From positions 1-33,532 of the IMG/VR virus record IMGVR_UViG_3300020306_000011: a stretch of DNA of 33,532 nt; one strand, given 5' to 3'. How positions within the stretch are numbered: the first letter of the stretch is position 1; the number at the start of each line of letters is the position of its first letter. The stretch comes from a virus (taxonomy: Duplodnaviria > Caudoviricetes). Made by a program: the position numbers and the translations under genes. Under the pieces are notes generated by a model, which did no database searches, was not told the origin of the DNA, and worked only from the letters and a program-made list of their open reading frames with translations. Positions 1 through 33,532 of the stretch are shown here, piece by piece.

Positions 1-631
1 AAAAAAGGAGAAGGTAAAATGAACAAGAAGCAAGAAGTTATGATAGAAATATCAAACAAAGTAATTGGTATGATGAAGGATCACGGAGTAAAGTGGTCAA
101 AGCCTTGGGTCAAAGCAGTAAAAGAAACTGGTCAACCAGTTAGTGCAAAGAACCGAGAATATACTGGTATCAATAGGATTAATTTATCACTGCATATTCT
201 AGAGCGTGATTATACTTCTCCAGTGTTTGCAACGTTCAAGCAATGGAAAAGCTTAGGAGCAAATCTTGTTGATGCCAAAGGCAAAGGGATTAAAGTGTTT
301 TTCTTCACAACTACAATGGTTGAAAGCAGAGAAAACAAGGACCGCAAAATAGCTGTTCCATGTTTCAAAGTTTACACTGTATTTAATGCCGATCACGTCG
401 AAGGATGGGATGGTAAATGGTTAGAAGATGAACAGGAAGATCTTACCCAAGATTGGAAAAACTTATATGATGTTGATGAACTTATTGCCCAAACTGGAGC
501 AGTAATCAGAGAACACAACTCTAATCAAGCGTTTTATTCTCCGTCATTAGATAAAATTAATATGCCAAGCAGAGCACAATTCAAAGATGCCCAAGGATTT
601 TATGGTACACTGTTCCATGAACTAATACATT
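1..631 (+). repeat. Left copy of 631 bp imperfect terminal direct repeat
   Basis: Aligns without gaps to 32902..33532; about 40 substitutions by manual codon comparison. Confidence 0.97.
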
Positions 632-915
632 GGACAGGACATGAAAGCAGAGAAAATCGAAAGTTTGGGATCAGACATGGTTCAGATCAATATGCATTTG
701 AAGAACTAATTGCAGAACTTGGCAGCGCTATGTTGTCAGGGATCACCGGAGTAGAAGCAGAGCCAAGAGAAGATCACGCAATCTATCTAAATAACTGGAT
801 GCAATGCTTAAAAGATAATCCGCAAGCAATTGTAAAAGCTGCATCAAAAGCAGAGAAAGCAAGCCAGTTTGTTCTTGATTGTGCAACCCAAGAAAAAGAA
901 ATGGAGGCAGCATAA
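19..915 (+). CDS. ardC: ArdC-like antirestriction / ssDNA-binding protein (DUF1738-like N-terminus plus zincin-like domain)
   Basis: W-x-KPW, Y-x-GIN, ATFKQW, Y-x-VFN motifs; AFYSPSLDKINMP, HELIHWTGH (HExxH) and YAFEELIAELGSA; RBS AGGAG at 6-10. Confidence 0.92.
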   Translation: MNKKQEVMIEISNKVIGMMKDHGVKWSKPWVKAVKETGQPVSAKNREYTGINRINLSLHILERDYTSPVFATFKQWKSLGANLVDAKGKGIKVFFFTTTMVESRENKDRKIAVPCFKVYTVFNADHVEGWDGKWLEDEQEDLTQDWKNLYDVDELIAQTGAVIREHNSNQAFYSPSLDKINMPSRAQFKDAQGFYGTLFHELIHWTGHESRENRKFGIRHGSDQYAFEELIAELGSAMLSGITGVEAEPREDHAIYLNNWMQCLKDNPQAIVKAASKAEKASQFVLDCATQEKEMEAA

Positions 916-1130
916 TGGTAATCAAGATAGATAAAGCAGTACAAGAGGAGGTGGCGAAAGAACTCGCCCCTCTTATCGGATGGGCAAATAATATAGATCA
1001 TTTTGCCGACGTCTTAGAAAAGTTATGCGGTCCTGAGTTTGATAAACAAACATTCAAAGAGGAAGGTTACAAAGCTTGGGAAAAAGCAAACGGTATTGGT
1101 GATGATTACATCCCATTCTTGGAGGATTAA
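915..1130 (+). CDS. Hypothetical protein (71 aa from ATG 915)
   Basis: TAATG stop/start overlap with ardC and upstream GGAGG; start preferred over 879. Confidence 0.75.
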   Translation: MVIKIDKAVQEEVAKELAPLIGWANNIDHFADVLEKLCGPEFDKQTFKEEGYKAWEKANGIGDDYIPFLED

Positions 1131-1283
1131 ATGAGCACTGTTAAAACAATTAAACTTACACAGACGCAGCTGGATATGCTGCGTGAAGCTTGGATGGGAT
1201 ACGACCCTGATTTCGGGGATGAAGTATACGATAAGCGTAGGATTAAAACATATGAAACTCTTAGAAAAAAATTATGGGAATAA
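1131..1283 (+). CDS. Hypothetical protein, 50 aa (MSTVKTIKLTQ...RKKLWE), not in ORF track
   Basis: GGAGG RBS at 1121-1125, ATG abuts previous stop, fills the gap exactly. Confidence 0.75.
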   Translation: MSTVKTIKLTQTQLDMLREAWMGYDPDFGDEVYDKRRIKTYETLRKKLWE

Positions 1284-1287
1284 ATAT

Positions 1288-1464
1288 ATGAACAAAGCAT
1301 TTTATAAAAAAGTAATGTCAAAGCTTTGTAAACATTGTGATGGTGATGGAAAGATTGAAGTAGAAGAATATTTTCCGCGTGGTTTTAGTAACGACATTGG
1401 AATAATCGGAACAAAATATATTGAGTGTGACGAGTGTAAAGGCACAGGAAAGGAGGAGGAATAA
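1288..1464 (+). CDS. Small DnaJ-type zinc-finger protein
   Basis: CKHCDGDG and CDECKGTG (two CxxCxGxG motifs); start at 1288 or 1315 rather than 1183. Confidence 0.8.
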   Translation: MNKAFYKKVMSKLCKHCDGDGKIEVEEYFPRGFSNDIGIIGTKYIECDECKGTGKEEE

Positions 1465-1668
1465 ATGGATGAAATAGATGATAGAGTTTGTTTATTTTAT
1501 GTTGCAAATAGACTCAATGAAATATGGGATTTATTTCAAGAGGACAATGCAAACAATGAAAAGCAAATTTATAATGCACTTGGATTGAAGGAGCTTGATA
1601 GGTTCAAACGTGAGTGTGTTTATAATATTGGGATTAATGCAATAAACAAAAGGGAGGAACAAGAGTAA
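1465..1668 (+). CDS. Hypothetical protein, 67 aa
   Basis: GGAGGA RBS immediately upstream; contiguous with previous gene. Confidence 0.75.
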   Translation: MDEIDDRVCLFYVANRLNEIWDLFQEDNANNEKQIYNALGLKELDRFKRECVYNIGINAINKREEQE

Positions 1669-1670
1669 AA

Positions 1671-1711
1671 GCAGAGGGGAGTTTTATACCTCAAGTGTTC
1701 TCCCCTCTTGC
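1671..1711. terminator. Intergenic hairpin (terminator or processing site candidate)
   Basis: GAGGGGAG (1674-1681) pairs with CTCCCCTC (1700-1707), extendable by GCA/TGC; 18 nt loop; no clean U-tract. Confidence 0.45.
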
Positions 1712-1722
1712 ATTATCTATTT

Positions 1723-1744
1723 TATTACTCCATACATGCAGCTA
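1723..1744 (+). promoter_or_regulatory. Operator-like site, copy 1 (TATTACTCCATACATGCAGCTA)
   Basis: 20/22 identical to 32622..32643; lies between TTGCAT (1708-1713) and ATG 1744. Confidence 0.7.
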
Positions 1745-2028
1745 TGAAAGCATATTTAGAAACAGTTCAGGATAAAGCTAGAGAAAATAAAATTGATTTA
1801 CTCAAGGCTTTTAAGGTAGCACAGATTCCAACTTCAACCTATTACCGAACTATCAATGGAGAAACTGAAATGCGTTTTGATACAGCGTGTAAAGTTTTAG
1901 ATGCGATAGATGAGCAAATCAGAAGAGACAAAGCGACCGAGTATACCAAACAACTACGAGCATCTGGTCAAGATATTAGTAGAAGCGAGGCGCGACAGGG
2001 GATTAAGCCAAGAAAACTTAAGCGATAA
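1744..2028 (+). CDS. HTH DNA-binding protein (Cro/XRE-like)
   Basis: LLKAFKVAQIPTSTYYRTINGETEMRFDTA helix-turn-helix pattern; ATG 1744 preferred over TTG 1708. Confidence 0.75.
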   Translation: MKAYLETVQDKARENKIDLLKAFKVAQIPTSTYYRTINGETEMRFDTACKVLDAIDEQIRRDKATEYTKQLRASGQDISRSEARQGIKPRKLKR

Positions 2029-2149
2029 GATTGGCTGCACTCCGACATTGGTTGGTAAATGGGAAGCATATCAAAGGATGCCTTCAGGTTTTATGTTAAT
2101 GTGTTGGTTGGAAGCTTTAGAATATGACATCGAAGCGATTAAAAGGTAA
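1910..2149 (+). CDS. XRE-family HTH transcriptional regulator
   Basis: ARRDRGLSQENLSDKIGCTPTLVGKWEAYQRMPS is a canonical XRE HTH. Confidence 0.88.
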   Translation: MSKSEETKRPSIPNNYEHLVKILVEARRDRGLSQENLSDKIGCTPTLVGKWEAYQRMPSGFMLMCWLEALEYDIEAIKR

Positions 2150-2435
2150 AGCTGCAACGTGTCAAAATTGTGAAATAAAAACATTTAAATTTGTTGCAAT
2201 ACTTAAACAAGAACATGAAGCAACAATGGTAAAACACTGGATAATATGTTTGGATTGTTATGAGCAAGATAGATGGCAAACAAAAATAAAAACAAAGGAA
2301 CATATCATGAAAAATGGTTTGTCGAATGGCTCAACAAAATTGGTGTCAAAGCAAAACGACAACCACTTAGCGGATCACTTGGAGGAGAATACTCAGGCGA
2401 TATCAAACTGGAAGTCAAAGAAATACAAATGGTAG
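2124..2435 (+). CDS. Hypothetical zinc-finger protein
   Basis: CQNC and CLDC pairs in the non-overlapping N-terminal half; C-terminal half overlaps the next gene. Confidence 0.6.
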   Translation: MTSKRLKGKAATCQNCEIKTFKFVAILKQEHEATMVKHWIICLDCYEQDRWQTKIKTKEHIMKNGLSNGSTKLVSKQNDNHLADHLEENTQAISNWKSKKYKW

Positions 2436-2626
2436 GAGAGGTAAAGTATAGAGATAAATCAAACTTTCCTAATCCATTCTCAGTATTAGAAGGTAGAGAC
2501 ATAGCCTTTTATAAAAGACGGAGAGGAACTCCGCAAACTTTAGTAATTATGTCTGGTAACATGTTTGAACAACTAATGGAGAATAGTAATGCAAGCTCAA
2601 ACGAAAGTAATCAAAGCACATCTTGA
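2273..2626 (+). CDS. PD-(D/E)XK nuclease, Hjc-type Holliday junction resolvase
   Basis: KNKGTYHEK, RQPLSG, GDI and EVK catalytic pattern. Confidence 0.82.
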   Translation: MANKNKNKGTYHEKWFVEWLNKIGVKAKRQPLSGSLGGEYSGDIKLEVKEIQMVGEVKYRDKSNFPNPFSVLEGRDIAFYKRRRGTPQTLVIMSGNMFEQLMENSNASSNESNQSTS

Positions 2627-2789
2627 AGATGGTAAAACAATTAATCCAATGGAAGCATTAATTTCTTATGGATGCTTTAGATTAGCCGCACGAATAAAAG
2701 ATTTAAAAGATAGCGGCATGATTATTGATAAGGTTATGAAGCAAGACGAAAACGGCAAACGCTATGCAATGTATTGGGAAGTAAAGTAA
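2589..2789 (+). CDS. Small winged-helix DNA-binding protein (HTH_39-like)
   Basis: HLEDGKTINPMEALISYGCFRLAARIKDLK...G-x-RYA-x-Y; RBS GGAG at 2578-2581. Confidence 0.85.
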   Translation: MQAQTKVIKAHLEDGKTINPMEALISYGCFRLAARIKDLKDSGMIIDKVMKQDENGKRYAMYWEVK

Positions 2790-3145
2790 TGTCTCAATTC
2801 AAAAAATATGATAGCGCAATGTCTTGGGATCAACTTATCAAACGCGGTAAAGATAAAACTGCTGTGAAAAAGGTAAGCAATCCAACTGGTTTTCAAGCTG
2901 ATAGTCTTCAGATAAATGCCAAAAGAATTAAAAATGGTGAGGACGTTGGACACTATTGGTTAGAAGGTAGATTGAAAAAACAACTACTAGAATACACGGA
3001 TGTAACAGAAGAAGATTTTAAAAAATATGTTGCACCAACTGCACAAATGCAGTATGTAAAACCATATAACTATAAAGAAAATAAAATTGGAGAAGATAAT
3101 TGGACAGAAGAAACTTCATCGGAGGATCTGACTGCGTTCAAATAA
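2789..3145 (+). CDS. Hypothetical protein (~118 aa)
   Basis: TAATG coupling to upstream gene; no recognisable motif. Confidence 0.7.
   Translation: MSQFKKYDSAMSWDQLIKRGKDKTAVKKVSNPTGFQADSLQINAKRIKNGEDVGHYWLEGRLKKQLLEYTDVTEEDFKKYVAPTAQMQYVKPYNYKENKIGEDNWTEETSSEDLTAFK
3038..3053 (+). promoter_or_regulatory. Operator-like palindrome ACTGCA-CAAA-TGCAGT within a candidate promoter for the recombination genes
   Basis: Same arms as 32627..32640; TTGCAC at 3030-3035 and TATGTA 17 bp later. Confidence 0.55.
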
Positions 3146-3891
3146 TGCATGAAGATTGGCTTGAGTTGTGGCTAGTCAAGACAGGGCGTAAAGAACCAGA
3201 AGATCTTTCGGAAATTTTACCAGTACAACTTGGTTCTTTTACAGAAGAATTTAATCTTGATTGGTTTAGTAAGCAACATGAAAACTGTGTTCTTACTCAC
3301 AAGCAATTTACTATGGAAAAAACAATCGAAGGCGTTCCATGTAAAGGAGCTGTGGATGCTATGTTTAACGGTCATGTTGTTGAAGCAAAACACACAAATC
3401 CTTTTTACAAAATGTCAGATGTTATCAACCGATACATGCCACAACTACAAATGTATTGTTATTTATCTGGTAAAGATGGGATCTGGTTATCAGTAATCTT
3501 TGGTAACTCAGATTACAAACATGTGTTCATAGATTTTGATTTGAAATATTTTTCAACTATGATGAAGCATGTAAAAAAATTCTGGGAATATGTAGAACAA
3601 GATCAGCAACCAAGAGTTGATGATGAAGTACCAGAAGAAGATTGTAATGTTGAAAGTATACCTGTTGATAAATTAATTATCCGCAATGCTGAGAAAGATA
3701 ACGAGTTTACAAGTTTATCAATAGATTATCATACGCATTATCATTCATATAAAATCTTTGAAAAGATCAAGCAAGATCTAAAGAAGATTATCAAGCCGAC
3801 AGAGAGAGAAGTATACAATGAATATCTTTCTGTCAGAAAAAATAAACGTGGTGCAATTAGTATAGTGAGGACTAAAACAGATGGAAAATAA
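3100..3891 (+). CDS. YqaJ / lambda-exonuclease-like recombination nuclease
   Basis: RRNFIGGSD, LWLVKTG, G-x-x-D, VEAK, Y-x-PQLQ-x-Y, FW motifs; TTG start with GGAG RBS. Confidence 0.9.
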   Translation: MDRRNFIGGSDCVQIMHEDWLELWLVKTGRKEPEDLSEILPVQLGSFTEEFNLDWFSKQHENCVLTHKQFTMEKTIEGVPCKGAVDAMFNGHVVEAKHTNPFYKMSDVINRYMPQLQMYCYLSGKDGIWLSVIFGNSDYKHVFIDFDLKYFSTMMKHVKKFWEYVEQDQQPRVDDEVPEEDCNVESIPVDKLIIRNAEKDNEFTSLSIDYHTHYHSYKIFEKIKQDLKKIIKPTEREVYNEYLSVRKNKRGAISIVRTKTDGK

Positions 3892-4327
3892 AAATTGGTT
3901 TGCAGATTTTAAAGAGTTTCAAGAGTCTGTAGATAAACCTGCAAAAGATTCAACAAATGATTTTTTTAACAGGCATAAGTATGCAAGCTTTGAAGCTTGT
4001 CTGGATGCAATCAAACCTGCATTGCATGAGCATAATTTTATATTACTGCAATCAAACAATCGTGATGAACTTGGTGACTATACTGAGACAAAGTTTGTTC
4101 ACAAAAGTGGGCAAGAACTTACAACTAAAGTTTATCTTGTCTTAGATAAAAACAATATGCAGGGCGTTGGTTCTGCAATAACTTATGCAAAAAGATATGG
4201 CATCCTTACTCTTGCAGGTATTGAGCCAGAAGTAAAAGACGATGATGATGGTAACAAAGCGTCAGGTGTAAGCAGCGCACCACCAAGTAAACCACAACAG
4301 CCAAAAACAAGTAAGTATGGATTATAA
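3881..4327 (+). CDS. erf: ERF-family ssDNA annealing protein
   Basis: K-x-x-x-N-x-FF..KYA, QGVGSAITYAKRYG and DDDGN signature. Confidence 0.93.
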   Translation: MENKNWFADFKEFQESVDKPAKDSTNDFFNRHKYASFEACLDAIKPALHEHNFILLQSNNRDELGDYTETKFVHKSGQELTTKVYLVLDKNNMQGVGSAITYAKRYGILTLAGIEPEVKDDDDGNKASGVSSAPPSKPQQPKTSKYGL

Positions 4328-4337
4328 GGAGGTAGAA

Positions 4338-4724
4338 ATGTCAGAAGAAAAAAAAGAATACGACAACCGTAATCAGGGAGCATTGGTACAACCGTATGAC
4401 CAAATGGAATTTGTTCTACAAGGTAAGCTTGATGTAGACGGACAAGAAATACACAGCGCTATCATTGCTGATACACTCAGGGATGGGCGTGAAATATTCC
4501 ATATATATCAAAGGGTTGGCGCATTGTTCAGAGGGCGCAATGATAAGGAAGGTGCGCCAGATTGGACAGGAAATATTTTTAATGAGAAAAATGTTTCAGC
4601 TTGGAAAAATATAAGTAAGAATGGTAATCCATATTTAAAGCTTAGAATTGATGAACGACAACAGCAACAGCAACAAGACACAAATCAACAGCCAAATGAT
4701 ATGGATGATGAAGTGCCATTTTAA
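4338..4724 (+). CDS. Putative single-stranded DNA-binding protein (DUF736-like, tandem repeat)
   Basis: YDN-x-N-x-GAL, GALF...PDWTG, SAW...G-x-x-YL; Gln-rich linker and acidic DDEVPF C-terminus; AGGAGG RBS before ATG 4338. Confidence 0.75.
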   Translation: MSEEKKEYDNRNQGALVQPYDQMEFVLQGKLDVDGQEIHSAIIADTLRDGREIFHIYQRVGALFRGRNDKEGAPDWTGNIFNEKNVSAWKNISKNGNPYLKLRIDERQQQQQQDTNQQPNDMDDEVPF

Positions 4725-4726
4725 TA

Positions 4727-4801
4727 CTCAATGCAGTGTAAGTTTTCTTCTCCATCCTTACACTCTTGAGCAACTACCCCCCAGAAATGGGGGGGCTTTT
4801 T
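4727..4801 (+). ncRNA. Candidate anti-Shine-Dalgarno small RNA (hairpin with pyrimidine loop plus terminator)
   Basis: Stem AGTGTAAG (4735-4742)/CTTACACT (4757-4764), extended by CTCAA/TTGAG; loop TTTTCTTCTCCATC; followed by an intrinsic terminator. Confidence 0.5.
4777..4801 (+). terminator. Rho-independent terminator
   Basis: CCCCCCA-GAAA-TGGGGGG stem-loop followed by GCTTTTT. Confidence 0.8.
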
Positions 4802-4812
4802 AGGAGAGAAAT

Positions 4813-5082
4813 ATGAAAGAATTAATAGAAACATATCCCGAAATGAAAGAGCGACATCGTAGAGAAATGATTGCTCTTGTAATGCAATTCAGCGACACAA
4901 TGACAGTCAATCAGGCTGCTGCTAGAATTGGTATGACCAAAGATAAGCTTAGAAAATTTGCATATGATAATGGAATATCTTTTCTACGCGCATATCAAAA
5001 AGGAAAGACTAATCACAGCACTCAACCATGTTATAAGCATGAAAGAAAAATAACTTTAAAAAATCCACCGTGGCTTTCGTGA
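4813..5082 (+). CDS. Small HTH-like protein
   Basis: MTVNQAAARIGMTKDKLRKFA helix-turn-helix pattern; AGGAG RBS. Confidence 0.7.
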   Translation: MKELIETYPEMKERHRREMIALVMQFSDTMTVNQAAARIGMTKDKLRKFAYDNGISFLRAYQKGKTNHSTQPCYKHERKITLKNPPWLS

Positions 5083-5122
5083 GAGAGACAGGGCGAAATG
5101 TCTCCCTCTATAAATTTTTAAT
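5081..5122 (+). terminator. Hairpin / probable terminator
   Basis: GAGAGAGACA pairs with TGTCTCCCTC (one mismatch), followed by an AT-rich tract. Confidence 0.5.
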
Positions 5123-5142
5123 TAATCGGAGAAAAAATTACA

Positions 5143-5358
5143 ATGATTAAAACATATTTTACTTTTATGATGATATTTTACACTGTGCAAGGTGAACAGG
5201 TAAAGACAAGCATACTGCTTCCTAGCTTTGATGATTGCTCATATAGTATAGATTATATGTCAAACATTTTAGAACCTTATGGCAAAGACGTAGCTATCCT
5301 TTGCAAAGGCACTAATGTTGTGTCAAAGGATTATATTAAACCAATGCCTAGACCATAA
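5143..5358 (+). CDS. Small putative exported protein with two Cys and Pro/Arg C-terminus
   Basis: Hydrophobic N-terminus, C...C pair, ends KPMPRP; GGAG RBS. Confidence 0.7.
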   Translation: MIKTYFTFMMIFYTVQGEQVKTSILLPSFDDCSYSIDYMSNILEPYGKDVAILCKGTNVVSKDYIKPMPRP

Positions 5359-5803
5359 GTTCAAAGTGTGGACCATCTATGAATGGTCTGCGCCCTTGCG
5401 CCCTTCTTAAATCTACATAAGAATTCATTGCATCTTGCATAGTAAAATCCCAATCAGCTATTGAATCTACATGCCAAGCTGCGCCCCACCTAATTTTTAC
5501 GTTATTATTTCTTGCTGCCTCAGCCATTGCATCAGCAATATCATCATAAAGATTCAGTTCCCAACTTGCCCGAGAACCAATGTATGCCATAAGATCAACA
5601 GCCAATCCGTCTAAATGTTTTGACTTCATTGTTTTACTTGCGCCTTTGGCAACCAACTCTCGTTGTTCATCCTCAGTTCTCATACCACATATTACTCCAA
5701 AATCTATTTTGGTTAGAGTGATTGCTTCTTTAACTACATCTTGCATCCTAGAGTCTACACCCTCTAGTTTTGCCATTGATCTTTCTGATAACTTGAACGC
5801 CAT
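5348..5803 (-). CDS. Endolysin, peptidase M15 family (L-Ala-D-Glu peptidase-like)
   Basis: F-x-LS-x-RS, G-x-RT-x-x-EQ, SKHLDGLAVD (SxHxxGxAxD), RWGAAW, DGPHFEL. Confidence 0.93.
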   Translation of the reverse strand: MAFKLSERSMAKLEGVDSRMQDVVKEAITLTKIDFGVICGMRTEDEQRELVAKGASKTMKSKHLDGLAVDLMAYIGSRASWELNLYDDIADAMAEAARNNNVKIRWGAAWHVDSIADWDFTMQDAMNSYVDLRRAQGRRPFIDGPHFELMV

Positions 5804-5805
5804 AA

Positions 5806-6192
5806 TTAACCTTTCTTAAAGAACTTTGTCGCAGAGCGCACAGCAAAGCTACTGGCTACGATAACACCTAAAGTGTACTGATACCACTCAGGCATCTGTT
5901 CCAGTGCTGTGAACCCCTCTGCAACGACTGTGCGACCCCATTCACCTGTGAACACTAAAATAAGTGGGATAGAAAAAAGTAAAACTAACCATTCGTCTTT
6001 CCAAGAATTCTGAGAACCCTGTGCCATAATCCTTTCCCAGTCTTGGACTGAGGTTTCTTTGGAGACAAGGATTTTTGCTTTGGCTTCGGCTTCGGTGAGT
6101 TTGAGTTTCGCGTTTGCTTGTTGGGCTTGGGTTTTGGCATTTAACCAACCTCCTGCTAGTTCAGTTATCGGACCTATTAGTGTCTGGAGCAT
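5806..6192 (-). CDS. Holin-like membrane protein (GTA 3TM-holin-like)
   Basis: Amphipathic N-terminus, SWKDEW followed by two hydrophobic helices, basic C-terminus; adjacent to endolysin; ATG 6192 with GAGG RBS (alternative start 6201). Confidence 0.7.
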   Translation of the reverse strand: MLQTLIGPITELAGGWLNAKTQAQQANAKLKLTEAEAKAKILVSKETSVQDWERIMAQGSQNSWKDEWLVLLFSIPLILVFTGEWGRTVVAEGFTALEQMPEWYQYTLGVIVASSFAVRSATKFFKKG

Positions 6193-6415
6193 AGTGTCCA
6201 CCTCTGTCTGTCTTTGCTTCCTTGCCTAACCATAGCGCAAAAGATGCGGAAAGCATAGCAGTAACTAAAGATACAAATGCAGACTGTTGCGTTGTTGGAT
6301 CTTCAAGTGTCATAAACCAAAGACATACTTTCCAAGTTAAAACAATCTGACATAGAAAAGCTAGACGTGGTAAGATCTTTAGTTCATCTAAATAATTAGC
6401 TGTGATTGCTACCAT
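6161..6415 (-). CDS. Small two-TM membrane protein (holin/antiholin candidate)
   Basis: ILPRL...WF...PT-x-QQSAFVS..., two hydrophobic segments, in lysis cluster. Confidence 0.65.
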   Translation of the reverse strand: MVAITANYLDELKILPRLAFLCQIVLTWKVCLWFMTLEDPTTQQSAFVSLVTAMLSASFALWLGKEAKTDRGGHYAPDTNRSDN

Positions 6416-6524
6416 AATATTTCCTTGCGTATTTGTAAGCTACTCGCTTGTCCCTAGTTATAATTATTACATAACCTTTATTGTTGTAGATTATGTATCT
6501 TCCCTTCCATTCTGTAATTGTCAC
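6396..6524 (-). CDS. Hypothetical protein, 42 aa (MTITEWKGRYIIYNNKGYVIIITRDK...), not in ORF track
   Basis: GTGA start/stop overlap with upstream ORF; fills the gap. Confidence 0.6.
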   Translation of the reverse strand: MTITEWKGRYIIYNNKGYVIIITRDKRVAYKYARKYYGSNHS

Positions 6525-6682
6525 CGTTCAATTTTTATACAGACCACTTTACTATTTGTACTTGTGACTAAAACTTTAGCTTCTTTCAAACCTTCTTTAC
6601 ATGCCTCTTCACTTGAATGACTAGAGATATGGTAGTGATCAAATGTTCCGCTAATTAATTGCAGCCAAAGAAGAACCCACAT
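6521..6682 (-). CDS. Hypothetical protein, 53 aa (MWVLLWLQLISG...EEAC...VVCIKIER), not in ORF track
   Basis: TAATG coupling to 6682..7158; hydrophobic N-terminus, two Cys. Confidence 0.7.
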   Translation of the reverse strand: MWVLLWLQLISGTFDHYHISSHSSEEACKEGLKEAKVLVTSTNSKVVCIKIER

Positions 6683-7158
6683 TACCACCGACCTTGCCAT
6701 TTACCGAGGTAATAGAAAACGCAGAACAAGATACCACCACCGATAACAAAAATAATGAAACCAATACCAAAGTTAATAATTGCATCTATCTGTTCCTGCT
6801 TTCTGTATAGCTCTTGCTTTCTTTTTCTACGCATTTGAGCTTCAATTTGTAACACTTCTTTCCAAGCACTAGGTCCATATGTCCAAGAGATATGATCTTT
6901 GATTTCATTTCTCATTTGTTCCATTTTCTTTTTATGTGCAAAGATTTCCAAGGCTGTTTCTTCATCAGAACCTTTAAATGTTTTCTTCCAAAACGGAGGA
7001 TTCTTTTCTCTTTCTTCTAGATTTGTAAAGTCAGAGAAAGCTTTGCCCCATTGCGAAAGCTGCCCTGTCATTTCTTGAAAATCTTTCCCTGCTCCAATCG
7101 CTGCTTTGAGAGCCTTAAAGCTTCCTGTCGCTAAAGCAACACAACTTACCGGGTCCAT
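6682..7158 (-). CDS. Hypothetical coiled-coil protein with C-terminal TM helix
   Basis: MDPVSCVALATGSF N-terminus, charged helical middle, hydrophobic C-terminal stretch. Confidence 0.8.
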   Translation of the reverse strand: MDPVSCVALATGSFKALKAAIGAGKDFQEMTGQLSQWGKAFSDFTNLEEREKNPPFWKKTFKGSDEETALEIFAHKKKMEQMRNEIKDHISWTYGPSAWKEVLQIEAQMRRKRKQELYRKQEQIDAIINFGIGFIIFVIGGGILFCVFYYLGKWQGRW

Positions 7159-7171
7159 CTACTTATGTCCA

Positions 7172-10100
7172 TTAGACTACTCGTACCTTCAAGTTCTGTG
7201 CAGCTAATGATTTGATCTGCACCTTGTTATTTGCAGGGAAGAAGAAGTCATAGTCAGTACCCAATACCGCACCCTCATTTAACGCAGCCGCATCGTAATT
7301 GAGCGTCACGCCATCGCTAGTTGGCAGTGTACTTGCAGCCGCATCCATCCTAAGTGCAATCATTAGGTCTAGGCTTGAGCCAGTAGAAAAATGGTTGGCA
7401 TCTGCAACAGCGTCTAGTTGTGTCTTGTCCATGCGGTTAAACGCTTGTGCGCCTAGAGCTTCTTGTAGGGTGTAGAGTTCATCATTTGTTGTACCGTCTA
7501 CCCATGTTGTAGATGTGCCGTATGCTGAAGATGCAGTAGAAAACTGATAAATTTTGTTACCTGAACGAGAGTGCGCCCATAACTTAGTTCCATTTGAAAT
7601 AAAACGGAAACCTTCAAAATTATAATCATTAGTTGTTTGGAAGGATAAAAAATTATTACTGTAACTAGCGGTACTTACATCCCATGCAGTTGACAGATTA
7701 TATTCGTATATCCCTGCCCAAGGTGCAGACGTATTACCATTTGTATCATCTCCTATAAACATTTTAGTACCAGTAGGATTAAACTCTATGGCTCTTGGTA
7801 CTGTTGCTTGAGATGTTACAGTAAAACTTTGGTTTGCATAAGAAGCTGTACTTACATCCCATGCAGTAGTTAAGTTGTATCTATATACTGTTTCTTGGCT
7901 ATAACCTATAATGTAAAAAGCAGTACCATCAGGTTTCCAAAACATACCTTTAGGAGAAGATTCTTGACTTCCTACCGATACATATGCGTTGTTATAAGAA
8001 GTTGTTGATATATCCCATGCGGTAGATAAGGCATATTCAGATACTCTATCCATACCACTGCCAACTGCATACATTTTTGTACCATCAGGTTTAAAAAATA
8101 TGTCACCCATTGAATAATTGTAGTTACTATCAAAAGAAAAACTTTTATTTTCATACGATGCTGTAGTTATGTCATTTGCTGTACTTAAAGAATATTGAAA
8201 AACAGCATTCGTGCTAGTTCCTGTGTGATAAAGTTTAGTACCATCAGGTTTTACAAATATGCCATGTCCACTTGCCTCGCCAGTACCAGTTAGCATGTTT
8301 ATTCCAGTAACACTGCTATCATATGACCCACTAGCCAAACTGTACCCTGCGGTTGTTCCACCATCATTATTATACTGCCATGTACCACTGTTATTCCTGA
8401 CAATCGGCCTAACACCATCAGTTCCTTTTGCTACCGACCAAGTTGTTCGACCATCGGTTGATACTGCATAATGTACTGTGCCAGTGGCAGCATTTTGTGC
8501 GGCTGTCATACTGTTGATGTCTGTAAAGTATTGACTGTCTATTCGACCACCAGAGTTTGTTACGGCAATATTATATTGTTGTAATGGAACAGATACATTT
8601 TGTAATGTAGCATAAGCATTACTATCCGCTCTTGATCGTGAATATGAATAATTAAATAATTTACCATCAACATGACAAATTGAAATACCACCTTGACTAG
8701 CATCACCCGAACTGTTTTGAGACGCTCTACTAAAATATTGTTCTGTGGTATGTGTCGCTGTTGTGATGTCGAAATCAGTAGTCAACGGATAAATAAACAT
8801 ATGTTCAGCGTTATAAATAGTTTGAAGTAAAAATTTACCATCAGAGGTAACACAAATACTTGCGTAATTGTTTCCCTTCATGGGAACTCTTACCGCACCA
8901 TCGTAGTTTTTTGTTCCTGTAATATCGTAAGCAGTGTTTAGGGTATATTGAAAAACCAATCCAGAATTATTATAAGTATTTACTGAATTTGTTGGATGCG
9001 AATGACCATGAGTTGTGTTACCTGCCCACTGTGCATAAGGCGAATAGTAAAGTTTTGTACCATCAGGACTAAAATCTAGCTGACCTCCAGAACCATTAGA
9101 TGTAGCTGCGGCTTGACCACCGCCATTAAAGGATACTTCTGTACCACTACCTGCCGTGCTTAGATCATATGGTGTGCTTAACGTCCACTGTTTTATAAAA
9201 TCACCACTATAAGGATAGTTATTATTTGTTGCATAAACTTTAGTACCATCAGAACTTATGTGGGTATCACCTGCGCTTTGCGTATAACCAGTAGCCAAAG
9301 TATCAGATGCTTGTGATATTGTACTCAAATCATAAGCAGTACTCATTGTCCAATGATGAATTTGTCCATTACTTTGTTTTGCGCCATACGCATGTAATCC
9401 ATTTTGAGATACACAAAAACCAACATACCCAGCAAAAGTACCAGATGCACTTGAGGTATTTGTTGTGTTTAAAAGAGGAGCAACTGTATTAAAAGTATTA
9501 CTAGCCACTGCAAAACCAGACATGGTAATACCGTCAGCATCCCCTGCGCTTTTAAGCCCAAACATCTGCCAACTACCTGCAGCTATCGTAGAGTTATCCG
9601 TAAATGCAGAGCCACCTGTTGTGCTAAATGCACCGCCAGTAGAGGTAAGGACTACATCACCACCATTGCCGACTATTCGTTTACCAACATCTGTTGAGGC
9701 AAATGAGCCAGAGCCTAGAGCTAGGGCATCTGTACCGTTTGAAAATTGATACATTCTAGAAGAACCGCTAGAACCACATCCAAAATAAACTCTTGTTTCA
9801 CTGCTATCTATGAATATTCCATGAGGGCTAGTACCTGCATTGATGCCTGTGAAATCTGCAAAAACATTAGCATAACTTGCAGAAGTAATATCCCATGCAG
9901 TAGCTACATTGTATTGAAATAATTTTCCATTACCACTGCTTCCACCAAGTACATACATTCTTGTGCCAGTTGAATTAAATGAAATTCCATTTGGCCCATT
10001 ATCTTGAATTGCACTGTTAAAAGATGAGGTATAACTAGCAGATGTTAAATCCCATGCGGCTGATAAATTATACTGAAATGTTGCGTTACCATTACCACCA

Positions 10101-10957
10101 ACAATATACATTCTTGTACCATCAGGTTTAAAATACAAACCTTTTGGCGCAGTTTCTTGACTTGCTGTAGAAAAATCATTTGTAGTTGATATGGTAGCAG
10201 TGCTCAAATCCCAAGCAGTTGATAAGTTAAAAGCTCTAACTTGGTCATTACTTTGGCCAACATAAAATAATACAGTTCCATCAGGTTTAAAGAATATATC
10301 TGTTGGGTCACCCTCACTTGTCGCAGCATTTGTAGAAACACCGTGACTAAACCCATCCCAAGTAGCAGTGCTTAAATCCCATGCAGTAGAAAGAGAATAG
10401 GTATAGATATATGCGTTTGATTGGCTACAAATATACATCTTTGTGCCATCAGGTTTAAAAAACGGACTTGGTTTTGGGCCATAAGTATTAATATCTAAAT
10501 CAGAACCAACTTGTGTAAGAGAAATACTGGTATTAGCTACAGTACTAGGCGTAAGCGTTACATTAGCAGCCGTGTTGTGGAAGTCATAGTTCGATGCTGT
10601 AGAGTTTACATCCCAATTACCCTTCGTTGATACGCCTGTTTGTGGCACTTCTTTCGTTGCAGATACTACTGGTGCAGACGTAATCCCTTGAGACAAGGTA
10701 ATGTCAGCCGTTTCGTTTTGGGTAAACGTCTTGGTCAAGCTGCCGGAGGTAACGCTAATGTTATCTAGCTGTGTCTGAAGGGCGCTTGTAGCACCAACCA
10801 CTTGGTTAAGTTCGGCTGTGCTTGCAGTCACACCATCAAGTTTGTTTAGCTCGGCTGCGCTTGCAGTTAAATCGCTTATCTCAGCAACTGATATTGCACC
10901 ATCTGAGAGAGGATTACCCTGTGATATTAAGTTTGCTAAATCTCGTGCTTTACTCAT
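7172..10957 (-). CDS. Large tail fibre / receptor-binding protein with three beta-propeller-like repeat blocks
   Basis: Many repeats of F-K/N/S-P-D-G-T-K/R-M/L-Y ... Y-x-L-S/T-T-A-W-D-I/L/V-S/T-T-A; S/T/G rich; MSKARDLANL N-terminus; AGGAGAGG RBS. Confidence 0.85.
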   Translation of the reverse strand: MSKARDLANLISQGNPLSDGAISVAEISDLTASAAELNKLDGVTASTAELNQVVGATSALQTQLDNISVTSGSLTKTFTQNETADITLSQGITSAPVVSATKEVPQTGVSTKGNWDVNSTASNYDFHNTAANVTLTPSTVANTSISLTQVGSDLDINTYGPKPSPFFKPDGTKMYICSQSNAYIYTYSLSTAWDLSTATWDGFSHGVSTNAATSEGDPTDIFFKPDGTVLFYVGQSNDQVRAFNLSTAWDLSTATISTTNDFSTASQETAPKGLYFKPDGTRMYIVGGNGNATFQYNLSAAWDLTSASYTSSFNSAIQDNGPNGISFNSTGTRMYVLGGSSGNGKLFQYNVATAWDITSASYANVFADFTGINAGTSPHGIFIDSSETRVYFGCGSSGSSRMYQFSNGTDALALGSGSFASTDVGKRIVGNGGDVVLTSTGGAFSTTGGSAFTDNSTIAAGSWQMFGLKSAGDADGITMSGFAVASNTFNTVAPLLNTTNTSSASGTFAGYVGFCVSQNGLHAYGAKQSNGQIHHWTMSTAYDLSTISQASDTLATGYTQSAGDTHISSDGTKVYATNNNYPYSGDFIKQWTLSTPYDLSTAGSGTEVSFNGGGQAAATSNGSGGQLDFSPDGTKLYYSPYAQWAGNTTHGHSHPTNSVNTYNNSGLVFQYTLNTAYDITGTKNYDGAVRVPMKGNNYASICVTSDGKFLLQTIYNAEHMFIYPLTTDFDITTATHTTEQYFSRASQNSSGDASQGGISICHVDGKLFNYSYSRSRADSNAYATLQNVSVPLQQYNIAVTNSGGRIDSQYFTDINSMTAAQNAATGTVHYAVSTDGRTTWSVAKGTDGVRPIVRNNSGTWQYNNDGGTTAGYSLASGSYDSSVTGINMLTGTGEASGHGIFVKPDGTKLYHTGTSTNAVFQYSLSTANDITTASYENKSFSFDSNYNYSMGDIFFKPDGTKMYAVGSGMDRVSEYALSTAWDISTTSYNNAYVSVGSQESSPKGMFWKPDGTAFYIIGYSQETVYRYNLTTAWDVSTASYANQSFTVTSQATVPRAIEFNPTGTKMFIGDDTNGNTSAPWAGIYEYNLSTAWDVSTASYSNNFLSFQTTNDYNFEGFRFISNGTKLWAHSRSGNKIYQFSTASSAYGTSTTWVDGTTNDELYTLQEALGAQAFNRMDKTQLDAVADANHFSTGSSLDLMIALRMDAAASTLPTSDGVTLNYDAAALNEGAVLGTDYDFFFPANNKVQIKSLAAQNLKVRVV

Positions 10958-10970
10958 AAACCTCTCCTAA

Positions 10971-11576
10971 TTATTCTATTCTAATAGCTATGTAATCTTG
11001 CTGATCTACTTGATCGAAAGTTATTCTTTCACCCGCGTAAGGTTGAGTATTAGAATTACCTTGTGTAGTCGACCATTTGCTATATGAATTTGGTAATCCT
11101 GTAGTACTTTCTGAGTACAAATTACCTGAACTTCCATAAGCTACGCCAGAAGGTACGCCAGAACGCCAACCTAAATAATAATCGCCAGTTGACGGAATAA
11201 CAGAATTACCAAAAGTATATACTGAACTAGAAATGTTTATAGTTTGAACTACGCCGTAAGTATTACCAACAGAATCTACTCTAAATCCATAATGTATGTC
11301 ATAAGTATGACCTGAAACAAATTCAAAAACCAAAATATAAAATGAGTTAGATTGAGTACTCATTCCTTTCCATCTAAAAATGCCAGTAGAAACATCTTGC
11401 CCTGCGGTAAATTTATAATCAGCACCAGCATCAACGCCTATATATCCAAACGACCCTGCTGAAAACCAACCATATGTTGCGTTTGTCATAGTTGTATCAT
11501 GATAGCCTACTGAAGAACCAAACGAAGATGCACTACCGCCGCCTCGACCTATAAAAAAGTTTGTTGGTAAACTCAT
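10971..11576 (-). CDS. Hypothetical beta-rich tail-associated protein
   Basis: G/S/T/Y-rich 201 aa in tail-fibre region; AGGAGG RBS. Confidence 0.7.
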   Translation of the reverse strand: MSLPTNFFIGRGGGSASSFGSSVGYHDTTMTNATYGWFSAGSFGYIGVDAGADYKFTAGQDVSTGIFRWKGMSTQSNSFYILVFEFVSGHTYDIHYGFRVDSVGNTYGVVQTINISSSVYTFGNSVIPSTGDYYLGWRSGVPSGVAYGSSGNLYSESTTGLPNSYSKWSTTQGNSNTQPYAGERITFDQVDQQDYIAIRIE

Positions 11577-11588
11577 TTGTCTACCTCC

Positions 11589-12431
11589 TTATATTGTATA
11601 GCCTTGGGCTGATGCGAGAATTGTTGTGCTATCTTTGCAAGTGAATGATACAACCCAATAACGACTATCTGACCAAGTTGGTTCTGTTGCTGCTGGCCAT
11701 TTAATATCTGATGCCCAAGTAGGTGTATGAGGCGTTGCTGTTGTATCTAATATCATCATAGATGTACGACCTGCTGCTACACTTACACCAGAAAAAGCAG
11801 TACCACCTGTCATGTTAAAATGATGCATAGGCTTCGTCATATCTATTGTCTGTGATGTAACTACATTTGCTGTATTCACCACTGGATTTAGACTTGTGTA
11901 AGTGCCAGTTATAGCCTTGTTAAAATCCCAAGTATCTGTTGCAGATGTATAGGTAATGTTTGCTGATGCACCGTCTACTGTAAGCCCTGCGCCATTTGCT
12001 GCTGCTGCGTCTGCTGCGCCCTTGGCAACCGTAATGTTTAAATCATCAACATCTAATGTTGTTGAGTTAATAGTTGTCGTTGTACCATTTACTGTAAGAT
12101 TACCACTTATGGTTAAATTCCCAGAAGTGTCGTAATTAACCAGTTTGTACCACGCTCCAGCATGCGAGTAAAATCCAGCCGCCTCTGCATGTACGTGGGC
12201 AAACATTCCATGATATGTAGAAGCGTTTGGAAGATCACTTAAAGTCGCATAATTATTAGAATAGGTTATCTTGTAGCTACCAAAGTCTATGTTGCTAGAA
12301 CCTATTCCTGTGCTTGATACAGCCTCAACCGCTTTGCCCAAAAGTAAAAACTCTTTGGCATCCGTAGTGCCGCTAGTATTGTTAATCTTAGTAGTAAGAT
12401 TAGCTTTTAATGTTGTAGTATTTATTGTCAT
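11589..12431 (-). CDS. Tail fibre-like structural protein
   Basis: YHGMFAHVH module, GNLTVNGTTTTINSTT...AANGAGLTVDGA shaft module, C-terminal W-P-x-x-x-x-P-T-W domain. Confidence 0.75.
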   Translation of the reverse strand: MTINTTTLKANLTTKINNTSGTTDAKEFLLLGKAVEAVSSTGIGSSNIDFGSYKITYSNNYATLSDLPNASTYHGMFAHVHAEAAGFYSHAGAWYKLVNYDTSGNLTISGNLTVNGTTTTINSTTLDVDDLNITVAKGAADAAAANGAGLTVDGASANITYTSATDTWDFNKAITGTYTSLNPVVNTANVVTSQTIDMTKPMHHFNMTGGTAFSGVSVAAGRTSMMILDTTATPHTPTWASDIKWPAATEPTWSDSRYWVVSFTCKDSTTILASAQGYTI

Positions 12432-12432
12432 G

Positions 12433-14220
12433 TTAAAGTCCTGCTAATGCTAGTGCCTCAACATCATCGAGAAGGGCATCTGTTTGAGTTTTAGTATAGT
12501 GGCTTGATAAAACAAAAGTTCCAAAACCAACGATAGCCACAGAATCGCCAGTATTAGCTGCTACATTTAAAACTACGGTACTTCCGTTTGTTGCTGTAAA
12601 ATCAGAAGCCGCAAGTTTAACACCATTTAAATATACATCTACAAATCCTGCATCATAAACGCATGGAAATGTAGTAGTAGATCCAGTATAAGATCCTGAG
12701 TTTGTTCCAACAACATACTCAAATCTTTCTGATGTACCGTTTACACTTGATCCTGCATTTTGAAAACTCTGACCATTGTAAACCTTCATAGTGTTTACAC
12801 CAGTAGCAGAATCAAACCATAACAATCCTAAGTTTGGATTGCTAGGCGCTGTTGAACTTATAATATATTGATTCCCAAATGCGTTTACAGAAGTCAGATT
12901 GTTTGCAACTGTATTTACATTTGTAATACTACCGCCAACATTATTAACATTAGTAATAGATCCTGCAACAGTTCCAATATTATTAGAGCCAGTTAAGTCT
13001 GCGGCAACAGTATTAATATTTTGAGTATTTGAACTTTGACCAATTGTTTGAATATTAGGACCTAGTGCTGCAACAGCAGTAACATCACTTGATATTCCTG
13101 CGACTGTTGTAACATTCGCTGAAATACCACCAACAGTATTAACATTTGATATGTTGCTTGCAACAATTCCAATATCCGTAGCATCAGCCGCAACAGCGGT
13201 AATATTTGCATTATTAGAAGCTACTGTATTTACGCTAGTAATATTATTACCAACAGTATTTACATTTGTTATATTTGTTGCAACCGTATCTATTTCAGAA
13301 GATGCTTCATTAAGATCATTAGCAACGGTTTCTATTTCAGATACAGTTTCAGCAAGATCAGCAGCAACAATATTTACATTTGCAATACTTGCGGCAACAG
13401 AATTAACACTAGCAATGTTAGTAGCTACTGTATTTACGTTTGTAATAGATCCTGAAACCGTAGTTATGTTTGTACTTATTGGACCTAATGCTTGAATATG
13501 AGTTGTGTCACCTGCGACTGTAGTAACATTAGATGCTATACCTGCTACTGTAGTTACATTAGCACTTATTCCTGCAACAGTTGTTACGTTTGTAGATATA
13601 TTCCCAACAGTGTTAATGTTTGTAATATTGCTTGCTACATTTGTTATAGCATTAGTCGATACTGTTCCGTCTTGTATATCAGCTAGTAGTGCTATGTCAG
13701 TTGACGCAGCAGAAACAGTTTGAACATCTGTTATACTTGGGCCTGCTTCCACTGCGCCAGTTGATGCATTGAAAGCGAGCGTCTTTCCTTTACGAGTGTC
13801 AACATCAGGGAGGACAAGTGACACCGCAGCATCAAAATCAGTAAGTTGCAATGCACGATTAGCTTGGTCTTGCAAATCAGCAGAGATAGCTACAAGTCTA
13901 TCAAGCTCTGTATTAAGAGCAACAATGTTAAAAGCACCAGAAACAGGAAAGTCAGTTGTTCGTTCAAGAGTTATATTACGAGTAATGACAACAGTAGACC
14001 CACCAGCGCCACCTGTGACAGACATAGAAATAGTACCAGTAGAACCATCGCCACCCGAAACAGTGTAGTTAGTAGTAATTGTTTGTAATACGCCATCAAT
14101 AAATACATTTAAATCTGCGTTATCAAAAAATTCAAATGGAACTGCAAAACTTGTTTGTGTTACTCCTGAAGAAACAGTGTAGGAAATACGCGGTGAATTG
14201 TCTGCAATATTAATTGTCAT
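12433..14220 (-). CDS. Tail fibre / adaptor with T7 gp17-like N-terminal anchor
   Basis: F-x-VPF-x-FF...Y-x-V-x-G...R-x-TDF...LN-x-ELD N-terminus; long N-V/I-T/N-T-V-A heptad repeats; C-terminal VDVYLNGVKL domain. Confidence 0.88.
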   Translation of the reverse strand: MTINIADNSPRISYTVSSGVTQTSFAVPFEFFDNADLNVFIDGVLQTITTNYTVSGGDGSTGTISMSVTGGAGGSTVVITRNITLERTTDFPVSGAFNIVALNTELDRLVAISADLQDQANRALQLTDFDAAVSLVLPDVDTRKGKTLAFNASTGAVEAGPSITDVQTVSAASTDIALLADIQDGTVSTNAITNVASNITNINTVGNISTNVTTVAGISANVTTVAGIASNVTTVAGDTTHIQALGPISTNITTVSGSITNVNTVATNIASVNSVAASIANVNIVAADLAETVSEIETVANDLNEASSEIDTVATNITNVNTVGNNITSVNTVASNNANITAVAADATDIGIVASNISNVNTVGGISANVTTVAGISSDVTAVAALGPNIQTIGQSSNTQNINTVAADLTGSNNIGTVAGSITNVNNVGGSITNVNTVANNLTSVNAFGNQYIISSTAPSNPNLGLLWFDSATGVNTMKVYNGQSFQNAGSSVNGTSERFEYVVGTNSGSYTGSTTTFPCVYDAGFVDVYLNGVKLAASDFTATNGSTVVLNVAANTGDSVAIVGFGTFVLSSHYTKTQTDALLDDVEALALAGL

Positions 14221-14241
14221 AGTAAACCCTCATTTGAGTGC

Positions 14242-14298
14242 AGAATATAAATGTAATAAGTTTGCTTCAACGCACAAAAAACAAAAAATTCCGCACAA
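14242..14298 (-). promoter_or_regulatory. Candidate late promoter with TTGTGCGTTG motif
   Basis: Minus strand TTGTGCG-TTGAAG-N17-TATTCT; second TTGTGCG 21 bp upstream. Confidence 0.65.
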
Positions 14299-17200
14299 TT
14301 AATTACGACCTATTGTTACAGTTCCATAATTTTCTTCTACTGCTCTACTTAAATTATTACCAACAGCATTAATATAAGGTATGCCATAGAATGGAATTAT
14401 TCTTCTTAATTCACGTTTAGATTCTTCAATGTTGCCTTTAAATAAATTGTCAAATGCTCTTGCATAATCAACAGCAATAGATGGACCTGCGCCAAGCACC
14501 GCAGTAGCAGCATCAACAGTATTTGGTTCTTGTGGATATTTTGCTTCGAGCAAACCGCCTGTTATATTAGGCCCACCTAGAGCTAAACTTGTTGCCATTG
14601 CTGTATAAAACAAATCAGAAAACAATGGCGCAATACCAGAATAATCAAATGCCCTTGCAAACTGATCTTCAAAATCCATTTCTACAAAGTCAGGTGTTCT
14701 TGTTTGTAAAACCATATAACCAAGACCCATTGCAGCAGCAACACCAATAAACTGAGATTTAAGTTGACCATGTGCCATAGCACCCATTGTTTTATTAACA
14801 GCAGCCAAGCTATAGCTATAGAACTGAAATGGGAGTCCAAGCAATCCGCTTTCAATTCGTGAGTATCCTCTGTATTTAGAATCTTCTTTCATCCCAAATA
14901 ACTTAGCAACACGCATTGGAATATAAGCAACACCATCAGTAATAATTGGTTTGTCGGCAGGAGTACCCATTAAAATAGTATTTGCAACACCAGAGCTAAG
15001 AGCAGCCCTAAATCTGTTTTGCGCAAGCCTGTCAGTCCAAGCATCAGAATTTGCTAGATAAAGACCAGAATCATTTTGTTGCCATTTTGCTTTCTTTTGA
15101 TTTGCAATACGTTTTGCTATATCTTTATCAATTAAATACCTTGCAAGATATTCTGTTTCCATCTGTGATGCTTCGCCTTTTGCTAATCTTACAGAATAAT
15201 CAATCAAAGTATGGCTACGCATCATAGCATCAAAATCTTTAAATATTCTTGTGATTGGTGCTAATCCATTTAGCAAATAAAAAGCATTTTTAGTTTTATC
15301 AAAGATATTAGAACGTAAAGGATTGTTACCTAAATCCTCTACTAATCTCATATGAACACTACCAAATAATATTTCTAATGCTTCTCCTGCAATCCTAGCT
15401 TCTTTTGCACCAAGTTTAAGCTGATTGTTTTTCATAAATGAAAACAGCCCTTTCATAGTAGGGCCAATACCATGCTCCATTATAATCTTTGCAGGTTCAG
15501 TAAGAGTTGATACACCTGCTTTTCCAAGATAGCCAAGCTGTGCAGCAGTCCTTAATACTTCTGCAACTTGGTAATCCCATGAACTAGGATTTCTATGAAT
15601 AACACTACCTGCTACACGCTCATATAAATGACGCATATCTTTTAAAACAGCAAAACGTTTGTTTTCTTTGACGCCTTTAAGGATCATTTCTACTTCTTGC
15701 TCATCAAGCAAATCGTCAATAGATCTTGAGCCAAATTGTTTTGCAAACTCGTACCGTGAGCCTGTTCTTGTAACGTATGCTCTCATAACTTGAATAGGAT
15801 TAGTATGAATAAACTTAGTAACCTCACTATTTGGAATATCAACAAGCCTATGTTTCATATGTTTTGATTTACCGAAACCAAAAAATCCTTTATCAAAATC
15901 TAAATCATCAGTGTTATTAATTATTTTATCAGTTAATTCTTTAACACGTTTTTGTACGTCTGATTTTTTTTGAGAAAGTGTAATTATTTCCCTGCCTTCT
16001 TTACTTACTTTTTCAACTTGAGTTGGATTATCTTTGAACCACCTAAACAAAACTTGTTCAAACTCTTCTCTGTTTTTCTTAATAATATTTCTATCCCAAT
16101 ATCTTGGACGAAATATTGTTTCGTTTGGAGGCATTACTTTTGGATCTGGCTTACTATTTAGAATAGCTGTTTGCCGATCTATTTCTCTTTGTTGATTTGC
16201 AATTGCTCTTTTAATAAAAGCTTTTTCAGAGTTTTTCTTAACTGCTTTAAGATTCTCGTTAAGTTCTTCTATTCTAAGTTGACGTCTTGAAATGTCTCTT
16301 TTGTAAAACTGGTTATTACCAATAAGACCTTGTTCTCTTAACCTTACTTCCCATGCATCATAATATTTATTTAAAGCAGTCATTGCTTGCTGTTCATAAT
16401 CATCAGCAGCTTTTTGACCTTTCATTGCTTTTACATCTACGGCTGTGATCCATTCCTCAAAATCGCTTCTTTTGTGCATATAATCCATTGGATCAATAAC
16501 ACCTTTGCCTGTTGCTCTACCCCATATTTTAACAAGCTCGTCATATGTTTTTACCATTTCTCCTTCTAATAATTTTGTATTCTGAAATACAGAAGGTTTT
16601 AATGCTTTTCCTGCTTTATTAGCAGCAAGCAATATTCCTGAGTCATTAGCTATTTCAAGCGTTGCAAGCTTAACACTGTCAGGAATACTTTTGTCTTGTA
16701 AAACTCTTTTCATAGGAGTTGTAACAGCATTGTATAGCCATGAGTTTGTGAAAATACTGTCAGCAATATTTAAATCTTTTGTTGCTGTTTTTTGAGGCAT
16801 AGCCTTTGCAACATTGCCTTTAGGTTTATAATCAGGATCAATAGCTGCTTTAAGGTTATTTATTTCTTTTTCTGCTTCTAAAGCTGCTCTTGCCCTTCTT
16901 GTCTTGGGAATAGAAATTGCAGCTTGTAAGCTTGTGCCTATTGCAAAAGCAGTACCAATATTCATAAAAGCTTCTTGTGGTGTTGCTAACGGATCAAATG
17001 GATATCTAATAGCTTCCTGTGTTGCAACTAATCCACTCGTTGCTGCACCAGTTCTAAGTGCTTTAGAAACACCTCTAGCACCTCTTATAAATGGCAAAGG
17101 AACATAATTAATTGGATCAAAAAACTCTGCACCAAGAGCAGCAAGAGTAGAAGATTTACCCATTACATCCCTAGACGCAATAGAGTTTCTCAATTCTGTT

Positions 17201-17475
17201 TCTAAAAAATTTAGATGCTCTTGGCTTTTAGCTCTTGCTAACTCAACAGCATATGGTTTTAAATCTTCTGATATATTATCAACAGGATTAAATCCCTCTT
17301 CTAGTTCTGGTAACCAACCAAAATTATTTATCTCCCTTATTCTATCAATTAAAGGGTCATATCTATAAGCAAGGTTTGCACCAACAGTATCAAAAAATTC
17401 AGGACTTTCTTGATCGTTAATTGCAATATCAGGTCTATAAGTAAGTTTTGGTAATGTTGTTAATCCATTTTTCAT
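14299..17475 (-). CDS. Large internal virion (ejection) protein, T7 gp16-position analogue
   Basis: 1058 aa helical protein just upstream of tail fibre; P-R-Y-W and QF-x-SY motifs typical of such proteins. Confidence 0.75.
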   Translation of the reverse strand: MKNGLTTLPKLTYRPDIAINDQESPEFFDTVGANLAYRYDPLIDRIREINNFGWLPELEEGFNPVDNISEDLKPYAVELARAKSQEHLNFLETELRNSIASRDVMGKSSTLAALGAEFFDPINYVPLPFIRGARGVSKALRTGAATSGLVATQEAIRYPFDPLATPQEAFMNIGTAFAIGTSLQAAISIPKTRRARAALEAEKEINNLKAAIDPDYKPKGNVAKAMPQKTATKDLNIADSIFTNSWLYNAVTTPMKRVLQDKSIPDSVKLATLEIANDSGILLAANKAGKALKPSVFQNTKLLEGEMVKTYDELVKIWGRATGKGVIDPMDYMHKRSDFEEWITAVDVKAMKGQKAADDYEQQAMTALNKYYDAWEVRLREQGLIGNNQFYKRDISRRQLRIEELNENLKAVKKNSEKAFIKRAIANQQREIDRQTAILNSKPDPKVMPPNETIFRPRYWDRNIIKKNREEFEQVLFRWFKDNPTQVEKVSKEGREIITLSQKKSDVQKRVKELTDKIINNTDDLDFDKGFFGFGKSKHMKHRLVDIPNSEVTKFIHTNPIQVMRAYVTRTGSRYEFAKQFGSRSIDDLLDEQEVEMILKGVKENKRFAVLKDMRHLYERVAGSVIHRNPSSWDYQVAEVLRTAAQLGYLGKAGVSTLTEPAKIIMEHGIGPTMKGLFSFMKNNQLKLGAKEARIAGEALEILFGSVHMRLVEDLGNNPLRSNIFDKTKNAFYLLNGLAPITRIFKDFDAMMRSHTLIDYSVRLAKGEASQMETEYLARYLIDKDIAKRIANQKKAKWQQNDSGLYLANSDAWTDRLAQNRFRAALSSGVANTILMGTPADKPIITDGVAYIPMRVAKLFGMKEDSKYRGYSRIESGLLGLPFQFYSYSLAAVNKTMGAMAHGQLKSQFIGVAAAMGLGYMVLQTRTPDFVEMDFEDQFARAFDYSGIAPLFSDLFYTAMATSLALGGPNITGGLLEAKYPQEPNTVDAATAVLGAGPSIAVDYARAFDNLFKGNIEESKRELRRIIPFYGIPYINAVGNNLSRAVEENYGTVTIGRN

Positions 17476-20400
17476 TTAATCACCAACGAATAGAAACCCA
17501 CTTCTATCGCCATATTCTTCATCACCACTTAGTGGAATACCTAAACTTTTAAATAGTCCAAATCTTATCTTTACATCATTTGAAAACAAAGGCGTATTTG
17601 CTTTTTTGAAAGCTTCTTCTGCTTCTATTAATATTTGTTTTTGTTCTTCTTCAAACTTATTTTTCATAAAATCTTCTGTTATTGTACCATCAAACATTGG
17701 AAACATTATAGTTGGTGGTTTTCCTGTTTCTGCTCCAAAATCATCAGGTGCATCTTCATATATTAAAGGACGTAACTCACCATCATTATCTTTAAAATAA
17801 GCATAATATTGAGGTGCTTCAAATTCTGCGCCTTCAACAGGCACAAGAAAAACTTCTTTTGTCATACCTGTTTCAACAAACTCTTTTTTAGCCCTTCTTT
17901 TTGAGTCGGGGTCTTTTCTTATTATTGTATATCCTAATTGCTGTGGAGGACCTACTCTAAATTCTCTTGGCAAAGATTCATTTATTAATCTAATAAATTC
18001 TCTTCTTTGGTCTGGGTCAGGAAATTGTCTTGTTAAAGCAAGTTTAGAATATTGCTTACCTTCAAAAAATGCAGCACCTAAACCTAAATCAATAACATAC
18101 TGAGATTCATGGTAATTATCTTTAAACTCTTGAGTAAGTTTTTTTCCAACTGCTCTAGCATTGTAACCCATTTGTGCATACATTTTTGCAATTGGTGCTA
18201 AATCTGCAATAACATTTGAATTTGAAATCCTTAAAGTATTAGCAACAAATTGTTCTTCTGAAATTGATTTACCTCTACTATCAGAAAAAACTTTATTAAC
18301 ATTTATTTGCGATTCTTTACTATCTGCTTGTTGTCTCATTTCTAAAAGCAACTCAGCAGCAGATCTTCTATCTCCATAATACTCTTTTCTTGCAATAAGC
18401 TCTTTGATTTGCGCTCTTGTAGTATTGCTTATACCGTCAACACCTCTTAACCTATCAATCGGTATTCCGTAATTACCTTCATCTATTCCTATTCCGTCAG
18501 CATTTGGCTTATAAGAAATCATATCATTTGTTAATCTTTGCAGATGCCGCAACATAATTTCACTTTCTTCTTCTGAAAAAGCAATGCGTCCATCCATAAA
18601 ACTATTAGTGAAGTCAATCATCTTTTGGGTAAAAGTATTAGCATTAATAGCATAAAATAAAGGATTTAAAGAACTTTTATCAATAGGAGAAACAATTCCA
18701 TTTTGTTCTAAAATATTATCTGCTTCCTCTCTCACGTCTTTTGTTTTTTGAGAAATAGGATTAAAAACAGATTTTCTGTTCTTAAGTTTTTTTGTTTCGT
18801 CTTTTAACAGTGCTTCTGCTTCAGCTTCTTGTTGTCTTATAATTTCTTCTCTGCCTCTTAGAACTTTAGTAATTCTAGACTTTGCATTAGGTACAGTTGC
18901 AGAAATTTCTACTACTGCTTGAGCAATTGCTAAACTTTCTGGAGAAAGCTCATTAATAGCCTCATCCTTACTTGTACCATCACTATCAATATAAAGCTGC
19001 ATAGCGTTAAGTTCTGTTGCATCTGGATCAACTAAAACATTAATTACACCTTCCGCAGCACTAAGTTTTACTTCATTAATAAGATTTCTTTTTTGATCTT
19101 TTGTAAGATTACTACTCATTATATTTTGTTGTAATTTAGCAAAAGATTCGGAAGTCATTGCGCCACGCCTTGCTTCACTAGACAGTCTCGTTGTTGTTGT
19201 AATCAAAGCACTGTGTTCTTGAAAATCTAAACGCATTTGCTTTATATTATTTTTTGATTGCTTAACGTAACTATTTAGTTCTGCTCTATCGTCACCTTTA
19301 TAAAGACGAGCACCATTTAATAAATCAATCAATGTACTTTGAAATCGTGTAAGACCTTCTCTACTACCCTCACCAATTATTGCGCTTGCAAAATCATCAG
19401 CATTACCATCTTCCATCCCAAGAGCTATAAAACCTTTAAGATAGCTTTGGCGTAACTCCTTAATCATTTCATTTCTTGTTTCAGCTTTAAGCATTATTTC
19501 TGGATCATTTACAAAACCATCTAATGTAAATGTTAATCTCCCTATATCCGCAGCCGCACTTTCCATTAGAGCAACAAGTTGCATAGTGCCTTGTTGTGCG
19601 CCTTTAATCTCAAAAGACATCGGACCTGCTTCAATATTTTGATAAAATAAATTATAGGCACTAGCAGCTTTGCCATATATTTCTGCAGTTTTAAGATCTG
19701 ATCTTTCTGACAAATCAATCTTAAATTTTTCTACACCAATTTTTTTAATTGATTTTCTTAAATCTATTTCTTCTTTTTCTTTTGAAGTTTGAATGTTTTC
19801 TTGTTCTGTTAAATAAGCCTTTTCTCTTCCTTCTAAAGTTCCAAGCTCACTATCAAGCCCACTTATATATTTTATAAAACTCTCTTTGGTTTCAGGTGTT
19901 GTAAATTTTAAAATAGTTTGAAGCTCAGGAATTAAATCGGGACTTAATTTATTTAATATCTCTGGATTCTCTCCATTAGTTTGCACTGCTAATAAAAAGA
20001 TTTGTCTTTGTATTGGGTTGCCATACAGAGAAGGCATAATATTTTCTATTCGACCAGATATAAAAGCAGTCTTTAATGCAATCTGATGTTGTTGATCTGC
20101 CCCTGCTTTAAGCAATCTTGCCTCAACGCCATCTGCATTTTTAGCAACCCGAGACTCCATCCAGTTTTCAAAATCAGAAACAGTGTTTGATAATCTAGAT
20201 TCTTCCTCTGTACCTCCACCAAGTAAAAAACTTTTACCTGCTTCATATGCGGTAATTAAATCACTTTGATTTGCTTCAAGTAAATCGTTTGCAAGTTGTT
20301 CTTTCTGTCTTTGATGGTTTAGTTTTGTCAAAGTCATTTTTGCATTTGCAATTTCGACCTTGCCGTTATCTTCAATAAAGTTTGTAAATAATGTAGGCTT

Positions 20401-20859
20401 GCCGTTTCTTTCAGAACCAAATGCAAGGTTCTTTACATACTCACCCAATGCCTCACTTACAATTTGAATATTATTAGGATTATCCTGATATTTAGTTGTA
20501 AGCTCATTTGCTTTTACTTTAATATCATTTGATATTTCAGTATTAAATCTATCAGTAATTACTCTTTCGTATGCTTCTCCTGCGGTTCGCCCAAGAAACA
20601 TATCTGCATTAAAATCGTCTAATGCTTCTGGTCTGCCAGTAATAGGATTAACTGTAGTTATTTGAGAAGAAGAAACAGCAGCAGCACGATCAGCGCCTTC
20701 TTTTGCAGAAGAACGAGACATTTCATTAAGAGCGATCTCGAACATACTGTTTGCAGCTTTTGCAATGCTATTATATTTTTCAACACCACCAGTATTTAAA
20801 TTGACCGTTCCTATTGGCCCTATACTACCCGACTGTCTTTTTTCTCTAATAACACCCAT
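17476..20859 (-). CDS. Large internal virion protein, gp15-position analogue
   Basis: 1127 aa helical protein; assignment by synteny. Confidence 0.65.
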   Translation of the reverse strand: MGVIREKRQSGSIGPIGTVNLNTGGVEKYNSIAKAANSMFEIALNEMSRSSAKEGADRAAAVSSSQITTVNPITGRPEALDDFNADMFLGRTAGEAYERVITDRFNTEISNDIKVKANELTTKYQDNPNNIQIVSEALGEYVKNLAFGSERNGKPTLFTNFIEDNGKVEIANAKMTLTKLNHQRQKEQLANDLLEANQSDLITAYEAGKSFLLGGGTEEESRLSNTVSDFENWMESRVAKNADGVEARLLKAGADQQHQIALKTAFISGRIENIMPSLYGNPIQRQIFLLAVQTNGENPEILNKLSPDLIPELQTILKFTTPETKESFIKYISGLDSELGTLEGREKAYLTEQENIQTSKEKEEIDLRKSIKKIGVEKFKIDLSERSDLKTAEIYGKAASAYNLFYQNIEAGPMSFEIKGAQQGTMQLVALMESAAADIGRLTFTLDGFVNDPEIMLKAETRNEMIKELRQSYLKGFIALGMEDGNADDFASAIIGEGSREGLTRFQSTLIDLLNGARLYKGDDRAELNSYVKQSKNNIKQMRLDFQEHSALITTTTRLSSEARRGAMTSESFAKLQQNIMSSNLTKDQKRNLINEVKLSAAEGVINVLVDPDATELNAMQLYIDSDGTSKDEAINELSPESLAIAQAVVEISATVPNAKSRITKVLRGREEIIRQQEAEAEALLKDETKKLKNRKSVFNPISQKTKDVREEADNILEQNGIVSPIDKSSLNPLFYAINANTFTQKMIDFTNSFMDGRIAFSEEESEIMLRHLQRLTNDMISYKPNADGIGIDEGNYGIPIDRLRGVDGISNTTRAQIKELIARKEYYGDRRSAAELLLEMRQQADSKESQINVNKVFSDSRGKSISEEQFVANTLRISNSNVIADLAPIAKMYAQMGYNARAVGKKLTQEFKDNYHESQYVIDLGLGAAFFEGKQYSKLALTRQFPDPDQRREFIRLINESLPREFRVGPPQQLGYTIIRKDPDSKRRAKKEFVETGMTKEVFLVPVEGAEFEAPQYYAYFKDNDGELRPLIYEDAPDDFGAETGKPPTIMFPMFDGTITEDFMKNKFEEEQKQILIEAEEAFKKANTPLFSNDVKIRFGLFKSLGIPLSGDEEYGDRSGFLFVGD

Positions 20860-20873
20860 ATTCTAATATCCAA

Positions 20874-21380
20874 CTATGTTGTTCTTTTAAAAAAATCTGT
20901 AACTGTATCTATTGTCTTTGGATTAATCTCTTGAGCAAGTTTATATATATTACCTAAAAAGTTAGCATTAGATGTAGCCCTCATTCCTGCGGCTGAATTT
21001 TGCCCATACTTATAAGCAACAGATGCTTGAGTAGCATACTTTGCTGCGGTAAGTTCTGCCTGTCGTTCTATATTTTCTATATCCTCACCAACTTTACTTC
21101 GGTTTGCTTTTAGAAAAGCAGCAACAGATCTATCTTCTCTACCGAGAGCGCTGAAGGAAGCAATGTTTTGAGACTCAGCATCAGTAGCTTGTCGCTGTCT
21201 TTGTATACTTGCATCTATTGCTTGTGCTTTTGCTAAGAATAATTCGTTTACAAACTGTCTTGCTTCAAGCTTACCAACAGCAGCACGATCAGCAGCAGCT
21301 TTTTTTTCTGCCGACCTTTGATCAAGTGTACTTTTAGTACCTAAAAAAAGAGTAAATATATCAAAAGGATTAAGACCCAT
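20874..21380 (-). CDS. Small internal virion protein, gp14-position analogue
   Basis: Ala/Gln-rich helical 168 aa after tail tubular B; synteny. Confidence 0.6.
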   Translation of the reverse strand: MGLNPFDIFTLFLGTKSTLDQRSAEKKAAADRAAVGKLEARQFVNELFLAKAQAIDASIQRQRQATDAESQNIASFSALGREDRSVAAFLKANRSKVGEDIENIERQAELTAAKYATQASVAYKYGQNSAAGMRATSNANFLGNIYKLAQEINPKTIDTVTDFFKRTT

Positions 21381-23620
21381 TAAAAAGAAACCTCTGCAAC
21401 TAAACCATTAACTTGAATAAACATAGGTGCAGTTTGTGTAACTGTCACCTGTGGGTCTTTATTATAACCCAAAAGATAAAACTCTTTCTTACCAGTTACA
21501 GCCTGTCTGGGCTGACTAAAATCATTATTAACTTTCCTAATAATTAATTTTTTATTGTTGACTGAAACAGAAAGCGTTTCTGATAAATCGAGAATAACTC
21601 TAGATAATGTTCTTGGCTGTCCTGTTTCTGGCCCAACCCCTGTGCTTACATCTATCGGATTCGTCTTTAACTCTACATCAAAACCAAAACCTACCTGACA
21701 GCTTGTAAGAGAGCTGTCTACAGCCGAAACGTCAATCTGACCACCTGACACTGTAAACTTGCCTAAGTAGTCCGTAGCGCTTATTACATCAACCTGAGCG
21801 CCATCTTCAAAATAATTAGATACTGTAAAGACTCCTGCCGTTCCAGTATACAGATTCCCTAAATCTAAACTGACGTTTTGATTTAGCTCAGATAATACAA
21901 AACTGTTTGTACCTGATCCAAGATTGGTTTTAATGATAGCAAAAACCCTGTTACCAATAGCAGTAACAGAATGAAAAGAGCCGTTTGTTTCAAATCTTGT
22001 CCAACCTGCAACACCTTCGACTCTATTTAAATTATAAACAGCTATCTCACCAGTAAAGTTCTGAGCAAAAACAAATGACTCGGCTGTGTTTACTGCGCCA
22101 CTAATCACACACATTTGAACAGGATCACTTATTAAATGAGAAGAAAGCAATGATATAGGATCAGCTTTATATGCTTGTTGACTATCATCAAACACAAACT
22201 GACGTATCATCTTACCACCAATCTGCCCAAAGATTGTTGCACCATAGAATGGTTGTGGTCTTACAAAGCTTGAGCCAAAAGCAGTTTGTCTTTTTACTCT
22301 TGCATTAGTTGGAGTTATTGGTTGGTTTTGAAACGTAGGAATAAAAAACTCTGATCCTGCCGTAAAAATATGTATATCTCTATTAGAAACAAAGTGACGT
22401 ATAGTAGCCACCTCTCCAATACTCATAACCAGTTCAAGCCCATCATCGTCTCTGGCTTCACCAATATCAAAGTTATAATATAAACCAGATTTACTTGCCC
22501 ATACAGTATCAGGTTGTGCAAGAGTGCCACCAAACCATAACCTGTTTTCGTGAAAACCTACAGCCGCAGGATAACCACGTAACTGTGAATATGATTGCTC
22601 CATCCATTCAGTTGTTGGCGCATGTGTAACAATCTGTATAAATCCACCACCATCCTCAGAAGTGTTTGCTGCCGCTCCTGCTGCGACAAGATACCTATTT
22701 TCATCAATAACAGTTCCAATAGTTCTTGAACCGTTTATTTGACCTTGATTAATACCACCAACAGATGTTGCCTTGCGTATCTCAATAGTATCGCCTTGAG
22801 TCATGCCGTGATTAATATGTGTTATCTCAAGATTGCTAGAACCGTCTGTTGTTCTTATTGCGCTTGGGTCAAGCTCAACAAACAATTCATCTATTACTCT
22901 GCCTGTTGCTTGAGTGCTTGATTGCACAGAAGTAATATATATTTCAGAGCCATGATAGAGTAATGTAATCCCGACATGCTTACCAGTTGTATCAAAATAA
23001 GGCGCACTTGTTGTAACTGTAATAGAGTTCCCTGTTGTTGCAGAAGGATTAAGAGTAACTCCAGTAGGATGAAAGTGGTAGTAGGGCTGAAAAATCTTTG
23101 CCCCTCCTGCTTGCAGTTGAAAATTAAACTGCTCCACTTGAAAACTATTTAATCCAGTCCTTATAATCTGTTGACACATAAAAGTGTTATGACAAAGAAA
23201 AAGAATGTCACCACCTTGAGCATATGTCATTTCATGCAGATAATTATGATCCCATTGTAAAGCATTACCATCTATATCTTGCGTAAGAGTAGTTGCTAGA
23301 GTTAATGTACCTGTCACCGGATTTATAAAAAAAATTTCACATTTCTGATTAGTAAATGCGATAAGATATTCTTCATCATCTGAAAATATAAAAGGTATAA
23401 GCCTTATTTGTTGTCTTATAGAAGTATTCTCAACAATAGATGTAAAATCATGGAGTGCTTGAAATCCACCGCGTTTTGCAACACCACCTTCTGTTCTTAT
23501 AAAAAAATTTTTAACTGATTGTGCAGACGAGTTATAAATAGGCGAATCCGTCCTTGAAACCAAAGACGGACTTATCTCACCATACTGAAAGTTTGTAATC
23601 GGTATTCGTGCTTTTTGCAT
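21380..23620 (-). CDS. Tail tubular protein B (nozzle)
   Basis: NF-x-x-GEISP N-terminus, GG-x-x-KRGG, GYP-x-x-V-x-FHENRLWFGG; 746 aa. Confidence 0.9.
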   Translation of the reverse strand: MQKARIPITNFQYGEISPSLVSRTDSPIYNSSAQSVKNFFIRTEGGVAKRGGFQALHDFTSIVENTSIRQQIRLIPFIFSDDEEYLIAFTNQKCEIFFINPVTGTLTLATTLTQDIDGNALQWDHNYLHEMTYAQGGDILFLCHNTFMCQQIIRTGLNSFQVEQFNFQLQAGGAKIFQPYYHFHPTGVTLNPSATTGNSITVTTSAPYFDTTGKHVGITLLYHGSEIYITSVQSSTQATGRVIDELFVELDPSAIRTTDGSSNLEITHINHGMTQGDTIEIRKATSVGGINQGQINGSRTIGTVIDENRYLVAAGAAANTSEDGGGFIQIVTHAPTTEWMEQSYSQLRGYPAAVGFHENRLWFGGTLAQPDTVWASKSGLYYNFDIGEARDDDGLELVMSIGEVATIRHFVSNRDIHIFTAGSEFFIPTFQNQPITPTNARVKRQTAFGSSFVRPQPFYGATIFGQIGGKMIRQFVFDDSQQAYKADPISLLSSHLISDPVQMCVISGAVNTAESFVFAQNFTGEIAVYNLNRVEGVAGWTRFETNGSFHSVTAIGNRVFAIIKTNLGSGTNSFVLSELNQNVSLDLGNLYTGTAGVFTVSNYFEDGAQVDVISATDYLGKFTVSGGQIDVSAVDSSLTSCQVGFGFDVELKTNPIDVSTGVGPETGQPRTLSRVILDLSETLSVSVNNKKLIIRKVNNDFSQPRQAVTGKKEFYLLGYNKDPQVTVTQTAPMFIQVNGLVAEVSF

Positions 23621-24207
23621 TAACTACGCCTATTTGTAATAAACCTCGATGTCGTAACTTTTCGTGTGGTTTGCTGTTGAGAATCAGTTGATCTAGCTTT
23701 AGCCAACAACATTAAGTATTGTGTTTGCATCATATTAGCTAGGCTTTGATCTCTAGCTAATGCAGTAGCAAAAACTTGAGCCATTGCATATTCAACACAA
23801 ACAGAAAAGTAAGAAGGCCAATCTACTTCGTCAGCCCTATACGTGAAGTCTGCAATCAATATATCATTAACAGAAGCATCACAGAATATCTTGCTGCCAT
23901 AGATATTATATTCAATTGCTAAATCATTTACTGTAACTGCATGAACAAAAAGATTATCTGGTAATTGATATGCAGCATTGAATCTTCCAGTAGGCGCATC
24001 ACTCAATCTATTCAATACAGCTTGGTTAGATGCAAACCTCCATCGTGTAGATGTTAAATTAGTACGAGCAATATCTTCATACATATTCCCTGCAATAAGG
24101 GCTTCTGTTGTATCATCATCGAAAGATGTAATTGGTTCTGCACCAATCAATATTAATGCTCGGCTACATATGTCTATCGCGCTGTTTGCAGGAGTGCTAA
24201 GTGCCAT
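23620..24207 (-). CDS. Tail tubular protein A (adaptor)
   Basis: IDICSRAL-x-x-IGA-x-PI-x-SF, W-x-FA, YQLP motifs. Confidence 0.9.
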   Translation of the reverse strand: MALSTPANSAIDICSRALILIGAEPITSFDDDTTEALIAGNMYEDIARTNLTSTRWRFASNQAVLNRLSDAPTGRFNAAYQLPDNLFVHAVTVNDLAIEYNIYGSKIFCDASVNDILIADFTYRADEVDWPSYFSVCVEYAMAQVFATALARDQSLANMMQTQYLMLLAKARSTDSQQQTTRKVTTSRFITNRRS

Positions 24208-24228
24208 TGTGAACCCTATGAACTATGT

Positions 24229-24256
24229 GAACAAATGGGGGCTTTCACCCCCACCT
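24229..24256 (-). terminator. Terminator after major capsid gene
   Basis: Minus strand GTGGGGG-TGAAAG-CCCCCAT followed by TTGTT. Confidence 0.75.
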
Positions 24257-24259
24257 GAA

Positions 24260-25069
24260 TTAGTTGTTATCTAAAACTTCGTAGATACCATTATCATCTA
24301 TAGCAACAGCACCCATTGACATCATTGATGTAGCAAGGTGGGCTACTTTCATAGGCACATAGTTAACCTCAGTTGATACATCTGAGTTAATACCAATCCC
24401 CATAGCACTTGTGTGATAAGCAAAGTTCTTACCTCCTGCAACGGCAGACGTTGAAAAGATCTTAAATCCTAAGAACTCTTTCATTGTCATGCCACCTGCA
24501 AATGGAAGGTTTTGCGGCCCAACAAAATCAGATGACGCAAACTCATTTATATTAAATAAATCCGCAAATCCTGCTGGAGACATTGCAAGGTAACGCTGTC
24601 CGTCTTCTGGAATATCCGCAGCGCCAAATGTTTGGAACAATGTAAGAAGATCAGCTTTTGTTAATGCACCACTTGTATCTGCAATCTGAGTAGAATTAGC
24701 ACCTGCATCCATAGCAGTAATAATAATCTCATCTGTTTTACGTCCAAGTGCACCTGCGGCAGACTGAGCAACAGCTTGACGTTCGTTAATATTTATTTTT
24801 AACTCGTCAAGTTTGTCGATAAGTTCCGCAGCATAATGATCTGACATTGTAACTTCAACATTAGTGTGTGCCAATTCCATTGTACTGACATCACCGTTTC
24901 TAGTTTTAGTAGAAGCAGATCCTGCTCCTATTTTTTGAAATCTAGCAGTTGATCCAGAAACATTCGTAGAGCGAACAGTGTTCCGTAGCTTGGAACCCAT
25001 ACGCTGATATGCCATGTGTACTTCTGTTTCAAACTGCTTAATGAAGGCTTGATCTATTGTATTAGCCAT
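24260..25069 (-). CDS. Major capsid protein
   Basis: I-x-x-AFIKQF-x-x-EVH-x-AYQR-x-GSKLR, ALGRKTD, G-x-G-x-N-x-D; between scaffold and tail tubular A. Confidence 0.92.
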   Translation of the reverse strand: MANTIDQAFIKQFETEVHMAYQRMGSKLRNTVRSTNVSGSTARFQKIGAGSASTKTRNGDVSTMELAHTNVEVTMSDHYAAELIDKLDELKININERQAVAQSAAGALGRKTDEIIITAMDAGANSTQIADTSGALTKADLLTLFQTFGAADIPEDGQRYLAMSPAGFADLFNINEFASSDFVGPQNLPFAGGMTMKEFLGFKIFSTSAVAGGKNFAYHTSAMGIGINSDVSTEVNYVPMKVAHLATSMMSMGAVAIDDNGIYEVLDNN

Positions 25070-25178
25070 TTTTTACAGTCCTTTTTGAGTTTCCGATTGC
25101 TACGAGTATCCATTCTTACATATCAACTCGGGTATCCAATAAGGGCCGATCAATGCGATCTGGGTCGTAATGACCCAT
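25070..25178 (-). promoter_or_regulatory. Structured 5' leader of capsid gene (candidate cis-regulatory RNA)
   Basis: Four adjacent hairpins and a TGGATACYCG direct repeat. Confidence 0.55.
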
Positions 25179-25214
25179 TCTAAACAATAAATTTATTTAA
25201 ATTGCAACGCACAA
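25177..25214 (-). promoter_or_regulatory. Candidate late promoter with TTGTGCGTTG motif
   Basis: Minus strand TTGTGCG-TTGCAA-N19-TAGAAT upstream of capsid leader. Confidence 0.65.
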
Positions 25215-25221
25215 TTTATTT

Positions 25222-25971
25222 TTACTGATTATAAAGTTTCTTATAACCTTCCTGAACTTGTTTAACATAGTCATCATTACGTCTTGCAGGATTCCAATAT
25301 CTTTCATCTTCCATCATCTCCCTTAATCCTTCTTGTGTTATTTGAGCAGATGGTGTTGCATCAGATCCTAATGGTGAAGATTTTAATTTTTCCATAATAA
25401 ACTCTAATACTTCAATACCTTCAGAAGTTTCTGTTAATCTTTCTATCGAAGGCATATGCTGTTCTGTAAAAAATTGATTTGCAAATAATGCTGCTGCTTC
25501 AACCCTTGCCCCTGCATTATCACCTAATTTTTCTAACTCTTCATCAGGATTAATAGAAGCATCCATTGCAGAATTAATTATTTTTTCTAATCCTTCTGCA
25601 AACTCTTCCTGACTAAAACCATATGTAAAAGAATGATCTGCCCACCACTTGAGAACTTCATCATTAAATACAGTATCATCATCAATAAAATCAGGAAGCT
25701 GATAATCTCCTGCACTATCTGGTCTATCTTTAAATGATTCTTCTTCTATTTGTTTTAAAACTTCTGCACGAATATCATCATCTTTTGATCCAAGCTTAGA
25801 CTCTAATTCTTTATATGCTTTTGCAAGATCTTCACCAGAGTTATATTTTTCAGGAAGCCACTCAGGACGATCATTTGTTTTTGGCTCTAAATCTTCTGCA
25901 ACAACAAAATCTCTTTGATCTTGTGGTGGCAGTTCATTTGTTGTTTCTGTTTGTTGCACTTCTTCATTCAT
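25222..25971 (-). CDS. Capsid assembly scaffolding protein
   Basis: Acidic; RPEWLPEK...LAKAYKELESKLG motif; C-terminal D-x-RYW. Confidence 0.9.
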   Translation of the reverse strand: MNEEVQQTETTNELPPQDQRDFVVAEDLEPKTNDRPEWLPEKYNSGEDLAKAYKELESKLGSKDDDIRAEVLKQIEEESFKDRPDSAGDYQLPDFIDDDTVFNDEVLKWWADHSFTYGFSQEEFAEGLEKIINSAMDASINPDEELEKLGDNAGARVEAAALFANQFFTEQHMPSIERLTETSEGIEVLEFIMEKLKSSPLGSDATPSAQITQEGLREMMEDERYWNPARRNDDYVKQVQEGYKKLYNQ

Positions 25972-26227
25972 TGTTTTTTACCTTATGTGATCTTTGAATA
26001 TGACGCTCTATTAAGCCAACGAGGTATCGTTGACCTTCCAAATGACGCAGTTCATCAGTGCTTATATTAGGACCGCTAACCATTTCTATTGTTACACTAC
26101 GCAAGTATTTAAGAATTTCTTGACCAGTAGGTTCAGAAAATAAAGAGCCAAAATTAAGGCTTATTCTATCTTCTTCTACTTTTTTTCTTGCTATTCCGTC
26201 TAAACCAATATGACTATTCTGCGGCAA
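25964..26227 (-). CDS. Small conserved head-associated protein (Bbp19-like)
   Basis: LF-x-x-P-x-G-x-x-ILKYL...EGQR motif between portal and scaffold. Confidence 0.78.
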   Translation of the reverse strand: MPQNSHIGLDGIARKKVEEDRISLNFGSLFSEPTGQEILKYLRSVTIEMVSGPNISTDELRHLEGQRYLVGLIERHIQRSHKVKNNE

Positions 26228-27758
26228 TAGGTGGACCTGCTTGTTGTTCCTGTTGTTGCATCTGCTGCATTTGCTGCATCATTGCAACTATCTCTCTACG
26301 CTCTTCTGCGTCACGAATCAAGGTGTCAGGTACACCAAATTTTTTAGCAAGATGAATAGCTGTTTCTTCTGAGTTAATTAATATGTTTGTAGTATCAGGC
26401 CCAAAGTAAGTATTAACTAACTCTAAGAATCTTGATACAGAAGTAATATCCTGATTAGATTGTGCTTGTGCTAATGGAGAAGAAGATCTTATTTTAACTT
26501 CTCGACCATTTACAACTGGCATTTCAATACGTCCTTGTTTCTTAAGAATATGTATCACTCTTTGCAATACTGGCTGAACAAGCTCTGCTTGTAGTCTACC
26601 AAACGCTGATCCTATTCTGCGTGATAAATCTGCCATACGTTCAGCAACTTCTGTAGCAGATGCAGGAGTTCTGTCTGGATTTCCAAGCATATCATTGTAT
26701 AATGCGCGCTTTATATTTAATCTCATATCACTTAAAACTATATCAGCTACATCAAATCTTCCTGCTGATTGTATAGGTTGAAGCCCACCAGACTGAGGAG
26801 ACTTTGGTATTATAGTACCTGGAACTAAATTAATAGTATCTGGGTTTATAATACCATCATCATCCATCTGATAAATGCCAGATATAGCCATCTGAGCATT
26901 TTCCAAGATTAGTTGAATAGTTAAATTTGTAGTTTTGATAGCTGATAAAGCATTAATCAATGGGCCTCTGCCGTATACTTCCCCTGCACACTTAGACCAT
27001 CGAAAACAAACATATGGATTAGAACCAACTCCTTTAAATGCTTTTTCAATAATATATTTTTTAGTGGACATATCTATTACATAATGGAAATAAGCTTCCT
27101 CATTTTTCTTAGAATAGTCTTTGCAAACAAGCTCAAGCAAAGTACATTTGCCTTCTGGGTCACGCGATACTCTTTGTTGTATTTGCGGATCAAGTTTGGC
27201 ATCAGGATAAAGTATCGTAATCTCAGAGTTTCGTATACCTTTACGCTCTCTAAATACGTGATCTATCTTATCATCAGGTCCAGTATCTAACACAACGTGC
27301 GGTAATGGTATTGCAGAAAAAGTAATTGGATTAACTGCATCCCCTTCATCTACACAGAGAACACCAGTACCAACAGCCAGATCCATAAATGCTTCATGCA
27401 CTTCCTGAGAAAAGTTTGAGTTTTGCAATACCTCAAAAACATATTCTGTTATTTCATCAAGATCATTGTCAACAAAATCTCTGTCACCTTCTGGTATTTC
27501 TGATCCTGCCATAAGGTCAGCCCATCGTGCAAAGTTAGGAACTAAACCAGATTGTAGTCTTGATGCAAACTCTTGGACACCGACTACTGCGGTTTCATCA
27601 AAGATTTTATCATCTCTGCGTTGGCCTGCGGTTTCATAGTAAAAAGATTCTCTTTGCGGCAGAGCGTACTCATAACACTCTTCAAAAAGATCTACAAAGT
27701 TTTGTCTATGAGCTTTTGCTTTCTCATATCGTTCAAGCTTTTGTTTTGGATCGTGCAT
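26214..27758 (-). CDS. Portal (head-tail connector) protein
   Basis: IFD-x-TA, DL-x-x-GTG, RW-x-K-x-x-GE-x-YGRGP, SATEV motifs of T7 gp8-like connectors. Confidence 0.96.
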   Translation of the reverse strand: MHDPKQKLERYEKAKAHRQNFVDLFEECYEYALPQRESFYYETAGQRRDDKIFDETAVVGVQEFASRLQSGLVPNFARWADLMAGSEIPEGDRDFVDNDLDEITEYVFEVLQNSNFSQEVHEAFMDLAVGTGVLCVDEGDAVNPITFSAIPLPHVVLDTGPDDKIDHVFRERKGIRNSEITILYPDAKLDPQIQQRVSRDPEGKCTLLELVCKDYSKKNEEAYFHYVIDMSTKKYIIEKAFKGVGSNPYVCFRWSKCAGEVYGRGPLINALSAIKTTNLTIQLILENAQMAISGIYQMDDDGIINPDTINLVPGTIIPKSPQSGGLQPIQSAGRFDVADIVLSDMRLNIKRALYNDMLGNPDRTPASATEVAERMADLSRRIGSAFGRLQAELVQPVLQRVIHILKKQGRIEMPVVNGREVKIRSSSPLAQAQSNQDITSVSRFLELVNTYFGPDTTNILINSEETAIHLAKKFGVPDTLIRDAEERREIVAMMQQMQQMQQQEQQAGPPIAAE

Positions 27759-28534
27759 TATAAGAACCTACTATAGTAACCAATTCCACCAGTAGAACCA
27801 GTAATTAATGATCTGCGTCCTGCGCCACCTCTACGTCCTGAGCCTGCTTGCCGAGACTGCACATTTAACTCACGTTCTGTTCCAGAAAGAACTCTCCTAC
27901 CAGATCCAACCTCTGCGGTTCTCTCAATCCTACGTCTAAGTAAAGATTGTTTTTCTCTAGCTCTTTTTATTCTTTGCCTTCTTAATTCTTCTGCGGCTAA
28001 TTTTTCTTGATCTGAAATAGCATCTTCGGGGTCGCGTGTATAAATACTTTCTGCCGTAACAGATGTTCCACCAATAGTTCCACCTTCTGCTGTAGTTGTA
28101 TCATTACCACCAGTAGTAGTTGTTGTTGTGGTGGTGGTTGTCGTATCATCACCACCAGTAGTAGTTGTATCATCACCACCAGTTGTAGAACTACTGCCCC
28201 CTTTCTTTTTCCTACGAGCTTTCATATCTTCGAGCGCTTTTTGAGAAGCAGCTTGTCGTTTTCCTAAATCACGATAATACGCTGTATTTTTTGCTTTGAG
28301 TCCGAGATCCATCTTAAGATCATCAAGCGCACTATTTTTTTCTGCACTTGCAATTCTATCAAGACTTACATAACCACTTGAGCCTATTGCTCCTTTTGTT
28401 GAAGCAATCCCACTTTTTTTAGATTTTTTCTTTCGTCTTGTAATAAGGCTAGATCTTTTTTTAATTTGAGCAGATGTTCTTGTAGATTTAGTAGGTCCTT
28501 TGTCAGATCTACCAAACGTATCTCTAGGGGGCAT
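27758..28534 (-). CDS. Low-complexity basic virion protein upstream of portal
   Basis: K/R-rich ends, central GGDDTTTT repeats, GRRSLI near C-terminus; AGGAG RBS. Confidence 0.75.
   Translation of the reverse strand: MPPRDTFGRSDKGPTKSTRTSAQIKKRSSLITRRKKKSKKSGIASTKGAIGSSGYVSLDRIASAEKNSALDDLKMDLGLKAKNTAYYRDLGKRQAASQKALEDMKARRKKKGGSSSTTGGDDTTTTGGDDTTTTTTTTTTTGGNDTTTAEGGTIGGTSVTAESIYTRDPEDAISDQEKLAAEELRRQRIKRAREKQSLLRRRIERTAEVGSGRRVLSGTERELNVQSRQAGSGRRGGAGRRSLITGSTGGIGYYSRFL
28091..28187. repeat. Imperfect coding tandem repeat (GG-D/N-D-Tn, three units) with Thr-codon runs
   Basis: GTATCATYACCACCAGT occurs three times, separated by GTA/GTT/GTG triplet runs. Confidence 0.85.
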
Positions 28535-28564
28535 ACTACAATCTCCTTATTCAAAACCAATATA

Positions 28565-28603
28565 TCTTGCTAAACACAAAATAAAATAAAATTCAACGCA
28601 CAA
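28565..28603 (-). promoter_or_regulatory. Candidate late promoter with TTGTGCGTTG motif overlapping terL stop codon
   Basis: Minus strand TTGTGCG-TTGAAT then T-rich spacer and TGTTTAG, as at the capsid site. Confidence 0.6.
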
Positions 28604-30122
28604 ATGACCAGACGTTTTGTTTCCTAGATGCATTTTTAGGCTGTCTACTAAATACATCAAAGTCTTTTCTTGCATTAACAACCCTTGATTGTTGTTGATT
28701 AGACATCAAAGCGCGGCCTTCACCTGCACCTAGAAGTAAATATTGTAGCGCATCATGTATGTGAGAATACATATTTTTATCAGGTTTATCTGCATATCTC
28801 TCGCCACTTACTTCCATACGTTTGTAAGCATAGCCACCTTCAAACCCTTTAATAAGTTGTTGGCATCTTCTATCCATTAAAAACGCAGGTTTACCTTCAA
28901 CCATTTTGTTAAGTTGTTGCGCCACTGATTCCAAGCGAAGATCCACAGAATTGCTTGGGGCGGGAAATGCGCGTAGACCAGCACCTCTAAGTATGTGAAA
29001 AGGGGTAGATTCGTCCGTTTGCGCCCTAAAATCCCCTGCTGGATCACCATATATATAGACATCGGAAGCTTGAGAAAAACGAGTAGCGATTTCATTTCTT
29101 AGTACCTCTGCAAATCTAACAATGCCCATATCAAAAGCAACTACCTCGGATTGAATTAGCCACCTGTTTCTTACCTTTTGACCTATAACAGCCGCAGGGG
29201 TAAGTCCAAAATCTATACCAATATACAAAGGTAATCCTGCCGCTACTGGTATTTCTTCTCTAGCAATATGTGTTTCACTTGCAAACATAGGATATACTGG
29301 CTTCCCATCTTGGATAGTGCCTAACTTGTTCATAACGTAAACATCAATCCATGATTTAGTCTTACCTTGAATAAGGTTTGGATAATATGACTTCATCATA
29401 TTCTTTTTGTTCTCAGCTACGTCCGAAGGTAAATAATCTTCTACTTCTCCATCCTCATTGTATATTTCTTTCATACCAGATGGTTGAGTAAAGAACTGCC
29501 AGTTATCAGGCTTGACCAACATCTTGGCTTGTTCTCTAGGAATATGATCTGGTATTGGAACCTCACCCGACATGATAGGCCACCAATGATCTTCCTCGGG
29601 TGCGTTAGTATCTGCAATAACTCCTGTCCAACTTGGACCACCATCACGCATAGATGGATACCTGCCTACCCTCATAGTACAAGCATCAATAATACTTTTA
29701 GGAATCTCCCTTGCCTCATTAATCCAGATGCCTGTTAGTTCGAGGGACAATAATTTTTTAACATCTTCTGGACGATCAAGTGCAAGGAAGATCACCTCAA
29801 GGTCTATATTGCCTTTCTTTATGTGGTGAGTATAAGGCACAGACCAAGTAAATTTTCCCCATTCAGACTCTGGAAACCAATCAAGCCACGTTTTTATTGT
29901 GGTTGTTCTAAGTTGTGGGTTTGTATTTCTTATAATAGCCCATCGACTTTTGCGTATTCCTTCTTGAGTTTTTGCTTGGGAAAGCGCACGTCTAAATACT
30001 TCAACACAACAACTTACAGATTTGCCAGAACCAACAGGGCCACGAATACCACGAAAGAAAGTATTGTCTTTCATAAATTGTTTGAGAACTTCACCGTCTG
30101 GTTTGTATGCAAAGTTTATCAA
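28593..30122 (-). CDS. terL: Terminase large subunit
   Basis: Walker A GPVGSGKS, Walker B-like IWINEA, DTN coupling motif, nuclease GIDFG, GDPAG, SH-x-HDALQY. Confidence 0.96.
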   Translation of the reverse strand: MINFAYKPDGEVLKQFMKDNTFFRGIRGPVGSGKSVSCCVEVFRRALSQAKTQEGIRKSRWAIIRNTNPQLRTTTIKTWLDWFPESEWGKFTWSVPYTHHIKKGNIDLEVIFLALDRPEDVKKLLSLELTGIWINEAREIPKSIIDACTMRVGRYPSMRDGGPSWTGVIADTNAPEEDHWWPIMSGEVPIPDHIPREQAKMLVKPDNWQFFTQPSGMKEIYNEDGEVEDYLPSDVAENKKNMMKSYYPNLIQGKTKSWIDVYVMNKLGTIQDGKPVYPMFASETHIAREEIPVAAGLPLYIGIDFGLTPAAVIGQKVRNRWLIQSEVVAFDMGIVRFAEVLRNEIATRFSQASDVYIYGDPAGDFRAQTDESTPFHILRGAGLRAFPAPSNSVDLRLESVAQQLNKMVEGKPAFLMDRRCQQLIKGFEGGYAYKRMEVSGERYADKPDKNMYSHIHDALQYLLLGAGEGRALMSNQQQSRVVNARKDFDVFSRQPKNASRKQNVWSFVR

Positions 30123-30319
30123 CGCAAACCCTTATCTACTCCAAACTTAATCATTCTCTCAGCAACCTCTGGACCAATGCTCTCAATCAACATATCGCAT
30201 TGTTGATTAGTTGCGAGTCCTTTTGCTTCTACACTAGCCAGATGAACCTTGCGAACTATGCCGCGCAATAAATCTAAATCCTGTTGCGACAATGTACTTA
30301 TAAAATTACTAGGTAACAA
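30119..30319 (-). CDS. Hypothetical protein, ~66 aa
   Basis: Overlaps terL start; exact start uncertain. Confidence 0.65.
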   Translation of the reverse strand: MLPSNFISTLSQQDLDLLRGIVRKVHLASVEAKGLATNQQCDMLIESIGPEVAERMIKFGVDKGLR

Positions 30320-30321
30320 AA

Positions 30322-30549
30322 TTAACTTTTTTTGCTGTTTTCTTTTGGTTGTTCATATGCTTCATTAACATCTGGTGTAGAAGGGTCATCGCCTTTTAAC
30401 TGTCCGTTGGAGCGTCTCGCACGTTTAGGTTCTGCCCCTTCCACCAAGCGACGAGATTCGGAGGTTCTTGTCTTGCCGCTATACGTTGTTCCTGCAAGCT
30501 CATGAGTCTCGCCAGTATACAATTCACCACTTGTAAAATACCAAGCCAT
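30322..30549 (-). CDS. Small phage protein with RAR...G...DDPSTPDVNEA motif
   Basis: Motif I recognise as recurrent in small phage proteins near packaging genes. Confidence 0.75.
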   Translation of the reverse strand: MAWYFTSGELYTGETHELAGTTYSGKTRTSESRRLVEGAEPKRARRSNGQLKGDDPSTPDVNEAYEQPKENSKKS

Positions 30550-30550
30550 A

Positions 30551-30676
30551 TTAATAACTTCTCGACATAAGGCTTTTTTTAGATTTCATTGGTTTTTTCT
30601 TTTGCTCCTGTGTTTTCTTAGCAGCAGCTATTCCCTTTTTGGTATATGGGAACTTCTTTCCATTAACATTAGGCAT
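30551..30676 (-). CDS. Lys-rich peptide, 41 aa (MPNVNGKKFPYTKKGIAAAKK...), not in ORF track
   Basis: AGGAG RBS; fills gap; GKKFPYT-x-x-G-x-x-AAK motif. Confidence 0.8.
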   Translation of the reverse strand: MPNVNGKKFPYTKKGIAAAKKTQEQKKKPMKSKKSLMSRSY

Positions 30677-30908
30677 TTCTATATCTCCTTACCTTGTTAG
30701 CAATCTTTTTCGGTTGAGCCACAAACTGTTTACCCTTTGCCTTACCCTCTCGTTTGGCTCTGGTTGTAGCGCGATACTCAGCATCACTAAGAGCAGCGAT
30801 AGCCTTAGAAGGAAGGTAGCGTTCACCAGTTTCGCTAGACTTCTTACCAGACTTAGTTCTCCACTTCTGTTTGCCCCAGTTTAGTAATGATCGTTGTGTT
30901 GCTTTCAC
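30669..30908 (-). CDS. Basic protein, C-terminal half of a DUF5872-like protein
   Basis: Q-x-SL-x-x-W-x-KQKW-x-TKSGK...GERYLP...KGKQFV-x-QP; GTG start coupled by TAGTG. Confidence 0.8.
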   Translation of the reverse strand: MKATQRSLLNWGKQKWRTKSGKKSSETGERYLPSKAIAALSDAEYRATTRAKREGKAKGKQFVAQPKKIANKVRRYRNA

Positions 30909-31072
30909 TATGAACCAACCTGTTGTTGCGCTTTCTTATGAGCAGCAGAAAAAGTAGTCCCACCCTTCATAAGCCTTTTCATTAGAGACATATGCTTCTT
31001 TGTATGATGCTTACTATGCTTTTCTAATGTTTTCTTTTGTCTTTTGCTTAGAGCATTACCTACACTCTTCAT
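30908..31072 (-). CDS. His/Lys-rich peptide, 54 aa (MKSVGNALSKRQKKTLEKHSKHHTKKHM...FSAAHKKAQ...), not in ORF track
   Basis: ATGA overlap upstream and TAGTG overlap downstream; GAGG RBS. Confidence 0.8.
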   Translation of the reverse strand: MKSVGNALSKRQKKTLEKHSKHHTKKHMSLMKRLMKGGTTFSAAHKKAQQQVGS

Positions 31073-31242
31073 GATTTATACCCCCCACCTCTGGCCTTGT
31101 AAGTCTTGGCAAGCAACTGAGCCTTTCGAGCCGACCATTGTCCTGCCGCAGTTCCGTGAGTAGCTCTTGCCTTAATCGAGTTAAATAAACTCTTACGCAA
31201 TTTTGGTTTTGTATAAACATTTGCTTTGTTTACTGTGCTCAT
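31069..31242 (-). CDS. Basic peptide, 57 aa, N-terminal half of a DUF5872-like protein, not in ORF track
   Basis: YTKP-x-LR...GQWSARKAQLLAK-x-YK-x-x-GGGYK; ATGA overlaps at both ends. Confidence 0.82.
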   Translation of the reverse strand: MSTVNKANVYTKPKLRKSLFNSIKARATHGTAAGQWSARKAQLLAKTYKARGGGYKS

Positions 31243-31514
31243 GGAAACATCCCTTCATCTGGGTCAGGCATATCCATTACCCTATTATTTAAGAAATGCC
31301 ATCGTTTCAAGAGTTTTTCTTTCTCAGGTGTCATATCACTCGGCCCACTTATCTCAGCGTTGCCAGTAACAAAGTCATACAGCTTACTAAAAAAACTCTT
31401 TGGCTGTGGCTCAGGATTTAACTTCTTTTCAATATCCTCAAGCTCTTTGATGTACTTGTCCCTAAGTTTTAATTGCACACCACGATTAACTAAACTCTGG
31501 CTTTTCTTCTTCAT
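31239..31514 (-). CDS. Hypothetical protein, 91 aa
   Basis: ATGA coupling on both sides. Confidence 0.7.
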   Translation of the reverse strand: MKKKSQSLVNRGVQLKLRDKYIKELEDIEKKLNPEPQPKSFFSKLYDFVTGNAEISGPSDMTPEKEKLLKRWHFLNNRVMDMPDPDEGMFP

Positions 31515-31780
31515 GTCTTTTTATGCCTCGCTGCAAATGATCTGGCTGCCGCAACACTGCCAAAGCCCCACTTCTTTAATGCCAAAGCTTTTCTCGTAGG
31601 TCTACCCTTTTCATCTTTCATTGGACCTTTCATCCCTGCAAACCTCGCAGCAAAAGATACACGTCTAGGGTTTGTGCCTTTAGGAACAGGCTTCTTTAAA
31701 TTAGCGCCCTCTTTCCTCTTAAAATATCTTCGCCCTGCTTCCGTTAAACCACCTGATGGACTCTTGTGTATCTTCCTCAT
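31511..31780 (-). CDS. Basic protein (DUF6321-like)
   Basis: K-x-P-x-GGL-x-x-x-GR...NLK-x-P...RR-x-SF-x-AR...G-x-PTR-x-ALAL-x-x-W. Confidence 0.78.
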   Translation of the reverse strand: MRKIHKSPSGGLTEAGRRYFKRKEGANLKKPVPKGTNPRRVSFAARFAGMKGPMKDEKGRPTRKALALKKWGFGSVAAARSFAARHKKT

Positions 31781-31897
31781 TACATCGGACCTTTCTAGGT
31801 AAAAATATTTTTTGGGATTGCTTATAAACCTTTTTAGAAAAAAATGCTAGTGGTAGACTACTTGCAACTATTGCAACCTAAGTTTTTATCCCCCCCC

Positions 31898-32072
31898 ATA
31901 GCTAGCTGAGTGTCAAGTCAGCCGCTATACCCTATGGCATTTTTGCGTCAGTCGGAAATGCCAGAATACCTGTGGACGCAAGTCCTCAATTTAAGAACGG
32001 ATCTCTCAGCAATGATCAATGGCTATGCCCTCCTCAATACTTGAGGTTTCGTCGGGCCTAGGTCATTGATCA
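31898..32072. ncRNA. Candidate structured RNA/DNA element downstream of terS
   Basis: Three successive stem-loops plus a possible pseudoknot; GC-richer than flanks; no ORF of 60 aa or more in the track. Confidence 0.5.
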
Positions 32073-32447
32073 GGACAGATCTATAGATACCTGAATGTCT
32101 CCTGCAACCTGAACCTGTGATCTATCAATAGGCTTGTATCCTGCTCGGTCCAGTAAATCCTTCGCTGCCTCAAGCTGAACATACTCTGATTTGGCGTCAG
32201 ATACCAAAGACCTCAGTCTCCCTGCTGCAATCGTAGCACTGAGTCCGAATTGCTCATTCATTCTTTGCATCATATATTGTTGCACATGTGGGAGCTTCAA
32301 TGCCTTGCTTGCACTTACTCTTCCGCTTTCGCCTTTAGAATATCCTGCCAGCTCCGCAGCCTTTTTGATACTGCACCCATTTGCTACGAGGGTATCAACC
32401 AAAGCTGTTTGTTTCTCGGTCAGTTTTCTATCTGTGAGTGCATCCAT
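32070..32447 (-). CDS. terS: Terminase small subunit
   Basis: LT-x-KQ...AA-x-x-AGYS...A-x-x-x-L-x-x-P-x-V HTH; AA-x-DLLDRAG; C-terminal beta-strand. Confidence 0.85.
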   Translation of the reverse strand: MDALTDRKLTEKQTALVDTLVANGCSIKKAAELAGYSKGESGRVSASKALKLPHVQQYMMQRMNEQFGLSATIAAGRLRSLVSDAKSEYVQLEAAKDLLDRAGYKPIDRSQVQVAGDIQVSIDLS

Positions 32448-32577
32448 TTCTCAACCAATCTTGTCTTTGTTTATATATATATTGCGTGTTTGTTTGCAGG
32501 CATAGGTGGTTGCCCCCCTCTTAATCTCCCCCCATTACTGCCCGATTTGTCAACAGTCTGTAAAGATGGTTTTAAAA

Positions 32578-32592
32578 GTGACGTGGCGTCAC
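32578..32592. promoter_or_regulatory. Inverted repeat GTGACG-TGG-CGTCAC in the divergent control region
   Basis: Perfect 6 bp arms between terS and the first early gene. Confidence 0.45.
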
Positions 32593-32618
32593 ATTATTCT
32601 AGAGCATGTAAACAGTTC

Positions 32619-32650
32619 TTGTATTACTGCATATATGCAGCTAGTATAGT
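32619..32650 (+). promoter_or_regulatory. Early promoter with perfect palindromic operator CTGCATATATGCAG (32627-32640)
   Basis: TTGTAT-N17-TAGTAT with the palindrome in the spacer; near-identical to 1723..1744. Confidence 0.7.
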
Positions 32651-32674
32651 CTTGTAAAAGATGGAGGATTTACA

Positions 32675-32884
32675 ATGCGTTTAAATAATAGGTTAGATAA
32701 ACTTTATGAAATGTTAATTAATTGTGATGTAGCAATCCATGAGTTGAACCAAGACATTGACAATATGTATTTACCTGATGATCCAGAAAAAGCAAAAGAA
32801 ATAGAAAAAAGATCACTTGAGGTAAAAAGCATTGATGCAGAGTTTCAAAGAATAATGAGAATTGCAGACAATTGGTATATTTAG
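32675..32884 (+). CDS. Hypothetical early protein, 69 aa
   Basis: GGAGG RBS; helical acidic peptide; first gene of + strand arm. Confidence 0.75.
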   Translation: MRLNNRLDKLYEMLINCDVAIHELNQDIDNMYLPDDPEKAKEIEKRSLEVKSIDAEFQRIMRIADNWYI

Positions 32885-32901
32885 AATTATAATAATTGTT
32901 C

Positions 32902-33532
32902 AAAAAAGGAGAAGGTAAAATGAACAAGAAGCAAGAAGTTATGATAGAAATATCAAACAAAGTAATTGGTATGATGAAAGACCACGGTGTTAAATGGTCA
33001 ACGCCTTGGGTTAAAGCAGTAAGAGAAACTGGACAGCCAGTCAGTGCAAAGAACCGAGAATACACAGGGATCAACAGAATAAATCTATCACTGCATATTT
33101 TAGAGCGTGATTATACTTCTCCAGTGTTTGCAACATTCAAGCAATGGAAAAGCTTGGGAGCAAATCTTGTTGATGCCAAAGGTAAAGGGATCAAAGTATT
33201 TTTCTTTACAACTACAATGGTTGAAAGCAAAGAAAACAAGGACCGCAAAATAGCTGTTCCATGTTTTAAAGTTTACACTGTATTTAATGCGGATCACGTC
33301 GAGGGGTGGGATGGTAAATGGTTAGAAGATGAACAGGAAGAGCTTACCCAAGATTGGAAAAACTTATATGATGTTGATGAACTTATTGCTCAAACTGGTG
33401 CAGTAATCAAAGAACACAACTCTAATCAAGCGTTTTATTCTCCGTCATTAGACAAAATTAATATGCCAAGTAGAGCACAATTCAAAGATGCTCAAGGATT
33501 TTATGGTACACTATTCCATGAACTAATTCACT
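32902..33532 (+). repeat. Right copy of 631 bp imperfect terminal direct repeat
   Basis: Same RBS and 5' two-thirds of the ArdC-like gene as 1..631. Confidence 0.97.
32920..33532 (+). CDS. ardC: ArdC-like protein, second allele, truncated by window end
   Basis: Open frame to the end; about 5 amino-acid differences from 19..631. Confidence 0.9.
   Translation, partial: MNKKQEVMIEISNKVIGMMKDHGVKWSTPWVKAVRETGQPVSAKNREYTGINRINLSLHILERDYTSPVFATFKQWKSLGANLVDAKGKGIKVFFFTTTMVESKENKDRKIAVPCFKVYTVFNADHVEGWDGKWLEDEQEELTQDWKNLYDVDELIAQTGAVIKEHNSNQAFYSPSLDKINMPSRAQFKDAQGFYGTLFHELIH

Follow-up and report, generated by a model that had tools for sequence, protein, structure and literature searches.

What is the role of a hairpin with a U/C-rich loop that lies directly behind the ssb-like gene of a podovirus? 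The phage is an IMG/VR record of 33.5 kb and 37% GC (IMGVR_UViG_3300020306_000011, positions 1 to 33,532), and this whole stretch is called the window here. The minus strand carries the structural genes, which are T7-like, and the plus strand a non-structural block: ardC, HTH genes, rusA, a winged-HTH (wHTH) gene, yqaJ, erf and the ssb-like gene. We call the plus-strand genes early-strand, a name taken from gene content and not from measured timing. Pfam matches were found for ardC (ArdC) and for the wHTH gene at 2589 (HTH_39). The ssb-like gene (4338..4724, plus strand), which has the element in its 3′ flank, is weakly assigned (PHROG 18154, E 3.4e-6; DUF736, E 0.03 only). Neither a polymerase nor an integrase was found among the 43 window ORFs scanned against PHROGs. 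By capsid, the closest cultured relative is Pelagibacter phage Hodr (MCP 54%). The MAGs that hold the MCP relatives are variously labelled (Rhodobacterales, Gammaproteobacteria, Opitutae, Methanobacteriota and others) and thus point to no single host for the window phage.

Some features of the early-strand region should be recorded at the outset. The contig ends (1-629 and 32902-33530) overlap with 93.8% identity, and 34 of the 40 differences are in third positions; two alleles of ardC are therefore represented, probably in a circular assembly from mixed strains. Because the ends overlap, a site in front of ardC at 7-13 is the same site as 32908-32914. A TGCA-N4-TGCA palindrome (32627-32640) lies inside a sigma70-like promoter ahead of the first early ORF, and most relatives have similar palindromes with a TTGAC-like -35 ahead of an apparently leaderless HTH-like gene (in the window, upstream of 1744). 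A second hairpin, with a CCTCAA loop (1672-1710), lies past the first early block and ahead of the 1744 promoter; it is present with other stems in L003, L286 and L216 and absent from distant relatives. In L002 and L003, the yqaJ and ssb alleles are about 50% identical to those of the window, within flanks and an element that are almost identical, indicating module swapping.

The element starts 3 nt past the ssb-like stop codon and is predicted to end at a terminator. All its parts are on the plus strand. The display hairpin (4727..4770; z -4.4) has an inner stem of 8 bp (4735-4742/4757-4764) and an outer stem (4727-4731/4766-4770), and holds a U/C-rich loop of 14 nt (4743..4756) that is complementary to the Shine-Dalgarno sequence (SD) and spacer of early-strand genes. 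A single-stranded linker with AACT follows (4771..4776), which also stands ahead of the terminator in many relatives (by inspection, uncounted), and then a predicted intrinsic-terminator-like hairpin with a T run (4777..4801), the probable 3′ end. The stem, its outer extension, the loop and the terminator are all present as the first-pass annotation had described them. The 75-nt fold of 4727-4801 has an energy of -27.6 kcal/mol (z -3.74), which was equalled by none of 200 shuffles. The stem probability is 0.98-1.0 in three of four terminated-transcript contexts and 0.61 in the fourth, and it rises to 1.0 when the coding part is blocked. An alternative fold, where the loop pairs with the 3′ codons of ssb, was dominant in one short context only and was rejected. 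Four RNA contig sets from the same sample or the same study, compared with positions 1-6000, yielded two short unrelated pieces, which is no evidence either way.

What would such a loop recognize? The first-pass annotation had read it as an anti-SD and named four ribosome-binding sites (RBSs), all of which are indeed there. They belong to the yqaJ-like exonuclease gene with a TTG start at 3100 (3088-3099, 11/12 matching; -11.0 kcal/mol with accessibility), the wHTH gene 2589 (2576-2583; -9.5), the first early-strand ORF, 32675 (32660-32668, one G-U pair; -12.4), and ardC (7-13; -11.9, scored at the 32920 copy). The best accessible site among 46 starts was absent from that list: the RBS of ORF 1465 (1452..1461; -13.8). 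All five predicted targets are on the plus strand. With opening costs included, ORF1465, ORF32675, ardC and yqaJ are the top four of the 46 window starts, and the fifth is a late-strand gene, 10957 (-9.9). The predicted duplexes are short (7-10 bp), and raw sites of equal or greater strength occur within coding sequence (29458 in terL, 2371 in rusA).

The window loop pairs better with early-strand starts (17, mean -8.9) than with late-strand starts (29, mean -5.7; P 0.0012), and the difference holds with accessibility included (P 0.007); the comparison of early with late RBSs that had been proposed as a check thus came out on the early side. A generic anti-SD, its sequence taken from general knowledge, gave P 0.052 on the same starts. 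Gene starts came from a simple caller of our own, with two manual additions in the window. When the three top-scoring starts were taken from each of nine genomes, whole or partial, 24 of 27 lay on the early strand, where 10.1 were expected and the generic anti-SD gave 8 of 27. The mean difference between early and late starts was significant in 5 of the 9 genomes only. The motif counts suggest that late genes are nearly devoid of whichever motif matches the loop of their own phage, a contrast that rests on three related genomes. Where the loop has UUCUC, GGAGAA is found at 28/89 early starts and 1/160 late starts. Where the loop has CCCUUU, GGAGAA is found at 7/65 early and 8/87 late starts, and AAAGGG at 10/65 early and 0/87 late starts.

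The element is not peculiar to the window, and many related marine podoviruses, all of them uncultured, have it too. Searches with an SSB alignment (the best 80 of 188 viral and the best 80 of 154 metagenome matches were used), together with earlier loci, provided at least 169 ssb stops, which formed 40 clusters when grouped at 75% identity. Among the matches listed, a U/C core lies within 50 nt past the stop in 17 of 39 ssb-like clusters, as against 28 of 958 other gene ends. The element is displaced one gene downstream in two further clusters, and about ten clusters are without it. Displacement by one gene puts it about 320-440 nt past the ssb stop in L215 and L244; in L215 about 13 nt of the terminator loop are complementary to the phage's own yqaJ RBS. 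The element comes in two forms. In one, a hairpin presents the core in its loop; of 15 such first hairpins, 14 have a z of -2.2 or lower. In the other, the core precedes a hairpin on its 5′ side and is often weakly paired by prediction. In some relatives the terminator loop carries a second, different U/C motif. L001, which is very closely related, has a U/C-rich loop of 16 nt in place of the terminator tetraloop (5199-5235), and the L277/L280/L358 group has a third hairpin with a U/C-rich loop after the terminator.

The first-pass annotation had proposed stem covariation and loop conservation in relatives as checks. The close relatives L006 and L286 show a compensatory stem change, whereas the stem of L007, L008 and L296 is unrelated, and across lineages the stems have no sequence in common and yet fold. 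An alignment count gave 73% paired and 3/8 pairs changed on both sides, a weak figure as the MAFFT alignment (A4) misregistered the L007 group by one column; folds of single sequences were used instead. The loop remains U/C-rich in relatives, but its exact sequence varies by lineage, together with the phage's own RBSs.

The element was sought more widely as well. Rfam, its C4 and cuckoo models included, gave no match at the gathering threshold in the window or in 12 related loci, and only sub-threshold matches at 4600-4900. A loose loop pattern found 120 stretches in viral contigs, 8 of them with a stem of at least 6 bp and none recognizable as this element. Among the matches listed for 80 Erf loci, it was seen in the close group only. 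No relative of the ssb-like gene was found in the GTDB genomes or cultured phages searched. Hodr has no gap 3′ of ssb, canonical GGAGG SDs and no such element, and none was seen in the intergenic stretches folded from MEP301, SI2 and CRP-804. In Hodr (L385), terS is separated from the first early gene by a long rod of very high stability (2670-3007; -101 kcal/mol over 338 nt).

Does the loop change with its presumed targets? For this test each loop, delimited by hand from the folds, was scored on the early-strand starts of every genome, and row and column effects were removed. Over 20 genomes the own-genome residual was -2.1 kcal/mol, and 0 of 200,000 permutations were as low (p about 1e-5, although the genomes are related and permutation p-values overstate their independence). 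A deeper subset of 15 lineages gave the same result. There are misfits: L314, L269 and L206 rank their own genome 14th, 10th and 15th of 20. When seeds were chosen by rule, the residual was -1.6 over 22 genomes (p 2e-5), and disjoint pairs had the expected sign in 8 of 11 cases, the other three having near-identical cores. A blind test took the commonest 7-mer of the early RBSs and looked for its reverse complement near ssb: 13 of 32 clusters had it no more than 110 nt from the stop, where 0.1 was expected; eight clusters with too few genes were left out, and the test failed in the window's own cluster.

The covariation can be followed at individual sites. The RBS of the yqaJ orthologue tracks the loop in most relatives through the states GGAGAAG, GGAGAAA, GGAGAACT, GGAGAACA, GGAGAT, GAGGAGTG and AAAGGG, with exceptions such as L248 and L299, and in one clade loop and RBSs are both of the AAAGGG type. 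The RBS of ssb itself often mismatches the loop (by inspection). The loop states are spread over several branches of the SSB tree (FastTree, weakly supported and used descriptively). The agreement extends beyond the SD. After GGAGA, the spacer has ACT 21 times and ACA 5 times in four genomes with an AGTTCTC loop, and 3 and 26 times in six genomes with a TGTTCTC loop. At three spacer bases, loop and RBS agree at 0.45, as against 0.16 by permutation (18 genomes). Spacer bases past the SD core lie outside what 16S rRNA reads, and host SD preference therefore does not account for their covariation. The family enrichment, the covariation, the blind test and the target bias give strong support to the proposal that the loop would address early RBSs of its own phage. 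On the strength of sequence comparison, the hairpin, its plus polarity, the family, the covariation of loop and RBSs, and the bias to the early strand can be taken as established.

What would the element do with these sites? We think it probable that it is a 3′-end RNA that blocks translation of the phage's own early-strand genes and so serves as a delayed feedback timer. Transcription of the recombination and ssb block would end at the terminator. The structured 3′ end would persist and accumulate, whether freed by a cut in AU-rich sequence at the stop codon or left as part of the mRNA. At ardC, yqaJ, erf, wHTH and small early ORFs, its open loop would pair with SD and spacer, roughly positions -15 to -4 relative to the start codon. 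Such pairing would exclude the 30S subunit, and early translation would close after a delay. This delayed negative feedback would hand the ribosomes to the late genes, which nearly lack the motif. Precedents for repression of this sort are OppZ and CarZ (PMC7398697), NfeR1 (PMC10746234) and icaR (PMC3868564). A promoter-like site is conserved ahead of the HTH gene at 1744, which suggests that ardC and the first ORFs are on a separate transcript; if so, action in trans would be needed.

The same pairing might serve a different purpose, namely immunity. The RNA would then silence kin, resident or superinfecting, at their early genes, and the divergence of loops and RBSs would define immunity groups, as for C4 of phages P1 and P7. 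Loop and targets do diversify jointly into several states, the window has an operator-like palindrome and HTH genes, and C4 loops are described as occluding RBSs, a 4-nt change limiting cross-reaction (PMC5320573, in the text available). We nevertheless consider immunity unlikely: the scanned ORFs include no integrase, the element lies behind recombination genes, whose expression is expected in the lytic phase, and GTTCTCC is common to many distant lineages, which makes for poor discrimination.

A still less likely purpose is a general anti-RBS shut-off with host mRNA as the main target, early phage genes matching through host-like RBSs. SDs of the GGAGA type are common in alphaproteobacteria, the loop of the AAAGGG clade resembles a 16S tail, and avoidance of the motif at late genes would follow as well. 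A host target, however, leaves unexplained why spacer bases covary with the RBSs of the same phage.

Alternatively, a protein might read the stereotyped RBS in the manner of RegA/RegB, and the hairpin of the minus strand would be a decoy with a copy of the RBS. The minus strand of the window element folds well (-27.7 kcal/mol), and the L251/L276 lineage keeps stereotyped RBSs (GGAGAAC) without the element. The strand evidence makes us doubt this strongly. G-U pairs favor the plus strand (56 vs. 25), the plus-strand fold is the more stable in 23 of 32 cases, and the T run follows on the plus strand, all of which points to an element read on that strand. The loops of L206, L214 and L222, moreover, match only through plus-strand G-U pairs.

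Control in cis of the gene that follows, 4813, which the first-pass annotation had offered as a second possibility, can largely be set aside. The loop would there pair with the SD in read-through transcripts. The hybrid in the window is -10.4, and blocking the 5′ arm is predicted to leave the SD less accessible (unpaired at 0.21 vs. 0.51), but this RBS (4803..4811, plus strand) is a weak, non-conserved partner (-6.9 with accessibility), downstream RBSs do not covary with the loop (25 loci, p 0.67), and the close relatives L286 and L296 keep a nearly identical loop without that SD. Finally, an ordinary tandem terminator or mRNA-stabilizing hairpin matching by chance, as short U/C motifs can match any SD, is scarcely credible in the face of the enrichment, the blind test and the covariation. 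We regard the element as real and conserved, its loop coevolving with the phage's own early RBSs, and as most likely a feedback repressor RNA.

How does such a repressor compare with what is known? No published description of this element was found in a search that covered few subscription papers. In the available text, no such targets are described for the small RNAs of PAK_P3 and PhiKZ (PMC4933390, PMC8545117) or for the RNAs in section 2 of a review (PMC12197685), and no such motif was found in PMC5737381. The supplements of PMC10690425 that were searched gave no match; its alignment archives and PDFs, outside the search, may hold the motif as an unnamed candidate. In each known RNA family for which a membership test could be run, the element appears to fall outside.

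In form, the element is like the cuckoo/alpha-r14 sRNAs of alphaproteobacteria (CcsR, NfeR1), which also show a U/C anti-SD loop on variable stems (PMC4615179, PMC10746234); NfeR1 occludes the ntrB RBS (PMC10746234). As far as these sources extend, the cuckoo RNAs have an invariant CCUCCUCCC loop, 2-4 hairpins and a host gene (PMC4615179, PMC10746234). The CCUCCUCCC motif is absent from the loop at 4743-4756 and from the loops of the relatives, and the window has one display hairpin instead of 2-4 adjacent ones with the same motif. The phage loop differs from lineage to lineage, in step with the RBSs of the same phage, and extends into the spacer.

In regulatory logic, the element is like OppZ and CarZ (PMC7398697) and to the 3′ UTR of S. 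aureus icaR (PMC3868564), where the 3′ end of a transcript pairs to its own translation-initiation region in negative feedback. The phage element has a predicted 3′-UTR location and shares its terminator with the mRNA, as do 3′ UTR-derived autoregulatory sRNAs, and it is predicted to pair back onto initiation regions of its own phage. The published examples, in the portions available, are host-encoded and act at one or few sites in one operon (PMC7398697, PMC3868564), whereas the phage element would act at many sites with one motif and probably on more than one transcript.

C4 of P1/P7, also a phage RNA, has loops that pair close to RBSs, and loop and target change jointly between relatives (PMC5320573, PMC6906374, in the text available). 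Such covariation is found in the phage element, too. C4, as these sources describe it, is a three-stem immunity RNA of temperate phages, processed by RNase P (PMC5320573, PMC6906374); our element has one hairpin and a terminator, no three-stem fold and no Rfam match. Few phage regulatory RNAs are known, and those compared here have either a single gene or the host as their target. If our reading is right, abundant marine podoviruses would have a means of timing that needs no protein: a compact RNA closing a whole early module by way of a shared RBS barcode.

The early RBS motif and its loop also have an analogue, published and unexplained, in the start-associated sequences (SAS) of cluster K mycobacteriophages. 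SAS is a stereotyped repeat at the RBS position of non-structural genes, and its conservation exceeds what pairing to 16S accounts for; four genomes have a single copy in opposite orientation, and the function is left open (PMC3203893, in the text available). The phages and the motif are unrelated to ours, SAS comes in that text without hairpin display or covariation (PMC3203893), and the RBS motifs of the window family are shorter than, and different from, the 13-bp SAS consensus. If the proposed role is right, stereotyped RBS repeats, SAS among them, would gain an explanation that can be tested. The element would also offer natural orthogonal sRNA-RBS pairs, testable by reporter swaps without phage culture. 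A conceivable, if tentative, generalization, which we put at somewhat short of even, is a private translational address code: early genes would carry a barcode in their RBSs that is specific to the lineage, one loop at the 3′ end of an RNA would read it and turn the whole module off, late genes would avoid it, and barcode and reader would drift as a pair between lineages, SAS suggesting that this may be a general, hitherto undescribed RNA-based switch from early to late expression in tailed phages.
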